Shown: positions 1 through 59,530 of the stretch, in pieces
How positions within the stretch are numbered: position 1 is the stretch's first letter
Layout: each line of letters begins with the position of its first letter
From: a virus
Taxonomy: Duplodnaviria > Caudoviricetes
Direction: 5' to 3' (one strand)
IMG/VR virus record: IMGVR_UViG_3300017739_000010
Span: 1-59,530 of that record
Length of the DNA stretch: 59,530 nucleotides
The notes under the pieces: model-generated
Database searches by the model: none
What the model saw: the letters and a program-made list of their open reading frames with translations, nothing else
Told to the model about the DNA's origin: nothing
Translations under genes and position numbers: made by a program

Positions 1-36
1 GAAGCACCTCCGTTTGATTATTAAAAAAGAACAATC

Positions 37-432
37 ATGAAAAAAATTTTACTATTTGAAGAGTTTATTAACGAGAATAAACAAGCAGAAAAAGTAATAA
101 AAAAAGCCCTTCCAGGATATGCATGGGAACATTATGGTTCTCTTGATTCTGATGAAATAGAGGCAGATGGTTTTGCTGGAGCTGAAACTTTTGGAGTAGC
201 CCTAGATGAACTTGATGGTATGGAATTAATGGTACAAATCTATTCAGCAGACGGATTGAGACATACTCATTTTGGTTTTAACTTTGATGGAATGCCAGTA
301 TCTACTTCATTACACTCAAGCGCTGAAAGAAGAAGTATTGATACTACTGGATTGGATTCTCCAATAGACATTAAAAAACTAAATTCAAGTGTATTAGACT
401 CTGTAATATCAGATATTAAAGATACTCTTTAA
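37..432 (+). CDS. putative internal head (packaged) protein
   Basis: N-terminus MKKILLFEEFINE resembles the T4 capsid-targeting sequence MKTYQEFIAE; the motif recurs in the 50.7-59.5 kb cluster. Confidence 0.6.
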   Translation: MKKILLFEEFINENKQAEKVIKKALPGYAWEHYGSLDSDEIEADGFAGAETFGVALDELDGMELMVQIYSADGLRHTHFGFNFDGMPVSTSLHSSAERRSIDTTGLDSPIDIKKLNSSVLDSVISDIKDTL

Positions 433-448
433 AAAAAGAACCCTAACC

Positions 449-514
449 ATGAATTGTAATTGTAAAGAATGTAAATGCGAAGGGTCTTGTAATTGCTCTT
501 GTTGCGATTGCTAA
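449..514 (+). CDS. 21-aa metallothionein-like Cys-rich micropeptide (absent from ORF track)
   Basis: Hand translation MNCNCKECKCEGSCNCSCCDC*; 9 Cys in CxC/CC motifs; A-rich leader with A at -3; fills the gap between a gene and a terminator. Confidence 0.75.
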   Translation: MNCNCKECKCEGSCNCSCCDC

Positions 515-530
515 GCAGGCACACATTTTA

Positions 531-557
531 GAAACTTTTAGAGAAGTCTATGTATAA
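531..557 (+). promoter_or_regulatory. GAAAC-N17-TATAA promoter-like motif upstream of dCMP deaminase
   Basis: GAAAC 531-535, TATAA 553-557; same arrangement at 46280, 46529 and 45680 (minus strand). Confidence 0.55.
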
Positions 558-580
558 TTAGTGAATACATAGACTTTTTT
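544..580 (+). terminator. intrinsic terminator-like hairpin
   Basis: Perfect 12-bp inverted repeat AAGTCTATGTAT / ATACATAGACTT, 9-nt loop, T-run to 580. Confidence 0.7.
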
Positions 581-583
581 AGT

Positions 584-1090
584 ATGCCAAGAATACCGGT
601 TGATTTAATTTACATGCAGATGGCTTATCAAGTAGCCAAGCTCTCGTACGCTAAACGTAGGCGCGTTGGTTGTATTATCGTGAAAGATACACAGGTAATT
701 GCAACTGGATACAACGGTACGCCACATGGCTTTGATAACGACTGTGAAGAGATACAGGTTAGAGATATAGAGAACGAAAATCATAAGAAAGTATTAGAGG
801 AAAAGGGTTATGAATGTGAAGACACTTGTTGTTCTAAAGAAGTAACTAAAAGAGAAGTTCTACACGCAGAGTCTAACGCTCTAGCAAAAGTAAGTCGTTC
901 ATCCATCTCATCAGATGGTGCAGATATGTATATCACTACATGTCCATGTTTCGACTGTGCTAAATTGATTATTCAAGCCGGTATTAAAAGAGTATTCTTC
1001 TCGGAAGATTATAGAGATATGTCAGGTATTGCACTCTTAGAGAAAGCAGGTATTGAGGTAAAAGAAGTTATATGTTGGAACGGGGAGTAA
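584..1090 (+). CDS. cd: dCMP deaminase
   Basis: GYNGTP, HAESN and PCFDC zinc motifs. Confidence 0.95.
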   Translation: MPRIPVDLIYMQMAYQVAKLSYAKRRRVGCIIVKDTQVIATGYNGTPHGFDNDCEEIQVRDIENENHKKVLEEKGYECEDTCCSKEVTKREVLHAESNALAKVSRSSISSDGADMYITTCPCFDCAKLIIQAGIKRVFFSEDYRDMSGIALLEKAGIEVKEVICWNGE

Positions 1091-2805
1091 CTCAAATTAT
1101 TGACGAGGCTCTAGTCCAGAATGTATTCGGAACTGATTTCCAATTTAGACCAGGACAAAGAGAGGTTGTGGAAGCTATCTGTAATCACTATCTTCAAGAT
1201 CCAGAAGGGACAATTATCTTAGATGCCCCAACTGGAAGCGGTAAATCACTAATTGCTATGTGGTCCGCGCACATTCTAAAAGAACTCGGTAACCGAGGCT
1301 ATCTCGTCACATCTGATTTAATGCTACAAGATCAGTATGAAGAAGACTTTAATAAATTTAAACTTAATTGGCCTTCAGTAAGAGGAGTAGACAATTATGA
1401 ATGTGATGTCAATGGTCTGACATTCTCTCTTGCAGACTGTAAGATGAAAGGTATTAGTTATGAAGCAGCTGAGAATCTAACTTGCTGGAACACCTGTGGG
1501 TATCTACAGGCTAGACGGCGCGCGAAGGAGCTACCTGTAGCTCTCTTCAACTATTCATATTATCTAATACAAAGGAATTATGTAGAAGACAAGATGATAG
1601 ATCAGGGTAAAGAGATACCATTTCCTAAGAGAGACTTTGTATTCTTTGATGAAGCACATAAGGTAGATAATATTGTACAGGGACACTTCTCACCTAGAAT
1701 AGACAGAGGAACAACTAAGATATTTAGGGAAGTAAACAGATTTGTACAGAAACATGGTATCGATGCTGCCTGGGTAACCGAGAACAGAATAGCAAGTATC
1801 GTCGACCGCTTAATGCGGGAAGACGACCACCAGGAGTTAATGAGGCTCATCGGAGAGTTCAGAGGTATTGCTGTGGTATATCGAAAAGTACAGGGCGCAG
1901 CCCTCAAACAGTCAAAGTCCAGATTTAAGCAGACTGATGTCCCTAAAGAGTGGCAGACTTTTTTTGGACGAATGGATCGATTGAAAGATATATGGTGTAA
2001 GTTTGACGACTATCATGATATAATTAAAGAACTTGGAAATGATGCAATCGTTATTAAGAGATCTGAAGTTGAAACGCAATTCTTATGTTTAGAAGAAGCA
2101 CTAATGATTGAAAAATTCTTACAGAATAAAAGTGGTTTTAAAGTCTTTATGTCTGCAACATTAGGTGATATTAGATCTTTTGCAAAACATACTAAAATGG
2201 GGAATGCAAAGGTAATTAGAATGGATAACAAATTTTCCTACAAAAAATCCCCCGTGGTTTTCATCAATAGGCACAAATTGTCTTTTAGAGAACGCGAACA
2301 AAATCTCCCCAAGGTCATAAAAGTTCTTGACAAGATCTTAGACAAACACAAAGGACAAAGTGGAATTATTCACGCCGGTTCCTATGACTTCATGAACTAC
2401 ATCAATAATCAATCTAAACATAGGTCTAATCTAATAACCTATGATGTAGCTAAAGAAAGATCTGGTGCAATTAGAAACTTTAATGAATTAGATGGTAAAA
2501 TACTTGTAGGTCCTTCCCTGTTGGAAGGTTTAGACCTTAAAGATGATAAATCTAGATTTCAAATCTTCTTTAAAGTACCATATCCATCATTGAATGACCC
2601 ACTTGTAAAAGCAAAGATGTCAGCGTTTGCTGATTGGTATGATTGGAAAACAGGCATTGCAATACAACAAGGAGCAGGAAGATCTATTAGATCTAAGGAT
2701 GATTGGGCAATAACATATATTTTAGATGCGTGCTTTAGAAGCTTGATAAATAAACAGGACTTCTTTCCACCATCATTTAAAGAAAGAATAAAAACAATTT
2801 ACTAA
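1072..2805 (+). CDS. DinG/YoaA-like SF2 helicase
   Basis: Q motif FRPGQ, Walker A APTGSGKS, DEAH, EGLDL, KVPYP, QGAGRSIRS; Cys cluster at the Fe-S domain position. Confidence 0.9.
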   Translation: MLERGVTQIIDEALVQNVFGTDFQFRPGQREVVEAICNHYLQDPEGTIILDAPTGSGKSLIAMWSAHILKELGNRGYLVTSDLMLQDQYEEDFNKFKLNWPSVRGVDNYECDVNGLTFSLADCKMKGISYEAAENLTCWNTCGYLQARRRAKELPVALFNYSYYLIQRNYVEDKMIDQGKEIPFPKRDFVFFDEAHKVDNIVQGHFSPRIDRGTTKIFREVNRFVQKHGIDAAWVTENRIASIVDRLMREDDHQELMRLIGEFRGIAVVYRKVQGAALKQSKSRFKQTDVPKEWQTFFGRMDRLKDIWCKFDDYHDIIKELGNDAIVIKRSEVETQFLCLEEALMIEKFLQNKSGFKVFMSATLGDIRSFAKHTKMGNAKVIRMDNKFSYKKSPVVFINRHKLSFREREQNLPKVIKVLDKILDKHKGQSGIIHAGSYDFMNYINNQSKHRSNLITYDVAKERSGAIRNFNELDGKILVGPSLLEGLDLKDDKSRFQIFFKVPYPSLNDPLVKAKMSAFADWYDWKTGIAIQQGAGRSIRSKDDWAITYILDACFRSLINKQDFFPPSFKERIKTIY

Positions 2806-3381
2806 ATGAGAGACTTAATTATTTGCGATAACTTTTACTCTAATGTAGACGAGGTAAGAGCTTTTGCTTTACAACAAGATTTTAATGTAGATGGAAACTA
2901 TCCTGGACATAGAACAAAATCTTTTTTAAATAAATCGATTGCAGACTATATTGGCGAAATTATAGGAGGGGAGCTAGACTTAGATAGTTTAGGTGATGAC
3001 ACGTATTGTGGTGCATATCAATATACTACTGCAGCTGATAGAACTTGGATTCATGCAGATGGTTGGAACGAATGGGCAGGTGTTGTTTATTTAACTCCAG
3101 ATGCACCGGTCACAGGAGGTACTGGTATTTTTAGACATAAACCTACTGGAGCATATTCTATGCCAAGATTACAAGATGGTACTAGAAATGAAACACTTTT
3201 AGATTTAATTAACGCTGACGGTCGAGACTATACTAAGTGGGATTTAGTTGATGTTGTAGGAAATAAGTATAATAGAGCAGTATTCTACAAAGGAGACTTA
3301 TTCCATGCTTCACTAGATTATTTTGGTAGAGCTTTATATGACGGTAGATTATTTCAAACATTTTTCTTTAACACTAAATAA
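2806..3381 (+). CDS. 2OG-Fe(II) oxygenase-like protein (DUF6445-like)
   Basis: DNFY, YPG, WIHAD, VYLTP, GT.IF, YNRAVFY, distal H, R.FQTFF. Confidence 0.75.
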   Translation: MRDLIICDNFYSNVDEVRAFALQQDFNVDGNYPGHRTKSFLNKSIADYIGEIIGGELDLDSLGDDTYCGAYQYTTAADRTWIHADGWNEWAGVVYLTPDAPVTGGTGIFRHKPTGAYSMPRLQDGTRNETLLDLINADGRDYTKWDLVDVVGNKYNRAVFYKGDLFHASLDYFGRALYDGRLFQTFFFNTK

Positions 3382-3388
3382 ATTAATT

Positions 3389-3616
3389 ATGGGATTCAAT
3401 AAACTTTACATTCCAGAACTAGAATCTTTAAAACAATCCCTTAGAGAGAAGGGTAACGAAGAGTTCACTGAATTTTGGAAAAGCCGATATATGAAGGCTG
3501 ATGCAATCGTAGGTCCACCCGAATCAATGGATTTTATTAAACAATTTCTAAATCGTGAGTATAATTATAGAACGACTGGTCAACTCGAGTTTGGTTTTGA
3601 TGAGGTCGATGATTAA
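3389..3616 (+). CDS. hypothetical protein
   Basis: In-frame ATG at 3389 just after the upstream stop. Confidence 0.7.
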   Translation: MGFNKLYIPELESLKQSLREKGNEEFTEFWKSRYMKADAIVGPPESMDFIKQFLNREYNYRTTGQLEFGFDEVDD

Positions 3617-3626
3617 AAATAAAAAT

Positions 3627-4208
3627 ATGTCAACAGAAACACAAGAACAAACAAAAGCAAAAATGTACGTTTGGGCTAGAACTGAACGTGCTGGAGATAT
3701 AGTCACTGTAGAAGGAACTGAAGATCAGTTTACTACCTTTACCGACGGTACAAGATGTGCAACTAAATTAATTGGTGAAATGTTAATGGAAGCTAGAGAC
3801 GAAGCAAATGCAGAATCTTTAGCCAAATCATTTAAAATTTTAGAAGAACCACAGTTAGATTCAACCCCTGTGGAAGAAACTACTAAAAAAGAAACTACGA
3901 CGGCTGATAATGTAATGATTGATGTGCTAAGAAAGGTTAGTGCAAAGAATACAATTACAATGCCTTTAGAAATAAACATACCTTCTAAAGAAGTTTACAC
4001 TCTATTAGTAGATCAGATTGATGAAGACTTAAACGAGCACGTATTGGAGCTTGTACTGAGTCAGATAGATAATTTACAACAACAATTAAAGCCACAGGCT
4101 GAAGAATTTATTAAAAACTATTACAATGGCAAAGGAACAAAAGCTAACACCAGAAGAAAGTCAACAAATAGCGGAGGCGACTCAAGTGCCCCAGACATCA
4201 CCTACTAA
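3627..4208 (+). CDS. hypothetical protein
   Basis: Long ORF within the operon; start 3627 or 3609. Confidence 0.75.
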   Translation: MSTETQEQTKAKMYVWARTERAGDIVTVEGTEDQFTTFTDGTRCATKLIGEMLMEARDEANAESLAKSFKILEEPQLDSTPVEETTKKETTTADNVMIDVLRKVSAKNTITMPLEINIPSKEVYTLLVDQIDEDLNEHVLELVLSQIDNLQQQLKPQAEEFIKNYYNGKGTKANTRRKSTNSGGDSSAPDITY

Positions 4209-4575
4209 CTGGAATAGACGTCAAAGACGTCACATGTTAAGGCAACAAGGTGTATTAAAATACTTAAGTAAACTTCCATTCTTAGGAGAGGTTAGGTCTA
4301 ACTTTAGACAGCAAAATCTAGAGAATGGTAGAAAGATTCATCAGAAAAACTTAGATGCTAATGATAAAGTAAATCATGCTATGTTAGAGGCTAAGTTAGA
4401 AGAGGTGAAAAATACTTGGAAATCTATAGGCTATAATAAGAGCGAGATAGATAAATTAGAAGAAGCTTGGTCTTTGTCTGTAATTAAAGATAAAGAAACT
4501 CTTAAAGAGGACAAGAAGAAGATTAAGAAACTACAGAGAGAAGTGCTAGAGTCATTTCAATCTAGAAAAAAGTAA
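4126..4575 (+). CDS. hypothetical protein, basic/coiled-coil, NRRQRR motif
   Basis: ORF track; operon context. Confidence 0.75.
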   Translation: MAKEQKLTPEESQQIAEATQVPQTSPTNWNRRQRRHMLRQQGVLKYLSKLPFLGEVRSNFRQQNLENGRKIHQKNLDANDKVNHAMLEAKLEEVKNTWKSIGYNKSEIDKLEEAWSLSVIKDKETLKEDKKKIKKLQREVLESFQSRKK

Positions 4576-4582
4576 ACGATAG

Positions 4583-4906
4583 ATGATTAGTATTAGTATA
4601 GAACCTGCTGATAACGGGGTAGTCAAATTTTTGATTGATGATAATGTAAACGGTGGAGGTGAAGAATACACTTCTAGAGTCGTTTATGATTTTGACGGCT
4701 ATCTTGGTAGACAACAACAGGTTAAGTTTTTAAATGACTTAATCTTAGACTTAGGTTTGAGTACTGGTAGTGATATTGATCGTGACAAATTGGAGATTAA
4801 ATTAGATTGGGGAGCAAAGTATAACGCGACCGAATCAGAAATTAAAACAAGAGTAACGCTACTCCAAAAAGAAATAAAAAAGCTTACTCGTTTAATAGAG
4901 AAATGA
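4583..4906 (+). CDS. hypothetical protein
   Basis: ORF; ATGA overlap with the next gene. Confidence 0.75.
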   Translation: MISISIEPADNGVVKFLIDDNVNGGGEEYTSRVVYDFDGYLGRQQQVKFLNDLILDLGLSTGSDIDRDKLEIKLDWGAKYNATESEIKTRVTLLQKEIKKLTRLIEK

Positions 4907-5310
4907 AACTACACGTAGAAGGTGTATGGTGTAAAACTAGAACTGAGTTTGAGAGATTAGCAAAGTCTGGCGAATACGATTTAACAGTATCTTATTTTGA
5001 TATATTCAATAGGTTAATTAAATCAGATCCTTATAGTAAGGAGCCATCAGATATTATTGTATCTCTTTATATTAGAAAATTAATACAAAGACTGCTCGAT
5101 GATGCAAATGAGAATGAAAAAGAGCAAGCTAAAATTTTATACATGTTCAAAACCCTAGACACAGGTTCGGTTTTAGGATTTAAAGAATTTGTAAATGACC
5201 TAATTGAAGAACCGTTTGATTTGGATCTTATTATCATTAACAGATGCGACTATCCTAAAAGAGGAGTGTTGAGCAAGTTTGATAATGTAAGATTCATAGA
5301 CCATGATTAA
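4903..5310 (+). CDS. hypothetical protein
   Basis: Translationally coupled ORF. Confidence 0.75.
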   Translation: MKLHVEGVWCKTRTEFERLAKSGEYDLTVSYFDIFNRLIKSDPYSKEPSDIIVSLYIRKLIQRLLDDANENEKEQAKILYMFKTLDTGSVLGFKEFVNDLIEEPFDLDLIIINRCDYPKRGVLSKFDNVRFIDHD

Positions 5311-5899
5311 GCATAAGATTTTTACCAAAGGTGAATTAATTCAAGCTCTAATCTCTACTACACAAGCACCTAATGTACTGATTCCTGTAAGGGCTATGAT
5401 ACACGACGTTAAATTTGACGACGTAAATCCTCAATACCAAATTAAGATTAGAAAATTCTATGACCAAATTAATTTTTTAAAGAGAAACTTATTTGGTGGT
5501 AGATTTATTAGAAACTTTGAAGGCAAAGATACAAGGATAAATCTAAAGAGACAGGAATATAATACCGTTAAAGAACTAGAAGACAGAGTCTTTAATGGTG
5601 ATAAATGGCAACAATATCTAATTGTTGTAGATTCTGTATTCTGTGTAAAGACCAGAGGTGAACAAGTAGAATTATTCAATAAAATACAGGATTTTCAGGT
5701 TGAATCTAATTTTAAAGAGCTATTTAACCTATCAAATAGAACCATATATACTGGAAATTACAACTTTCACACAAAAGGTGAGTTCGTTAAAGCACTTCAA
5801 AAGTTTTTAGGCGATAAATACCCTAAAGCTAAAGATTGGGTCGATTCTGTACTATATAGACCTAATCATGATGAAATGGACCGCGGAGAATGGGTCTAA
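5303..5899 (+). CDS. hypothetical protein
   Basis: Coupled ORF, 198 aa. Confidence 0.8.
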   Translation: MIKHKIFTKGELIQALISTTQAPNVLIPVRAMIHDVKFDDVNPQYQIKIRKFYDQINFLKRNLFGGRFIRNFEGKDTRINLKRQEYNTVKELEDRVFNGDKWQQYLIVVDSVFCVKTRGEQVELFNKIQDFQVESNFKELFNLSNRTIYTGNYNFHTKGEFVKALQKFLGDKYPKAKDWVDSVLYRPNHDEMDRGEWV

Positions 5900-5924
5900 A
5901 CATATTAGTGTAATATATTGCACA

Positions 5925-5933
5925 GATATATAT
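5925..5933 (+). promoter_or_regulatory. late-promoter-like GATATATA motif at the start of the structural module
   Basis: Motif recurs just upstream of many structural genes; analogous to T4 TATAAATA. Confidence 0.6.
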
Positions 5934-5953
5934 AAAAAACAATAGGACTTTTA

Positions 5954-7696
5954 ATGGCTAACTACACGCTTGATGACATTCTTCCAGGACCTCCAACACA
6001 ATATATTTACACGGAGATAGCAACTGGTGAACAAATCGTTAGAAACGAACAGCTTTCAGATGATGAAGTTGCAGGTGCTCCCCCTGCAGATGGAGGTAAT
6101 GATGCTGCAATCCAAGGTACTAATTCTTTTAGAGAATCTGGTGAGACTGCTGGAGAGTCTTTATATGGTAAGACTACTATTGATTCTAGAACATATAAGA
6201 CTAAAGATCCAGACAAAGAATTCAATCAGGGCCCTGGTGTTAGATCTTTATATAATAAATGGTCTCTTCACAACTATAATAACAGAGCAACCGGTACTGC
6301 CGGAGAAAAGTTCTCTTTTTTACACTATAATAAAGCTGTAACTTCTGGTAATGATGATAACATTTTAAATCCTACTGCTAGAAGAATTGTAAACTATGCA
6401 CAAGATCAGGGTGGTATTGGTTATTCATACAAGTTTAGTGATTTTGGTGCCACAGAACATTATGGTCAGATTTCAAATGAATATCTAATTACATTAAGAC
6501 GTTTTGCATATCCATGTGGAGATGATTTAATGAATACAATGGGAGTAGATTCAAAAGGTAATCCTATCGATCTAGGTCAACCTGACTTAGCTAGAGTTTT
6601 AACATGGATGTCACCTGCTTTAGGCAACGATATGAAAGAGGTGTTAAAATTTGGTACTGGATTTCCATGGAAAGACGTTGAGTCTCAGATTCAAGAAGTA
6701 CAGGGTAATGCACAAAAAAGAGGTAAGTTAGGTGAGTTTATGGATTCATCTTCATTAGGCCGTGCAGTTGAAGCCGGTTTAAGTGGTAAGTCTGCTGCAG
6801 AAGCTCAGACAATTAGAGATAAAGGTGGAGGTTTTGACCCTATTAAAGAAACATACCCTAACAAAGTATTTGGACCTTTAAATGTGATTAAGAAAGTTTT
6901 AGCTAGAGAACAAGGTTTAGAATTTGATAGTACATTTAATTTAACATTCCATTACGATCTTAAAGGTATAACTGGTACTTCGCCAAAGGTTGCGTTTATG
7001 GACACTCTGTCAAATATCTTAGCTCTAACATATAACAATGCTCCTTTCTGGGGAGGTTCGGTTAGATATACTGGTAGTGGTTCTGTCGGTAAACCTTTCG
7101 GTGATTATGATAAACTTAAGAATGGAGACTATGCAGGTTTCTTGGGTTCATTAACTACACAATTAAAATCCTCAATGGGTGGAGCGTTTGATGACATAGG
7201 TAAGGCTGCAAGCGGATTATTAAGCGGTAAAGGTATTAACGCCTTAGGTGATTCTAAAATCATGGACAACATTATTGGTGGTGGTCTAATGAAATTATTG
7301 AATGGACCGCAAGGTGGTACAGTAATTAACGCATTCTTAACTGGAGATCCAACAGGACAATGGCACATGACAGTAGGTAATCCTATGAACCCGATGATGG
7401 TTTGTGGTAACCTAGCTTTACAGTCTTCTTCTGTAGAATTTGAAGGCCCATTAAGCTATGAAGGATTCCCAAGCAAAATAAAACTAACGGTTGAGCTGAA
7501 ACCAGCAAGACCTAGAGATAAAGGTGAAATTGAAAGCATGTTTAATGCAGGTAGAGGTAGAATATACCTACAACCAGAAGTTGAAGGTGCTGTAGATTTA
7601 GATGCAATTGTAGATGTATCTGCATACGGAAACAAAGACAGAGGCAAATTTACTCCTGGATTCTCAGAAAAATTATCAAACTTTGGACACGGATAA
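5954..7696 (+). CDS. baseplate / tail-tube initiator-like structural protein
   Basis: Immediately before the gp53-like gene; C-terminal beta pattern of tube-fold proteins; largely a synteny inference. Confidence 0.5.
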   Translation: MANYTLDDILPGPPTQYIYTEIATGEQIVRNEQLSDDEVAGAPPADGGNDAAIQGTNSFRESGETAGESLYGKTTIDSRTYKTKDPDKEFNQGPGVRSLYNKWSLHNYNNRATGTAGEKFSFLHYNKAVTSGNDDNILNPTARRIVNYAQDQGGIGYSYKFSDFGATEHYGQISNEYLITLRRFAYPCGDDLMNTMGVDSKGNPIDLGQPDLARVLTWMSPALGNDMKEVLKFGTGFPWKDVESQIQEVQGNAQKRGKLGEFMDSSSLGRAVEAGLSGKSAAEAQTIRDKGGGFDPIKETYPNKVFGPLNVIKKVLAREQGLEFDSTFNLTFHYDLKGITGTSPKVAFMDTLSNILALTYNNAPFWGGSVRYTGSGSVGKPFGDYDKLKNGDYAGFLGSLTTQLKSSMGGAFDDIGKAASGLLSGKGINALGDSKIMDNIIGGGLMKLLNGPQGGTVINAFLTGDPTGQWHMTVGNPMNPMMVCGNLALQSSSVEFEGPLSYEGFPSKIKLTVELKPARPRDKGEIESMFNAGRGRIYLQPEVEGAVDLDAIVDVSAYGNKDRGKFTPGFSEKLSNFGHG

Positions 7697-8502
7697 TGAA
7701 TTTAAAATCTTTAGCATTTAAAACAATAGATGGAGCTAAGTTTATTTTAGCTCAACCTACTATGATGTTTAGGAATAAAGAGGTTGTTCCTATCATTGCC
7801 ACACATGTTGTAAAAGATGATGAGGTGGGTAGACCAGACTTAATTGCACTGGAATACTATAATGATGATAGCAAAACAGATATTATCCTAAAATGGAATG
7901 GTATATCAGACCCATTTGCTCTAAACCCAGGAGAAGAGTTAGAGATTCCAGTGGATACGGTACCTTTCTATAAATTAGATAGGCCTAGAATCTTTGAAGA
8001 TAATAAGATTAAGAACGAGTTTGTACAGGGCAAGAAGTTGAATCAAAAGGACAAGAATAGACTAGATGCTCTTAAAAAGAAATATAATAAGGAAGTGCTA
8101 TTACCACCTAATGTAATTCCAGTCGGTAAAAAGAATTACAAGTTTACTGCGGATGGAGGAGTTATACTAGGAGCACAAGCTCAAAATGATGAAGTAACCC
8201 AGTCAATATTGTCTGATCTTGCAAATCAAGGACAAGATCAAAATGTAGATGTTGAAGTTACAGATATAGTAGTTGAAGAACAAATTACAAGTGGTGCTGG
8301 AGCTGGTATTAGTGTTTTGACGGAAAGTCAATTAGATAAAAATTTACAAGACCTAGCTGGAAAGGGTACTGGATCTGGAGTAGGATCCGGAGTCGGAGCT
8401 GGAACTGCAGACGAACTCGGTGGAGAAGCAGGAGATGGAACTGCACCAGAGTCTACTGGAGGAGCAAACGACATTGCTAACGACGGCGCACCTTGTAACT
8501 AA
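7696..8502 (+). CDS. gp53: baseplate wedge protein, T4 gp53-like (LysM-like)
   Basis: HVVKDDEVGRPDLIALEYY...ILKWNGISDPF..PGEELEIP; Gly/acidic disordered tail. Confidence 0.75.
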   Translation: MNLKSLAFKTIDGAKFILAQPTMMFRNKEVVPIIATHVVKDDEVGRPDLIALEYYNDDSKTDIILKWNGISDPFALNPGEELEIPVDTVPFYKLDRPRIFEDNKIKNEFVQGKKLNQKDKNRLDALKKKYNKEVLLPPNVIPVGKKNYKFTADGGVILGAQAQNDEVTQSILSDLANQGQDQNVDVEVTDIVVEEQITSGAGAGISVLTESQLDKNLQDLAGKGTGSGVGSGVGAGTADELGGEAGDGTAPESTGGANDIANDGAPCN

Positions 8503-8512
8503 ACTTTAGAAC

Positions 8513-10024
8513 ATGGAGTTAGATAATCATTTATTAGCGGTTGTTGAACCGGCTATCTTACCTACTGAAATTAAACTAGACAATCTTGGAGAAGATGGTG
8601 GAGGTGCTAAGCAAACTAAAGCAATAGGCACTTTAAAACCTTTTATTCTGGTTAATTCATATCAATTTGGTCCAGGAGATATTATGGGCTTCAAATTAGA
8701 CTGTAGTGGTATTGCGCCTAAATGTACGGTAACTGTTATGGATAATAAAAATGCTTTTCAAGTAGAGTCATATCCAAGAGATGGAGACTTCTTTACTATC
8801 CTACTTAATTCAAAACATCAAGAGACGTTTAAGTCAATTCACATGGATTTTGATATTGTTGAAATTGAAACAACACCGGAAGTAGAAGGAGCTAATCCTA
8901 CAATTACAATGGAGGGTATTGCAAAGATACCCAGACTTTATGCTGAAGATTGTCAAAACTTAGATGCTGATAATTCATTGAATCATTTAGAGTTAATAGC
9001 AAGAGATTTAGAATTAGGTTTAGCCACAAACGTAGAAAGCCCTGATGATAATCAAGCTAGACTACAAGCTTATATCACTTATGCGGATTTCATAAAAGAA
9101 ATTGTAGAAGATAGTTATATCTCTGATGATGCTTTCACAAAATACTATATAGATCAATATTATTATTTGACTTATGTAAATATTAATAAGATATTCAATG
9201 CTCCTAACCCTAAGTTAGATGAAGTAATGTCTGTTCTTGCTTCCTTTGCTGCATCAATGTCTGAGGGCCATGACCAAGTTGAAGATGGCGAAGAAAATAA
9301 AGGTGACCAAATTGAAGTACCTTTAATGCTAACTAACCATAAAGATACATTAGGGTTGTCCTGTTATGTTGACAGATATGAATTGATAAACAACTCATCT
9401 AAAGTTAGTCTTGCAGCAGGGTATGCTAGAAACATTCAGGTGTATGATAATAATTCAGAACCCGGAGAAAGATTACAAGAATTTAAAGTTGAAGCTTTAG
9501 TAACAGAAGATCTACCAGATATTGAAGCGCCTTTAAAAGGTAATGAAAAAGATAATCGTTATGAGACTCAGGTAAAACATAAATACATGGGTAGACAAAA
9601 TGCAGGTGAAGATGGATTAGGTAATACTCATGCTAATGCTGCATTTTCAAAACTACATAACAAACAAAATCAAATGGAAATTGAGAAGATGAAAGTTAGA
9701 ATGACTTTATCTTCATTTAATCCGTCCATATATAAATTTCAAAAGATACCAGTGATAATGTATCATTATGATGGTGTCAGAGCTGAAGCATCTAAACAGG
9801 GTGATTTTAAAAGAGAAGAAGCTGGTTTTACAGATCAACCATTTGATGCTGGAAAAGCAGAAGATGCAAATGACGCACAACAAGTAATGGATAGATTCTT
9901 AAGCGGTCATTATATTATAGAGAATATTGATTATATCATTGATGAACCAGAAGGAGGTATGAAGCAAATAGTCACATTAATTAGAAGAGAGTGGCCTACA
10001 AGAATAAAAAACTTAGAAGCTTAA
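8513..10024 (+). CDS. baseplate hub protein (gp27-like)
   Basis: Between gp53 and the spike; C-terminal LSGHYIIENIDY...LIRREW typical of hub proteins. Confidence 0.6.
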   Translation: MELDNHLLAVVEPAILPTEIKLDNLGEDGGGAKQTKAIGTLKPFILVNSYQFGPGDIMGFKLDCSGIAPKCTVTVMDNKNAFQVESYPRDGDFFTILLNSKHQETFKSIHMDFDIVEIETTPEVEGANPTITMEGIAKIPRLYAEDCQNLDADNSLNHLELIARDLELGLATNVESPDDNQARLQAYITYADFIKEIVEDSYISDDAFTKYYIDQYYYLTYVNINKIFNAPNPKLDEVMSVLASFAASMSEGHDQVEDGEENKGDQIEVPLMLTNHKDTLGLSCYVDRYELINNSSKVSLAAGYARNIQVYDNNSEPGERLQEFKVEALVTEDLPDIEAPLKGNEKDNRYETQVKHKYMGRQNAGEDGLGNTHANAAFSKLHNKQNQMEIEKMKVRMTLSSFNPSIYKFQKIPVIMYHYDGVRAEASKQGDFKREEAGFTDQPFDAGKAEDANDAQQVMDRFLSGHYIIENIDYIIDEPEGGMKQIVTLIRREWPTRIKNLEA

Positions 10025-10032
10025 AAAAGAAA

Positions 10033-10041
10033 GATAGATAA
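10033..10041 (+). promoter_or_regulatory. late-promoter-like GATAGATAA starting 12 nt before ATG
   Basis: GATAGATAATACATGGCAGA is nearly identical to GATAAATAATACATGGCAGA at 19904. Confidence 0.55.
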
Positions 10042-10044
10042 TAC

Positions 10045-11427
10045 ATGGCAGATTTTAAAACACAACAAGATTTTAGAAAGGGTTCGATACTTCGTAAGAT
10101 AAACGAAGATCCAACCTATCTTAGCTTCTTTCTAGTATTTGATACTATAAACAGAGAAGAGTCTCCACTGTTTGCAGGTCCTGCTAAAGAGTATTTACTT
10201 AATGTATTAAATACAACATATTCTCAAAAACATGCAGATGCTTTAGATAATTTTCAAAAAGTACTCTTGAAGATTAACAAGGAGTTACCTTGGTTTTGGC
10301 AAACATTATCTGGCGTAGATGCTGCAATGCAATATAAAGGATTAGCAGATCCATGGTGGGGTGCAGAATCTCCAACATTAGAAATAGAATGTTTAGAGGA
10401 GAATGTTGAGTTAACAGCAATAGGTCTAATGGACTTATATAAAAGAGCATGTTATGATTTCGTAAGGTGGGTAGAAGTTATTCCTAGAGATTTAAGACGT
10501 TTTAGAATGCAGGTTTGGGTTAGTGAGGTTAGAAGATTTCAACAAACTACTGGAGCTAAAGATCTAGGATTCTTTGATAATCCTGATACAGCTACAGGTA
10601 ATGGTGGAACTCAAAAGAAAATTAATGAAGATCTTAGTTTAGAAGCGAAGCCTTTTATTCAACTACAGTTCTCACACTGTGAGTTTGATATAGATGCTAT
10701 TGCTGCAATGTTTGCAGATCTTGGTAAAAACCCTGAATTGAAGAAACCTAAGATTGCAATCAGATGGGATCACGTAGAACAGATTAATCAGCAATTAGGT
10801 GCTAACCTAGTCGTTGAAGAAACTGACTCTCCGTTGACACAAGCTGCCATAGGACAAACTGGTGAATTAGGACAATATTCTCCATTTGATGCAACTCAAA
10901 ACCCACAAACACAAGATAAGAAGTCTCCGTTTATTAAAAGACCAGATATTGATTTAAAATCTATCGGAGAACAACTTAAGAAAAGAACATTAGGTAAAGC
11001 TCAAGACGCTGCTGAGAATTTTATAGGCGGTATCCAAGGTAGAGTACAAAGTAACGTTGATTCTCTATCGGGTCAGATAAATGGATTAGACAATGTACAT
11101 GGTCTACCTACTGGATTAGCAGCAAGTTTATTAAACCAAGCAGAAGATTCTCTTTTAAGTAAATTATTATTAGGTAATGTACACGGCCTTCAAGGAGGTT
11201 CAACGCTACTAGATGCTGTCCAATCTGGTTCTATAAATGCTATAGGAAATCAGTTAGGTGGTTTATTTGGCGGAGCAAATAACGCCGGCGGTGGCGGAGG
11301 TATAAATGAAAACATACATCCTGATGGAGTTGATTCATCACCAGATGGATTCTTAAATCAAAGAATACATCCTACTGGTGTAGACTCATCACCTGATGGA
11401 GGATTAAACCAGAACATACATGAATAA
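10045..11427 (+). CDS. tail tube-like / baseplate protein with Gly/Asn-rich C-terminus
   Basis: Synteny between hub and spike; beta-rich N-terminal half; C-terminal repeats. Confidence 0.5.
   Translation: MADFKTQQDFRKGSILRKINEDPTYLSFFLVFDTINREESPLFAGPAKEYLLNVLNTTYSQKHADALDNFQKVLLKINKELPWFWQTLSGVDAAMQYKGLADPWWGAESPTLEIECLEENVELTAIGLMDLYKRACYDFVRWVEVIPRDLRRFRMQVWVSEVRRFQQTTGAKDLGFFDNPDTATGNGGTQKKINEDLSLEAKPFIQLQFSHCEFDIDAIAAMFADLGKNPELKKPKIAIRWDHVEQINQQLGANLVVEETDSPLTQAAIGQTGELGQYSPFDATQNPQTQDKKSPFIKRPDIDLKSIGEQLKKRTLGKAQDAAENFIGGIQGRVQSNVDSLSGQINGLDNVHGLPTGLAASLLNQAEDSLLSKLLLGNVHGLQGGSTLLDAVQSGSINAIGNQLGGLFGGANNAGGGGGINENIHPDGVDSSPDGFLNQRIHPTGVDSSPDGGLNQNIHE
11302..11424 (+). repeat. 51-bp (17-aa) imperfect tandem repeat, about 2.4 copies
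   Basis: ATACAT at 11314, 11365, 11416; peptide LNQxIHPxGVDSSPDG. Confidence 0.85.
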
Positions 11428-12136
11428 CAGTGAATTATTTAGAGACAATTTACGTGATGCTCATTGGTTAGGAGAGGTTGTTGATATTGAAGACCCTCTT
11501 CTTCAAGGTAGAGCAAGAGTAAAAGTATATGGTAAATTTGACAAGCTACCGAATGATGCTATTCCGTGGGCTACTCCACAAAATAGAGAAACTCCTGGTA
11601 TGCATGTTGTACCTAGAGTTGGAGATATTGTTGCTGTAAGATTTGACAATGGTAATATCTACCATCCGGAATATTGGTTTCAAGTAGACCAAAACGTAGA
11701 TCTTAAGGCAGATATTTTAGAAGCATCCGGAGAACCACATAATGTAATTAGTTTAGTTTACGATGCAGAACGTAATGTAAGAATTTATCATTCTCCTGAA
11801 GATGGTTTAGTTATTACTAGAGGTGAAGGCGCAAAAGAAAGACCTATGCTTCAAATTGATGAAGAAGGGTTTATTAAGATTACTACAGATGCAAAAGTAT
11901 TTTTAGATTGTGGAGATATATTTGTATCTAACACTGGAGAGCCTGGAGCAGATGAGACTGAACCCGCGGTAAGAGGTCAATCTCTACAAGATTGGTTACA
12001 GAAATTATTAGATGATTATGCAGCCCATATCCATCCAACTGGTGTTGGGCCGTCAGGACCTCCAATGCCACCTACTCCATCAACAGTGGGTCAATTATCA
12101 AGTACACATATTAATTATCAACAAAGAAATAAGTAA
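11420..12136 (+). CDS. gp5: baseplate central spike, gp5/gpV OB-fold with HxH tip, no lysozyme domain
   Basis: GEVVDIEDPLLQGRARVKV, IPWA, PRVGD.V.V.F; C-terminal HIH. Confidence 0.85.
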   Translation: MNNSELFRDNLRDAHWLGEVVDIEDPLLQGRARVKVYGKFDKLPNDAIPWATPQNRETPGMHVVPRVGDIVAVRFDNGNIYHPEYWFQVDQNVDLKADILEASGEPHNVISLVYDAERNVRIYHSPEDGLVITRGEGAKERPMLQIDEEGFIKITTDAKVFLDCGDIFVSNTGEPGADETEPAVRGQSLQDWLQKLLDDYAAHIHPTGVGPSGPPMPPTPSTVGQLSSTHINYQQRNK

Positions 12137-12138
12137 TC

Positions 12139-14079
12139 ATGCCAGCGAATTGGGCCAAATTTATTCCTGACTTAACCAATACTTTATTAAGTCAGAAGTT
12201 TACGAAACCAGGAGGGGCAGCAATTTCTTATGAACCTCCAAAGGCAGGATCTAACAATATGTTGGGTGAAACTGTGTCTGGTCAAAAATCCATTTTAAGT
12301 GGAGGTCTTACTGAGGTTGGTAATCCTGCGAATGCAGCTTTAGCAACTAATCCTGCAACCATGGTTAATGCTAACGATGTTAATCCACTCTCTGGTAGAT
12401 ATGACTTTGGAAAACAAGTAGCTCAACATTATTTAGATGCTGTAAAAAATATGGCACAAACTCATGTGGGAGAATTACATATTAATAATGGTGCTGCTGA
12501 GTTGCTTTTAAAAGAAGGGTATGGTATTGCGTTCGAAAGACTTTTAAGAGAAGGTGATATACCACTACAAGATCAATATGATGAAGATGGTAATTTAATT
12601 GAAATGGGTAAAGAGTCCCATCCTGCTTATGCAGATTTTTGCCCAGAAGTAGAAGAACCAGACGCTGAAGCCATAGCTGAACTTGAAAAGAAAAACAATG
12701 AAGCTTTCAACAAGTTTGCCTCTGGAGAAAACGTACAAAACTATAATTTATATAAATTTAAGTTCTATCAATTTCCATGTCTATCAGGTGCAGAAACTCA
12801 AGAGGAATTAGAAGTTGTTTTTGCAACTAGAATTTTAATGGGATATAAGTTCATGAACTCAGCAAATGACAGATGGGATTATTTTGTTTGGGCTTGCCAT
12901 TTAGGTAAAGAGAATTACAATACAAACAATAACAATAATAATGCTTTTAACAATAGTAGTTCTTTATATAAAAACATCAATAGTAAAGCTAGAAATGATA
13001 TTGAAGATGCTGAATATGACTACAAAGAATTGGCTGATAAAGTTTCGTTCCTAGTAAAGACTGCTATTATGGCAGCACATCCACAAAGAGATACTGATGG
13101 TAATTACACAGGATCTAATTCTTCCTTAGAGAAAAGAATTAAGAGGGCTCCAGAAAAAGAAATTGAATACCCTACATTAAAGGACGAATCCGGAAAAGAT
13201 ATTACTCCTGATTTTTGTCCTATTAATAGATATAAGATTCAAGTTGCTAGAGATTTTGAAGGTGATACAAGTTTAAAACCTAGAATATTAACATCTAATG
13301 TTATTGCAACATTTACATACTATCCGAATAAAAGAACTGGAGGAACTCCCTATGTTATTAATAATGCAAAGGCTTTATTTAGTACTAATACAACAAATAA
13401 TGTCAAGTATGAAAAGACTTCAAATTGGGTAAAATCAAAATATGAAGTTAATGAGTGGAAAAAGAAGTGGAGAAAATGTCCACCTGAAGGTAAATTAAAA
13501 CAAGCAGCATACGCGCAAGATTCTACTAAAGCATTTTTAGACTTAGGTTGGGATGGTAGCGGATGGAATGGTGACGAGGCTGGAACTCAATATAAATATG
13601 AATATCATAGAGTTCTTTGTGCTATTAAAGCTGCTGAAAAATGTGAAGAGCCTATGACTGAAGTAGGACATCCATGGGATCCTAGTGGTACTACACCAGG
13701 AGGGAAATCTTATTCTGGAGATCCTTATATGCAGATGGCTAGAGTTACAATTGCATATTGGTATGCGTGTATTGTTAAACCATTTAAACCAACTCCTTCT
13801 GCACCACCGGCCCTAATTCCAGCGCCCCTACAAGGAATTTATATTCCAATTTATTATGGAAGTGCAAATAGACTAGCAAATAATTTAAGAAGAGCTTGGA
13901 ATACAGGAAAGTCTTTTGCAACTCCTGGAACACAACAACCAGCTTCAAATGCGACGGCAACTGCAGTAGCCGGAGCTTATGCTCTACATTTATTAGAATT
14001 TAAGTTGCTGTATCTTGGTGGTATTCCAACTCCTTCTGGTCCAGTTCCTATGGTAGGTTTTGTACCTATTGTATTTTAA
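12139..14079 (+). CDS. putative baseplate/spike-associated protein
   Basis: Directly after the spike; Pro-rich C-terminus; poly-Asn tract. Confidence 0.5.
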   Translation: MPANWAKFIPDLTNTLLSQKFTKPGGAAISYEPPKAGSNNMLGETVSGQKSILSGGLTEVGNPANAALATNPATMVNANDVNPLSGRYDFGKQVAQHYLDAVKNMAQTHVGELHINNGAAELLLKEGYGIAFERLLREGDIPLQDQYDEDGNLIEMGKESHPAYADFCPEVEEPDAEAIAELEKKNNEAFNKFASGENVQNYNLYKFKFYQFPCLSGAETQEELEVVFATRILMGYKFMNSANDRWDYFVWACHLGKENYNTNNNNNNAFNNSSSLYKNINSKARNDIEDAEYDYKELADKVSFLVKTAIMAAHPQRDTDGNYTGSNSSLEKRIKRAPEKEIEYPTLKDESGKDITPDFCPINRYKIQVARDFEGDTSLKPRILTSNVIATFTYYPNKRTGGTPYVINNAKALFSTNTTNNVKYEKTSNWVKSKYEVNEWKKKWRKCPPEGKLKQAAYAQDSTKAFLDLGWDGSGWNGDEAGTQYKYEYHRVLCAIKAAEKCEEPMTEVGHPWDPSGTTPGGKSYSGDPYMQMARVTIAYWYACIVKPFKPTPSAPPALIPAPLQGIYIPIYYGSANRLANNLRRAWNTGKSFATPGTQQPASNATATAVAGAYALHLLEFKLLYLGGIPTPSGPVPMVGFVPIVF

Positions 14080-14486
14080 CCCCAGTCTTTTTCGAAAGTA
14101 TACCAATGGTCTGCAGACGCACAGTCGCGAAGAGCATCAAGAACCATATAAACCTTTTCATCAATAGTTAGATTGTCTAGAACGGCGCCTACGTGCATCT
14201 CAATTAGTTCATCATTGTCAAGGTAAGAAGATACGTGTTTAGCAATTCCGGTAACTAATCGGTAAGCGTTGTCTTCCACGTTGTTATACCTAATACCTGA
14301 ATGATAGTTAGTATAAGTGTCTACTTCAGACGCTTGTTTAATCATTTTGTCCCAGAGTTTATCGCCGAGTAGATCTCGAACTTCTTGACAGATAGATTGA
14401 ATTTGATCTTTGTGTTTGAGAACGGCTTGGTAGCCGTAGCCACCAACACCGTTGCATTCTATTTTCTTATAGTTAAATTGTTCCAT
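14076..14486 (-). CDS. hypothetical protein (early island 1)
   Basis: 136 aa; coupled to the upstream minus-strand gene; shares TTAA stop overlap with the convergent gene. Confidence 0.8.
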   Translation of the reverse strand: MEQFNYKKIECNGVGGYGYQAVLKHKDQIQSICQEVRDLLGDKLWDKMIKQASEVDTYTNYHSGIRYNNVEDNAYRLVTGIAKHVSSYLDNDELIEMHVGAVLDNLTIDEKVYMVLDALRDCASADHWYTFEKDWG

Positions 14487-14959
14487 TATGCTTCTACTAA
14501 AGTTATGTTTTCAAAAGAGTCTTTTAACTCTCCGTAAGCCAGGCCAGCCCAACTCTTAGAACCAATAGATTTCCAGTGGTTGTAGTCTGCCATGTTAGGG
14601 AAAGTTGAATGAATATCTCCAACAGTTAGGTTTTCAATAACCGCCTTGTCGATGTGTAAGAATTTGTTACCTTTCATGTTAAGAACAGAAATGTAAAAGT
14701 CAGAACCAGGAAGTTGAATTTCAACGTTGAAGAGTTTGTTCTTGTCATAGCTAAACAAGTTACAAAGATAACCTTCACCTGAGTTGATAGTTAAGAATCC
14801 AGCGACACATTTAGAAATGCTTCTGTATTTATACTTAGTCTTGTTCCAATCTAAGCCAAGATCTTTAACGTAAAATTTATGCATTTTACCTTTAATATTT
14901 TGTTCGACTGTGAATGAAGTTCCCAAGATGTCGTTAGTGTGTTTTTTAATATAAGCCAT
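14486..14959 (-). CDS. hypothetical protein (early island 1)
   Basis: 157 aa, directly downstream of the repeated promoter cassette. Confidence 0.8.
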   Translation of the reverse strand: MAYIKKHTNDILGTSFTVEQNIKGKMHKFYVKDLGLDWNKTKYKYRSISKCVAGFLTINSGEGYLCNLFSYDKNKLFNVEIQLPGSDFYISVLNMKGNKFLHIDKAVIENLTVGDIHSTFPNMADYNHWKSIGSKSWAGLAYGELKDSFENITLVEA

Positions 14960-14967
14960 AGTTTTTG

Positions 14968-15050
14968 TTTGTTTTTAATTACAGTACTAATATACGAAAA
15001 ATATCTGACATAAAAAAATATTTCGGCAACTATTTTGTCCAAAGTGGCAA
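14968..15050 (-). promoter_or_regulatory. conserved early-promoter cassette, copy 1
   Basis: 52 bp (14968-15019) identical to 46164-46215, plus conserved GGCAACTATTTTG and TGGCAA; minus strand has TATATTAG, close to the Bacteroidota -7 element TAnnTTTG. Confidence 0.8.
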
Positions 15051-15091
15051 AGTTTTTTGTGATACATATAACAACCTAATCAAACACTCTT

Positions 15092-15595
15092 ATTATCTTT
15101 AAAAAACTACTGTTTATATCAGCTCTGTTTTTGTTTTGTCTTCAACTAGCGTATGATTTCAAACCTAAAAAGTCTAAAGTTCCAACCTTTAGAAAGGTGG
15201 CTACTATTACAGAAGTTTTTGATAATGAAAGTACAATGAGGTTTATACAAGATTCTATTTTATTCACACCTCCTAGAATTCCACCATTAGTCAAAACCAA
15301 AATGGGACCTTTACATCCTAGGATAATTGGACTAACAACAGAGGTTGCTGAAGGTGTTTATCTTATTCAGCTAAACAGCATATATTCGGTCAAAGTTTTA
15401 CAAAGAACTTTATTCCATGAATTAGCACATGTATATCAATTTGAAAGAGGGATGCTACAGGATTTTGGAGATATAATAATTTGGAATGGTGTGATGTATG
15501 GTTGGGGTCGACCTTGGGGTAAAAGACCATGGGAGATACATGCTGAAAAACTAGTTGAAGATCTTTTTGTGCCTACTTATGAAGATGATATATAA
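15092..15595 (+). CDS. zincin-like metallopeptidase, probably exported or membrane-anchored (start uncertain: ATT 15092, ATC 15095 or TTG 15131)
   Basis: HELAH motif and RPWE; in-frame upstream IIFKKLLFISALFLFC is signal-peptide-like. Confidence 0.65.
   Translation: MIFKKLLFISALFLFCLQLAYDFKPKKSKVPTFRKVATITEVFDNESTMRFIQDSILFTPPRIPPLVKTKMGPLHPRIIGLTTEVAEGVYLIQLNSIYSVKVLQRTLFHELAHVYQFERGMLQDFGDIIIWNGVMYGWGRPWGKRPWEIHAEKLVEDLFVPTYEDDI
15587..15595 (+). promoter_or_regulatory. late-promoter-like GATATATAA
   Basis: Starts 14 nt before ATG 15601. Confidence 0.5.
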
Positions 15596-15600
15596 ATGGT

Positions 15601-15969
15601 ATGAGAACACCTATCATTAAATATAACGATAAGTTTTTAAATAGTATCAGTTGGTTCATGAGGATCGGCGGCATTACTCTTTGGCCATTTGTGGTTTTAA
15701 GAGAAAGGTACAACTCAAGTCAATACTGGAGGAGAGTCGCTGAAAGAATTATTAACCATGAGTCTATTCATATCAAACAACAGGAAGAACTTTTAATTAT
15801 ACCATTTTATATTTTGTATGTAACAGAATGGTTCTTTAAATTGTTCTTTTATGGTAAAGATTCTTACTACAATATCTCCTTTGAAAGAGAAGCTTATACG
15901 AACGATGAAAATCTAGACTACTTAAAATCTAGAAAGAAATACGCTTGGATAAAAAGAATTTTTAAGTAG
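15601..15969 (+). CDS. small zincin-like protein
   Basis: GITLWPF, HESIH, hydrophobic helix, ISFEREAY. Confidence 0.7.
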   Translation: MRTPIIKYNDKFLNSISWFMRIGGITLWPFVVLRERYNSSQYWRRVAERIINHESIHIKQQEELLIIPFYILYVTEWFFKLFFYGKDSYYNISFEREAYTNDENLDYLKSRKKYAWIKRIFK

Positions 15970-15977
15970 ATATATAA
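15969..15977 (+). promoter_or_regulatory. late-promoter-like GATATATAA
   Basis: Upstream of the S1 homologue. Confidence 0.55.
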
Positions 15978-16024
15978 TATGTTACTAACATGGTATACAT
16001 ATAAACCTTTTAAATAAAATATAA

Positions 16025-17311
16025 ATGTCAGCAAAGAGAAGACGAATCGGAGATTCAACCACAACAATTCCAGTAGAAGTAAAAGCTACTAACACACAAA
16101 CGCAGGTAATAACTAAACCTCAAGTTAAAGAAGAAAAACCTGCAGACCCATACGCAGAATTTTATGATGAAAACGGAGAGTTCCTTTGGGAGAAGTATGA
16201 AGGTACTTGTCCAACTCAAAACAGAACTCCAAATCCTCATGTGAAAACACAAGACGGAGATATAGTATTTTCTAGAGAACCTTATGCTCAAGAACTATAT
16301 GATAAAATGAAGCAATATGGGCAAGAGATTAAACCAAAGGTACATGAAGGTGAAATACATGAAGGTATAATCCATGGGATTGACCATAACTATATTACTG
16401 TAGATATAGGTTATAGAGAGTTGGTATATGTAACTTTCGGTAAAGAATCTACGGAAGTTCAACAATCTTCAGTTGGCGATGAGACTGCTGTTTTAATTAC
16501 AGACACTAAAGGCACTTTATCAGGAACTATTACAGGTGGTGTTAAACATAAGACTTTTACAGATCTTAGGAATGCAATCGATGAGGGTAGAACTGCTTGG
16601 ATAGGTCTAGTTAAAAATATGATTGACAAGGGTGGTTATGTTGTAACAATCCAAGGTATAGATTGCTTTATGCCTGGTTCGTTAGCAGGTATTAATAAAT
16701 TATCTGACTTTGGCTCTATTGTTGGAGAAGAGATTTATGTGGTACCGGTTAGCTTCTCTGCAGATAGAGGTACAATTGTAGTTTCACATAGAAAATACTT
16801 ACAAGCGCTTATTCCTTCTGAGATTGAAAAGTTAAAACAAACTATTGAAGAGGAGAGAGAAGGTAATGTAACTGGAACTGCAAAATACGGAGTATTTGTA
16901 GAATTTAACCAATGTCTTACTGGTATGATTCATAATAATGATTTAGATGAAACAACTTTAGCTAAATTTAAGGCTAGGGAGATAAACCCAGGAGACTCAA
17001 TTAAATTTAAAGTAAAAGATATAGTAAGCAATAACAAGATTACATTGACACAAAAAGATGTGGTTGACATTAACCCTTGGATTAACATTAGCAAGAGGTA
17101 TGCAATACCATCTGTAGTGGAGGCAGTCGTTAAGTCTAGAAAAGACTATGGTTTATTCATTAATATAGAGGATGGTGTAACTGGATTGTTACATATTAGT
17201 GAGATTGGTGAAGAAACTATGTCAGTTTTTAATCCAGGTGATAAAATTACAGTTCAAATCACCAGAATTGATGAGGCAACGATGAAGGTATTCTTAAAAA
17301 TGCCCCAATAA
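16025..17311 (+). CDS. rpsA: ribosomal protein bS1-like protein (4 S1 domains, about 100-aa N-terminal extension)
   Basis: GIDCFMPGS, IVVSHRK, KYGVFVEF..GMIH, DYGLFINI..GVTGLLHISEI. Confidence 0.85.
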   Translation: MSAKRRRIGDSTTTIPVEVKATNTQTQVITKPQVKEEKPADPYAEFYDENGEFLWEKYEGTCPTQNRTPNPHVKTQDGDIVFSREPYAQELYDKMKQYGQEIKPKVHEGEIHEGIIHGIDHNYITVDIGYRELVYVTFGKESTEVQQSSVGDETAVLITDTKGTLSGTITGGVKHKTFTDLRNAIDEGRTAWIGLVKNMIDKGGYVVTIQGIDCFMPGSLAGINKLSDFGSIVGEEIYVVPVSFSADRGTIVVSHRKYLQALIPSEIEKLKQTIEEEREGNVTGTAKYGVFVEFNQCLTGMIHNNDLDETTLAKFKAREINPGDSIKFKVKDIVSNNKITLTQKDVVDINPWINISKRYAIPSVVEAVVKSRKDYGLFINIEDGVTGLLHISEIGEETMSVFNPGDKITVQITRIDEATMKVFLKMPQ

Positions 17312-17328
17312 CTCTCTCAGAAGAGTTT

Positions 17329-17337
17329 GATATATAT
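17329..17337 (+). promoter_or_regulatory. late-promoter-like GATATATA
   Basis: Intergenic, upstream of the amidoligase. Confidence 0.55.
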
Positions 17338-17362
17338 TGAAAAGTAATATCTTACTCTAAAT

Positions 17363-18676
17363 ATGCAAAAACTAAACAAAGATTCTAGTAGAATTTCGAT
17401 ACTCAATGGAAGTCAAATTGGTATCGAGTTTGAATTTTACTCTAACTTAGAGCTGGAGGAGACTCATAAGGCTTTATCTAAACTACTTAATCGTAAGATT
17501 AGATTAGAAGATAAAGCACATTCTGACTTTCAACCTAGTTCCGAAGTTTTCAAGATGGAACCAGATATGTCTGGCGGTAAAGGCTTGATTGAGTTAGTTA
17601 CTGGCGCAATGCCATATCGAGACGCTCGATTAGTTATTATCAAAATGTTGAATTGGATTAAAGAGAATGGTTATACAACAGACCGTGCATCAATTCACTT
17701 AAATATGTCTTTTAACCCAGACTATTTAGAAGATACAATGATGATTGCTAAAATGAATATTTTAAAATTTATTTTAGAGTTTGATGAGAAGAGGATCTAT
17801 AAGTTCTTCCCTAATAGAAAGAATTCCACTTATGCAAAATCAATTAAATGGGTTATGCCTAAGCATGAGGCTTTTTATTACAATGAAAATCTAATTAGTT
17901 CAGATAACTTTACTTTTGCTAATACTAAATACTATGGTATTAATTTTGAGAAAGCTTTGAAAAATTATTTAGAGTTTAGATATATTGGTGGTAAAGATTA
18001 TGAGAAAAGAGGGGATGATATTTTACATTTAGCAGAAATGTTTATCATGTCAGTATGGAAATCTTGTTTTAACCCTAGGTTTACTCCTGAGAATAAAATA
18101 GAGATGAAGAGGATTTTACAGAAGAATGCACCTCTTATGGAGATGTTAAAAGACCATACCGCCGTAAATAAGCATTGGCCTAAGATACATATACTGGTAG
18201 ACTTACAAGACCACCCATCTGTCGTAGAAGTACAGTGGAATAGATTTAAGACAAAAGTTTTAGATCTTTTGGCAAATGGCGGAATGGAAGAAGGCATAAT
18301 TAATTATGATTCTGACTATGGGTCGGTTCAAGTTAAAGACGGTAAATTTAAGGTAGCTTATTTGCTGGACGGATTTGAATTTGTAAATTGTGAGTTGGCA
18401 GGCAACATTGAGAATAGTGGAATTTATGGATGTAAAATCACTGGAGCTCAAGTGCTGAGATCTCAACTCTACCAAGGTACAGAAGCTATGGACTCAAAAA
18501 TTGAGTCTTCTTTTGTTCACGGAAGTTGTACCTTAAAAAATTGTTACGTTTTCGGAAGAGACGGTATTTTTAAAGGTAAAATGGAAGGAGGTATTTTTAG
18601 AGAGGGTTATGTAGGTCCACATGCAAGATTCTCTAAAGAGACCGAAGTTATTGTTAGTAAAAAAATTAAAACATAA
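17363..18676 (+). CDS. putative amidoligase (COOH-NH2 ligase) with C-terminal beta-helix-like repeats
   Basis: IGIEFEF, EPDMS, IELVT, SIHLN, KYYGIN, LEFR. Confidence 0.8.
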   Translation: MQKLNKDSSRISILNGSQIGIEFEFYSNLELEETHKALSKLLNRKIRLEDKAHSDFQPSSEVFKMEPDMSGGKGLIELVTGAMPYRDARLVIIKMLNWIKENGYTTDRASIHLNMSFNPDYLEDTMMIAKMNILKFILEFDEKRIYKFFPNRKNSTYAKSIKWVMPKHEAFYYNENLISSDNFTFANTKYYGINFEKALKNYLEFRYIGGKDYEKRGDDILHLAEMFIMSVWKSCFNPRFTPENKIEMKRILQKNAPLMEMLKDHTAVNKHWPKIHILVDLQDHPSVVEVQWNRFKTKVLDLLANGGMEEGIINYDSDYGSVQVKDGKFKVAYLLDGFEFVNCELAGNIENSGIYGCKITGAQVLRSQLYQGTEAMDSKIESSFVHGSCTLKNCYVFGRDGIFKGKMEGGIFREGYVGPHARFSKETEVIVSKKIKT

Positions 18677-18678
18677 AA

Positions 18679-19521
18679 ATGAGCGAAATTAGAAGCGGCA
18701 ATCTTAACGATTTAAGTACACCAAGAGATTTTGGTGCTAACTGCTTAAATGAGTTTCTTCAAGAATTAGGAGATGATTTAACAGGAGCTTGTATGGTTCC
18801 AGTTAATTTACCTCAAAGAGAGATTGTTAACATTATCAAAAGGGCTAAGAAATGGTTCTATAAGCAGTATGAAGACTCTGTGAAAGAGAATTACTATATA
18901 ATACCTAAATCTGTTTTTGAGTCTAATTATTTTAAAACCCATAGGGCTTTGAATTTACCAGGAGCAGGTGCTGATGGTGGAGGTGGAGTTTACTCTGTTT
19001 TTGGAGTTTATGACACTGGTAATGGGTTCAATTCTACAGGCGGAGGTCTTGATGTTAGATTTCAAAGCGGTGGAGACTTTGCTCTAGAAAAAATGTTATT
19101 TAGAGGCTTATATGAAGGCGCTGGAGCTGCCGAAGCCGCTGAAGAATTACAATACTATGTATTGAACCAATCATTGGCTGATATGTCAAGAATGATTACA
19201 GAAAATCCTATTAGTTTTAATTACACTAGATTAAATGGTGAGTTTAAAATTATGGGTGATACACCTAAAGACGATGTAGTACTTCATGTATATGAAACTA
19301 TATCCGATTGTGCACTTTATTCAGATGAAATATTTTTTAGATATTGTTCTGCTAGGATAAAACAATCTTTAGGTGCTAAGTTAGGTATTTTTAAATTCGC
19401 ATTACCAGGTAATGTAGAATTTGATTATGATGCGATAAAAGACATGGGCGACACCGAATTAGAGTCGATTATCGAAGAAATTAAGGGCGACGAAGGCGTG
19501 GATTATATGTTCCACTCATAA
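18679..19521 (+). CDS. gp13: neck protein, T4 gp13-like
   Basis: Size and position; C-terminal K..LG.KLG.F...LPGNVEFD pattern. Confidence 0.7.
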   Translation: MSEIRSGNLNDLSTPRDFGANCLNEFLQELGDDLTGACMVPVNLPQREIVNIIKRAKKWFYKQYEDSVKENYYIIPKSVFESNYFKTHRALNLPGAGADGGGGVYSVFGVYDTGNGFNSTGGGLDVRFQSGGDFALEKMLFRGLYEGAGAAEAAEELQYYVLNQSLADMSRMITENPISFNYTRLNGEFKIMGDTPKDDVVLHVYETISDCALYSDEIFFRYCSARIKQSLGAKLGIFKFALPGNVEFDYDAIKDMGDTELESIIEEIKGDEGVDYMFHS

Positions 19522-19542
19522 TTAAGCCGAATACATATATAA

Positions 19543-19899
19543 ATGGATTTTTACATTAAATATATAGGTGACCCGAATTACAACGCGACACAACTACAAA
19601 ACAACGGTGAGATTGAGCAATTAATTACTCAAATCGAAACTATTCTATTCACTAGAAAAACTGATGTTTTAGGTTCTGCTCAATTTGGTTGTAATTTAGA
19701 AGACTTGGTATACTCTTTGAATCAAAATGAGTATAATATCAAGCAAGAAATCAACAATCAGATTAACTCTTATTGTCCGCTTGCTACTAAATATCAAGTT
19801 GCCACCGATGTAAAATTCTTCAAAGGTGAAGTTAGAGATATTGCATATATTGATATTACCATTGATAGTAAGTATTTAGTACAAATAAACCTTAGATAA
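19543..19899 (+). CDS. gp25: baseplate wedge gp25/GpW-like protein
   Basis: ILFTRKTDVLG..FGCNLEDLV; located before gp6. Confidence 0.8.
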   Translation: MDFYIKYIGDPNYNATQLQNNGEIEQLITQIETILFTRKTDVLGSAQFGCNLEDLVYSLNQNEYNIKQEINNQINSYCPLATKYQVATDVKFFKGEVRDIAYIDITIDSKYLVQINLR

Positions 19900-19903
19900 A
19901 AGA

Positions 19904-19912
19904 GATAAATAA
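19904..19912 (+). promoter_or_regulatory. late-promoter-like GATAAATAA starting 12 nt before ATG
   Basis: Same context as 10033. Confidence 0.55.
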
Positions 19913-19915
19913 TAC

Positions 19916-21745
19916 ATGGCAGAGTTAAAATTTTTAGAGACGGTAAGAGTTAGTGCAGATCAAATCAAAGCTGACACGAGAACTTTTATTAGTAGAGTTT
20001 ACAAAAGAGCTAACACTCTTTTTACTGAAGCAAGTCCTTTTGCTCAGATTATTTCTGTATTCTCAGAGCTGTATGAGCTCATTATGTTCTATATAGAGGA
20101 TGCTGTAGTAGAACAAAACATTTACACTGCTCAACAAGCAGAGTCTATATATGGTATGTCAAGATTGACTGGCCATGATGCAACCAGAGGTTTTGCTGCA
20201 ACAGGGGAGATAGAATTTAGATGGAAGCCAGGTGCAGACCTTAGTGTAATCGCTGGAACAGGATTAAATATAGATCCAAGAGCAGAGTTAGTATGTGAAC
20301 TTAACAGTATGACATATACATTATTATCCTCTAAAGATAGATTTAGATTAGAGAAATCTAATATGACTAAAATAACTGCTGCTGTTATTCAAGGTAAATA
20401 TGAAAGACAAACTTTAACAGGTACAGGAGAAAAGCTTCAGTCTTTTAATGTACAAACAAAGAAATTATCAGATCACTCTAAAGTTAGTGTTTCTGTAAAT
20501 GGTGAAAAATGGACAAAACATAATTCACTTTATGATTTATTAAATAACGAGAAAGGTTATCTATGTAAAACTGGTATTTCCGGAGGAATTGATGTTTATT
20601 TCGGTAATGGTGCTTTCGGTGCTATTCCAGCTTTAGGTTCTACTATTGAAGTAGAATATGTAAACCATGATGGTTTTATGGGTAACATAGATGATGGTAG
20701 AGATATTACTTTTAAATGGCAAGCAGAAGGAACTGATTCCTTAGGAGGTGAACATGACTTAAATGAATTTTTAGATGTTACATGTACTTCATCTCCAAAA
20801 ATGGGTGCTGATAGAGAGTCAACAGACTTTACAAAAATTATGACCCCTCTAGCTTCAAAATCTTTTGTTTTAGCAACTCCAGATAATTATGAGTATTTCC
20901 TATCTAGATATGGATTATTCTCGTATATAGATGCTTACAATACAACATCGGACGAGTATTTAGATGATGATAATGTTATCTATATTTTTGCAGTTCCAGA
21001 TGTAAAAAAGAAATTAGCTTCAGGTCAAGATTACTTTTCAATTCCGGAGAATGAAATGTTCTTCGACCAGAATGAATATGATAAAATGTCACAAGTGATT
21101 CAAGATAGTGGCCAACAAATGGTTACAACTGAAGTTGTGTTTGTAAAACCACAAGTTAGAAAATACAGTATGGATATTAACATAAGGTATTTTGAAGGTT
21201 TTAGTAAAGAAGAGATTTTTAATGATGTCAGATCTGCAGTAAGTGATTACATGTTAAATGTAACAAGAAGAGACAAACTGCCTAAATCCGATATTGTCTA
21301 TATTCTAGAAGAAATAGAAGGTATTGATGCTGTTAATGTCAGATTCATTTCAGAAACTGAAGAAACAGCTAGAAGACTTGGTTACTATGAGTCTGTTACA
21401 ACAACAGTTCAACCACAGGAGCCAGTAGTCTTAGAAGATATAGGTAACGGTAAACAAAAATACATCTTTTTCAAAAAAGTAGAAGAAGTTAAAGTCGTTG
21501 ACGTTGACGCTTCTACTGTGATACCGTACACCGTAGCTGGTTTAGACGAGTGGGGTGATATAATCATGGAAAAAGAAGAAGTTGCAGTCTTTAGGGGCGG
21601 ATGGCAAGATCGTGATGGTGACGAGATTGTTGATAAAGCTCTAATTAATGCTGAAGCAGCATTATCTGTAAACTTTGACCCAACGCCGGTTACTAGGACT
21701 ATTTATACTAGAGTACAGGCTGGAAATAGAAAAGCCTTAAAATAA
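19916..21745 (+). CDS. gp6: baseplate wedge protein gp6 / baseplate J-like
   Basis: VYFGNG.FG.IP..G..I.VEY, GADRES, TPDNY, IEGIDAV. Confidence 0.85.
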   Translation: MAELKFLETVRVSADQIKADTRTFISRVYKRANTLFTEASPFAQIISVFSELYELIMFYIEDAVVEQNIYTAQQAESIYGMSRLTGHDATRGFAATGEIEFRWKPGADLSVIAGTGLNIDPRAELVCELNSMTYTLLSSKDRFRLEKSNMTKITAAVIQGKYERQTLTGTGEKLQSFNVQTKKLSDHSKVSVSVNGEKWTKHNSLYDLLNNEKGYLCKTGISGGIDVYFGNGAFGAIPALGSTIEVEYVNHDGFMGNIDDGRDITFKWQAEGTDSLGGEHDLNEFLDVTCTSSPKMGADRESTDFTKIMTPLASKSFVLATPDNYEYFLSRYGLFSYIDAYNTTSDEYLDDDNVIYIFAVPDVKKKLASGQDYFSIPENEMFFDQNEYDKMSQVIQDSGQQMVTTEVVFVKPQVRKYSMDINIRYFEGFSKEEIFNDVRSAVSDYMLNVTRRDKLPKSDIVYILEEIEGIDAVNVRFISETEETARRLGYYESVTTTVQPQEPVVLEDIGNGKQKYIFFKKVEEVKVVDVDASTVIPYTVAGLDEWGDIIMEKEEVAVFRGGWQDRDGDEIVDKALINAEAALSVNFDPTPVTRTIYTRVQAGNRKALK

Positions 21746-22017
21746 TGTCGTTGTATAAAGATTTATTAGCATATAAAAGACAGAGCCTTTACAAGGCTGC
21801 TAAAACTAGAAAAGACGCTAGGTTAAACGTTGGTGCAGACTATCAAGATATAGGATTGCTTCAAAGAATGTTATCAAGACATATTCAAAGAAATCAAACT
21901 CTTAGTGAGTTTATCAATTTTCTAAATGATTATCTTTTAAATATACTAAAGGGTAATAGATTTCTAAGAGGTTACAAGAATTATACTGTGAAAAAAGACG
22001 ACAAGTACATTAGATAA
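21745..22017 (+). CDS. hypothetical structural protein
   Basis: Coupled ORF in the baseplate operon. Confidence 0.7.
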   Translation: MSLYKDLLAYKRQSLYKAAKTRKDARLNVGADYQDIGLLQRMLSRHIQRNQTLSEFINFLNDYLLNILKGNRFLRGYKNYTVKKDDKYIR

Positions 22018-22019
22018 TT

Positions 22020-24815
22020 ATGTGGAGTAATTTAAGATTTTTTAACGGGACTACAAGTGAAATACAATTAGAAGTAGTAGATGGTATCTGGCAAGGTTCT
22101 ATCTATTTACCTGTTGTGTCTACTCAGTTGTACGAGACAGTTAATCTTTTTATTTTAGAAGAAGGCTTAGATGAGGATGGTAATTCTATTATCAATACCC
22201 CAGTTTCTCCTGATGGAACCATAACACAGTTTGATTTTAAATGGGAACCTACTAAGGTCGACCAATCTGAGGATATAATTATGTATGGCTACACTTTAAG
22301 TGGTGGCAAGCCTATTATTAAAGAATTAAAAACTCAAAGCAAAGATTTAGATCCTTTCTCAAATATAGTAAGTCAAGATTCAAATTGGCTTAAAACACTA
22401 AGCGTTAATAATAATGTTGCAATTCAAGTTAACATTGCACTTAACTCTACAAGAGAAGGTATACATAAAAGAGTTTTAGAAATTAAAGCGGGTACTAGTG
22501 TAATTGCTAGGATTCAAGTTTATGGTGAGGTAGAAGGTGAAGATGAAAGGCTAAAAGTTTTACTAGCTAATTTAGGTAATTCTCTACAGGATTCAGACTT
22601 TTTACTTTTCAAATCTCATGATATTTCTGAACAAGCTCCTAACCAAGTTTTAATGAATCAAAAGAGAAAAGAGCTCTTGTTAGAATTACATAACATTAAG
22701 CCTTTTGTTGGTACATATAAAGCTATCTTAAATGCGATAGATTACTTTGGGTATGATAAAATTACGTTAAAAGAATATTGGATAAACGTAGATAAATCAG
22801 AGAATAACTTTGGTAAACTACATGCTATTCCAGTTCCTAACTCATCCGTAAGAGGTGAGATGACTAGAAAGAGATTAAAGTTCAAAGTACCTTCTTCAAC
22901 TATGAAGAAAACTAGTAGATTTTCTCTAGTCTATAGATTAAATGAAACTAACGGTACTTTTGACCAATGGGATATTCCAAACGTAGATGAAGTATTTGAT
23001 TACACTCCTGATGAAGTTATTATCAAATTATATGGTTTAAAAAATAGACTACAAAAAGATTATCTACCACTTGAGGCTAAGATTATAGATATTACTGGAG
23101 AAGGTGATTACTTTACTCAAAGAAATTTAAACATTTGGAAAGTACAAAACCCAATCGGTTTCTTTACTGAAGGACATAAAATTAAATATGAGGTTTATCC
23201 AAATGACAGAGATCTTTTTATTGAAGATACTTCAAATGTTTTAAAAACTAATTTAGCACAAGATTTCTATCAAACTGCTGCTAACGAGCAGGCAATTGCT
23301 CCTACTAATAATTACGAAAACTTCTTAAACCTTAAACCAGGTGAAGAAGGTAATTTAACAGTAGCCCAAAGAACAGAAATGAAGAATATCTTTAGAAACT
23401 TCTATGCAACATACCATGATAGGAATTTACATTCATATAACGAAAATATTCCGATTGGATGTCCAGTTATTTTAGATGGTGTGCCTTCTTTTGATGATGT
23501 GTGGGATGAAGCTAATTTTGTTTGGGACGATGCTGTCGATGCAAATCAAAATCTAAAAGTAACTTGGGATAACTGGTGGAAGAAGTGGGTTTATGAGATT
23601 GAATGGCTTATTGACGGACCGAATGGTTTACACCAAGAATATAGAGGTGGTATTGATGACTATAAGCAATTAGCTCTTAATTTACCTTATATAGGTTCAT
23701 ATACAGTAGAGATGAGAACATACGACTTGTTTGGTCACATGTCTTTCTACAAAACAGAAGATTTATTTGAAGTTAAATTAAAAGACTTAGAACTCTATGG
23801 TATCTATAAATGGTTAGATACAGATCAAAATGGAGTTGGAGCCACTTGGGATTCTAAGAAAATAGAATGGAATAAGACTGGCGGCTACTGGAATTTTGCT
23901 CAAGATAATGAGACTAAAGTTGAAGATAATATTGCAACTTTATATTTAACTCTAGACAGAGCAAACTATACCCACATGGAAGATGACCAAGGTGTTAGAT
24001 TCTCAACGGTTAGGAGATACCAAGATCCTTACTCAGATACTGGTTATTCTGAGACAACAGGACCTTACCAATGGGAAGAGTCTACGTTTAGATGGAAAGA
24101 CACTGAACATTTATGGTGGGATTCAATGAGAGTTGGTCCGGATTTGGCAGCTTCTTTTAAAATCGACTGGATTGAATTTGGAGATACTTTAAGAATTGTA
24201 CACACAGATCCATCAACAAACATAACTTCATTTGGTGAACACACAATTACTACACAAACACCTGTTAATGCTGGTGATTATGCTGGTTGGACTGCTGTAA
24301 TAGCGGATCTTGAGACTAGTACAGATCCTATCATAAATAAATTTAATTTTAATGGTGTTTTTGAAGATGTAAATAACGATAATGATGTGATTGACCCAAC
24401 AGATAAATTTTTACATATTTTATGTGTGGGACAAGAATATTCAAAAACTTATGACTTTGATTCGGTTGAGATAATTAAGGCTACAAACGCCTCTAATGCT
24501 CAAATAAGCGGTCAAGTTAACGTAAAACATTACAACCCAACGTGGGATGACACGAAGGTGTTTAAAAACCACGCTACAGTAGATAGATCTACTCACGTAA
24601 CTATATCAACAGATATTTCTAAGTTTCCTGGTGCTAAAAATCCTAAATGGACAATAACCAATATAAGTAACCCAGAAATAACTGATATATACTATAATAA
24701 TATGTGGCTGACGTACATTTTCAAGGAGCCTGGAGATTACTCTATTCAACTTGAAGCGGAAGATACATATAACAACAAAAACGTCATAAGACGTAACATG
24801 ATAAAAGTAAAATAA
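22020..24815 (+). CDS. baseplate wedge (gp7-like) protein with Trp repeats and PKD-like domains
   Basis: GTYKAI...FG motif following gp6; Y.F..PG.Y...L PKD pattern. Confidence 0.55.
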   Translation: MWSNLRFFNGTTSEIQLEVVDGIWQGSIYLPVVSTQLYETVNLFILEEGLDEDGNSIINTPVSPDGTITQFDFKWEPTKVDQSEDIIMYGYTLSGGKPIIKELKTQSKDLDPFSNIVSQDSNWLKTLSVNNNVAIQVNIALNSTREGIHKRVLEIKAGTSVIARIQVYGEVEGEDERLKVLLANLGNSLQDSDFLLFKSHDISEQAPNQVLMNQKRKELLLELHNIKPFVGTYKAILNAIDYFGYDKITLKEYWINVDKSENNFGKLHAIPVPNSSVRGEMTRKRLKFKVPSSTMKKTSRFSLVYRLNETNGTFDQWDIPNVDEVFDYTPDEVIIKLYGLKNRLQKDYLPLEAKIIDITGEGDYFTQRNLNIWKVQNPIGFFTEGHKIKYEVYPNDRDLFIEDTSNVLKTNLAQDFYQTAANEQAIAPTNNYENFLNLKPGEEGNLTVAQRTEMKNIFRNFYATYHDRNLHSYNENIPIGCPVILDGVPSFDDVWDEANFVWDDAVDANQNLKVTWDNWWKKWVYEIEWLIDGPNGLHQEYRGGIDDYKQLALNLPYIGSYTVEMRTYDLFGHMSFYKTEDLFEVKLKDLELYGIYKWLDTDQNGVGATWDSKKIEWNKTGGYWNFAQDNETKVEDNIATLYLTLDRANYTHMEDDQGVRFSTVRRYQDPYSDTGYSETTGPYQWEESTFRWKDTEHLWWDSMRVGPDLAASFKIDWIEFGDTLRIVHTDPSTNITSFGEHTITTQTPVNAGDYAGWTAVIADLETSTDPIINKFNFNGVFEDVNNDNDVIDPTDKFLHILCVGQEYSKTYDFDSVEIIKATNASNAQISGQVNVKHYNPTWDDTKVFKNHATVDRSTHVTISTDISKFPGAKNPKWTITNISNPEITDIYYNNMWLTYIFKEPGDYSIQLEAEDTYNNKNVIRRNMIKVK

Positions 24816-24821
24816 ACTAAA

Positions 24822-25385
24822 ATGGCAAACATTACAGAAATTTTAGGTACCGACTCGGTATCGTCTTCAAGACCAACTATTAACAGTAACTTTGAGTTGT
24901 TAAACGACGAGTTAGCTTCTGTAATTGCTCTGTTAAACCCTACTACTTCGGTATTAAGTGGATTAACTAGTGCAACTACAAGTGCATTAACAGTTAATGA
25001 TGGTACGAATCTTTTAGTTGCAAATTCATCAGGTTTAACAGTTAGCACCGCTTCTGCGTTTGCTGGTAACGTTGCATTTGGTGGAAGAATTGCTAAGTCC
25101 GGTGTTGTTGGAACTGCTTCAGCTCCTGCAGCTAACTTAGCTCCTTCTGAGATAACTAAAGGTTCTTACTTTATTAATGCTGCATTTACAATCCCAACTG
25201 CGGTTGATGGAACAGAGGTTACTTTGATTAATGTCGGAGGTGCTAGTTCAGCGGTTACTGCTGGAACAAGTGCTTCTCTAGGTGCTACTTCAATAGCATT
25301 AGATGGCACTAACTCAACTTTAACATTAAGATGTTTTGAAAACAAATGGTATATTATTAGCGCATACGCTTGTACTATATCGTAA
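24822..25385 (+). CDS. short fibre / baseplate protein
   Basis: N-terminal DS....R..INSNF trimer-attachment-type motif; Ser/Thr/Ala-rich. Confidence 0.55.
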   Translation: MANITEILGTDSVSSSRPTINSNFELLNDELASVIALLNPTTSVLSGLTSATTSALTVNDGTNLLVANSSGLTVSTASAFAGNVAFGGRIAKSGVVGTASAPAANLAPSEITKGSYFINAAFTIPTAVDGTEVTLINVGGASSAVTAGTSASLGATSIALDGTNSTLTLRCFENKWYIISAYACTIS

Positions 25386-25413
25386 ATTAACGAATTAAAC
25401 TGAAACCTAATAG

Positions 25414-27354
25414 ATGGCAACTCCTTTAGTTAGAATACCACAGCCACAAGGTGGCACGATGTATGCTTTTGCATCTTCAGCAAGAGATATGACTAGGGCG
25501 TTTAACAGTTCTGATTTGAATTTCGAGTTTAGTAAATTCGCTTTACTAGACTTACCGGATTTCACAGATTCTGTAAACGGCTCTAATACTATTGACTTTG
25601 AGCTGAACTTAAAGCAAGCGTCGGGACAAGCTTATGTAGCTGGACAACCTAATGTAGATTGGGCACAAACATTCCAGAACTATGCTTTAAATATGGAAGA
25701 GATTCTACTTAAGGATGATGACTATGACCCAATTATTTTAGCGTCAGACGCTGAAAAGATTTTCTTTAAGTGGATGTCTGCTTTGGGCGCAATCGGCTTT
25801 AGACCTACAGATTCTAACGAATCTACTACAGGCGCTTATTCTGAGAATGACAACGCAAGTCTAGGAGGTTCGAACTACGATAAAGTAGTCAAGTATTTAG
25901 GTACTATTGATGCAGAGAATGATGTGGCTTACCAAGGTAACACATATCACGAAGTCTACATTAACGTACCAACGTCTGTTGGAAATACTCCGTTGGTTTT
26001 ATTTAAGCCGACTGACTATAATACATCAGCTACTAAATTATTCCCAACAGACAGCGAAGCTGCTAACGTTGAGGGTAGAGAGGGTCAAACACACCCTGAT
26101 CCAAATATCAATCTTTCTCCGGTTGTAGATAACTGGACGCAAAGCCAAGGAGCTTTCTATGATATTGCAACAAATGCTACAGATTCTGTAGGTATCGACT
26201 TTGATACAGCTTCTTATGCAGGAATTCAAAATAACCCCGATGTAAGATCTTTACTAGATTTTGCTAAGACTGGACAACAATTTAGATTTAATGCCGTTTT
26301 AGTTTACTATGATTTATATAGCCAGTCAGTTCCAGCAAACAGATCTACCAATCTATATGGTATCTTAATATTGGATGATATTCTAGATGCTTATGGGCCT
26401 GGTACAAAAATACATGAACAAATTAAATTTAAGCCTAATGAAGTTACTGGTCTAAATGGTAATGCTTATTCATTAAAGTTAAATCTTAAATTTAATTCAT
26501 CTCTAGATAATGTAGGTGTTGAGACAAGTGTAAATGACTTTACTACTTTCTCGATGGACTTATTTATGGATACGACTACAGCTTTAGAAAATGCGACTGA
26601 TTTATTATTACAAACTAATAACAGATATTCTAAAGTTACAGATAGATTAGATAGTCTAGAGAATATAATTCTAGGTACTGCTAAAGCTGCAGAACTAGAA
26701 GCTAGAATAAAAGAAGTTGAAGATGACTTTACAGCATCTTCTTTACAATTACAAGATTCTAATGCTTTATTAGACCTTGTAAATAATGCACATGCTAAAA
26801 TCAACCAGTTGATTGATGGTACAATACCTGTTGAATTACAATATAACACTGATGTAATTTTTGCGGGTAAAGGAACAACAGTAGATAAATCAGTGGCTGG
26901 TAAAATTAAAGTGAATAACAGTGTTAATGGTTATATGGTTGCAGATGTATTTAGATGGGACATCGCTTCTAAGAGTGTGGTTAGTCAATTGACTACAAGT
27001 AACCTATTTGACCCAACCTCAGCTAATCAGTATGGTGTTTGGTCTAAGTTAGTTCCTTTCTCAAATAGATTAAGCTTAAAGAATATTACAAACTCTGGGT
27101 CATTCAATGGAGACTTAAATATATACATTGATGATTCTACTAATGGATGGTCCAACGGCCAGATATTCAGGGTTGCATTAGACAATATAGACATTAACGG
27201 AAATAATATAAAAATTTGGACGAGTACTTCTACAGGTTTCGATCAAGCAGTTGCCAGCATCGCTCCAGCGCAGTTGATTACGTCAACTCCATATATTGAA
27301 GTAGTATGTATGGACGCGTCCAATTACGTATTTGAAGCAGATATTTTAAGATAA
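25414..27354 (+). CDS. virion structural protein with central coiled coil
   Basis: Operon context; heptad region. Confidence 0.55.
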   Translation: MATPLVRIPQPQGGTMYAFASSARDMTRAFNSSDLNFEFSKFALLDLPDFTDSVNGSNTIDFELNLKQASGQAYVAGQPNVDWAQTFQNYALNMEEILLKDDDYDPIILASDAEKIFFKWMSALGAIGFRPTDSNESTTGAYSENDNASLGGSNYDKVVKYLGTIDAENDVAYQGNTYHEVYINVPTSVGNTPLVLFKPTDYNTSATKLFPTDSEAANVEGREGQTHPDPNINLSPVVDNWTQSQGAFYDIATNATDSVGIDFDTASYAGIQNNPDVRSLLDFAKTGQQFRFNAVLVYYDLYSQSVPANRSTNLYGILILDDILDAYGPGTKIHEQIKFKPNEVTGLNGNAYSLKLNLKFNSSLDNVGVETSVNDFTTFSMDLFMDTTTALENATDLLLQTNNRYSKVTDRLDSLENIILGTAKAAELEARIKEVEDDFTASSLQLQDSNALLDLVNNAHAKINQLIDGTIPVELQYNTDVIFAGKGTTVDKSVAGKIKVNNSVNGYMVADVFRWDIASKSVVSQLTTSNLFDPTSANQYGVWSKLVPFSNRLSLKNITNSGSFNGDLNIYIDDSTNGWSNGQIFRVALDNIDINGNNIKIWTSTSTGFDQAVASIAPAQLITSTPYIEVVCMDASNYVFEADILR

Positions 27355-27355
27355 T

Positions 27356-30300
27356 ATGAACACAAACAACTCTATTTCAAACTCACTAAAAAGGCTCTTA
27401 GAGCTTAATACTAACTCGTTAAAAACATTTGAGAGAATTAACGAGGCTATTACTACTGATCAGAAAAGTATTCCATTAGAAATACTTACTGACGAGGGTA
27501 CCAAAATAGTATCTATACCTGGGTTTGGCTTCATGCAAAAAGAGTTACAAAGATTAGACACTAATCTAAAGGCTTTAACAGGTTTGGGTAAAGGTTCTAC
27601 TAAGATTAAATTACCAGATGGAACTTTTCAAAACATTATTACATCTGCTCTTAAAAGTCCAGCTAACGACTTAACAGCAGTAGCAAGACCTATTAATTTT
27701 TCAACTGCTCCGAACTATTTTGCAGAGGATTTCTTAAATCCAATGCTTAAAACTTCTTTCGATGTAAGTGGTCAAATTCCAAATGACACTGAAAGAGTTT
27801 TAGTAAAAAGAATTATATTTGATTCTTCAAATCAAGCTTCTGTAGAATTCTTTAATGATAATTACAGAAACCAAGAGAATGTAGACTATTTAACTGCTAT
27901 TAGAGATATAGTTAATAATAATATTGCGTATCTTCTAGATGAAGAATTAAGAGATATGCCATACAGAACAGGGCAATATACTGGAAAGTTTGATGTCCTA
28001 TCAATCTCAAATTCACAAAGAGAAGTTTTAGTCGACGGGGTTACTACAAAACAGGCTATCAAGTTATACACTTTAGATAAATTAACTTACTCGGATAAAG
28101 ATAAAGATTTAGATCAGACTGAATTATTACGAGTGGGTGATGAATTGATGGTCGCTGGTGGCGCTAAAAACACAAGGTATGTGATTGACAAACTTGACTC
28201 TTCGACTCGTCAGGTTGAGCTTAGACTAGTTGAGGGATATGAACCAATTAAGATTGGTGCTAATGTACTTGGTATCTATAAAACTGAAGATAATAATCTA
28301 CAAGTTGAAATACCATGTGGGTTTAACGAGAGAGTTTTAATGTTTATGAAGCCTATTGATGCTGATTCTAAATTATTAGCAGAAAATTGGTCTCCAGGTG
28401 TTGGTTATTATACAAACGAATTAACTCTTACCCAAGAGGATGGTGTACAAATTACTCTAGCAGAATACTATAAAGATAATGTTGCTGATTTCAGTAGAAT
28501 GATTGATGCTTTAAAGGTAGATCCAGTAGTTCCTGCTGCAGTCGGTGTAACTCCTGATGCTCCTGTTTTAGACGGTGAGAATTTTAAGGTAGTTCAAATT
28601 AACACACATTTATCTGCAAATGACGCTAGAGATAAAATTTCTAAATTATCTGCTGATAAAATTACAGTTGATGAGGCGGTTAAGAAATTAGATAGTACAA
28701 TTGCTAAAAAGCGTGAAGAAATTGCTACAAAGAAATATGAGTCTGAAGTACAAAAAGATAAAGATAGATCAGAATTAAATTCGTTAATCGAAGAGAGAGC
28801 TTCAGAAGCTAAGTTATTTGATTCTATTGTAAATCAAGTTCAAAGTATTTCATCTGCATCTAATGTAAAGAATGTTTCACCTAAATATAGAATTAGAGGT
28901 TTCTGGGCTATACCTGCTGCTAAGAAAGTTGCAGACACTGCAGATCAAGAAGTAGTACAATTTATAGTTTCATATAGATACCTATCAACTTCCGGTAAAT
29001 CTGGTGAAGCTGCTCAAATTCCATTTAAAGAAAATGGTAGAGAGAAAACAGCAGTATTCTCGAACTGGAATGAAAAGAAAACCGTAGTAAGACCTAGAGC
29101 AAAATCAATAGCTCCAGATGGTTCAGTTTCTACAAAGTTTTCATGGCAACCTTCTAAAATAGAAGACGGTCAAGAGATTAACTTTAACCAATTAGATATT
29201 CCTATTAATCAGGGTGAAACTGTAGAGATTAGAGTTAAATCTATATCTGAAGCAGGTTACCCACAGAATCCAATTATTTCTGATTGGTCAGAATCGATGA
29301 CTGTAGCTTTCCCAGAAGCTGAGATCGATACAACTGATATTGCTGCTACAGTAGAACAAAATTTAGCTGAATTAGCTAGAGTAAGAATGAACGAAGAGCT
29401 AACTGCTCAAGGAGTTTATACTCACGTTGGAGATTCATTTACTGCTAATGAAAGTTATTATGCCCATATAGCAACAAACATTGCTTCTGGATTCCTATCC
29501 CCAGAGCAAAAACCAATTTCTGTATATGACAAGATAGCAGAACTAGAAGCTCAAATAGCTGCACTTAAAGGTTCAGTTGAAGCTGAGGTTGGTGAATTGG
29601 TTGTTAAGATTGTTTCTGAAGATGGTACTGTAACAAATGTTGCTAAAGACACTACAGTTCAGTTATTTGCTGGATATTATGTAGATGAGGTTGCAGACTT
29701 AACAGTTAGAAAAGGGCATATTGTAAATAAGACATTTAAACTACAATTAGAAAATAGTAAAGCCACCAAACTAGAATTAGTTTCAAGATTAGTTGGTGAT
29801 AGAAATAAACCAGCGTATAGATCTTCTGCTGGAGCTTCAACCGAGAGTAGTAATGGATTCGGTCTAGCACTGAATGATAATAATGGTAATGCTGCTGATA
29901 AAAAAGTAGAAAATGATAGCTATTATTTAACGGAAGGTAAATACGATTTATCTCCTATTCAATACCAAAATGTAGATACAGGTAATTTTGATGAAACAGG
30001 AACTGCTCCATATCAATCTGCTCAAAGAAGAGGTCAGTTTGTATATAGTAGATTCATGGATATTGCAAACCAGAATGCGCACTACGTGGTTGAGCCTGTT
30101 GAGACTATTCCTGCAAACCCCGATATTACTGACTACGAACATGATTTAGATTACAATTCTGCGACTCCTCTGGCTACTTCGAGTGGAGCTAATGATTTTA
30201 TCTGGGCAGGTTCATTTGGACAAGGTGATAGTTCATTAGGTGATGGAAACGGTTACTCTGGAGTTTTTGATAACTCTAAAGTTAATACTGCTGCAATAGG

Positions 30301-31072
30301 AAGTATTGGGCTTTACCAATATAACAGAGGTTTATATGTTCACAAGGACCATCCATTATTAGAAAATGTATGGGAAGATGCTGCTGCAGCAAACAACTTG
30401 GATATAGACGCTGTAAGAAAAAGCATGATTTTCTCTATGCCTAAAACAGCTACGTTCGCGACAGGTGCTACACTATATAGCTTCTTTGGTTACAACGCTA
30501 ATTTAGATAGAGTTGCAAGTAAACAACAAACGGCATATCATAACGGTAGAGGCTTAAGTGCTGTAACTTCTGGTCAGGACTTAGGAAGATCTGTTAAAAT
30601 GTCTTTTGAAGAAAATGACCAGTATTTGTTAGGTGGTAGATCTTGTGGTGCATTCTTATTTATGTCTCCAATCAACATTGAAACATTAAAAGTTGGTGGT
30701 GACACTAGAAGAAGTAAAAAAGAAATAAACCCTAAAAAAGATAATGAATCTAACGCTGTTTCTGTGGACATAGTATTCCAATATAGAATGACTGACTATT
30801 TTGGAAACAATGAATCTTTAGATAACGGTAGAATTGGAGGATTTGCTAGATTAGCTTACAACAACCTGACTTTTACTAAAAAGATTGGTTTAGATATTTT
30901 CGACAAATACGAAGAACAGTTCTCTTTCGATCTAGAGATATTCGCTAAATATAGTCCAAAAGGTAAAAACTTAAACTCTATTAAAGCGGCTAGATTAACG
31001 AGAGACGTGGATGCTAACCCAATACAACAGTGGTATTCTCCTGTTAATAGTAGAAACATCAGACAGTATTAA
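27356..31072 (+). CDS. large virion structural protein (coiled coil plus FN3-like)
   Basis: 1238 aa; charged coiled coil; EIRVKSISEAG...SDWS FN3-like strand. Confidence 0.55.
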   Translation: MNTNNSISNSLKRLLELNTNSLKTFERINEAITTDQKSIPLEILTDEGTKIVSIPGFGFMQKELQRLDTNLKALTGLGKGSTKIKLPDGTFQNIITSALKSPANDLTAVARPINFSTAPNYFAEDFLNPMLKTSFDVSGQIPNDTERVLVKRIIFDSSNQASVEFFNDNYRNQENVDYLTAIRDIVNNNIAYLLDEELRDMPYRTGQYTGKFDVLSISNSQREVLVDGVTTKQAIKLYTLDKLTYSDKDKDLDQTELLRVGDELMVAGGAKNTRYVIDKLDSSTRQVELRLVEGYEPIKIGANVLGIYKTEDNNLQVEIPCGFNERVLMFMKPIDADSKLLAENWSPGVGYYTNELTLTQEDGVQITLAEYYKDNVADFSRMIDALKVDPVVPAAVGVTPDAPVLDGENFKVVQINTHLSANDARDKISKLSADKITVDEAVKKLDSTIAKKREEIATKKYESEVQKDKDRSELNSLIEERASEAKLFDSIVNQVQSISSASNVKNVSPKYRIRGFWAIPAAKKVADTADQEVVQFIVSYRYLSTSGKSGEAAQIPFKENGREKTAVFSNWNEKKTVVRPRAKSIAPDGSVSTKFSWQPSKIEDGQEINFNQLDIPINQGETVEIRVKSISEAGYPQNPIISDWSESMTVAFPEAEIDTTDIAATVEQNLAELARVRMNEELTAQGVYTHVGDSFTANESYYAHIATNIASGFLSPEQKPISVYDKIAELEAQIAALKGSVEAEVGELVVKIVSEDGTVTNVAKDTTVQLFAGYYVDEVADLTVRKGHIVNKTFKLQLENSKATKLELVSRLVGDRNKPAYRSSAGASTESSNGFGLALNDNNGNAADKKVENDSYYLTEGKYDLSPIQYQNVDTGNFDETGTAPYQSAQRRGQFVYSRFMDIANQNAHYVVEPVETIPANPDITDYEHDLDYNSATPLATSSGANDFIWAGSFGQGDSSLGDGNGYSGVFDNSKVNTAAIGSIGLYQYNRGLYVHKDHPLLENVWEDAAAANNLDIDAVRKSMIFSMPKTATFATGATLYSFFGYNANLDRVASKQQTAYHNGRGLSAVTSGQDLGRSVKMSFEENDQYLLGGRSCGAFLFMSPINIETLKVGGDTRRSKKEINPKKDNESNAVSVDIVFQYRMTDYFGNNESLDNGRIGGFARLAYNNLTFTKKIGLDIFDKYEEQFSFDLEIFAKYSPKGKNLNSIKAARLTRDVDANPIQQWYSPVNSRNIRQY

Positions 31073-31112
31073 TAATCTACAATTCCTAACAATTCAGTTA
31101 GATAATAATCTT

Positions 31113-31121
31113 GATATATAA
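31113..31121 (+). promoter_or_regulatory. late-promoter-like GATATATAA
   Basis: Intergenic, upstream of the 2752-aa gene. Confidence 0.6.
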
Positions 31122-31158
31122 TAGAGACGAAATATCTCTAGAATAAAGATTTAACTGA

Positions 31159-34100
31159 ATGGCAAATATAAGTTTTCAACTTAATACTACAACTGGATTT
31201 TCTGATGCTGCCAGCGCGATAGCAAACTGGGGCACGGGAAGTGTAGTTACCGCGTGGGTAATTGACTCAGGCAGCGGGCAGGTTAGTGCAAATGACATCG
31301 TTTATCAAAATAACGATGGCGTACCTAACCAAAACGACGGTACTCTATCTAATCCATTCCAAGGGGGACTATATTATTATGCGTTTGAACAACTAGATGG
31401 TAGTATTGCTGCAGCACAAATAGATAATACCGGTTCAATATCTTCCTCGGTAATCACGACTACAACTACAAGCTCTACAACCGCGCCGGCTACTCCAACT
31501 TATACAATTCTTGTAACAGACGCGGCTGGTAACACGCCTTCTAATAACGAATTTAACGAGGGTGCTGTTGTAAATGTTACGATTCAAAGTGGTGGAGTAC
31601 TAGGTAATACACTTGACTACGCTGTAAGTGGCACTGCGACCGAGAATGATTTTACAGCAAACGGGTGGCCATTAGGAGTTGGCTTAACTCAGGGCACTCT
31701 TAATTTTGCGAATGCGGATACGGTACCTTTACAATTTACAATTTTAAATGATTTAAGTAGCTCTGAAGGCCCCGAGAATTTAATTATTACTTTAGATCCT
31801 CAAGATAATAACGGTAATAGTGCTGGACAAACAGTAACTATTAACATTCTAGATACAAGTGCAAACCAACCTCCAGCTTTAAGTGCAGTAACTGCCACAG
31901 TAACTCAAAATGGTACAGGAAATGATTTCGTAGATATTGATTTTTCTCAAGGTGCCGTTGACCCAGAGTCAGATCCTCTAACTTTTTATATTCAATCATT
32001 GCCATCTGGTGGTGGTACTCTTAGAGATCCACAGGCTCCAACTACAGATTTAACTACTAATGATTTACCATATCAAATTCAGAGTAGTGGATATGAAATA
32101 AGATATTACCCTGGTACAACTTTTGTTGGGGGTAATGCTGTTTTTAATTGGTATGCTGAAGATGGAATAAGTACTCAAAATGGAACCGCGTCAGCTACTG
32201 TAACTGTTAACGCTCCACAGAACCAAGCTCCGGTTGCTGCTAATGTCTCTCCAGCTGCTTTTCAAGCTGGAACTGTAGGCATACAAAAATTCTTTACCAG
32301 AAGCGCAACTGACGAAGATGTTTCTACATTAACTTTTAATTGGTCTGATGCTAATGGAACTACTCTATCTGGTGGATTAGCTGATATAAACCCTACTTTA
32401 TTGTATGGTCAGTTAACTCAGGCTTCTGGAGAAACTTTTCTTTATACAACAAACACTACACTCGGACCAAACGATCCAAGTGCATCAGAGACTTTATTTT
32501 ACTATACGGCTACTGATAGCCAAGGTGAAACATCAGCGGCTGCTCAAGTACAATTTCAATTATTGCCTCCTGGAAACGTGGCGCCATCTTTCGATGTAAC
32601 TCCACCAAGCACGCCAATACAAATTACTAATGGGGTTGCTTATATCCAACAAGGCATTACAGCAACGGACCCAGAAGGAAATACAGTAACTATTTCTGTA
32701 CAAAATGTTGGTGGTACTGATACTGGTGCTACAGCAACATTTAATGGTGGCAACTTAACCGTTACAGGTTCTAGCGCAGGTTCTGTTTCTGTAACTTTAA
32801 GGGCGACAGATCAATTTAGCGCTTTCGATGCTGCTAACGATATTACATACAACTTTACGACAGTGGCAGTTGCTTATAGAGGTGTTAGAAAATCTGCATT
32901 CTCAAACTCAGATACTGCTGCATGTTCTTTAGAAAGACCTGCTCAAGGATTTTACTATTATTCTACAGGTACTGGTGGAACTACATTCTTAAGTAATTTA
33001 GCCGCAGGTGCGTTCTTATACTCAGATACTGGTTTACAGAATAAAATTATCCCGAGTAGCGCTAGCTTCCCTTGGATTTCTGTAGAAGAGACAGTCGGTA
33101 ATACTCCCACGGTTAAAGCATTAAAATTAAATGCTAGTGATGGAGCAATAGAGGAGGTTTTAAACTGTACAGTTACTGGAGGTAATGCATGGCCTATCTT
33201 AGTTAGATATAGTCAAAATGCCACCGTATTCTGTGATGGTGTTTATGAAGAGACAGAAGCTTGGCAAAATATTGGTGAGACTGCAACTATAGTAGATGTT
33301 GTATCTGCAGGTGGTCAATTATTCTCATCAGAGTATTATGCGAATCAATACTTAAACAATAATGGCATTTATGCACCATCGTCTTTAATTTTATTAAATG
33401 GTGTTTATACACAAGATGGTGTTACAGATGTAGATGTAGAGAGAAATTATTTTAACTATTCAGGTGGTTGGACTGCGAACCCTGCACCATTACTTAACGA
33501 TCCAACCAACGATCCAAACGTGCTCGCGCAAGTAAATGGAATGTATGAATGTGCTCCTGATATTGTATACTCTACAAAATCTATTGATGTCTTCTGGAAC
33601 AGCTCGGAGCCAACTAATGTTAGCGCATTCTGTGCTCCTCAAAATGCTGTAGGCTGGAACACAAACAATCTAGGTAGTACTTATGATACTATTACTTTAT
33701 ATTACAGACAGGATGTAAATGATAGCACTAACTGGAATCTTTTAGATCTTGCAAAAAACCAAATATTGGTTTATATTTCTCAAACAGCGGCTGAAAACCA
33801 AGACTACAATTTAGTACAACCTAGTTCAGTTTTGTTATCTAACAACGGGGAAGGTTTCGTATTATTTGATAAAGATGATGATACAGGGTATTCAGGTTCA
33901 TATAGGTGGTACGCTTTCAGCCCAGATGATAATAACAATGCAACATTAGATAATTTATTAGAGGTTGCAGACAGTGGATCTGTTTACGGACAATGTGAAG
34001 ATCAGATAACTGGTCCTCTAGCAGATTATATTAGGCCTGAGGTTTGGAATATAAACACTAATAACCTTAATATAGTAATTGGAAACGAAGCAGGCTCAGT

Positions 34101-37100
34101 TTACTTTGCATTCTATGGATGTGACGTTAAATTAGATCCTGGAATTCCTGGAGGTGAGCCTTACTACCCAATGTATATTGTGGATGGTATGATAGAGAGA
34201 ATACAGCTTCTAGATGCTGGTACTTCATATATTAATACTTTTGTCCAAGCGATTACAAATAACACGTTAAACACAAGGGCTCAAGTTAAAGTAGGTGGAG
34301 AATGTTTAACTTACACAAATGCTATTGTAGCAACTAACATCGAAGATGCTGTCAACATCATGCAATCTGAGTTAGATTTAGTTGGTGGCGGGGATGTTGT
34401 AAGGGCTGTTTCTATTAATGCGGTAGACTTAGGTCTTGGAAGTGAAGCTGTAGTATCTTACAATCCTCACCCTATGTCGTTGAGCGGTCAACAAGATTTA
34501 ATATGCTACAATTGTAAAGCTAATTCTAATAATTGGGCTACTTATGAGTTTCCAATTATGGACGATGCTCAGATTTTAAATAGAACTTTACCTAATTTTA
34601 ATTTAGAAGAAAATTATATATTAGATAACGTATCTAAGCCTTTATTAAGAACAAACCCAAAATTATCAACAAATGCTAAAATTGTAGCTAATAGTACTGA
34701 TAAAATTTTCATAGAGTCTATTGATGCAACTAAAGAGTTGGCTTCTGTTGAGTATAAGAAGTGGGAGCTTAATCCAAATGGACAATACTCACAAGACTTA
34801 TATAAGTTTTACAAAAGTAGTTCCACTCCGGCGAGTATAATGTATGCTACAAGAGTTGATTCTTCAGATTTTGCTGTTCAAGAATCCTATGATAAACAAA
34901 TTGAAGAAGTTTATCATTATGGAACAACTTACAATTATTCCAAGCTACATAGTGAAGACCTTAGAATTTTAGCTCCTATTTGGTTAGATAAAGATATTCC
35001 TAAGAGATTTGTTGTATTTAGAGTAAACGACCCTGTAGGTGAAGCTGATTTTGATACAAGAGGTAGTTTTGATAACTTACAAGAGTTTTTAAAGAATTCT
35101 GAAATTGTTAAGACTTTTGATTTAACCACTAACTCTTCATTAGGTAAATATATTAGAAACCATGTAAACTCTGAGTCTTTCCCAAGAGGTCCAATACAGT
35201 TTAACTTTGAAAAGAGAGAAAAGAGTAATTTTAAAGGTATTGATTTAGAGAAGGGTGGATTTACGGCTAAGGGTGAATATTTACACAAAGATTTCGTTTA
35301 TACAGATGGTCCTTTAATTTCTGCTAATGCTACTATTACAGATGGCTTTGAAAGAAATAAATTAGCATGTGCAAACCTACTTAATTTAGAATTCTTGTTT
35401 GACGATAACAACGCTTCTGATTATTCTATTAATAGATATTTTGGTCTTTATGTAAACGATATTGACTCTGGCTATGGTAATCTTAGATCTGCAGAAAATG
35501 GTAATTTAATTTTTGAGTCATTAAACTCATATATTAATGAAGACCCAAAGTCTGCAATTCCTGCATTTAAACAAATATCTGATACTCCAACTTTGGGTTA
35601 CTTGTCAATTAGTGATGAGTTTTACAAAATATCCTCAAAGGCAAAATATGATGTAGATAAACTTAATTTAATCGTAGAAGATGGTGCTAATGCAATTCCA
35701 GCAGAAATTAAGACAGCTCCAAATGGAAAATCTATTGATATTGTCAAGAGAGATGATGCTGGTTTTGATTTTGTTAAAAGTACAATTACTAGAGCGCCCC
35801 AGGTAAATGATAGGTTTATCGTATTTGAGTCTAGAGAGTCTTCATACTCTATTAAATTCTTAAGGTTAATTCCTAATGAGACGTGGCAGCTCAAGCTGGT
35901 GATAGCTGGTAATGTAACAAACATAAATATAGCTACACAGGGAAGTATAGAAGCTACAGGTCTTGTGTTAAATGCCGCATTAGTTCAATATCCTAATATA
36001 AGCGCTTCTTGGGATGCTAATGCTAAAAAGATTTACATTACAGAGGTTAATGCTACTTTAGATGATTTACAGGTTGAATTTACTCCCGTAATACCACAGT
36101 CTTCAAGTACTGTTACTAAAGTTGAGCAGATTCAAACTTCTGTTAATCTAGATAATTCTACATTCTTTGCTACGTTTAGTTTACCTGCTGGAACTTTCAG
36201 CGGTCAACTATTCTCAGCACAAGGTACAAACTCTGAGATTGCAAAAGCAATAGCAGGTTGTATCAATAATAGTTCAATTAACTTTGATGTTGTAATAGCA
36301 GACGGTGCTTCAGAATTCTATATAAAATCTAAAATTGCAGGTTACAAGCTTCTACAATCCGGCGTTTTAGTCCCTAACGCTAACGCTGAAGATTTTATAT
36401 CCTTTGAAAACTTAGACGAGAGAACAACTCTAAACCCAAAGGGATTACTAGGGTTAGACAACAGTATAAGAACATTAAATTCCGTCCACTTTATGAGCGG
36501 CGGTAATTCTGGTGGTAAGTCTGTATTAGTGTCACAAGATTCAGTAGCTGATGTTGTGGTGGGAGATATGTTAGCAACCGGATCTGCCGGAACTTTCAAT
36601 ATGGTAATTGATATTGTTGATGATATTGCAACACCAAACACTATATACAAGAAATTAGTTTTAGATAAAGTAAATGTATTAGAAAGTGGAGAACAAAAAA
36701 TATATGCGGAGAACATTGCTAAATTAGGTTTATTCTCAGCTTATGATATTCATGATATGAACTTCGATTTCTATGATATATCAAACTCTGAGCTTAAAGA
36801 ATTAGAATATGAAACTTCTGCAAATATTAACTATGAGCCGGAAAGAAGTTCTACAAATACATTAGAGGTTTTCGGAACAGATTATGATATTCAAGATGTT
36901 TACAGCTACTTTACAGGTATTAGTGATACTCTACCCGAAGAAACATTAGATGCATACAACGAGGTTAAATTATTCAGCGAGTATGATAGGCTACAAGAAA
37001 ATAATATCAAAGAATTTGCTGTAAGATCTAGAACAGTTCCTAACATTAATAAATGGGTATTAAAAGATACTTTAACTGTAAGAGAACAACCATATTATTT

Positions 37101-39417
37101 AAACGCCAATGAAGCTTTTGGTAGAACTAATTTTTCACCAGACTTTAACGCGGTTGGTAGAGATAGGTTGGGCATGACGCATGAGTGGTTCTATATGGAC
37201 AACGTGCCTAAATATCTAAACTATAATCAGTTCAACAACACGTTTAGCTACGTTAATTTCTTAAATGATTTTAAATTAACACCTGAACATTTTAAAAGTA
37301 CTTCTTACAATTATTTTGATAGATTCATGATAACTGAAGGGTTTGAAACCAAAAACAATAACGGTTACTCTTCTTTTATTAAAACTAATCTTGAGAAAAA
37401 ATATACATTAGTTAATGGTGGTAATGATATTGCTTTTGCAAATACTGTTTTCAAAGGTATTAAAGTAGACTTTAAGAATAGAAAAGAGTTTTTAAATAAT
37501 AAAGCGACTGAATTTGTTAAATCATCTGAATTCAACGGCTATAAGTTTAGTACACTTGTGTTGGTAAGGAGTGGTAGTGAAACTAATTCGGTTGACTATG
37601 AGGTGATTCAAAATAAGAAGTTCAAATTTGTTGTATTTTTAATTACATTATCTATGGATGACTTATGGATTGATGGTGCTTTAAACAGAAAACTGTTGTA
37701 TGAGATGAATCATAGTTTCGTGTGGAATCATGAGACTCAAAATTTCTCATATTCAGATGTTAACCTAACAGGAGCATTAAATTTAAACGATATTAATTTT
37801 ACAGATCCATCTTCTAATGATTACAGGGTTGCAAAAGGAATTATACATAGTAACGGTGGAGAACCTCAATTCTTAGATCAGATTAATTCAGATGAAGATG
37901 ATAACTTTGGGTTCTTACAAATTAAAGTTTCTACTTCTAGTGGAGATGTTGTATTCAACTTAGAGATTGAATCTGTAGATGACCAGGACCAAATAACATT
38001 AGCTAGCGATCCTCAAGATATAAATGGCAATCCGGTTAATGTTTCTAACATAGCTGGTTACATTCAAAACAGCGCAGAGTATACTTACAAGGGTGGTGGA
38101 AAGAACGCATTTACGGCTATCTTAGACCAACTAGCTGTAGGTTCTGTTTCTAACTTGTTAAAGTTAAATGACGGAGAGATTACATATACTACCATTGAGG
38201 AAGATGGTCAAGCTGTAAACAACAGGTTCGAGATTGAATTTGAGAATGGAGTGGAGATAATTAAACAGTCTAGTTTATTGACTGTTGCGGATGAGGATAA
38301 ACCTAAGACTTTTAAATTAAAGCAAGGTGATATTGGCTACAATATAGTGTCCGGTGGAGCTTACTATCCATTCTTAATTAGACATAATGGGTATTACACA
38401 GTAGATACAATGCCTGTTGTAACCTTTACTGATACTTACTCACATTTTAAGACTAATACTCTTCAAACAACTTTAAACACTCAAGAGTTATCATTTGAAG
38501 AGCCTATGTATAAACACTCTTTAACTAGTGCAGAAGAAATTAAATTAGCTAGAGACTACTATAAGAGATATAACAGGTGTAAGACTGCATTTAATTTAGG
38601 CTTCATCCAAGATTATGGAGCACATGATGCTGCATGGGGTCTAATTAAAAATCACTTCTATAGAAAGGTAAATGAGTCTAATCCATCTGGTGTGACAAAA
38701 TTATCTACTTCTACTGATAAACTACCTCTTTACCCATTAATCGGTGAGGTTGCGATAGATAAAAAAGATGTAAATGTATTTAAGTCCTCTTGGGATAAAA
38801 ACTACTATACTAGGTCTTTATCTGGTGGATTAACAGAAGCAGTTCCAGGTACTTTTGAAACTAAAGAGGAAAGATCTTACTTAGGTTCAACTATTATGAA
38901 AGTAAAGGATAGCTATAGTATGATTAACTTTACTACTCAGACTGTAAAAACACAAGAGGAACAAGATTTAATTCTAGCTAACAATAATAATACAACAGAC
39001 GTTGTGGTATTTGAAGATGACAATAATGTATACATTGATTTTTACATTACTACAACTGTTAAAAAACTATTAAGCGATGATGGTGTTCTAAACTCTATTA
39101 ATGCGTTTGTATCTGCTGCAGATTCTGCTGGAGATAAAACAACAATAAAGGATGACGCTCTACTTTATGTGGAAAACAACCTACTCAACACGTTTAATTT
39201 AGACATGATAAAAATTTACACTAGCAGAGTGAAGGGTATTTCTTCAGAAATTCTATCTTCTGCTAACATTAACAATTTAGATGACGGTGGTTATATGAAT
39301 GACACAAACTTTACGTTTAAGTCACATGAACAAAAGCCCCTTAATTTTAGAATGATATATAATAAAAGATTAGGTTATTCTTATAGAATTAGACCTATGA
39401 TAAAAATAAAGTCATAA
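31159..39417 (+). CDS. giant virion protein: Calx-beta / cadherin-like Ig adhesin N-terminus plus structural C-terminus
   Basis: ILNDLSSSEGPENL (Calx-beta-like); NQPP/NQAP/NVAP..DPE cadherin-like repeats; Thr-rich linker. Confidence 0.7.
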   Translation: MANISFQLNTTTGFSDAASAIANWGTGSVVTAWVIDSGSGQVSANDIVYQNNDGVPNQNDGTLSNPFQGGLYYYAFEQLDGSIAAAQIDNTGSISSSVITTTTTSSTTAPATPTYTILVTDAAGNTPSNNEFNEGAVVNVTIQSGGVLGNTLDYAVSGTATENDFTANGWPLGVGLTQGTLNFANADTVPLQFTILNDLSSSEGPENLIITLDPQDNNGNSAGQTVTINILDTSANQPPALSAVTATVTQNGTGNDFVDIDFSQGAVDPESDPLTFYIQSLPSGGGTLRDPQAPTTDLTTNDLPYQIQSSGYEIRYYPGTTFVGGNAVFNWYAEDGISTQNGTASATVTVNAPQNQAPVAANVSPAAFQAGTVGIQKFFTRSATDEDVSTLTFNWSDANGTTLSGGLADINPTLLYGQLTQASGETFLYTTNTTLGPNDPSASETLFYYTATDSQGETSAAAQVQFQLLPPGNVAPSFDVTPPSTPIQITNGVAYIQQGITATDPEGNTVTISVQNVGGTDTGATATFNGGNLTVTGSSAGSVSVTLRATDQFSAFDAANDITYNFTTVAVAYRGVRKSAFSNSDTAACSLERPAQGFYYYSTGTGGTTFLSNLAAGAFLYSDTGLQNKIIPSSASFPWISVEETVGNTPTVKALKLNASDGAIEEVLNCTVTGGNAWPILVRYSQNATVFCDGVYEETEAWQNIGETATIVDVVSAGGQLFSSEYYANQYLNNNGIYAPSSLILLNGVYTQDGVTDVDVERNYFNYSGGWTANPAPLLNDPTNDPNVLAQVNGMYECAPDIVYSTKSIDVFWNSSEPTNVSAFCAPQNAVGWNTNNLGSTYDTITLYYRQDVNDSTNWNLLDLAKNQILVYISQTAAENQDYNLVQPSSVLLSNNGEGFVLFDKDDDTGYSGSYRWYAFSPDDNNNATLDNLLEVADSGSVYGQCEDQITGPLADYIRPEVWNINTNNLNIVIGNEAGSVYFAFYGCDVKLDPGIPGGEPYYPMYIVDGMIERIQLLDAGTSYINTFVQAITNNTLNTRAQVKVGGECLTYTNAIVATNIEDAVNIMQSELDLVGGGDVVRAVSINAVDLGLGSEAVVSYNPHPMSLSGQQDLICYNCKANSNNWATYEFPIMDDAQILNRTLPNFNLEENYILDNVSKPLLRTNPKLSTNAKIVANSTDKIFIESIDATKELASVEYKKWELNPNGQYSQDLYKFYKSSSTPASIMYATRVDSSDFAVQESYDKQIEEVYHYGTTYNYSKLHSEDLRILAPIWLDKDIPKRFVVFRVNDPVGEADFDTRGSFDNLQEFLKNSEIVKTFDLTTNSSLGKYIRNHVNSESFPRGPIQFNFEKREKSNFKGIDLEKGGFTAKGEYLHKDFVYTDGPLISANATITDGFERNKLACANLLNLEFLFDDNNASDYSINRYFGLYVNDIDSGYGNLRSAENGNLIFESLNSYINEDPKSAIPAFKQISDTPTLGYLSISDEFYKISSKAKYDVDKLNLIVEDGANAIPAEIKTAPNGKSIDIVKRDDAGFDFVKSTITRAPQVNDRFIVFESRESSYSIKFLRLIPNETWQLKLVIAGNVTNINIATQGSIEATGLVLNAALVQYPNISASWDANAKKIYITEVNATLDDLQVEFTPVIPQSSSTVTKVEQIQTSVNLDNSTFFATFSLPAGTFSGQLFSAQGTNSEIAKAIAGCINNSSINFDVVIADGASEFYIKSKIAGYKLLQSGVLVPNANAEDFISFENLDERTTLNPKGLLGLDNSIRTLNSVHFMSGGNSGGKSVLVSQDSVADVVVGDMLATGSAGTFNMVIDIVDDIATPNTIYKKLVLDKVNVLESGEQKIYAENIAKLGLFSAYDIHDMNFDFYDISNSELKELEYETSANINYEPERSSTNTLEVFGTDYDIQDVYSYFTGISDTLPEETLDAYNEVKLFSEYDRLQENNIKEFAVRSRTVPNINKWVLKDTLTVREQPYYLNANEAFGRTNFSPDFNAVGRDRLGMTHEWFYMDNVPKYLNYNQFNNTFSYVNFLNDFKLTPEHFKSTSYNYFDRFMITEGFETKNNNGYSSFIKTNLEKKYTLVNGGNDIAFANTVFKGIKVDFKNRKEFLNNKATEFVKSSEFNGYKFSTLVLVRSGSETNSVDYEVIQNKKFKFVVFLITLSMDDLWIDGALNRKLLYEMNHSFVWNHETQNFSYSDVNLTGALNLNDINFTDPSSNDYRVAKGIIHSNGGEPQFLDQINSDEDDNFGFLQIKVSTSSGDVVFNLEIESVDDQDQITLASDPQDINGNPVNVSNIAGYIQNSAEYTYKGGGKNAFTAILDQLAVGSVSNLLKLNDGEITYTTIEEDGQAVNNRFEIEFENGVEIIKQSSLLTVADEDKPKTFKLKQGDIGYNIVSGGAYYPFLIRHNGYYTVDTMPVVTFTDTYSHFKTNTLQTTLNTQELSFEEPMYKHSLTSAEEIKLARDYYKRYNRCKTAFNLGFIQDYGAHDAAWGLIKNHFYRKVNESNPSGVTKLSTSTDKLPLYPLIGEVAIDKKDVNVFKSSWDKNYYTRSLSGGLTEAVPGTFETKEERSYLGSTIMKVKDSYSMINFTTQTVKTQEEQDLILANNNNTTDVVVFEDDNNVYIDFYITTTVKKLLSDDGVLNSINAFVSAADSAGDKTTIKDDALLYVENNLLNTFNLDMIKIYTSRVKGISSEILSSANINNLDDGGYMNDTNFTFKSHEQKPLNFRMIYNKRLGYSYRIRPMIKIKS
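39354..39362 (+). promoter_or_regulatory. late-promoter-like GATATATAA
   Basis: Within the 3' end of the upstream gene, 67 nt before ATG 39421. Confidence 0.5.
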
Positions 39418-39420
39418 GAA

Positions 39421-41067
39421 ATGGCAATTAACATTCAAGAAATACTACATCCTAGTGACTCCGATAGTATCAAGTTTGAGAAGATTAACTATAACTTCGA
39501 CCAGATACTAGCAAACGGCGGTGGACCTGTTGGACCAAAGGGTCAAAAGGGAATCCAGGGAGTCGTTGGTCTAACCGGCCAAAAGGGCGAACTCGGTGAA
39601 AAAGGTATCAAGGGTGACTCTGGTGAAACTACTAGCCCATGGAAATCTATTGCTATAGATTTAGATGCGTTAGACGGAGTTAACGACGTTACGTTTTTAA
39701 AACCAAAACCAGGAACTGATAAAGAGACTCCAGTCATTTGGCTTGGGGACTCCTCTTTTATTAACGATGGTAATACTGCTGGAGATGGTGATGTTACTTT
39801 AAGGTCTACTTTGAATGTTGGTAGACACTACAACATCACTGGTTCTGCAATTGAAGCCGAGTATATGACTTTTTGGCATAATGCCGATAATAAAATAGTA
39901 ATTGACTCTGAAGATCAAACAGGTTATGTGAGATATAATTTATCTCCTGTTAACCCGTTAGTTGGTAATGCACCAGATATTAGATTTCAGATCAATTTAC
40001 CTACTGTTCATACAGAGACATTTTTACTAAATAATATGGGAGCTTCTGGAACTTTATCTGATGGTATGATTAGATATAACTCCGGAGGTAGTAAATTTGA
40101 AGGATATATTGGAGGTTCATGGAAGGAATTCTGTATGGACCCATGTGGAAGTGGTGTTGCAGCTACAATTTCAATCTCAGGAGGAGACTTAAACTTAAAT
40201 TCTGATGGTACTCTATCCAGTGATAGTATTTCTATCTCAGGGGGAGACTTAAACTTAAATGCTGATGGTACAACTAATAGTGGGACTACTAGTTCTACAA
40301 CATCATCTACGACTTCTTCGACGACAGCAGCTCCACAACCTGAGAACTATACAATTAATTTTGTTGAGGGCAACTCCGATTCTAACTTTAACATTACTGG
40401 CGTTACTCTAAATAATGGTGGTTCTTCCTATGTATATAGTGCAGGTTCAGCGACTTTCCAAGCTTTACCAGGAGCTACAGTAACATTCACTTTAACTGCG
40501 GATGTGTCTCAAGGTAGAACTTTCAATAATGACCCTATATCTATTGGTGGAACTACAACAGTAAGTGAGTCTAATACAAATACTCAGGCAATACATCAGT
40601 TCTCTGAAGTGCTTGGTTCTAGTGGAGCTACAACTACACTAACAGTAGAAGCAGCTACATCTGCAACAACTACGGCACCTCCTGCCCCAGACTTTGATTT
40701 TACTTCAGGCCAAATGACTAATCCATCCTCAGTCCCTGTAACCTTTAGTGGTAGTAATGATACTATTGATGTAATTCAAGGCGGTGGATCCATATCGATT
40801 AGTTTTGATTCAAGTACTAGTGTATCTCAGGGTGATTTCAGTATTCCAACTTCATTTGTTAGTTGGGGGTCTAGCCCGTTATTGTACGACAGTGTAGATA
40901 ATCAAGGTACTTTGAATTTAACGGTTAGTCCAAATACTGGAGCTAATGCTAATCCTAGAAATGGTAATGTAACTTACAACGGGACAGTGCCAGTGGGTAA
41001 TGTGAGTCAAGTAACAATACAACAAGATGGTACGGCAATATCTGGTTCTCAAGGAAATCAAGCTTAA
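39421..41067 (+). CDS. collagen-like fibre protein with BACON-like C-terminal domain
   Basis: KINYNF motif; about 11 Gly-X-Y triplets; TVSPNT..RNGNVT..VTIQQ. Confidence 0.7.
   Translation: MAINIQEILHPSDSDSIKFEKINYNFDQILANGGGPVGPKGQKGIQGVVGLTGQKGELGEKGIKGDSGETTSPWKSIAIDLDALDGVNDVTFLKPKPGTDKETPVIWLGDSSFINDGNTAGDGDVTLRSTLNVGRHYNITGSAIEAEYMTFWHNADNKIVIDSEDQTGYVRYNLSPVNPLVGNAPDIRFQINLPTVHTETFLLNNMGASGTLSDGMIRYNSGGSKFEGYIGGSWKEFCMDPCGSGVAATISISGGDLNLNSDGTLSSDSISISGGDLNLNADGTTNSGTTSSTTSSTTSSTTAAPQPENYTINFVEGNSDSNFNITGVTLNNGGSSYVYSAGSATFQALPGATVTFTLTADVSQGRTFNNDPISIGGTTTVSESNTNTQAIHQFSEVLGSSGATTTLTVEAATSATTTAPPAPDFDFTSGQMTNPSSVPVTFSGSNDTIDVIQGGGSISISFDSSTSVSQGDFSIPTSFVSWGSSPLLYDSVDNQGTLNLTVSPNTGANANPRNGNVTYNGTVPVGNVSQVTIQQDGTAISGSQGNQA
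40168..40272 (+). repeat. 60-bp-period internal duplication (ISISGGDLNLNxDGT twice)
   Basis: Near-identical 45-bp units at 40168 and 40228. Confidence 0.9.
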
Positions 41068-41078
41068 TATGAAATAAT

Positions 41079-41888
41079 ATGAAAGATAAAATAAAAAACA
41101 TACTCTCGAATAAGACTCTAGTAACATTTATTGCTGGAGCTCTTTTCGTTATGCTTTTTCTTAGACAGTGTAATCAGATTTCAAATCTTAAACAGGATGT
41201 GAAATTTGCACAAGAGGATGCTGATAGAAACTTAAATAACTTTAAGGCTTCTCAAGACTCAGTTACAGTACTAAGAAATAATAACGGAGATCAGCTAGCG
41301 GAGATTAGATCTTTTGAGTTTGATTTATCAAAAATTCAAGAGAGTCAGAAGGATTTAACTAGGAGGTATCAAAAAGCTCTTGCGTTAAACAAAGACTTAG
41401 AACAGGTTAACTCTTTAATTTCTGCAGAATTAGAGATTAAAGATAGCTTAGACGTAACTACGAATACTGCATCAATAGATTCTGTTACAACTAAAATAAA
41501 TTTCAATTCAGAGAAAGATTTTGGTAGCGGTAACTCAAGAATTTTAACAGGGTTCTCTACTGTAAAGTGGGATTTTGGGCAGTTCAGAGTTCTAAACACA
41601 AAATTTGAATTAAAACAAACACTAAGCCTGATGGCAGCAATTGAAGAGGGTGAGGATGGAGCAGATAGATTAAAATTATCTACAAGCTATCCCGGTTTAG
41701 TGATTAAAGATATTGAGAATATCAACCTAGTAAATACTAGATTAAACAGAAAGGCTGAGAAGAAGGCTGGATGGGGAATTGGTATTGGTTTAGGTTATGG
41801 TATTAATTTAAACAACAACCAGGTGATTAGCACTGGCCCAAGTATTGGGGTAGGTATTTATTGGTCACCTAAATTTTTAAGATTTTAA
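41079..41888 (+). CDS. spanin-like membrane protein
   Basis: N-terminal TM, coiled coil, Gly/aromatic C-terminal beta-hairpin ending in Phe. Confidence 0.5.
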   Translation: MKDKIKNILSNKTLVTFIAGALFVMLFLRQCNQISNLKQDVKFAQEDADRNLNNFKASQDSVTVLRNNNGDQLAEIRSFEFDLSKIQESQKDLTRRYQKALALNKDLEQVNSLISAELEIKDSLDVTTNTASIDSVTTKINFNSEKDFGSGNSRILTGFSTVKWDFGQFRVLNTKFELKQTLSLMAAIEEGEDGADRLKLSTSYPGLVIKDIENINLVNTRLNRKAEKKAGWGIGIGLGYGINLNNNQVISTGPSIGVGIYWSPKFLRF

Positions 41889-43958
41889 ATGGCGCAATCA
41901 AGTAGATATTTTAGAATAGACGAAGACATTCTGTTAGAGTTTATTTACCACGATCAGGGTGATGTAGAAAAATATAAGATCGAGGTAGATGATAATGGTA
42001 GCGAGGTAATGTTCTTAGACACAGTAGATGGGAATCCATCTCAAACCAGACATTTAATTAATGAGCTAGGATCTGCTGTAGTAAACTTTGATGTTACTGT
42101 TATGAGTGGTTATCTTGCTGTAGAAAATTTTGCAGCCAGAACTCTATTATTACAAAATGGTAAGACATATAAATTCGATTTAAGTGCTTTAGCTAATCCA
42201 GCTGATTTTGCAATCTCTGGCAGTTTAGGTATTTACACTTATTCTCCAGTTACTAACATTGGGCAGTTTACTCCAAACGTAAATGGTAAAATTAGTTATA
42301 GTTACCCTGGTTTAAAGGGTGGTAAAATTATTGTTGACACCAGAGCTAATCCTCTATTTTCATCACCAGATGAAGCAACTGGGAACGATATTAACCAAAC
42401 AATAGGAAGATACCATGCAATTAAAACCCCAGGCAATGATACTACTAAATATGCTTTATTAGGTTATGATTCTACTGGTGATTATGATATGCATAACTAT
42501 ATCAATAATAGCCCAGATTGGCAAGGTGGTAATGAGGCAGATCTTCTAAATTATCAGACAGAAGCAACTCAAAATATAAATTACATTTTATATGATAGTA
42601 TTAGACTTCATTTAAAATCGGGTTTTAGTTTTTCTGCAAGAGGATATGAGGGGTTCCTGTTCGAGGTAACTGCAAAAAGAACAACCGGTGTAGAAAACTT
42701 TTTAACTCAATTAGTTTATCTAAATCAAAGTAACTATGAGTTCTCTAATCCTAAGCCTTTTATCTTAGGTGAAACTCTTTGGTCAAAATATATTAATTTA
42801 AAGATTCCAACTCTTGTAAATCAAAATGCAGAGTTTAATGACAGATTCTATGGTAACGGGACTGCTAATTCAAGCGACTTAGATCTAACTGCAAACTATG
42901 GTATTAAATTTACACTTCTAGACCAATTAAGAACTATTGAAGGTTTTGATTATGTTTATACTGGGGAAGAGAATAAATTCACAGTATCAAGAGAAGATGA
43001 ATATGCTGATTTCACAGTTGTGGTTGAAGATGCTACTGATGGAGATTACTTTAATATCTATGGAGAAAAAGATAATTCAATCAATAATTTTGAGGGACAT
43101 ATATTAAATAGGATTCAAACTTCTTCAGATGATATTGTTGTAATTTATGATGTTGATGTTTTTGAACAGATAGGAACTGCTCAAGTAAAATCTTATACAA
43201 CAACATTTACACAGTATGAAGATTTCAATACTCCGCTTAAATTTAGACCTGTAATTAATCAAGCTAACATCGCGGTTAACTTTTCAATTGAGGTTACGAT
43301 GAGAATCTATAATCAAACGGATAATACACAGATTGTAAAGAGAGCTAGTTTGACTGTAGACCAAGCTGCTAAATACGGTAAGAAACTAAGCGTATTGAAG
43401 ATTGATAATCCAAACATATTAACTGAGGTTTACAACATATTACCTAGCCTAGCTGCTAATAAAGTTATCTCAGGTTTTATTACTGATAATCTACCAAGAT
43501 CAGTTAAGACGGTACCGGCATTTGTTGAAAGACATAATGTGATTGCTAGTTCTGCGAAAGTAAACTTAGTAGGTACTGGAGATAATCCAATTACAAAAGA
43601 GGTTGAAGAATTTGATACAACTGATTTTGTAAATGAAGGTGATTTATCTATTAGTATTCCTCCTTTTGCTTCTTACTATAAATTTGCTATTGCTAAGAAA
43701 AGAGGAGACGATTTCGAAATGATTTCGTTCGAGAATGCAGAGAGAGTTATACTTACATTTAACGATGGAGCTACTAAGCTAAAGTTTAACCACGTCTATA
43801 ATAAAGATATTGACATGGGTAAGGGTGAAGTTCTATTTACTGTTAACGAGGCTAATGCTTCTAGTATCAGAGGTATGAAGACTGACGCTTTCTACATTAG
43901 CATCGATAACGGAACAGAAGAAACTATGATTACTAAAGGTAAATTTACTATTGGATAA
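41889..43958 (+). CDS. virion structural protein
   Basis: 689 aa, beta-rich, late operon context. Confidence 0.55.
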   Translation: MAQSSRYFRIDEDILLEFIYHDQGDVEKYKIEVDDNGSEVMFLDTVDGNPSQTRHLINELGSAVVNFDVTVMSGYLAVENFAARTLLLQNGKTYKFDLSALANPADFAISGSLGIYTYSPVTNIGQFTPNVNGKISYSYPGLKGGKIIVDTRANPLFSSPDEATGNDINQTIGRYHAIKTPGNDTTKYALLGYDSTGDYDMHNYINNSPDWQGGNEADLLNYQTEATQNINYILYDSIRLHLKSGFSFSARGYEGFLFEVTAKRTTGVENFLTQLVYLNQSNYEFSNPKPFILGETLWSKYINLKIPTLVNQNAEFNDRFYGNGTANSSDLDLTANYGIKFTLLDQLRTIEGFDYVYTGEENKFTVSREDEYADFTVVVEDATDGDYFNIYGEKDNSINNFEGHILNRIQTSSDDIVVIYDVDVFEQIGTAQVKSYTTTFTQYEDFNTPLKFRPVINQANIAVNFSIEVTMRIYNQTDNTQIVKRASLTVDQAAKYGKKLSVLKIDNPNILTEVYNILPSLAANKVISGFITDNLPRSVKTVPAFVERHNVIASSAKVNLVGTGDNPITKEVEEFDTTDFVNEGDLSISIPPFASYYKFAIAKKRGDDFEMISFENAERVILTFNDGATKLKFNHVYNKDIDMGKGEVLFTVNEANASSIRGMKTDAFYISIDNGTEETMITKGKFTIG

Positions 43959-44509
43959 TGATTTTAAATAGCAGAAATAACGCATACGATTTTAGATTTC
44001 CTAGGAAGTTTATTCCAGATGAAGTTGCTAACAAATATAAGAAGTATTTGAATAGAGTTCCTGGTGGACTTTTAGCGGAACCAATTGATTTTGTCAATTA
44101 TTCTATACAAGGTCTTAATATTCCCGGTGTAACTTTCGATCCAATTACTCAACAAGATAATGATGGTACAATAAGAAGCCATAGAGGTGCCGTACCAATT
44201 CAAAATACAATTACTAGAGAATTTACAGTAACATTCCAGCTATTAGATGGTTTTATTAACTACTGGCTTATGATGGACACTTTGCTTTTCTATTATGCTA
44301 GAAGTACTAAACAGGCTTATATTGAGCCAATGACTCTAAGAATTTTAGACGCGGAAGGTGCTTCAGTAGCCTATATGGAATTCAATGGTATAATTATGAA
44401 CTCAATTAACGAGTTAAATCTAAACATGGCAGAAAATGTTTCTGATTTCAGTACGTTTGAATGTACTTTTGTCTATAATAAACTAGACCTGAGATTAGAA
44501 ATAGAATAA
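43958..44509 (+). CDS. tail tube / tail completion (gp19/gp3-like fold)
   Basis: IQGLNIPG, FTVTF..LD...NY, ELNL...FECTFVY pattern. Confidence 0.6.
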   Translation: MILNSRNNAYDFRFPRKFIPDEVANKYKKYLNRVPGGLLAEPIDFVNYSIQGLNIPGVTFDPITQQDNDGTIRSHRGAVPIQNTITREFTVTFQLLDGFINYWLMMDTLLFYYARSTKQAYIEPMTLRILDAEGASVAYMEFNGIIMNSINELNLNMAENVSDFSTFECTFVYNKLDLRLEIE

Positions 44510-44511
44510 AA

Positions 44512-44520
44512 GATATATAA
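44512..44520 (+). promoter_or_regulatory. late-promoter-like GATATATAA starting 12 nt before ATG
   Basis: Intergenic. Confidence 0.6.
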
Positions 44521-44523
44521 ACT

Positions 44524-44901
44524 ATGAGAGATACTAAAACATTTAACGAATACTTAGTTGAGCAAAAGTTGACAGAAAACGATATGCAGCTTTTAAAAGA
44601 GTCTTTACAAGAAGAGTGGACTCCAGAATTAGAAGCTAAAGTAGACCATGCTCTAGAGCAATTCGTACAGCAATTTCAAAATGAAGACGGATCTTTTGAT
44701 TTGGATAGATTAGAAGAAGGTATTGTCAATGAAGGACTTTTAGGTTCTATTATCGGTGGTTTAACTGGTTTCGCGCTAGGAAAATCTGTTGGTAAAATGA
44801 TTGCTAAAGTTTTAGGTATTCAAAAAGGTATATTCTACGATTTATTAACCTCCCGTTTAGTTGGTGCTGCTCTAGGTGCTGCAATGGGTAAAAGATTCTA
44901 A
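44524..44901 (+). CDS. capsid-targeted protein: acidic pro-region plus glycine-zipper amphipathic C-terminus
   Basis: KTFNEYLVE motif; IVNE/GLLGSIIGGLTGFALG. Confidence 0.65.
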   Translation: MRDTKTFNEYLVEQKLTENDMQLLKESLQEEWTPELEAKVDHALEQFVQQFQNEDGSFDLDRLEEGIVNEGLLGSIIGGLTGFALGKSVGKMIAKVLGIQKGIFYDLLTSRLVGAALGAAMGKRF

Positions 44902-44902
44902 T

Positions 44903-45574
44903 TTGAATTTAGTAACAGTCGACTTCTCTCTTAATTCCCCTGGTATTTGTATTTGGACTTCCAACACAAATGAATATCACTTTGTCTCATATCTTAAAGC
45001 TGGTACAGGTACAAAAGCAGAACAAAAACGTCAAGAAGAAATTTCAACATTCTCAGACGTAACTTTATTCCATCAACCAGATTGGAAAACAAAATTTGGT
45101 GATTACTCCAAGAACGAATTTGCAAAAATTAAGAGATATAGAGAGATGGCTTCAGATCTCATATCTGAAATAGTTAATATAGTAGGTACAACAAAAGATT
45201 ATTATATTGCTTTCGAAGGTTCGTCTTACGGATCTAAGATGGGAACAAACAACATTATTGATATGGCAGCAGGAGCTGCAATCTTAAAAAATCAAATGAT
45301 GGAATTGCTTTGCGTCGAAGAAATTCTAACGGTCGCTCCAACTACAATTAAGAAACATGCAGGAAAAGGGAATATGAATAAAGCCGCTCTTTGGACTGCC
45401 TTCTTAAACAATGTTTGTGAATCTCCTTTGTTAGCTAACAGTCCTCTATATAAGTATTGTGTTTCTGAAATTGGTGAGGTGAAAAAAGTTCCGAAACCTT
45501 TCGATGACCTAGTTGATGCATGGTTTCTTAATCATTACCTCTACACTCAACTCGAGGGAAATTTGCCAGACTGA
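44903..45574 (+). CDS. ruvC: RuvC-like Holliday junction resolvase (likely TTG start at 44903)
   Basis: VDFSLNSPG, AFEGSSY, PTTIKK..GKGN..K, DDLVDA. Confidence 0.8.
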   Translation: MNLVTVDFSLNSPGICIWTSNTNEYHFVSYLKAGTGTKAEQKRQEEISTFSDVTLFHQPDWKTKFGDYSKNEFAKIKRYREMASDLISEIVNIVGTTKDYYIAFEGSSYGSKMGTNNIIDMAAGAAILKNQMMELLCVEEILTVAPTTIKKHAGKGNMNKAALWTAFLNNVCESPLLANSPLYKYCVSEIGEVKKVPKPFDDLVDAWFLNHYLYTQLEGNLPD

Positions 45575-45645
45575 CCAAATCTCTGCTTTCAAGCCTCTTC
45601 TGGCTAGTCTCTGCTTCCGGAACTACTCTTCCCCTGAGGTTAAAT
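45547..45645 (-). ncRNA. candidate structured small RNA
   Basis: About 51% GC; closing stem plus two internal stems; upstream GAAAC-N18-TATAA; no ORF. Confidence 0.45.
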
Positions 45646-45652
45646 ACATAAC

Positions 45653-45680
45653 TTATATGCTAGTTCCCAGAAAAGGTTTC
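45653..45680 (-). promoter_or_regulatory. GAAAC-N18-TATAA promoter-like motif, minus strand
   Basis: GTTTC 45676-45680 and TTATA 45653-45657 on the plus strand. Confidence 0.5.
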
Positions 45681-45704
45681 AAAAAACTTCAGTAAATCTC
45701 AAAT

Positions 45705-45863
45705 TTAACTCTGATGAGCTAACATTAGGCTAATCCTAGTAGGGATAACGACCTTAGCATTACAGCTATCACAGCACTTTCCTTTGTTGACAACAGGAGC
45801 AGGATTATTGCCGTACTGACCCTTGATTAATTTGCCACAAATAACACACTTAAAATCTTTCAT
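45705..45863 (-). CDS. 52-aa zinc-finger protein (early island 2)
   Basis: CVIC...GNNP.P...CCDSC; ATG follows the upstream stop. Confidence 0.8.
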   Translation of the reverse strand: MKDFKCVICGKLIKGQYGNNPAPVVNKGKCCDSCNAKVVIPTRISLMLAHQS

Positions 45864-45864
45864 A

Positions 45865-46164
45865 TTAGCAGTATGAGTTAATTTTGTCCATTTCTTCTTT
45901 CCAATGTTTTGCAACATTTTTAGAAAATTGCTCTTCAGGGTGATTAAATGCATACCAAAGGTCTTGGATGTTAATTGGACCGGCTCCACCGATCTCGTTA
46001 TCAATCCACTCACAGAACGTGTAGAGCGAGTCTGACTCATTAATGTATAAACTTTCATAGATATAGTCAAAACCATCTAGAAAGCTTCCAGTGGTCTTAG
46101 CCCCCATTAAAAGGAGGTCTTTATTTTTTTCTGATAAATTTAACTTTGTATTCATAATTTCCAT
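45865..46164 (-). CDS. hypothetical protein (early island 2)
   Basis: Directly downstream of promoter cassette copy 2; start 46164 or 46155. Confidence 0.8.
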   Translation of the reverse strand: MEIMNTKLNLSEKNKDLLLMGAKTTGSFLDGFDYIYESLYINESDSLYTFCEWIDNEIGGAGPINIQDLWYAFNHPEEQFSKNVAKHWKEEMDKINSYC

Positions 46165-46246
46165 TTGTTTTTAATTACAGTACTAATATACGAAAAATAT
46201 CTGACATAAAAAAATCTAGAGGCAACTATTTTGCAAAAAATGGCAA
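46164..46246 (-). promoter_or_regulatory. conserved early-promoter cassette, copy 2
   Basis: Matches 14968-15050 with no indels. Confidence 0.8.
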
Positions 46247-46279
46247 CTTTTTACAAAAAAGATATTAACATATTATGCA

Positions 46280-46306
46280 GAAACAAATTAAAAAAGAGAT
46301 ATATAA
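46280..46306 (+). promoter_or_regulatory. GAAAC-N17-TATAA overlapping a GATATATAA motif
   Basis: GAAAC at 46280, GATATATAA 46298-46306. Confidence 0.5.
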
Positions 46307-46335
46307 TATGTATAATAAACAAAAAGTACAGTGAT

Positions 46336-46530
46336 ATGTTGATAACAGCGGATTACTTTCGTCTCAGCGAAATCCTAAATAAAATGGTGGCAGCGAACCA
46401 GATCACGACTATAGAGCGTGAGGAGTTACTCCACAAATCAGGGCTGATTAAGCTAGAGGACGGCAGATGGAAGGAAACACCCACAGACCCAAGGTCTGGG
46501 ATCTCTCCAGCTATTTTGACATTAGACTGA
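46336..46530 (+). CDS. 64-aa hypothetical protein
   Basis: ATG downstream of the promoter; the longer TTG start runs through regulatory DNA. Confidence 0.65.
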   Translation: MLITADYFRLSEILNKMVAANQITTIEREELLHKSGLIKLEDGRWKETPTDPRSGISPAILTLD

Positions 46531-46556
46531 AACTATTGATTATTGTACAACTATAA
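46529..46556 (+). promoter_or_regulatory. GAAAC-N18-TATAA upstream of the SSB gene
   Basis: GAAAC at 46529, TATAA at 46552. Confidence 0.55.
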
Positions 46557-46616
46557 GGTAACGAAAGGACATTAAAGTAATTTCAAGTATTAAACAATTA
46601 AACAATTTTAAAAGTT

Positions 46617-47534
46617 ATGAGTGATTCATTTGACATTTTTAATTTAGGCGTGGAAGATGTGGAGACACACCAGCCTGAAAGAACTTCAACAAACGAAGTT
46701 TACAAACCAACTGCCGATGACGGCAAAGACGGAACGTACAAAGCATTAATTAGATTTGTACCTAACCCTGAGAATCCGAGAAAATCTCTGATTCAAAAAT
46801 ACGTACACTGGTTAACTAATTCCAGTGGTGACGGAAAACTAGTTGATTCCCCTCAAACTATTGGAGAACACTGCCCTATTGCAGATGTATTCTGGAAGTT
46901 GAGAAAATCAGACTCTGCTGTAGACAGAAAGGCTTCTGAAAAGCTAAAAAGACGTCAACAGTATTATTCTCTAATTAAGATCGTTAAAGATCCGCAAAAT
47001 CCAGAAATGGAAGGAACTTACAAAGTATTCAAATTTGGATATAAGATTAAAGAGAAAATTGACTCTGAATTAAAGCCAGACTTTGGTGAACCAACACAAG
47101 TATTCGACCTTTTCGAAGGCAAGAACTTCGAGCTTGTAATTACAAGACAAGGAGAATATAACAACTACGACAAATCTAAATTCTCTTCTAATAAATCTGC
47201 TATAATGATGGGCGATGCTCCAGCAGAAAGAACGAAAGAGACTATGGGTCTAATCAAGGAAGAACTTGAGAACTCACCATCTCTAGCACAATATGATTAC
47301 AAGCAATGGGACGAAGATACCAGAGCTTTCGTAAACAATGTATTGAGAATGTACCTTAATCCAGGTGATGACATTGCAGCAGTAACTTCTGCTCCAAAAG
47401 CAGCACCAGCTCCAGTAGCAAAGAAGGAAACTTCTACTGCAACTGCTACAGCTCCGGCGGCAGCAGCTACAACTGAGAGTAAGGTAACTACAGATGATGA
47501 TTTAGATTCCTTCTTAGATGACCTCAACATCTAA
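46617..47534 (+). CDS. gp32: single-stranded DNA-binding protein, T4 gp32-like
   Basis: ALIRFVP, TIGEHCP, KDPQNPE.EG..KVFKFG.KI, NYDKSKF, acidic tail DDDLDSFL. Confidence 0.9.
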   Translation: MSDSFDIFNLGVEDVETHQPERTSTNEVYKPTADDGKDGTYKALIRFVPNPENPRKSLIQKYVHWLTNSSGDGKLVDSPQTIGEHCPIADVFWKLRKSDSAVDRKASEKLKRRQQYYSLIKIVKDPQNPEMEGTYKVFKFGYKIKEKIDSELKPDFGEPTQVFDLFEGKNFELVITRQGEYNNYDKSKFSSNKSAIMMGDAPAERTKETMGLIKEELENSPSLAQYDYKQWDEDTRAFVNNVLRMYLNPGDDIAAVTSAPKAAPAPVAKKETSTATATAPAAAATTESKVTTDDDLDSFLDDLNI

Positions 47535-48597
47535 AAGTATACAACTAACTGAAGAGCTTAAGAGTAGAATAAAAGTTGCACTAAAACAAGTTTGTGTAGA
47601 ACATCATACTACTCCTAACAAGCAATTGCTTAAAGACATGCCAGGGCGAATAACCCTGGCGTGTCCTTATTGCGGTGACTCACATACAGATGACACAAAG
47701 AAACGTGGCAATCTATATTGGGACACTCTTCAGTATCATTGTTACAATTGTTCTCACCACACTAATCTTCATACGTTCTTAAAAGACCATGAAGTTAGAA
47801 TGCCTAATTCAGGCGACTCATTTACGATTATTGACTATATTAAAGAGAACAAACAAAGTGTTAGTCAAGAACAAGTATTACAGAATGCAAGTCTTAAAAG
47901 CGTCCAAGACTTAGCTTTGACAGTAGATGAATTTAAAACTATATTTGGCGCACAAGAAATTACACCAGGCGACTGGATTTGGTTTCAACTTAAAGATAGG
48001 TTGTTACATAAAAAAGTAGATGACTTTCTTTTCTCCCCTAAAGGCAATAGGCTTTGGATTTTAAACAAGGGAATGGAAGGTAAAATTATCGGCGCACAAT
48101 CCAGACGAATGAAAGGCTATGGGTCTAGGTATCTCACCTATGACTTGCCTAAATTATATGAAGAATGGAAGAAGCCATTAGAGTTAGCACCAGAAGAAAT
48201 GACAAAACTGGCAAAGGCTTCTACTCTATTCGGTATCATGCAAGTAAACTTTCAACAACCAGTAACTATGTTCGAAGGTCCAATTGATGCCAAGTTTATG
48301 CATAACTCTATTGCCCTAGCAACTGCAGGTAGATCGACAGAAGAATTTGACGAAATGGCGACGGTCAGATATATGTTCGATAATGATGCAACAGGTAAAA
48401 AGAAAATGATTGAGAAGCTTAAGAAGGGCAGGCCAGTATTTATGTGGTCTAAATTTCTAGATGATTTTAAGCTAGATACATATAATATCAAAGATCTAAA
48501 CGATTTGATGAAAGTATGTTACAAGCAGAAATCTGATGCTTGGAAACAAATAGAAAATTATTTCACATCAAGCGATTTAGACTTATGGTACGTATAG
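47518..48597 (+). CDS. gp61: DNA primase, T4 gp61-like
   Basis: CPYCGDS..CYNC zinc ribbon; TOPRIM EGPIDA, FDND, KDLND. Confidence 0.9.
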   Translation: MTSTSKSIQLTEELKSRIKVALKQVCVEHHTTPNKQLLKDMPGRITLACPYCGDSHTDDTKKRGNLYWDTLQYHCYNCSHHTNLHTFLKDHEVRMPNSGDSFTIIDYIKENKQSVSQEQVLQNASLKSVQDLALTVDEFKTIFGAQEITPGDWIWFQLKDRLLHKKVDDFLFSPKGNRLWILNKGMEGKIIGAQSRRMKGYGSRYLTYDLPKLYEEWKKPLELAPEEMTKLAKASTLFGIMQVNFQQPVTMFEGPIDAKFMHNSIALATAGRSTEEFDEMATVRYMFDNDATGKKKMIEKLKKGRPVFMWSKFLDDFKLDTYNIKDLNDLMKVCYKQKSDAWKQIENYFTSSDLDLWYV

Positions 48598-48794
48598 AAG
48601 AAATGGAAGATACATTAGAGGATTTTTTTAAGGACAGCGACCGCTTCAAGAAGATGCGTATGTTAATTGATTTTGAGATGCCAGAATTTAAGACTGATAA
48701 TCCCGATATGAAATTTAGCAAACCTAAACTTAAGAAGGGCCAGAAAGCTGCAAAGTTTATCAAGCCAGACAGGAACAAAAAGTCGCTATTTTAA
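48585..48794 (+). CDS. small protein with basic C-terminus
   Basis: Fills the gap; start 48585 or 48603. Confidence 0.65.
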   Translation: MVRIEEMEDTLEDFFKDSDRFKKMRMLIDFEMPEFKTDNPDMKFSKPKLKKGQKAAKFIKPDRNKKSLF

Positions 48795-48805
48795 TATAAA
48801 GATAA

Positions 48806-49228
48806 ATGAGTAACGAAAAGATATTATCACTAGATCAAAAATTAAGTGCACAGAGAAACGAATGGTCAGCAACTATTAGAAGTCTAGCACAAAGTCTGCG
48901 TAATCTAAATACAATGGAGGTTACTATTGCAGATGTGTTATCTTCTAGGCAAACACTCGTAGACCAAATGGCATACATAAATGTCAAAATTAAACAGCAA
49001 AAGAAAACTATTGCTGCTAGATATAGAGAAGCATATATTAGGTACTATAATTATGATTACAAACTAGGTGAAAAACAGAAAGAGAAATTCTTAGAGAACG
49101 ACTTAGCAGATGACAATATGATTTTGTCACATTTAGAAAATCAAATGGATTGGCTAAGAGACTCTGTAAAAACATTAGATAATATGGGCTTTGCTATTAG
49201 AAATAGATTAGCTCTAAAAGATCTATAA
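48806..49228 (+). CDS. uvsY: UvsY-like recombination mediator
   Basis: 140-aa helical protein adjacent to UvsW; C-terminal MGFAIRN pattern. Confidence 0.6.
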   Translation: MSNEKILSLDQKLSAQRNEWSATIRSLAQSLRNLNTMEVTIADVLSSRQTLVDQMAYINVKIKQQKKTIAARYREAYIRYYNYDYKLGEKQKEKFLENDLADDNMILSHLENQMDWLRDSVKTLDNMGFAIRNRLALKDL

Positions 49229-49233
49229 AATCA

Positions 49234-50742
49234 GTGGAATTAACGTTAACAGATAACAAGCAGTTTTTGCGTGTAGACGAGGCGTCTGAAATGGAAGTTG
49301 AACAGCTCAACATTACATTAAATAGACGTATTGAATCTTGGAGATTTCATCCCCTGGTTAAAAAGGGTTTATGGGATGGTTATATCTCATATATCAAAGA
49401 TGACAAATGGATTCCATCTGGTTTATGGCGAGAGGTGATGAATATGTGTAAGCAGTATAAATACGAGCTTAAACTAAATGGCATTACAAGACTGTTTGAT
49501 ACTAATATAAAAGCTGCGGATTTTGAAGAGTGGGCATTGGATTTCTTTGACGGCTCAGAGATACAACCTAGAGACTATCAAATAGAAGCAGCATATAATA
49601 TACTTAAATTTAGAAATTGTCTAAGTGAGTTGGCTACATCTGCTGGTAAAACTCTTATCTCATTTATGGTAATATCATACCTATTAGAAAAACAAAAGGC
49701 AGGTAGAATATTATTTATTGTACCTAATGTTTCACTTGTTGTTCAGGGTTCAGAAGATTTCCAAGACTATAATTGGAGAAACCAAGCCAACATAAAAGTA
49801 CAACAGATTTATTCTGGTCAAAAAATTAGACCAGGTAGAAATGTAGTAATTGGTACATATCAATCCCTAGTTAAAAAAGATAAAGAGTATTTCCAGCAAT
49901 TTGATGCTGTACTTATTGATGAAACTCATAAGGCTAAATCTCAATCTATTAAAACTATTCTACAAAAATGTACAGCAGCTAATTATAGGTTTGGACTTTC
50001 AGGTACAATTCCAAAATCCGGCAGTCTAGATAGACTAACACTAATGGCTTATACAGGTCCTGTAATTACAGAGGTAAGTGCTAATTATTTACAAGGAGAG
50101 GGTTTTATTGCAGGGTGTAAGGTAAAGGTAATAAAAATGGACTATGCTGCTGAGAGTACAAAGAATGCTTTTAGAGAAATGTCTCAAAACAGATATGAGA
50201 GTAAAGACGTATATAAATTTGAAAGCAATTATGTTATACAGTCGCCAGGCCGTTTGGCTTTCATTTGCAACATTATATCCAGAGTTAAGGGTAATTCCCT
50301 GGTCTTATTCCATCGTATTGAACATGGCAAGAAGATATACGAGAAGCTTAGACAAGAGTCTGAGAAAAACGTTTACTATGTAGATGGTAATACAGATAAA
50401 GATATTAGAGAAGAGTATAAAAAGAAAATGGAAGCAGGTGTAGAAGTTGTGATTGTAGCATCTTATGGAACATTCTCAACGGGTATTTCCATTAATAAAA
50501 TCCACAATATTTTCTTTACAGAATCCTTTAAATCTGAGGTGATTATTAGACAGTCTATTGGTAGAGGATTAAGAAAGCACAAGTCTAAAACAGATGTAAA
50601 TATCATTGATTTTGTAGATGACTTGTCTTCTCCAGATTGGGATAACTACTTAATTAGACATTCTAAAGCCAGGCAAAAGATCTATAGAGAACAGAAGTTC
50701 CCTTATGAGATAAAAAATGTCACATTTGACGGTGATATATAA
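49234..50742 (+). CDS. uvsW: UvsW DNA helicase
   Basis: WDG, PRDYQ, TSAGKT, DETH, GLSGT, SYGTFSTGI, QSIGRGLR. Confidence 0.93.
   Translation: MELTLTDNKQFLRVDEASEMEVEQLNITLNRRIESWRFHPLVKKGLWDGYISYIKDDKWIPSGLWREVMNMCKQYKYELKLNGITRLFDTNIKAADFEEWALDFFDGSEIQPRDYQIEAAYNILKFRNCLSELATSAGKTLISFMVISYLLEKQKAGRILFIVPNVSLVVQGSEDFQDYNWRNQANIKVQQIYSGQKIRPGRNVVIGTYQSLVKKDKEYFQQFDAVLIDETHKAKSQSIKTILQKCTAANYRFGLSGTIPKSGSLDRLTLMAYTGPVITEVSANYLQGEGFIAGCKVKVIKMDYAAESTKNAFREMSQNRYESKDVYKFESNYVIQSPGRLAFICNIISRVKGNSLVLFHRIEHGKKIYEKLRQESEKNVYYVDGNTDKDIREEYKKKMEAGVEVVIVASYGTFSTGISINKIHNIFFTESFKSEVIIRQSIGRGLRKHKSKTDVNIIDFVDDLSSPDWDNYLIRHSKARQKIYREQKFPYEIKNVTFDGDI
50734..50742 (+). promoter_or_regulatory. late-promoter-like GATATATAA heading the internal-protein cluster
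   Basis: Overlaps the uvsW stop; 41 nt before ATG 50775. Confidence 0.6.
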
Positions 50743-50774
50743 TACAATACTAATAAAATAAAACTATTCTAAAG

Positions 50775-52778
50775 ATGGGTTCATTAAAATTACAATCTTT
50801 TGAAGAGTTTGCTAATGCTAGCGTTAAAGCTGCAAAGGTAAAACTTGAAGAAGAACAATCAGCTGCAAGAAATGAAGCAGCATATAAATTCAAATCATTA
50901 TTAGCCGAATTCGGTGTAACTTCTATAAAAGACCTAAACGAAGAAGACAGAAATTCTTTCTACAGAAAATTAGGTGCTTCAGAGATTAGCGAGTCAATTG
51001 CTATTATTGAAGAAGGTACAAGATCTCAAATCGGTATTATTAACAAGAGAGGAAAAATAGAGTCAGTGTATATGCACTACGATGGTTATCCAGACAACAT
51101 GTTACCAACAATTAAGAAAGGTTACATGAATTCTGGAACAGTTAAGTTCTTACTTAAGAAAGGTGGTGGTTCTGGTTTAGAAGTAGATCCTAGTAAGATT
51201 AATTTTTACGGAGATAAAACTACAATGAAAGGCGACATCAAAGATATTGACAAATATTTATATGATGCTGCAGATAAAGCAGGCGCAGAATATGTCTACC
51301 TATACGACGAGAAGTCTAAAAAGTGGATGATGGCAGATACTTATGACATGCCAAGAGAATTAAAGCCAGCTTTCGAACATCTTATTATTAACGAAAAATT
51401 CGTACCATCTAAAGGTAATCTAAGAGATGCTAAAAAGGTTGCTAAAACTTTAGAGGGTATTATGATTGAAGGTTCAGCTCTAACTGGAGATGAAACTACA
51501 CATTTAGGTGCAATCAAGTATTTACTTATGAATGCGCTAGAAGACGCTAACTTCCATTCTTACATTGAACCCGTGGGAAAATCGTTAGGCGGCAAGATTA
51601 GAACAGTCATGATTAAAGTAGATAATCTAGGAGGTATGGAACTTCCAGTAGGTGCTAAGACAATCAAAAGATTCTTAGATGATAACTATGTAAAATTATC
51701 TAGCGCAGCTGGATGGTCAGGCATTGGTATCGTTGAGGGTATTGCACTTTATTTAGATGGATGGGGATTAAGCAAACACGCTCAGAAAATCGTAGATGCT
51801 TTCAACTTAATTTACCAAAACGAAGCAGTAGTTACTGAGGGTAACGCATTCTTTGCAGCAAGATCTAAAGCAATGGAAGAAGGTGCTGAAGAATTTGAAT
51901 TCAACGGTAAGAAATTTCCAGTAACAGAAGGCATGAACGACAAGGGAGAAGCAGACATCGATTTTGATGGTGGTGCTAAAGACCTAAAAATGATTAAGAA
52001 GAAATTCAAGGTTGATGCAGAAGAGTATAATCCAGGTATGGTAATGTTAAAAGGTAAGAAAAAAGATATTTTGGCTTATTTACGTTCTGATTTCTATGGA
52101 ATGGATGAGGATGATATTGAAGAATTATACCCTGATTTATATGAAGACTCAGAAATTGAAGTCGAAATGAAAGCAGTCGTATCTGAAGGAGATATTGCTA
52201 AAGTTTCTAAGAAAGAAATTATGTTCCACTTAGATGCTTTTCAAAAAGGAGACATTGAAGCTGAAGATTTAAGACAAGCTATGGAAGAAATTCTAGGAGA
52301 AGGAAATGCATTCGGTGCTGCAAGAGCAGAGGCTATCGCTAAAGGTGATGATAAATTCAAGGTTGGCGATGAAGAATATGATGTAGAAGGTGTAGACGCA
52401 GATGATAAAGAGAACGCAGAAGAATATGCCGAAGAAGAAGGTATTGAAGTTAAAGAGGAAGAAACTACTAACGAAGAGGAAGTAGAAGAAACTGAAGAAG
52501 TTGCTGAAGAAACTACTAACGAAGAGGAAGTAGAAGAAACTGAAGAAGTTGCTGAAGAAGAAGCAAATGAAGAGGAAGAAGTTGCTGAAGAAGTAACTAA
52601 CGAGGCTGAAGTAAAATCAGACGAAGACTTTAAAGAATATGCTTTCGCAGTTTTAGGAAAAGCTTTCGGTGATAAATTCGACGAAGAAAAAGCTCAAGAA
52701 GTAGTAGACGGTTTATTAGACAAACACGGCGATGACTATGGTGCAGCAGTTGGCGCATTACAATCATCACTAGGATAA
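50775..52778 (+). CDS. modular acidic internal-head / prohead-core-like polyprotein
   Basis: LQSFEEF motif; many (I/V/L)xE sites; EGNAF.AAR..A repeat twice; Glu-rich repeats. Confidence 0.65.
   Translation: MGSLKLQSFEEFANASVKAAKVKLEEEQSAARNEAAYKFKSLLAEFGVTSIKDLNEEDRNSFYRKLGASEISESIAIIEEGTRSQIGIINKRGKIESVYMHYDGYPDNMLPTIKKGYMNSGTVKFLLKKGGGSGLEVDPSKINFYGDKTTMKGDIKDIDKYLYDAADKAGAEYVYLYDEKSKKWMMADTYDMPRELKPAFEHLIINEKFVPSKGNLRDAKKVAKTLEGIMIEGSALTGDETTHLGAIKYLLMNALEDANFHSYIEPVGKSLGGKIRTVMIKVDNLGGMELPVGAKTIKRFLDDNYVKLSSAAGWSGIGIVEGIALYLDGWGLSKHAQKIVDAFNLIYQNEAVVTEGNAFFAARSKAMEEGAEEFEFNGKKFPVTEGMNDKGEADIDFDGGAKDLKMIKKKFKVDAEEYNPGMVMLKGKKKDILAYLRSDFYGMDEDDIEELYPDLYEDSEIEVEMKAVVSEGDIAKVSKKEIMFHLDAFQKGDIEAEDLRQAMEEILGEGNAFGAARAEAIAKGDDKFKVGDEEYDVEGVDADDKENAEEYAEEEGIEVKEEETTNEEEVEETEEVAEETTNEEEVEETEEVAEEEANEEEEVAEEVTNEAEVKSDEDFKEYAFAVLGKAFGDKFDEEKAQEVVDGLLDKHGDDYGAAVGALQSSLG
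52458..52559 (+). repeat. perfect 48-bp tandem duplication (EETTNEEEVEETEEVA twice)
   Basis: Identical units 52458-52505 and 52506-52553. Confidence 0.95.
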
Positions 52779-52797
52779 AAACAGTTTAAAACTTCTC

Positions 52798-54069
52798 ATG
52801 AAGATATACTATAAATTTACAGATTTCATAAATGAAGAACTCCAGGTGGATAACTTGGAGAGCTTCGTATTTGAGGGTGGGGCTGCAGGACACATGATGC
52901 ACCCATTCGATGACAACTCACTTACATTTGCTGACTTTAAGAGAATTGTAAATTCTGCTCTACAGGGAGGTCTTGATTTTGAAGAGGCTCCAACAGAAAA
53001 GACAGATGGTCAGAATGTATTTGCTACTGTAAAGGATGGTAAAGCTATGTTTGCTAGAAATAAGGGACAATTAGCTAATCCACTCGACTTAAATGGTATC
53101 ATTAAGATGTTCACTGGCCACGCTTCTAAGCTGGTTGAAGAAACATTCATCTTTGCTGCTAAAGATCTAGCAGAGGCGCTCCCAAAGCTCAAGGACCAAT
53201 CTGTATTCCAAGACGGTAAGTCTTTTATCAATATGGAGTTAATTTACTCTAAAAACCCTAATGTAATTTATTATGACAGAGATGTTATTCAATTCCACGG
53301 TATGAAAGTTACTGATGGTGAGGGTAATATCATAGGTGAAGAGAATATCGCAGCAGAAATAGTAAAAGCACTTAGAGGGTTAAAAGCTGATATTGGTAAA
53401 ACATTTACAATAATTCCCCCTCAAATTTTAAAGTTAGCAAAAGACATTAACTTCGATGAGAGAGTCGGCTATTACGAAAAGGCGATAAATAAACTAAGAG
53501 ATACTTATGGTTTATCAGATCAAGATGAAGTCAAAATGTATCACGAGGCTTGGTGGAGAAATCAAATCGAAGAGAACTTTGCAGATTTAGACCCAGCATT
53601 AAAAGAAGGTCTTTTATTAAGATGGGCATATTTAGACAAGAAGACTCTAAATATGAGAGATTTAAAGAAAGCAGTTACTCCAGAACAAGCAAAGGCTGTT
53701 AAAGATTTTGATGGTCAAAGAAACAAGAAGTATAAAGAAAACATTTTACCCTTCGAGAATTTATTTTTAGAGTTAGGCTCGGATGTTTTAAAGAATGTTT
53801 CTAATTTTGTTGCTGCTAACCCAGAAGCTGAGAAAGCTAGATTACATAAGCAAATCAGAACTGAAGCAGACAAAGTTAAAAAGAATGGAGATCTAAAACA
53901 GATTGACAAAGTAGAAAAAGAATTAAAAAGACTAGAAGGTATCGGCGGAATCGAATCAATCATTCCAACAGAAGGTTTAGTCTTTAAGTACAACGGTAAA
54001 ACGTTTAAACTAACAGGTACTTTTGCTGCAATTAATCAGCTAATGGGTATCATAAAATACGGTAGATAA
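52798..54069 (+). CDS. ligase-fold (KxDG) nucleotidyltransferase-like protein, DUF6267-like
   Basis: EGGAAGHMMHPFD, TEKTDGQN, ARNK, EGLVF, FKLTG. Confidence 0.7.
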   Translation: MKIYYKFTDFINEELQVDNLESFVFEGGAAGHMMHPFDDNSLTFADFKRIVNSALQGGLDFEEAPTEKTDGQNVFATVKDGKAMFARNKGQLANPLDLNGIIKMFTGHASKLVEETFIFAAKDLAEALPKLKDQSVFQDGKSFINMELIYSKNPNVIYYDRDVIQFHGMKVTDGEGNIIGEENIAAEIVKALRGLKADIGKTFTIIPPQILKLAKDINFDERVGYYEKAINKLRDTYGLSDQDEVKMYHEAWWRNQIEENFADLDPALKEGLLLRWAYLDKKTLNMRDLKKAVTPEQAKAVKDFDGQRNKKYKENILPFENLFLELGSDVLKNVSNFVAANPEAEKARLHKQIRTEADKVKKNGDLKQIDKVEKELKRLEGIGGIESIIPTEGLVFKYNGKTFKLTGTFAAINQLMGIIKYGR

Positions 54070-55928
54070 TGGCACTACAAAACTTAAAAACATATTTCGA
54101 AGGTAGCAACTCAAATGAGTTCATGGATTTACTTAGCAATAAATGTATTGTTACTGAGAAAATTGATGGTTCTTCTTTTCATGTGAAAAGAAATAAGTCA
54201 GACTTCTCTTACTACAAATCTGGTCAGAAAACAGAGATGAACGCTGTAGACAGAACAATTGTAAGATATTATGAGAATGCAATTAGACATTTTAAAACAG
54301 TATCTGAGGAATCTAAGTTAGATATGCCTTTTGATTGGAAATTTGGTTTTGAGTATTTAGGTGACAATAAGACTATTGATATTGAATATGATGTTTTACC
54401 CAAGTCTAATTTGGTTTTAACACATATACAAGTTCTTCAGCCATCTAATCCTAACAAAGTTAGAAAAGTAATTAGAGACACTAAGATTTTAAATAAATGG
54501 GCAGACAAATTAGAGGTTAATAGACCCCCAGTTTTATTTGAAGGTCTTTTACATTCAGGTCAAAAATCTTCTTTAATTGATGTTTTAGAAACTGGTGTAA
54601 ACGAATTTGAAGACAGATATGAAAATCCAGACAAACCATCTTTTACAAGAGTTTTATACGGCATTTTCAATGAGAATAAAAAGCAGTCTGCTTTAATGAA
54701 TGATTTATCAAAAGATGTTTCAGGATTTATTATTAACTTTCACGATGGCAGTAGCGTTAAGACTTTTATTTTAGAGAAGTTTAACAAAAAACCTAGACTA
54801 GAAAGAAAACCATCTGACATGTATCAGATTTCTATCTTAGATATTGTAGAACATTTCATGCAATTAGACATAAGCAATATCGGATTGGAAGAAGAATCTT
54901 CTGACAAAAGATATTTAGAGTTAATGTCAGAGATGTTTAATGATTATATTGGTAAAAATGCAACAAAATATATTGGAGCTAAATTTGACTCCGCTGACTT
55001 TGCAGAATCTCCAATGTTTGAGTTAAACCATAAATTTTTACAAAACGAGAAAACATTAACTTTAGTACAAGATAAGATTTTAGCAGAATTGTTTAAAATA
55101 ACATTAGGCTCTTTTAGAAAGAAGAGAAGCAAAGAGACTGATATTATCAACGGAGACATGCTACAAACATTAAACCAAGTTGTTGAAAAAATTGAAGCTA
55201 GAGTTTTAGCAAAAGTAGAAGAAAACGGAATTATGAATTTTAAACAATATCTAGTAAACCAGAAGATTGACTCTGAAGTAAAGCCGGTAATGGAAGCTTT
55301 AGATGTACAATATCCAGAACAAGGTAAGAAATTAGTAAATATGTTTGTTGGTAGATTCCAACCATTTACACTAGGACATCAAAAAGTTATCGAGACAATT
55401 TACAAACAAAATGGCTACCCTGTTGTTATCTTTTTAATTAAAGCTAAAAAGAAAAAAGCAGAAGATGCATTCAAGAGACCTTATGATGAAGCTACGCAAT
55501 TAGGTATGTTAAATAGACTAAAGGACAAATTGCCAATCGAAGACGTTAAAGTTCTACCTACAGCAGCTATTGATAAAATGTTTAATGCATTAAGACCTAA
55601 GTACGAACCAGTATTATGGGGAACAGGAACTGACAGAATGAAAGTATATGGTTATCAAGTAAATAACGACAAATATAGAGAAGCTCTAGGTGTTAGAGAT
55701 GATTTCGGTTTATTTGAGATTCCAAGAACTGGTAAAAACATTTCAGCTACTCAAGTTAGAAACGCAATGCTTGATGGTGATGATAAACTATTTAAAAAAC
55801 TAACTCCAAGAGGATTACACAACATGTTCGATGAGTTAAAACAAAAATTACAAGACTCGATGGGAGTAATGGCAGAATCTACAGAAGTAGAGTTCTTAAC
55901 CTTCGATGATTTTTTAAAGAATATATAA
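54069..55928 (+). CDS. RNA-ligase-like domain fused to an HxGH-family cytidyl/adenylyltransferase
   Basis: TEKIDGSS, FGFEY, PVLFEG; C-terminal GRFQPFTLGH, GTDR, ISATQVR. Confidence 0.8.
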   Translation: MALQNLKTYFEGSNSNEFMDLLSNKCIVTEKIDGSSFHVKRNKSDFSYYKSGQKTEMNAVDRTIVRYYENAIRHFKTVSEESKLDMPFDWKFGFEYLGDNKTIDIEYDVLPKSNLVLTHIQVLQPSNPNKVRKVIRDTKILNKWADKLEVNRPPVLFEGLLHSGQKSSLIDVLETGVNEFEDRYENPDKPSFTRVLYGIFNENKKQSALMNDLSKDVSGFIINFHDGSSVKTFILEKFNKKPRLERKPSDMYQISILDIVEHFMQLDISNIGLEEESSDKRYLELMSEMFNDYIGKNATKYIGAKFDSADFAESPMFELNHKFLQNEKTLTLVQDKILAELFKITLGSFRKKRSKETDIINGDMLQTLNQVVEKIEARVLAKVEENGIMNFKQYLVNQKIDSEVKPVMEALDVQYPEQGKKLVNMFVGRFQPFTLGHQKVIETIYKQNGYPVVIFLIKAKKKKAEDAFKRPYDEATQLGMLNRLKDKLPIEDVKVLPTAAIDKMFNALRPKYEPVLWGTGTDRMKVYGYQVNNDKYREALGVRDDFGLFEIPRTGKNISATQVRNAMLDGDDKLFKKLTPRGLHNMFDELKQKLQDSMGVMAESTEVEFLTFDDFLKNI

Positions 55929-55948
55929 ACAAAATATAGCATAATAAT

Positions 55949-56353
55949 ATGAAGAAAGTCCTATCATTCGAAGATTTCAAAAGCTCAGTAAATGAGTCAA
56001 TACAATTCGGCTCATATCACTTTAGTGACAGAACATCATTCGGCGAACATAGTGATGATTTACCTGAAAAAGGTGAAAGTAAATTTTTAGTGATGTCACA
56101 TACTGAAGTAGAGTTTGATGGTAGAAGATACAGACTAGATGGTCAACATACTAGTTTTGGTCAAGGAAGTAAAAGATATATTATTGGTATTTTCGAAGAC
56201 GAAGCTTCTGCTACAGAAGCGTATAAACAAGCTATGAAAAAACCAGAAGGTGCATACGTTTCTTTCTCAATGGGAACATTAACTGCAAAATCTAAATTTA
56301 CATTTAGTTACATTGAAAAAGAGGGACGCCTAGCAAAAATTAAAATAAGATAA
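55949..56353 (+). CDS. putative internal head protein
   Basis: MKKVLSFEDF...VNES; AATATATAA at 55920. Confidence 0.65.
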   Translation: MKKVLSFEDFKSSVNESIQFGSYHFSDRTSFGEHSDDLPEKGESKFLVMSHTEVEFDGRRYRLDGQHTSFGQGSKRYIIGIFEDEASATEAYKQAMKKPEGAYVSFSMGTLTAKSKFTFSYIEKEGRLAKIKIR

Positions 56354-56355
56354 TC

Positions 56356-58437
56356 ATGGCATCATTCGAAGACTTTTTATCAGAAGGTAAGAAATTACAA
56401 ATCAAAAGAAAATATACAGAGAACCACCCTGCTAAAACTGTAGGTAAAACTGCCAATGTAAGAAACGCAGTTCTACAAGCTATTAAGGATGGTGTGGTAA
56501 CAAGAGAAGAGTTCAACAAAATTCTTTCTGAGTTATCTGCTGATTCTAGACAATGGTCTTCTAGAAATAGAAAGTATTTCAATATCTCTGAAGAAGGTAT
56601 TAAACTTTCAAAGTGGGGTATGAGAATTCTAAACGAACTAGACTCTGAAGAAGAGGAAATGATTCTATCTGATGAAATTAGTGAGAATGTAAAAGTCTTA
56701 AAAGACAAATGGCCTTATGTTGAGTTTAAACTCAAAGGCAAAAAGCATAAAGTAGACTTTGAGTATGAAGATGATATTGATGACCACGGTAACGAAGGTA
56801 AAGATCAATACTATAGAGGAGAAGATGAAGACGGTAATTTCTTTGAAGTAGATGTTTATTCTGACTATAGAGGTGAAGTGCAAGATGTATTATATGATAC
56901 TCTAGTACAAGTTGACGAATCAACAGTTAATGAAAAGAAACTTAAATTTAAAGTAGGTGATTTCATTAAAAAGAAGAAAAAGTATGGCGGTGGAAACTTT
57001 GAGTATGAAATTAAATCTATTAAGCCAAAATTTAATGCGGTTGAACTTTATTTAGACGTTACTAGTAACAGCCAAATGCAAACATTTCAACATATTGAAA
57101 AAGAATGGGAACTTGCAGAAGCTGTAGTTAATGAAAAAGACGACGCTGGTGACCACTTAGATAATTTAGAATCTATTGTAGGTAAAGCCAGAGATTTCTT
57201 TGCAATAGGTAAAGAATTAGATAAAGGTGGCTACAAGAAGAAATACTTCTATAGTGACACGATGGCTCCATCATATACAATTGAAGTAGATGGTTTTAGA
57301 TTTGCTATTATCAATAAAAGATATGTTGACAAAGGCGATAGAGAAGTTGGCGACATCGCAATCGGATTATTAGAAAATATGAACACAAATATGAAAAACG
57401 AAATAAACTTATTCGAATCATTCGGAGACTTCTTAAGCTCCAATGGTATTCTTAACGAAGCAATTAACTCTGCTATTTTAAGATCAGTTCTATCTAACGG
57501 TAGAGAGGGTAAACAAGGTAAGAAGAATCTTTCTATGTTAGCTAAAGGTTTTTATGGACTATCTAAAGTAGCTCTTGATAAAATTGAAGATGAAGATTTT
57601 ATTATTAGTAATGATGTAAGTAAAATCTTTAAGAACTATGGTGGTAATAGCCACGTACTTTTCTTTATCTCAGACAATGAGAAAGAAAACCCATACTATG
57701 ATACAAAGAACTCATCTTGGAATGACTATAAGATAGTTCCAGGTGGAGGTATTGTATTAGCAGCTATGTCTGGTGATAGACAATTCTATGCTAACGAGTG
57801 GTCAAGATGGTCAGGCGGTAGAGTTTGGTCTAAGAATAAAAAAGGTGATGAAGGACAAATAGGTATTAACCACAAATACAGAGGTTGGGGTGCATCAGGT
57901 CTTAACAACGGTAAGAGAATCGCAGAGATGTCCGATAGAGTTATTGTTATTAACTTAGAATTAATCAGACAAAAGTATTCTACTGAAAATCTTAGAAATG
58001 CAAGAAAAGCCGCTAGAGCAGGTGCAACAGCATTCAAATCTGATAAAGATTTTAAAACAGCTAACTTAGACAGATACCATAAGATTTTAGCTGATAAAGC
58101 AGCGAGTCTACCACTAGATAAAATGGTAAAAGATGCTATCGAGTTACTAAGTAAACATCTTTCAGATGGCATATCAAGCGGTAGTATGACTAAATATGAT
58201 GAAATTAAAGTTGGTGAAGATCCTAAAGGTAGAGAAGTAAAAGCAAGAGATTGCTCAAACCATATTTCAAATATCTTAGATGACTACTCAAGATATGTTA
58301 GTTACATTAAACAAGGTGAAGAATCTGAAGCTAGATATGGTCAAAGAGAGTCTTACTACGAGAAAGAGTCTAAAAACTATGCTAAAAGAATAAAAGACAA
58401 AATAGCTAAAATCGAGAAGTTCGATTACGCTTGGTAA
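56356..58437 (+). CDS. modular internal-head polyprotein
   Basis: MASFEDFLSEG; internal LFESFGDFL...LNEA; VNEK twice. Confidence 0.65.
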   Translation: MASFEDFLSEGKKLQIKRKYTENHPAKTVGKTANVRNAVLQAIKDGVVTREEFNKILSELSADSRQWSSRNRKYFNISEEGIKLSKWGMRILNELDSEEEEMILSDEISENVKVLKDKWPYVEFKLKGKKHKVDFEYEDDIDDHGNEGKDQYYRGEDEDGNFFEVDVYSDYRGEVQDVLYDTLVQVDESTVNEKKLKFKVGDFIKKKKKYGGGNFEYEIKSIKPKFNAVELYLDVTSNSQMQTFQHIEKEWELAEAVVNEKDDAGDHLDNLESIVGKARDFFAIGKELDKGGYKKKYFYSDTMAPSYTIEVDGFRFAIINKRYVDKGDREVGDIAIGLLENMNTNMKNEINLFESFGDFLSSNGILNEAINSAILRSVLSNGREGKQGKKNLSMLAKGFYGLSKVALDKIEDEDFIISNDVSKIFKNYGGNSHVLFFISDNEKENPYYDTKNSSWNDYKIVPGGGIVLAAMSGDRQFYANEWSRWSGGRVWSKNKKGDEGQIGINHKYRGWGASGLNNGKRIAEMSDRVIVINLELIRQKYSTENLRNARKAARAGATAFKSDKDFKTANLDRYHKILADKAASLPLDKMVKDAIELLSKHLSDGISSGSMTKYDEIKVGEDPKGREVKARDCSNHISNILDDYSRYVSYIKQGEESEARYGQRESYYEKESKNYAKRIKDKIAKIEKFDYAW

Positions 58438-58454
58438 AAATACTAATATAAAAA

Positions 58455-58661
58455 TTGGCATCCTGTAAGTTAAAAGAAAGTAGTAAAGAATATCAGAGAG
58501 ATCGTAATAACAAAATGACCAATAAATGGTCGTGGAAGCATTATACGGTTCACAACACTTCAACAGAAGAGTTACTAAAGGCTTACGAGAATTCCAATAT
58601 GAGTAGAAAGAGGAACATAATTAGAAAAGAATTAGAGAAAAGAAATGCCATCAGTAAGTAA
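58455..58661 (+). CDS. small basic hypothetical protein (start uncertain)
   Basis: Fills the gap between larger genes. Confidence 0.55.
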   Translation: MASCKLKESSKEYQRDRNNKMTNKWSWKHYTVHNTSTEELLKAYENSNMSRKRNIIRKELEKRNAISK

Positions 58662-59530
58662 ATCACAACAAAGATTAATGGGAGTTGCATACGCAGTTAA
58701 ATCTGGTAGTATGGAACTTAAAGATGTAGATGCAGAATACAGAGATAAAGTTGCATCGTTAGTAGATGGTATGACTAAGAAAGATCTAAAGAAATACGCT
58801 TCAACTAAACATGATAAACTACCAGAAACGGTAGATGAAAATTTTGAAGTAGGTATGGGTAGAATATCACCATCTTCTAATATTGGAGGAATGGGTCCTG
58901 TAGTTTTGCCTTCCGATGGTGTTGTAGGTTCCGGAGACGTACCTACAGTAGCAGATATTGACGCTGAAGACGAAGAAGAAAAGAAGAAGGATAAAACAAA
59001 AAAGAAATTAGAAATGGAGAACTTTAAATTATTTACACAGTTTGATAATTTCGTAAGCGAAGGTTTCGACCAACGCCCCGGACAATTAGTTAAAGACTTA
59101 CATTTTGAGATAGATCCTGAAAAAGCAGAAGCGATGAAAATCGAACTTGGCAGGAGACAAGGAGAGGTTACAACAAGAAAACAAATTGAAGGCGGCGATT
59201 ATGCTCTAAGAAGATTTAGAAAAGAGATTAGATATGGTGACGGTAGTTACTTGGGAGTATTTATGCCGGGTTCTTATGATGCCGCTACTTCTAAGTTAGG
59301 CGATGGTCCACATAAGAAAGCAGTTAAGAAAGTAAAATGGAATATGAAGAAGTATCAACAATGGGTTGATGATGTAGCTTCTAATGACGGTTGGAAACAT
59401 TCTTACGATATGGCACAAAATGCTAAAATGGAACCAGGTCTATTACAGTGGGCTAAGAAAGAATTTAGAGGTGAAGATCCACTACAAAGAATTCAATGGG
59501 ATATTGAAGCCTATGCAGAATCTGTAGTTA
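58645..59530 (+). CDS. partial ORF running off the window: DUF3008-like N-terminus, internal-head-type protein
   Basis: Hand translation open for 295 codons: MPSVSKSQQRLMG.A.A.K.G...M..KDL..YASTKH..LP; internal LFTQFDNFVSEG at about 59014. Confidence 0.8.
   Translation, partial: MPSVSKSQQRLMGVAYAVKSGSMELKDVDAEYRDKVASLVDGMTKKDLKKYASTKHDKLPETVDENFEVGMGRISPSSNIGGMGPVVLPSDGVVGSGDVPTVADIDAEDEEEKKKDKTKKKLEMENFKLFTQFDNFVSEGFDQRPGQLVKDLHFEIDPEKAEAMKIELGRRQGEVTTRKQIEGGDYALRRFRKEIRYGDGSYLGVFMPGSYDAATSKLGDGPHKKAVKKVKWNMKKYQQWVDDVASNDGWKHSYDMAQNAKMEPGLLQWAKKEFRGEDPLQRIQWDIEAYAESVV

What the first reader, a model, noticed from the sequence alone, without database searches (positions are those of the whole stretch)
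449..514. Unannotated 21-aa phage micro-metallothionein (9 Cys)
Seen: ORF MNCNCKECKCEGSCNCSCCDC in a gap the ORF track leaves empty; TGT and TGC codons are mixed, so it is not a simple DNA repeat; a terminator follows. Known: the vertebrate metallothionein beta-domain uses 9 Cys for a 3-metal cluster and contains CKCKECKC, versus CNCKECKC here. Inference: a minimal viral Zn/Cu chelator or metal donor, lying next to a Zn deaminase, an Fe-S helicase and an Fe(II) oxygenase.
Basis: partly seen in the sequence, partly recalled or inferred. Interest (0 to 1): 0.85.

Follow-up and report, generated by a model that had tools for sequence, protein, structure and literature searches.

The report
Tiny nine-cysteine gene spread among marine phages
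The 21-codon, nine-cysteine reading frame is a real, strictly conserved miniature gene carried as a small insert by many marine phages and a few marine Flavobacteria; it looks like the smallest metallothionein-type metal binder, but no metal binding has been measured.

Summary
Window 449..514 (+) reads MNCNCKECKCEGSCNCSCCDC, with 5 TGT and 4 TGC codons, and a strong hairpin follows at 539-581.

It is not chance. The next most Cys-rich small ORF in the window has 4 Cys, and 100 simulated windows reached at most 6.

It belongs to a large uncatalogued family:
All 120 translate to 20-23 aa, 114 of them to 21 aa, and the stop, which the pattern did not require, falls 0-2 codons after the last Cys.
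- When only the C-terminal half was required, 118 of 120 loci kept all four N-terminal Cys.
- Pfam, NCBIfam and PHROGs have no model for it.

It is a mobile insert of about 80 nt. In the window's own lineage, 2 of 78 evaluable relatives carry it, and the hairpin is there without it.

Seven marine Flavobacteriia/Bacteroidetes records in the all-prokaryote scan carry it, one of them a contig of the window's own phage lineage. An eighth cellular copy turned up by synteny.

Best reading (about 0.5): a cytoplasmic metal-thiolate micro-protein like a metallothionein. The likeness to vertebrate metallothionein is not homology, and the idea that it donates metal to its neighbours has no synteny support. 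Metal binding and translation are untested.

The parts
1..24 (+). 3' end and TAA stop (22-24) of the conserved upstream gene, cut by the start of the contig
   Evidence: relatives L002, L003, L004 and L011 end the same gene with ...GAAGCACCTCC.TT.GA.TA. TAA, followed directly by GCAGGCACAC. The window's first 24 bases match that gene end.
25..432 (+). First inserted cassette: an A-rich lead (AAAAAGAAC at 24-32) and a 131-aa ORF of unknown function (37..432)
   Evidence: No Pfam family. Only one other viral contig holds it (L082, 83% identity), and there it lies between different genes. It is absent from L005 and L008, which do carry the micro-ORF.
433..448 (+). A-rich lead of the micro-gene cassette (AAAAAGAAC at 433-441), with no Shine-Dalgarno sequence
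   Evidence: The same lead is present in L005 and L008. The phage's 40 long genes also lack a Shine-Dalgarno sequence and have A-rich upstream regions. The micro-ORF's upstream scores at the 87th percentile of all 1377 + strand ATGs, and 5th lowest of the 40 gene starts.
449..514 (+). Micro-gene: 21 codons plus TAA, giving MNCNCKECKCEGSCNCSCCDC with nine invariant Cys at residues 3, 5, 8, 10, 14, 16, 18, 19 and 21
   Evidence: Family evidence.
515..538 (+). Conserved spacer GCAGGCACACATTTTAGAAACTTT, which in relatives without the insert follows the upstream gene's stop directly
539..581 (+). Hairpin with a T-run, an intrinsic-terminator-like element. It is ancestral to the site and not specific to the micro-gene.
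   Evidence: -22.8 kcal/mol, z = -5.7; it is present upstream of the deaminase in all 21 relatives printed, 19 of which lack the micro-ORF.
584..1090 (+). dCMP/cytidine deaminase gene, the downstream neighbour, used here as the synteny anchor
   Evidence: PF00383, E = 4.4e-24; 107 related viral loci found, 80 kept.

Best explanation
Window 449..514 is a genuine, translated micro-gene. It encodes a 21-residue cytoplasmic peptide whose nine invariant cysteines have the spacing C-x-C-x2-C-x-C-x3-C-x-C-x-C-C-x-C. The residues between them are small and polar (N, D, K, G, S, T).

A peptide this short has no hydrophobic core, so it can only fold by wrapping its thiolates round soft metal ions. By analogy this would be about three Zn(II) or Cd(II) ions, or several Cu(I) ions. 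It would then work like a minimal metallothionein: a high-affinity metal buffer, store or donor inside the infected cell.

The gene travels as an insert of about 80 nt (an A-rich lead, the ORF and TAA) placed just after the stop codon of a same-strand gene, so it is read from that gene's transcript. In the window it lies behind a second small cassette and before an older terminator.

Shown here: the ORF, its family, purifying selection focused on the Cys residues, the start and the stop, its mobility, and its absence from family libraries.
Inferred: translation, metal binding, stoichiometry and the physiological role.
For: (1) It is not chance.

(2) The family is large.
All 120 give peptides of 20-23 aa, 114 of them 21 aa, and the unforced stop falls 0-2 codons after the last Cys.
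- There are 76 distinct peptides among them.

(3) An unbiased test of Cys conservation.
- With only the start, the five C-terminal Cys and the stop required, 118 of 120 loci have Cys at all four free N-terminal positions. The other 2 have C5Y.
- The same pattern with one extra N, which breaks the register, gave only 9 hits.

(4) With no start required, 47 of 124 metagenome matches are genuine; the other 77 are TGY repeats. Of the 47, 46 have an ATG 0-4 codons before the first Cys or, in 2 cases, an extra C-x-C-x2-C-x-C module. None contains an aromatic residue or His.

(5) Codon evidence.
- TGT and TGC are mixed at every Cys position, with 114 switches along a spanning tree of 83 distinct DNAs.
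- The free codons changed 100 times synonymously and 214 times non-synonymously. The synonymous share is 0.318 against 0.213 expected.
- G11 is kept in 70 of 83, S13 in 71 of 83, and N or D at position 20 in 76 of 83.

(6) In the window's own lineage, L005 and L008 carry MNCECQVCKCGTSCNCSCCDC. Read by eye from alignment A1, that is five non-Cys replacements and four synonymous changes, two of them in Cys codons.

(7) The only database likenesses, both far from significant, are to metallothioneins: wheat Ec-1 at E = 4.1, and Pfam Metallothio_2 at E of 1.3 or worse in 16 of 83 members.

(8) The peptide has no leader or signal sequence, so it should stay in the reducing cytoplasm, where nine thiols are expected to bind Zn, Cu(I) or Cd. 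This last point is general chemistry, recalled and not tested here.
Against: - No experiment or computation here shows metal binding, and none shows translation.
- RNA-library contigs cover the neighbouring deaminase. The micro-ORF is touched only by a 56-nt piece of one chimeric contig with 5 differences, which does not show transcription.
- There is no significant similarity to any metallothionein family.
- The AlphaFold2 model of a 36-aa natural variant is uninformative (pLDDT 54).
- No conserved linkage to metal transporters or regulators was seen. Neighbours include capsid, clamp loader, primase, holin, a flavoprotein and unknowns.
- In cells the gene leads small operons of tiny membrane proteins, which no simple metal-buffer model predicts.
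- Its patchy presence shows it is dispensable: 2 of 78 evaluable relatives in its own lineage, 2 of 29 and 2 of 27 genomes in two Flavobacteriia genera, and 0 of 5 GenBank relatives.
- Conserved Cys with variable spacers is also what a Cys-codon sensor ORF would show.
Confidence: 0.5

Rival explanations
1. Metal-stabilised knuckle acting as a binder. The peptide does fold round metal, but its job is to dock onto a host or phage protein, a membrane micro-protein or nucleic acid as a regulator or inhibitor, not to buffer metal.
For: - Non-Cys positions are also conserved: G11 in 70 of 83, S13 in 71 of 83, N or D at position 20 in 76 of 83, and N, D or E at position 4 in 82 of 83. This suggests a defined surface.
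- In cells the gene co-occurs with a 53-aa two-helix membrane protein. Both are present in 3 genomes and both absent in the 4 other genomes that share the neighbouring VOC gene.
- It precedes tiny membrane proteins in two further genomes.
- Small phage proteins that act by binding host machinery are common (general knowledge, recalled).
Against: No partner is conserved across the phage loci: there are 54 neighbour-pair types. With 21 residues, 9 of them buried as ligands, little surface remains. No binding test was possible.
Confidence: 0.2
2. Cys-codon sensor (leader or attenuator ORF). The peptide is irrelevant. Ribosomes stall on the nine Cys codons when Cys-tRNA is scarce, and this tunes expression of the gene behind, as polycysteine short ORFs do in mycobacteria.
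For: - The mechanism is precedented (bioRxiv 10.1101/834739; I read the abstract and section 13).
- The ORF is always on the strand of its upstream gene. In 36 of 120 loci the next ORF of 40 aa or more starts within 10 nt, and in 39 more within 11-40 nt.
- In cells it is the first ORF of small operons, with overlapping stop and start (TAAATG, TAATG).
- Cys is conserved while the spacers vary.
Against: - In the window a terminator follows the ORF, and that terminator with its spacer is present in relatives that lack the ORF. The lowest-energy fold shows no competing pairing with the ORF.
- In 45 of 120 loci no same-strand ORF follows within 40 nt.
- Downstream genes are unrelated to each other and to sulfur metabolism.
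- Exact length, exact Cys spacing, G11, S13 and the stop directly after the last Cys are conserved across unrelated contexts. A codon counter does not need any of that.
- The only consecutive Cys codons are one CC pair, which still meets the paper's own low threshold of two.
Confidence: 0.1
3. Redox or iron-sulfur micro-protein. The thiols carry an Fe-S cluster, or act as a thiol/disulfide buffer or oxidant scavenger during infection.
For: - Nine thiols in 21 residues.
- In 27 of 120 loci the next large gene is a flavoprotein with a pyridine-nucleotide-disulphide-oxidoreductase-type N-terminus (PF07992, E = 2.7e-9 over residues 3-43; phrog_12409 'dehydrogenase').
Against: - A hairpin and a terminator separate that flavoprotein gene from the micro-ORF, and the link is confined to one lineage.
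- No Fe-S assembly or thioredoxin-type genes were seen next to it.
- The C-x-C and C-C spacing is typical of metallothioneins rather than ferredoxin-type motifs (recalled).
Confidence: 0.1
4. Exported or enzyme-modified peptide, such as a RiPP, bacteriocin or toxin, with the small membrane proteins serving as immunity or export partners.
For: In 6 of the 8 cellular loci examined, tiny membrane proteins directly follow the ORF. In two genomes an in-frame upstream ATG would add a hydrophobic 14-residue N-terminus.
Against: - 46 of 47 unforced metagenome loci, and all 120 viral loci, start 0-4 codons before the first Cys, so there is no leader or signal peptide.
- The upstream extension is broken by stops in the third genome of the same genus, and it diverges mostly by amino-acid changes.
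- No maturase, radical-SAM enzyme, protease or ABC exporter appeared among the neighbours scanned.
- NCBIfam, which holds many RiPP precursor models, matched 0 of 83 members.
Confidence: 0.07
5. Not a gene: a chance frame or a DNA- or RNA-level element.
For: - The 3' half of the ORF and the 16 nt beyond its stop are identical between the window, L005 and L008.
- A small hairpin can form inside the ORF.
- There is no direct proof of translation.
Against: Searches show frame, start, stop and Cys codons conserved through heavy nucleotide turnover in unrelated genomic contexts. The TGTAA repeats of the window copy are not kept in L005 and L008.
Confidence: 0.03

Closest known systems
Metallothioneins in the operational sense, especially the very small fungal Cu-thioneins of about 25 residues with 7 Cys (recalled; no call) and plant Ec-1 / Pfam Metallothio_2 (PF01439)
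   Same: Very small size, 43% Cys in C-x-C, C-x-x-C and C-C motifs, spacers of N, D, K, G, S and T, and no aromatic residue or His. Selection acts on the Cys residues while the spacers drift. Two natural variants add an extra 4-Cys module, which is modular growth of the kind seen in metallothioneins.
   Different: - No significant sequence match.
- Shorter than any metallothionein I can recall.
- Carried by phages as a mobile insert.
- In cells it is linked to tiny membrane proteins.
- Metal binding is unmeasured.
   Same: Nine Cys.
   Different: - The string is not conserved in the family.
- The Cys spacing and the length differ (my recollection of the vertebrate pattern; not tested by a call).
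- A family profile finds no vertebrate metallothionein chain in the PDB at E up to 10.
The likeness is convergent at best, not membership.
Polycysteine leaderless short ORFs of mycobacteria, which are Cys-responsive attenuators (bioRxiv 10.1101/834739)
   Same: A short, unannotated, Cys-rich ORF at the head of, or between, co-directional genes. It often abuts the next start codon.
   Different: - Its length, Cys spacing and some non-Cys residues are fixed.
- It is followed by a terminator or by unrelated genes, with no link to Cys metabolism.
- The downstream RNA structure exists without it.
Bacterial metallothioneins SmtA/BmtA, MymT and Pseudomonas PmtA. I saw them only as titles and abstracts in the listing.
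   Same: Small Cys-rich cytoplasmic metal binders in bacteria.
   Different: Those are about 50-80 residues and use His as well as Cys in a zinc-finger-like fold (recalled). Pfam gave no hit to any metallothionein family other than the weak Metallothio_2 rows.

Membership tests
Metallothionein (operational definition, recalled) | Low molecular mass (below about 10 kDa) | tested here: met
   21 residues. 114 of 120 family members have 21 aa.
Metallothionein (operational definition, recalled) | Very high Cys content in C-x-C, C-x-x-C and C-C motifs at conserved positions | tested here: met
   9 of 21 residues are Cys. The nine Cys columns are invariant in 83 aligned members. 118 of 120 loci keep the four Cys that the search pattern did not force.
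Metallothionein (operational definition, recalled) | Aromatic residues and His absent or scarce | tested here: met
   None in the window peptide. None in 47 metagenome members. Among 83 viral DNAs, His appears at position 20 in 2. C5Y occurs in 2 of 120.
Metallothionein (operational definition, recalled) | High metal content with metal-thiolate cluster spectroscopy | not testable with these tools
   Needs peptide chemistry. The AlphaFold2 model without metals has pLDDT 54 and says nothing either way.
Any catalogued metallothionein sequence family (Pfam Metallothio families; PDB chains) | Significant sequence or profile match | tested here: not met
   - Pfam: no family for the window peptide. 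The best family for any member is Metallothio_2, at E of 1.3 or worse, in 16 of 83 members.
- PDB profile search: only 2kak (wheat Ec-1), E = 4.1.
- NCBIfam and PHROGs: 0 of 83.
Vertebrate metallothionein beta-domain | Homologous Cys framework of the three-metal, nine-Cys domain | tested here: not met
   No vertebrate metallothionein chain was found at E up to 10 with the family profile. The CNCKECKC string varies across the family.
Polycysteine attenuator short ORFs | Run of at least 2 consecutive Cys codons | tested here: met
   There is one CC pair, at residues 18-19. The threshold is taken from section 13 of 10.1101/834739.
Polycysteine attenuator short ORFs | Controls downstream genes of Cys metabolism through an RNA structure that the stalled ribosome blocks | tested here: not met
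   The downstream genes are a deaminase, capsid-region genes, a clamp loader, a primase and a flavoprotein. The window's hairpin exists in relatives without the ORF, and no alternative pairing appears. Whether any regulation occurs was not measurable here.
RiPP or bacteriocin precursor | Leader or signal peptide and a nearby maturase or exporter | tested here: not met
   The start lies 0-4 codons before the first Cys in 46 of 47 unforced loci. No maturase or exporter was found among the neighbours scanned. NCBIfam matched 0 of 83.

The most novel reading that the evidence does not exclude
This is the smallest gene-encoded metallothionein yet seen: a 21-residue, nine-Cys cluster peptide that marine myoviruses shuttle between themselves and streamlined Flavobacteriia as an insert of about 80 nt. 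Infected cells would thereby gain a virus-supplied buffer or store for Zn, Cd or Cu. That would be a new class of viral auxiliary gene acting on ocean trace-metal handling, invisible to gene callers because of its size.
Probability: 0.4. Interest if true: 0.85.

Novelty: new variant of a known kind. Interest (0 to 1): 0.74.

Why it matters
- If the peptide binds metal, it sets a new lower size limit for a genetically encoded metal-thiolate cluster protein. It is an easy synthetic target, so stoichiometry and affinity can be measured directly.
- It would add trace-metal handling to the functions that marine phages carry. It would do so in abundant phage groups: 14 DNA runs of seawater or viral metagenomes hold at least 77% of the sampled words of the window's first 1200 bases.
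- It is a clear example of a strongly selected gene below the length threshold of standard gene callers. It was found in at least 120 viral contigs, yet it is absent from Pfam, NCBIfam and PHROGs.
- The insertion site shows how phages swap tiny genes as stop-to-stop cassettes.
- If the metal reading is wrong, the strict conservation still demands a function.

Tried and rejected
- **GenBank phages.**
  - tblastn of the 21-aa peptide against GenBank phages found no match. The low-complexity filter probably masked the query, so this says little.
  - blastn of two 66-nt family members against the same collection found no match.
  - A pattern search in five related GenBank records gave 0 of 5 (KC465899, MZ577095, MW353177, OQ984149, LR756500).
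  - I therefore cannot name a cultured phage with the gene. The whole GenBank phage set was not pattern-scanned.
- **Searches for longer or fused relatives.**
  - phmmer of a natural 36-aa variant against 1.84 billion representatives gave 0 hits at E up to 0.001.
  - The ESM Atlas search on the 21-residue part gave a best score of 0.80, which is chance level.
  - The search for homologous proteins with the 53-aa membrane neighbour found no candidate.
- **Structure.** The AlphaFold2 model has pLDDT 54, so I did not run a fold search on it.
- **RNA evidence.** Four RNA-library runs, all held as contigs, were laid on window 1-1200.
  - Only the deaminase is covered at 100% identity.
  - The micro-ORF is touched only by one chimeric piece.
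  - There is no cover over most of 1-440.
  - None of this shows or excludes transcription.
- **Rfam.** Seven family loci gave no match.
- **PDB searches with three common neighbours** (the 429-aa, 444-aa and 482-aa proteins) found nothing.
- **Repeated cassette lead.** I looked for AAAAAGAAC as a repeated lead in the window. There were 3 matches against 2.3 expected, which is not enriched. I therefore make no claim of a general motif, only that both cassettes at this site begin with it.
- **Neighbour tables.** The tables take the longest of the three nearest ORFs of at least 50 aa on each side, so a 'neighbour' is not always the adjacent gene.
- **Literature.**
  - 'metallothionein' plus 'bacteriophage': I saw the listing of 20 of 455 papers, and none was on such a gene.
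  - 'metallothionein' plus 'phage genome' plus 'cysteine-rich': 0 papers.
  - 'metallothionein' plus 'auxiliary metabolic gene': 4 papers. In two of them I read a passage that mentions annotated viral metallothioneins in fumarole and contaminated-soil viromes (PMC13317609, PMC12917443).
  - No paper on a 21-residue phage family turned up in these searches.
  - Supplements were closed and subscription journals are not covered.
- **First submission.** One search was returned for a missing confidence field. This report is the same text with that field added.
Full report
**1. The observation**

Searches show an ATG at 449 and a TAA at 512-514. The frame reads MNCNCKECKCEGSCNCSCCDC, with five TGT and four TGC codons.

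The window is an IMG/VR viral contig of 59.5 kb that CheckV rates 21% complete. It has about 35% G+C, no tRNA genes and a myovirus-type baseplate wedge gene (phrog_219).

Among the window's 340 small ATG-started ORFs, the next most Cys-rich has 4 Cys. In 100 simulated windows the maximum was 6, and the binomial P is 7e-10. A 17-pair hairpin with a T-run follows at 539-581 (-22.8 kcal/mol, z = -5.7).

The neighbours are:
- a dCMP deaminase (PF00383);
- a DinG/FANCJ-type helicase (Helicase_C_2, weak DEAD_2; PDB hits FANCJ and DinG), with four Cys between its first two motifs, visible;
- a DUF6445 protein.

**2. Its own lineage: a tiny insert**

The deaminase recovered 107 related viral loci, of which 80 were kept (59-95% identity).
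- In the 500 nt upstream of the deaminase, only L005 and L008 carry the micro-ORF. They read MNCECQVCKCGTSCNCSCCDC.
- Two loci had under 100 nt of upstream sequence, so the count is 2 of 78 evaluable.
- The DNA alignment, read by eye, shows five replacements at non-Cys positions and four synonymous changes, two of them in Cys codons. The 3' half and the 16 nt after the stop are identical.

One search shows how the site is built.
- In L002, L003, L004 and L011 the upstream gene's TAA is followed directly by GCAGGCACACATTTTAGAAACTTT, then the hairpin, then the deaminase.
- In L005, L008 and the window, about 80 nt (an A-rich lead, the ORF and TAA) sit exactly between that TAA and GCAGGC.
- The window also carries a second cassette in front, the 131-aa ORF at 37..432 with the same AAAAAGAAC lead. 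L082 holds that ORF in a different place.
- L007 and L016 carry a different 20-codon ORF at the same spot.

The hairpin therefore predates the micro-gene and does not depend on it. The site is a hot spot for miniature cassettes.

**3. The family**

- *First scan.* Requiring the C-terminal eight residues plus a stop found two more genuine members in unrelated contigs (L083, L084), the two known ones, and two chance frames.
  - All 120 translate to 20-23 residues, 114 of them to 21, and the stop follows the last Cys by 0-2 codons. The stop was not part of the pattern.
  - The stop is TAA in 112 loci and TAG in 8.
  - There are 76 distinct peptides.
- *Removing the ascertainment bias.* I required only the start, the five C-terminal Cys and the stop. 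That pattern also reached 120 loci.
  - 118 of them have Cys at all four free N-terminal positions, and 2 have C5Y.
  - The same pattern mistyped with one extra N gave 9 hits.
- *Metagenome contigs.* A scan with no start requirement gave 124 matches.
  - 77 are TGY microsatellites and 47 are genuine.
  - 46 of the 47 have an ATG 0-4 codons before the first Cys (M, MK, MD, ME, MN, MNK and others).
  - Two carry an extra N-terminal C-x-C-x2-C-x-C module, giving 36-37 aa with 13 Cys.
  - None has an aromatic residue or His.
- *Codon evidence from 83 distinct DNAs.*
  - TGT and TGC are mixed at every Cys position, with 114 switches along a spanning tree.
  - The free codons show 100 synonymous and 214 non-synonymous changes. 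The synonymous share is 0.318 against 0.213 expected.
  - G11, S13 and N or D at position 20 are largely kept.
- *Consensus*: M-K-C-N-C-K-x-C-N-C-G-x-S-C-x-C-x-C-C-x-C.

**4. Where it lives**

- *In phages.*
  - The loci are AT-rich.
  - Neighbours include a Gp23-type major capsid protein (16 loci upstream), the gp44 clamp loader (19), a DNA primase (14), a holin (5), a flavoprotein (27) and large unknown proteins.
  - There are 54 neighbour-pair types, and the micro-ORF is always on the strand of the gene before it.
  - The nearest GenBank genomes to one such locus are Flavobacterium phage immuto, Methylophilales phage Melnitz and Pelagibacter phage HTVC008M. None of the five records searched has the pattern.
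- *In cellular genomes.*
  - Across one genome per prokaryotic species, 9 stretches matched. Seven are genuine, and all seven are marine Flavobacteriia or Bacteroidetes MAGs or SAGs.
  - One of the seven (L213) is a contig of the window's own phage lineage binned into a Flavobacteriaceae MAG. This is a weak hint about the host.
  - The gene is sporadic. It is genuine in 2 of 401 sampled family genomes, with a third doubtful and ten that are only TGT repeats. It is present in 2 of 29 and 2 of 27 genomes in two genera.
  - Chromosomal copies head small operons of tiny membrane proteins, with abutting stop and start codons.
  - In one genus the micro-ORF and a 53-aa two-helix protein are present together in 3 genomes. 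Both are absent from the 4 other genomes that share the adjacent VOC/glyoxalase gene.
- *Habitat.* The window's first 1200 bases occur in 14 DNA runs labelled seawater or viral metagenome.

**5. What it is not**

- *Not a member of a catalogued family.* Pfam, NCBIfam and PHROGs give nothing significant. The PDB profile search returns only wheat Ec-1 at E = 4.1.
- *Not a relative of vertebrate metallothionein.* The quoted string lies in a variable part of the family.
- *Not an attenuator of the deaminase.* The hairpin is present without it, and no alternative fold appears.
- *Not a precursor with a leader peptide*.

**6. How it most likely works**

A 21-residue peptide with nine invariant thiols, polar spacers and no core cannot fold on its own. 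In a reducing cytoplasm it will take up Zn, Cu(I) or Cd, and selection on every Cys fits a cluster in which all nine are ligands.

I therefore favour a metallothionein-like metal buffer, store or donor, expressed from the transcript of the gene in front. In many myovirus loci that gene is a late structural gene. I put this at about 0.5, and the reality of the gene at about 0.9.

The rivals are:
- a metal-stabilised knuckle that binds a partner (0.2). The pairing with membrane micro-proteins in cells and the conserved non-Cys residues speak for it;
- a Cys-codon sensor (0.1);
- a redox or Fe-S role (0.1);
- an exported or modified peptide (0.07);
- no gene at all (0.03).

Translation, metal binding, stoichiometry and physiological role are all inferred. 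The RNA evidence is too thin to count.

**7. Novelty and verdict**

The literature searches found only passing mentions of annotated viral metallothioneins, and no 21-residue family.

I class the finding as a new variant of a known kind. It is metallothionein-like by definition-level features, but it is a new sequence family, smaller than any I recall, and phage-borne and mobile.

Interest is 0.74. The gene is certain enough and strange enough to merit the simple peptide experiment that would settle its function.

Noticed in passing
window 1-583; L002-L016 upstream of the deaminase: The gap between the upstream gene's TAA and the conserved GCAGGCACAC spacer is a hot spot for miniature cassettes. 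It is empty in L002, L003, L004 and L011. It holds the Cys micro-gene in L005 and L008, the 131-aa ORF plus the Cys micro-gene in the window, and a different 20-codon ORF (MKKAKQIFWEYWIKPWKPAY, translated by eye) in L007 and L016. Other relatives have yet other upstream genes.
   Followed up: partly
L083, L093, L095, L099, L102, L104, L114, L115 and others, 5-15 nt after the micro-ORF stop: In 27 of 120 viral loci the micro-ORF is followed by a short hairpin. Its 9-nt loop ATTCATAGC is invariant and its 5-bp stem covaries (GACTG/CAGTC, GTTCG/CGAAC, GTCCG/CGGAC, GCTCG/CGAGC, GACAG/CTGTC). A terminator and a flavoprotein gene come next. There is no Rfam match. The 9-mer occurs 45 times in the 120 loci, so 18 copies lie elsewhere. 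This may be an undescribed phage RNA element.
   Followed up: partly
L284:11199-11309 (+); L325:514-621 (-): Two metagenome contigs carry a longer natural variant (36-37 aa, 13 Cys) in which an extra C-x-C-x2-C-x-C module precedes the standard 19-residue core. This suggests growth by duplication of a module.
   Followed up: partly
L210:3698-3856 (-), L214:2924-3112 (-), L274, L211:1939-2261 (-), L222:1154-1497 (-): In marine Flavobacteriia chromosomes the micro-ORF is the first gene of a small operon of membrane micro-proteins (41-69 aa, one or two helices). A secreted VOC/glyoxalase or another signal-peptide protein follows. The 53-aa protein had no homologue in the big protein search.
   Followed up: partly
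L273 and L274, 42 nt upstream of the micro-ORF start: In two genomes of one genus an in-frame ATG would add a hydrophobic 14-residue N-terminus (MKKLIL...). In a third genome the frame is closed by stops. It is probably non-coding, but a membrane-anchored or exported form is not excluded.
   Followed up: partly
L262, L263: Two viral contigs carry a member with Tyr in place of the second Cys (C5Y, a single TGT to TAT change). This is either a tolerated variant or a decaying copy.
   Followed up: no
window 31159-39417 (+): A single 2752-aa ORF lies in the structural region, and the ORF before it has 1238 aa (phrog_29329, unknown function). I did not examine either further.
   Followed up: no
window, the 25 nt upstream of 40 long genes: The phage's genes show no Shine-Dalgarno signal, only A-rich upstream regions. 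This fits a Bacteroidetes-type host, as does the binning of a sister contig (L213) into a Flavobacteriaceae MAG.
   Followed up: partly

Follow-up and report, generated by a model that had tools for sequence, protein, structure and literature searches.

What does a conserved, apparently gene-free element do at the point where the late genes of a phage give way to its replication genes, and is it read as RNA or as DNA? To our knowledge, almost nothing is known of the regulatory and replication signals of uncultured large-genome marine phages. The element considered here lies in a stretch of 59,530 nt (hereafter the window), a 59.5-kb fragment from an IMG/VR virus record with an estimated completeness of 21%; related metagenome contigs, identified through their RuvC-like genes, reach 185–255 kb. 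A DNA search against cultured phages returned only two weak matches of 87–121 nt, both to Chryseobacterium phages and both outside the element. A preliminary description had proposed that the locus encodes a promoter-driven, GC-rich, structured RNA antisense to the 3' end of the RuvC-like gene.

The element sits between the stop codon of a RuvC-like resolvase gene and a small convergent minus-strand gene (45705–45866). The resolvase gene (44903–45574, plus strand; stop codon TGA at 45572–45574) matches phrog_159 (E 3e-12), and its protein matches phage genes annotated as RuvC-like resolvases at 25–34% identity in tblastn, the best match being 34%. On the ORF map, it is the final gene of a structural or late-looking plus-strand block of ~30 kb; the plus strand carries all long genes between ~15 kb and 45.5 kb, and nearly all of those across the whole window. 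A single ORF of 2752 aa (31159–39417, plus strand) lies within this block. On the far side are a gp32-like SSB gene (plus strand, ~1 kb beyond the element; PF08804, E 6.6e-19) and, beyond it, a primase gene (phrog_47, E 1.9e-26). A small gene precedes SSB in every relative readable that far. It is listed in the window as a 99-aa ORF (46231–46530, plus strand), but its true start is likely 46337 (MLITADY...), because the longer frame encloses a promoter-like site and no relative aligns before 46337.

The convergent gene at 45705–45866, which encodes a 53-aa zinc-ribbon-like protein (CxxC...CxxC), and a second minus-strand gene of 99 aa (45865–46164) are both upstream of the element's promoter. 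They are inserted between two back-to-back promoters and are present, absent or swapped across relatives. As they are found in only some relatives, these genes can be placed outside the element, and they resemble accessory cargo. A functional link between either of them and the element was rejected, since both are missing from a number of repeat-bearing loci.

The element was delimited by comparison with related phages. A search with the RuvC-like protein identified 47 IMG/VR loci at 75–92% identity, and an alignment of nine RuvC proteins, used as the query, identified 216 metagenome-contig relatives, of which the best 80 (59–95% identity) were used, giving a comparison set of 127 related phage loci. 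The RuvC stop codon could be read in 122 of these and in the window, for a total of 123 places. Just past RuvC, 117 of the 123 carry GAAAC...TATAA on the minus strand, while four others are cut by contig ends, so that the motif is present in 117 of the 119 loci readable at that position. The two exceptions are L125, which has GAAAC-N18-TAGAAT, and L012, which has a decayed GGAAC-N18-TACAAG. After removal of identical copies, the 117 motif-bearing places reduce to 68 distinct versions, which fall into about five length classes. When searched for with a degenerate pattern, the promoter block turned up in 44 viral contigs, one copy each, and all of them were already in the RuvC list, which ties the element to the RuvC-like gene and its lineage. 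The exact 26-nt word of the window had no match in the viral collection.

Based on the alignments of relatives, the whole conserved element spans 45547–45683 on the minus strand and consists of a promoter, a leader, two repeat units, a terminal inverted repeat and a tail. Its far boundary was set where RuvC synonymous diversity falls to ~0, in the last 8 codons, and the element extends 24 nt into the RuvC reading frame. The promoter comprises a -35-like box, TTGAAAC (45676–45682, minus strand), and a -10-like box, TATAAG (45652–45657, minus strand), with GAAAC and TATAA invariant in 68 of 68 distinct versions. A conserved leader, UAUUUAACCUCAGGGGAAGAGUAGUU (45619–45646, minus strand), is followed by repeat unit 1, GGAAGCAGAGACUAGC (45603–45618), and repeat unit 2, the last, GAAAGCAGAGAUUUGG (45575–45590), both on the minus strand and both conserved in relatives. 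The terminal inverted repeat, GCAGAGAUU-UGGUC-AGUCUGGC (45565–45586, minus strand; 5 pairs plus 2), spans the RuvC stop codon, and the tail, AAAUUUCCCUCGAGUUG (45548–45564, minus strand), is complementary to the final RuvC codons (QLEGNL).

The sequence statements of the preliminary description all hold. The stretch 45551–45640 contains 46 G or C in 90 nt (51.1%), which places it in the top 0.5% of 90-nt windows against a window mean of 34.7%; the word AAGCAGAGA occurs at 45616–45608 and again at 45588–45580, 28 nt apart; and GAAAC-N18-TATAA, at 45680–45653 on the minus strand, does point into the element. It is their conservation in relatives that lifts the promoter-like motif, the repeat and the GC-rich block above chance.

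Is the motif a promoter? Its two boxes are separated by exactly 18 nt in all 68 distinct versions, in a search that permitted a range of spacings, and the sequence of this 18-nt spacer is wholly different between clades. Invariant boxes at an invariant distance around a clade-variable spacer form a promoter pattern, rather than that of a structured RNA or a coding remnant. In sigma-70-type promoters, the start position follows the -10 box by a fixed rule, and by this rule transcription would start at 45643–45647 on the minus strand, 5–9 nt past the -10 box. The spacing is long for sigma-70, at 19 nt with TTGAAA as the -35 hexamer. The motif is also retained in RuvC relatives of 59–67% identity that lack the repeats. 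In these, only ~25–30 nt separate it from the RuvC stop codon, and ~40 nt of A+T-rich DNA from the replication-module promoter, to which it stands back to back.

Other sites of the same kind occur in the window. GAAAC-N16-20-TATAA is found four times, against 2.2 expected by chance, and all four sites fall in intergenic DNA, which makes up 2.7% of the window. One is the element's own site (45653–45680, minus strand), which has no ORF to serve. The other three are on the plus strand, at 531–557, at 46280–46306 (GAAAC-N17-TATAA, serving the small conserved gene with its likely start at 46337, after which comes SSB) and at 46529–46556, and they stand 27–60 nt ahead of ORF 584, the 46337 gene and the SSB gene, respectively. 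Such sites look like a promoter class of this phage lineage, and the consensus GAAAC-N16-18-TATAA may be usable to annotate early or middle transcription units within it. The claim that the element is promoter-driven is thereby strengthened: judged from conservation and context, it is well supported that a conserved, predicted promoter of prereplicative class at the end of the late block points in the antisense direction.

What would such a promoter transcribe? As previously described, the only ORF behind it has 8 codons (MYLTSGEE*, within the leader). A small protein from this ORF was rejected, given that the frame is not kept and the start is absent in several clades; element lengths (80–156 nt) also vary by steps not divisible by 3. 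A 16-codon frame with a UUG start antisense to RuvC, seen by eye, was likewise discarded, as it has no conserved start and RuvC synonymous variation is normal over its upstream half. With no minus-strand ORF downstream of the promoter, the product would be a non-coding transcript, and its position bears out the claim that it would be antisense to the RuvC 3' end.

These observations suggest a role in antisense regulation, which is the most economical of the roles proposed in the preliminary description, the others being those of a protein decoy and an antitoxin mimic. A promoter of the phage's early or middle class, the type that also stands before SSB, lies directly behind the last gene of the late block and would fire backwards, producing a transcript that would be complementary to the RuvC-like message over its last codons and 3' untranslated end. 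In the clade of the window, the first 80–156 nt of this transcript would form a purine- and G-rich, weakly folded module. Made early, and acting much as OOP RNA does on cII, the RNA could anneal to the late RuvC/structural transcript at its 3' end and expose it to double-strand-specific cleavage, or could interfere with convergent transcription, while the repeat units would be read by a partner through their sequence rather than a fixed fold. The production of this RNA, its end point and its action are all things that we infer, and the account as a whole, a lambda OOP-like antisense transcript from an early or middle promoter that carries a sequence-read repeat module, is put forward as a plausible but tentative reading, somewhat short of an even chance.

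The preliminary description had instead envisaged a discrete RNA of ~100 nt folded into a three-way junction. All 25 of the base pairs that it named can form on the minus strand, but the junction itself is not borne out. The minimum free energy of a 111-nt stretch on the minus strand is -29.5 kcal/mol, compared with -25.7 +/- 3.7 for shuffled sequences (z -1.04; 29 of 200 shuffles fold as well), and the plus strand gives an equal z of -1.06. Averaged over 47 distinct versions, z is -0.02 for the minus strand and -0.03 for the plus strand, and most versions of 135–138 nt fold worse than their shuffles (z +1 to +2.6). The proposed junction, at -19.3 kcal/mol, lies 10 kcal/mol above the best fold, and the mean pair probabilities within it are 0.14 and 0.16 for the inner stems and 0.66 for the outer stem. 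The minus strand has the lower fold energy in 30 of 30 versions; this was rejected as a means of calling the functional strand, because z is equal for both strands and the difference reflects G+U content rather than structure.

Comparative evidence points the same way. RNAalifold found no compensatory changes at any of 27 pairs in 15 sequences of the 128–130-nt class (covariation term -0.6 kcal/mol) or at any of 36 pairs in 14 sequences of the 144–147-nt class (-0.1 kcal/mol), and the consensus folds differ between the two classes. When the three-way junction was imposed on nine relatives, 85% of cells were paired, but none of the 25 pairs had changed on both sides, pairs were broken in up to six of the nine, the GCCAGA arm was deleted in three, and every measure equalled that of shuffles. 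Four further helices proposed by eye scored 0.057, compared with 0.054 for shuffles. The best-kept possible hairpin is the terminal inverted repeat, with 94% of cells paired and no pair changed on both sides; it varies one-sidedly (C-G to U-G, G-C to G-U, with some breaks). One-sided changes in the possible helices mostly yield G-U on the minus strand, a post hoc observation that is not significant. The power to detect covariation is low, as there are only 68 distinct versions and those within each class are closely similar. A fixed fold for the element is not supported. Nor was a terminator-like site that could produce a discrete ~100-nt RNA found on the minus strand between 44500 and 46700, where the terminal hairpin is followed by AAAUUU(U) without a direct U-tract.

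The element does appear to be undescribed, as had been claimed. Rfam 15 returned nothing at gathering score in the window, with chance-level matches only (E 6–9.5) at 45300–45950, and nothing on the element in eight relatives; a tRNA or tmRNA was rejected, with 0 genes called by ARAGORN.

If the fold is not what is conserved, then what is? The clearest candidate is the repeat module, which consists of 1–4 copies of RRGCAGAGAYUWGG (47 distinct versions) at unit spacings of 15, 18, 19, 27–30, 37–39 or 55 nt. It is present in 89 of 91 readable loci with a RuvC identity of at least 74% and in none of 30 readable loci with an identity of at most 67%. In the module-bearing clade, 80–156 nt separate the promoter leader from RuvC. 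The last unit is able to pair with the RuvC stop region (AGAYU/AGUCU), and next to it lies the nearly invariant tail. The two loci above the identity threshold that lack the module are again L012 (3624–3695) and L125, which have a RuvC identity of 76–81%, no repeats and a different RuvC tail. Both may have lost the module naturally, which would make them convenient controls.

The module may have an origin in its own leader. Part of the leader reads AGGGGAAGAGUAG in the window (45635–45623) and GAGGAAAGAUUAG in repeat-less relatives, and both resemble a degenerate repeat unit; MAFFT also places the class A leader onto the repeat unit. The likeness and this placement suggest that the module grew through duplication of the leader word. 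In another locus (L097:2140–2255, minus strand), the leader reads ...CAAGGGCAGAGUAG, a hybrid of leader word and repeat unit that fits an origin of the unit by leader duplication.

The element also appears to have left its mark on the protein that it overlaps. Synonymous diversity in RuvC is 0 in six of the last eight codons, compared with 0.3–0.4 in the gene body, and this freezing of the nucleotide sequence is confined to the repeat-bearing clade, being absent from repeat-less relatives. RuvC-like proteins share a core ending in ...DDLVDA(W/Y)FL, followed by clade-specific tails of 6–13 residues (L137–L171 included). In the clade of the window, the tail is QLEGNLPD or QLGENLPD (45548–45571 in the window), and it is the overlapping element that holds its nucleotide sequence constant. 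Since the codons are frozen only where repeats are present and the tails differ between clades, the last eight RuvC codons look like a translated part of the element rather than a constrained protein tail.

This degree of conservation is more than antisense pairing would require, as complementarity alone would not freeze a sequence, and the letter-perfect repeats are therefore left unexplained by it. One alternative is a trans-acting sponge, in which accessible RRGCAGAGAYUWGG units sequester either an RNA-binding protein, from host or phage, or an RNA complementary to them, much like the protein decoy suggested in the preliminary description. A nearly letter-perfect motif in 1–4 copies with variable spacers, folds no more stable than shuffles or less so, no covariation and a predicted promoter of the module's own are all as expected of such an RNA. 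However, the complement of the unit has only one other occurrence on the plus strand of the window, within an ORF, and the unit has no counterpart among the genomes of 185,579 species (one genome each), where the pattern GGCTKRARGCAGAGAYTWGG matched 19 scattered loci, one match each, which is about the chance level by our estimate. The link between the last unit and the RuvC stop region would also be superfluous in a free-standing sponge, and a sponge thus appears quite unlikely. The 19 matches came without arrays, a second unit, the promoter or the tail, and at this stringency a cellular counterpart, or mimicry of a CRISPR repeat (an RNA anti-CRISPR), was rejected. Within the window, the extended unit is unique to this locus, and for this reason a general phage promoter or terminator motif was also rejected.

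Composition provides a further line of evidence, which can be read in more than one way. On the minus strand, the module has 59% purine and a G-C skew of +0.30 (47 versions), where only 1% of minus-strand 80-nt windows attain 60% purine, and the excess of G over C extends to the module spacers (G 0.33, C 0.18). Viewed from the plus strand, the 78 nt from 45560 contain 26 C and 12 G, which ranks in the top 0.18% of windows; their 17 YC dimers, where the mean is 4.9, rank in the top 0.06%. The composition data fit either strand, and it is the predicted promoter that argues for the minus strand as the functional one.

Read on the minus strand, this composition raises the prospect of a transcript-primed replication origin. 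A G- and purine-rich RNA could stay on its C-rich template as an R-loop and prime DNA synthesis as at T4 oriF and oriG, with the repeats either stabilising the hybrid or binding an initiator, a role that has been suggested for the 12-nt iterons of T4 oriE. According to passages in PMC3016281, minimal oriF and oriG each combine a middle-mode promoter with an unwinding element downstream of it, oriE carries direct repeats of 12 nt and requires an early promoter, and active T4 origins sit at switches of the transcribed strand. The present locus shares a promoter class with the adjacent replication genes (SSB, then primase), its promoter serves no ORF, and in repeat-less relatives this promoter lies back to back with that of the replication module across the ~40 nt of A+T-rich DNA; the RNA-like strand is skewed as described and folds no better than shuffles, or worse. 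On the other hand, the downstream element of T4 is A+T-rich, whereas the corresponding stretch here has 47–51% GC (top 0.5% of the window), and the units are unevenly spaced (15–55 nt) in a way that iterons are not. G-C skew along the window does not change sign at 45.6 kb, and its differences track gene modules, and the repeat-less relatives have no skewed stretch at all. On balance, an origin at this site seems unlikely.

Read on the plus strand, the same composition resembles that of rut sites, which are C-over-G, YC-rich, unstructured stretches of ~80 nt. The module could then be a Rho-loading region that ends the long late operon past the RuvC stop codon, with the backward promoter merely a separate neighbour. 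The C excess and YC dimers in the 78-nt stretch, its lack of structure (mean z ~0), its beginning at a stop codon, the lack of an intrinsic terminator after RuvC and a copy number that varies as that of a composition-driven element would are consistent with this. Yet units of 12–14 nt and a 26-nt block are kept while RuvC synonymous sites vary freely, and we know of no rut sites with near-invariant sequence. The repeat-less relatives also do without the module. Rho loading is accordingly regarded as an improbable explanation.

Sequencing runs speak neither for nor against the predicted transcript. A search of runs identified 14 DNA runs containing at least half of the sampled words and six RNA-library runs containing small shares. 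Four RNA-library runs, two of them oligo-dT, yielded 2–4 contig records each, without strand information. Two 151-nt RNA-library records on the element (45569–45719 and 45609–45759) cross the proposed promoter and may be DNA carry-over.

A final possibility is that the element acts only as DNA, with the direct repeats and the AGACT-N5-AGTCT inverted repeat binding a phage DNA-binding protein, either a regulator of the adjacent promoter or one that acts at a packaging or partition site. Direct repeats of 12–14 bp do adjoin the promoter, an inverted repeat lies at the RuvC stop codon, and there is no RNA fold signal. However, the repeats are not helically phased (15, 18, 19, 27–30, 37–39 and 55 bp), and the strand-asymmetric composition runs through the spacers, which a double-stranded binding site would not need. 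The tendency of one-sided helix changes to give G-U on the minus strand points weakly, and post hoc, in the same direction. A site recognised solely as DNA is thus considered very improbable.

In summary, the locus carries an element that comparison of relatives shows to be real and that is undescribed and sharply bounded, and its promoter and antisense geometry are supported. A more ambitious view is that it represents a new kind of phage non-coding RNA, in which a purine-rich word of 12–14 nt gains and loses copies by duplication to form an unfolded platform read by sequence, serving either as a sponge that titrates some factor of host or phage early in infection or as the G-rich arm of a replication-starting R-loop, and has overprinted the C-terminal tail of a resolvase; this is a doubtful but not negligible prospect. 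If an origin or a sponge proved true, this lineage would gain its first defined signal of the kind, while an antisense promoter with a composition-driven spacer would add only modestly to the known phage antisense transcripts. In either case, the locus gives a sharply bounded non-coding element at the border of the late and replication modules, and what appears to be a protein tail dictated by an overlapping non-coding element.

How, then, does the element compare with known systems? It recalls nut/boxA leaders in that the predicted transcript opens, at its very 5' end, with a conserved UCUUUAAC-like word, after which small hairpins could form. A boxA/nut leader was nevertheless rejected, since GYTCTTTAANA was matched at only 6 of 10 specified positions in the window and 7 of 10 in the best relatives (144–147-nt class). 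The boxA of suhB is described in a passage of PMC5725501 as inactivated by a joint C4T/T6C change; the window, unlike suhB, has A rather than C at boxA position 4. Similarly, the element shares with rut regions a YC-rich, unstructured composition with C over G across ~80 nt right after the last stop codon of an operon, but differs in its strong conservation, its repeat architecture and the placement of this property on the strand opposite the conserved promoter.

The likeness to the T4 origins oriF, oriG and oriE is broader, as it includes a predicted promoter of prereplicative type, a transcript that would have no coding role and a position beside recombination and replication genes at a strand switch, as well as, for oriE, direct repeats of ~12 nt. 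Unlike at oriF and oriG, the stretch downstream of the promoter is G+C-rich rather than A+T-rich. Compared with iteron origins, both oriE and those of plasmids, the repeats are unevenly spaced, number 1–4 and are missing in some relatives.

The closest parallel for the antisense reading is OOP RNA of phage lambda. According to a passage in PMC5869508, this RNA starts at pO, runs convergently to cII and shares an overlap of 52 bases with the 3' end of that gene. OOP and the element have no similarity in sequence. OOP has a defined hairpin terminator, whereas none was seen for the element on the minus strand between 44500 and 46700, and OOP lacks a repeat module. While OOP overlaps the 3' end of cII, the element's overlap with conserved RuvC sequence is minimal, given that the last eight codons look like translated element. 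The resemblance is instead one of arrangement: like the lambda pO-oop-tO unit, the element would have its own promoter, in this case a predicted one, and would give rise to a non-coding transcript convergent to the 3' end of a gene and beside the replication genes.
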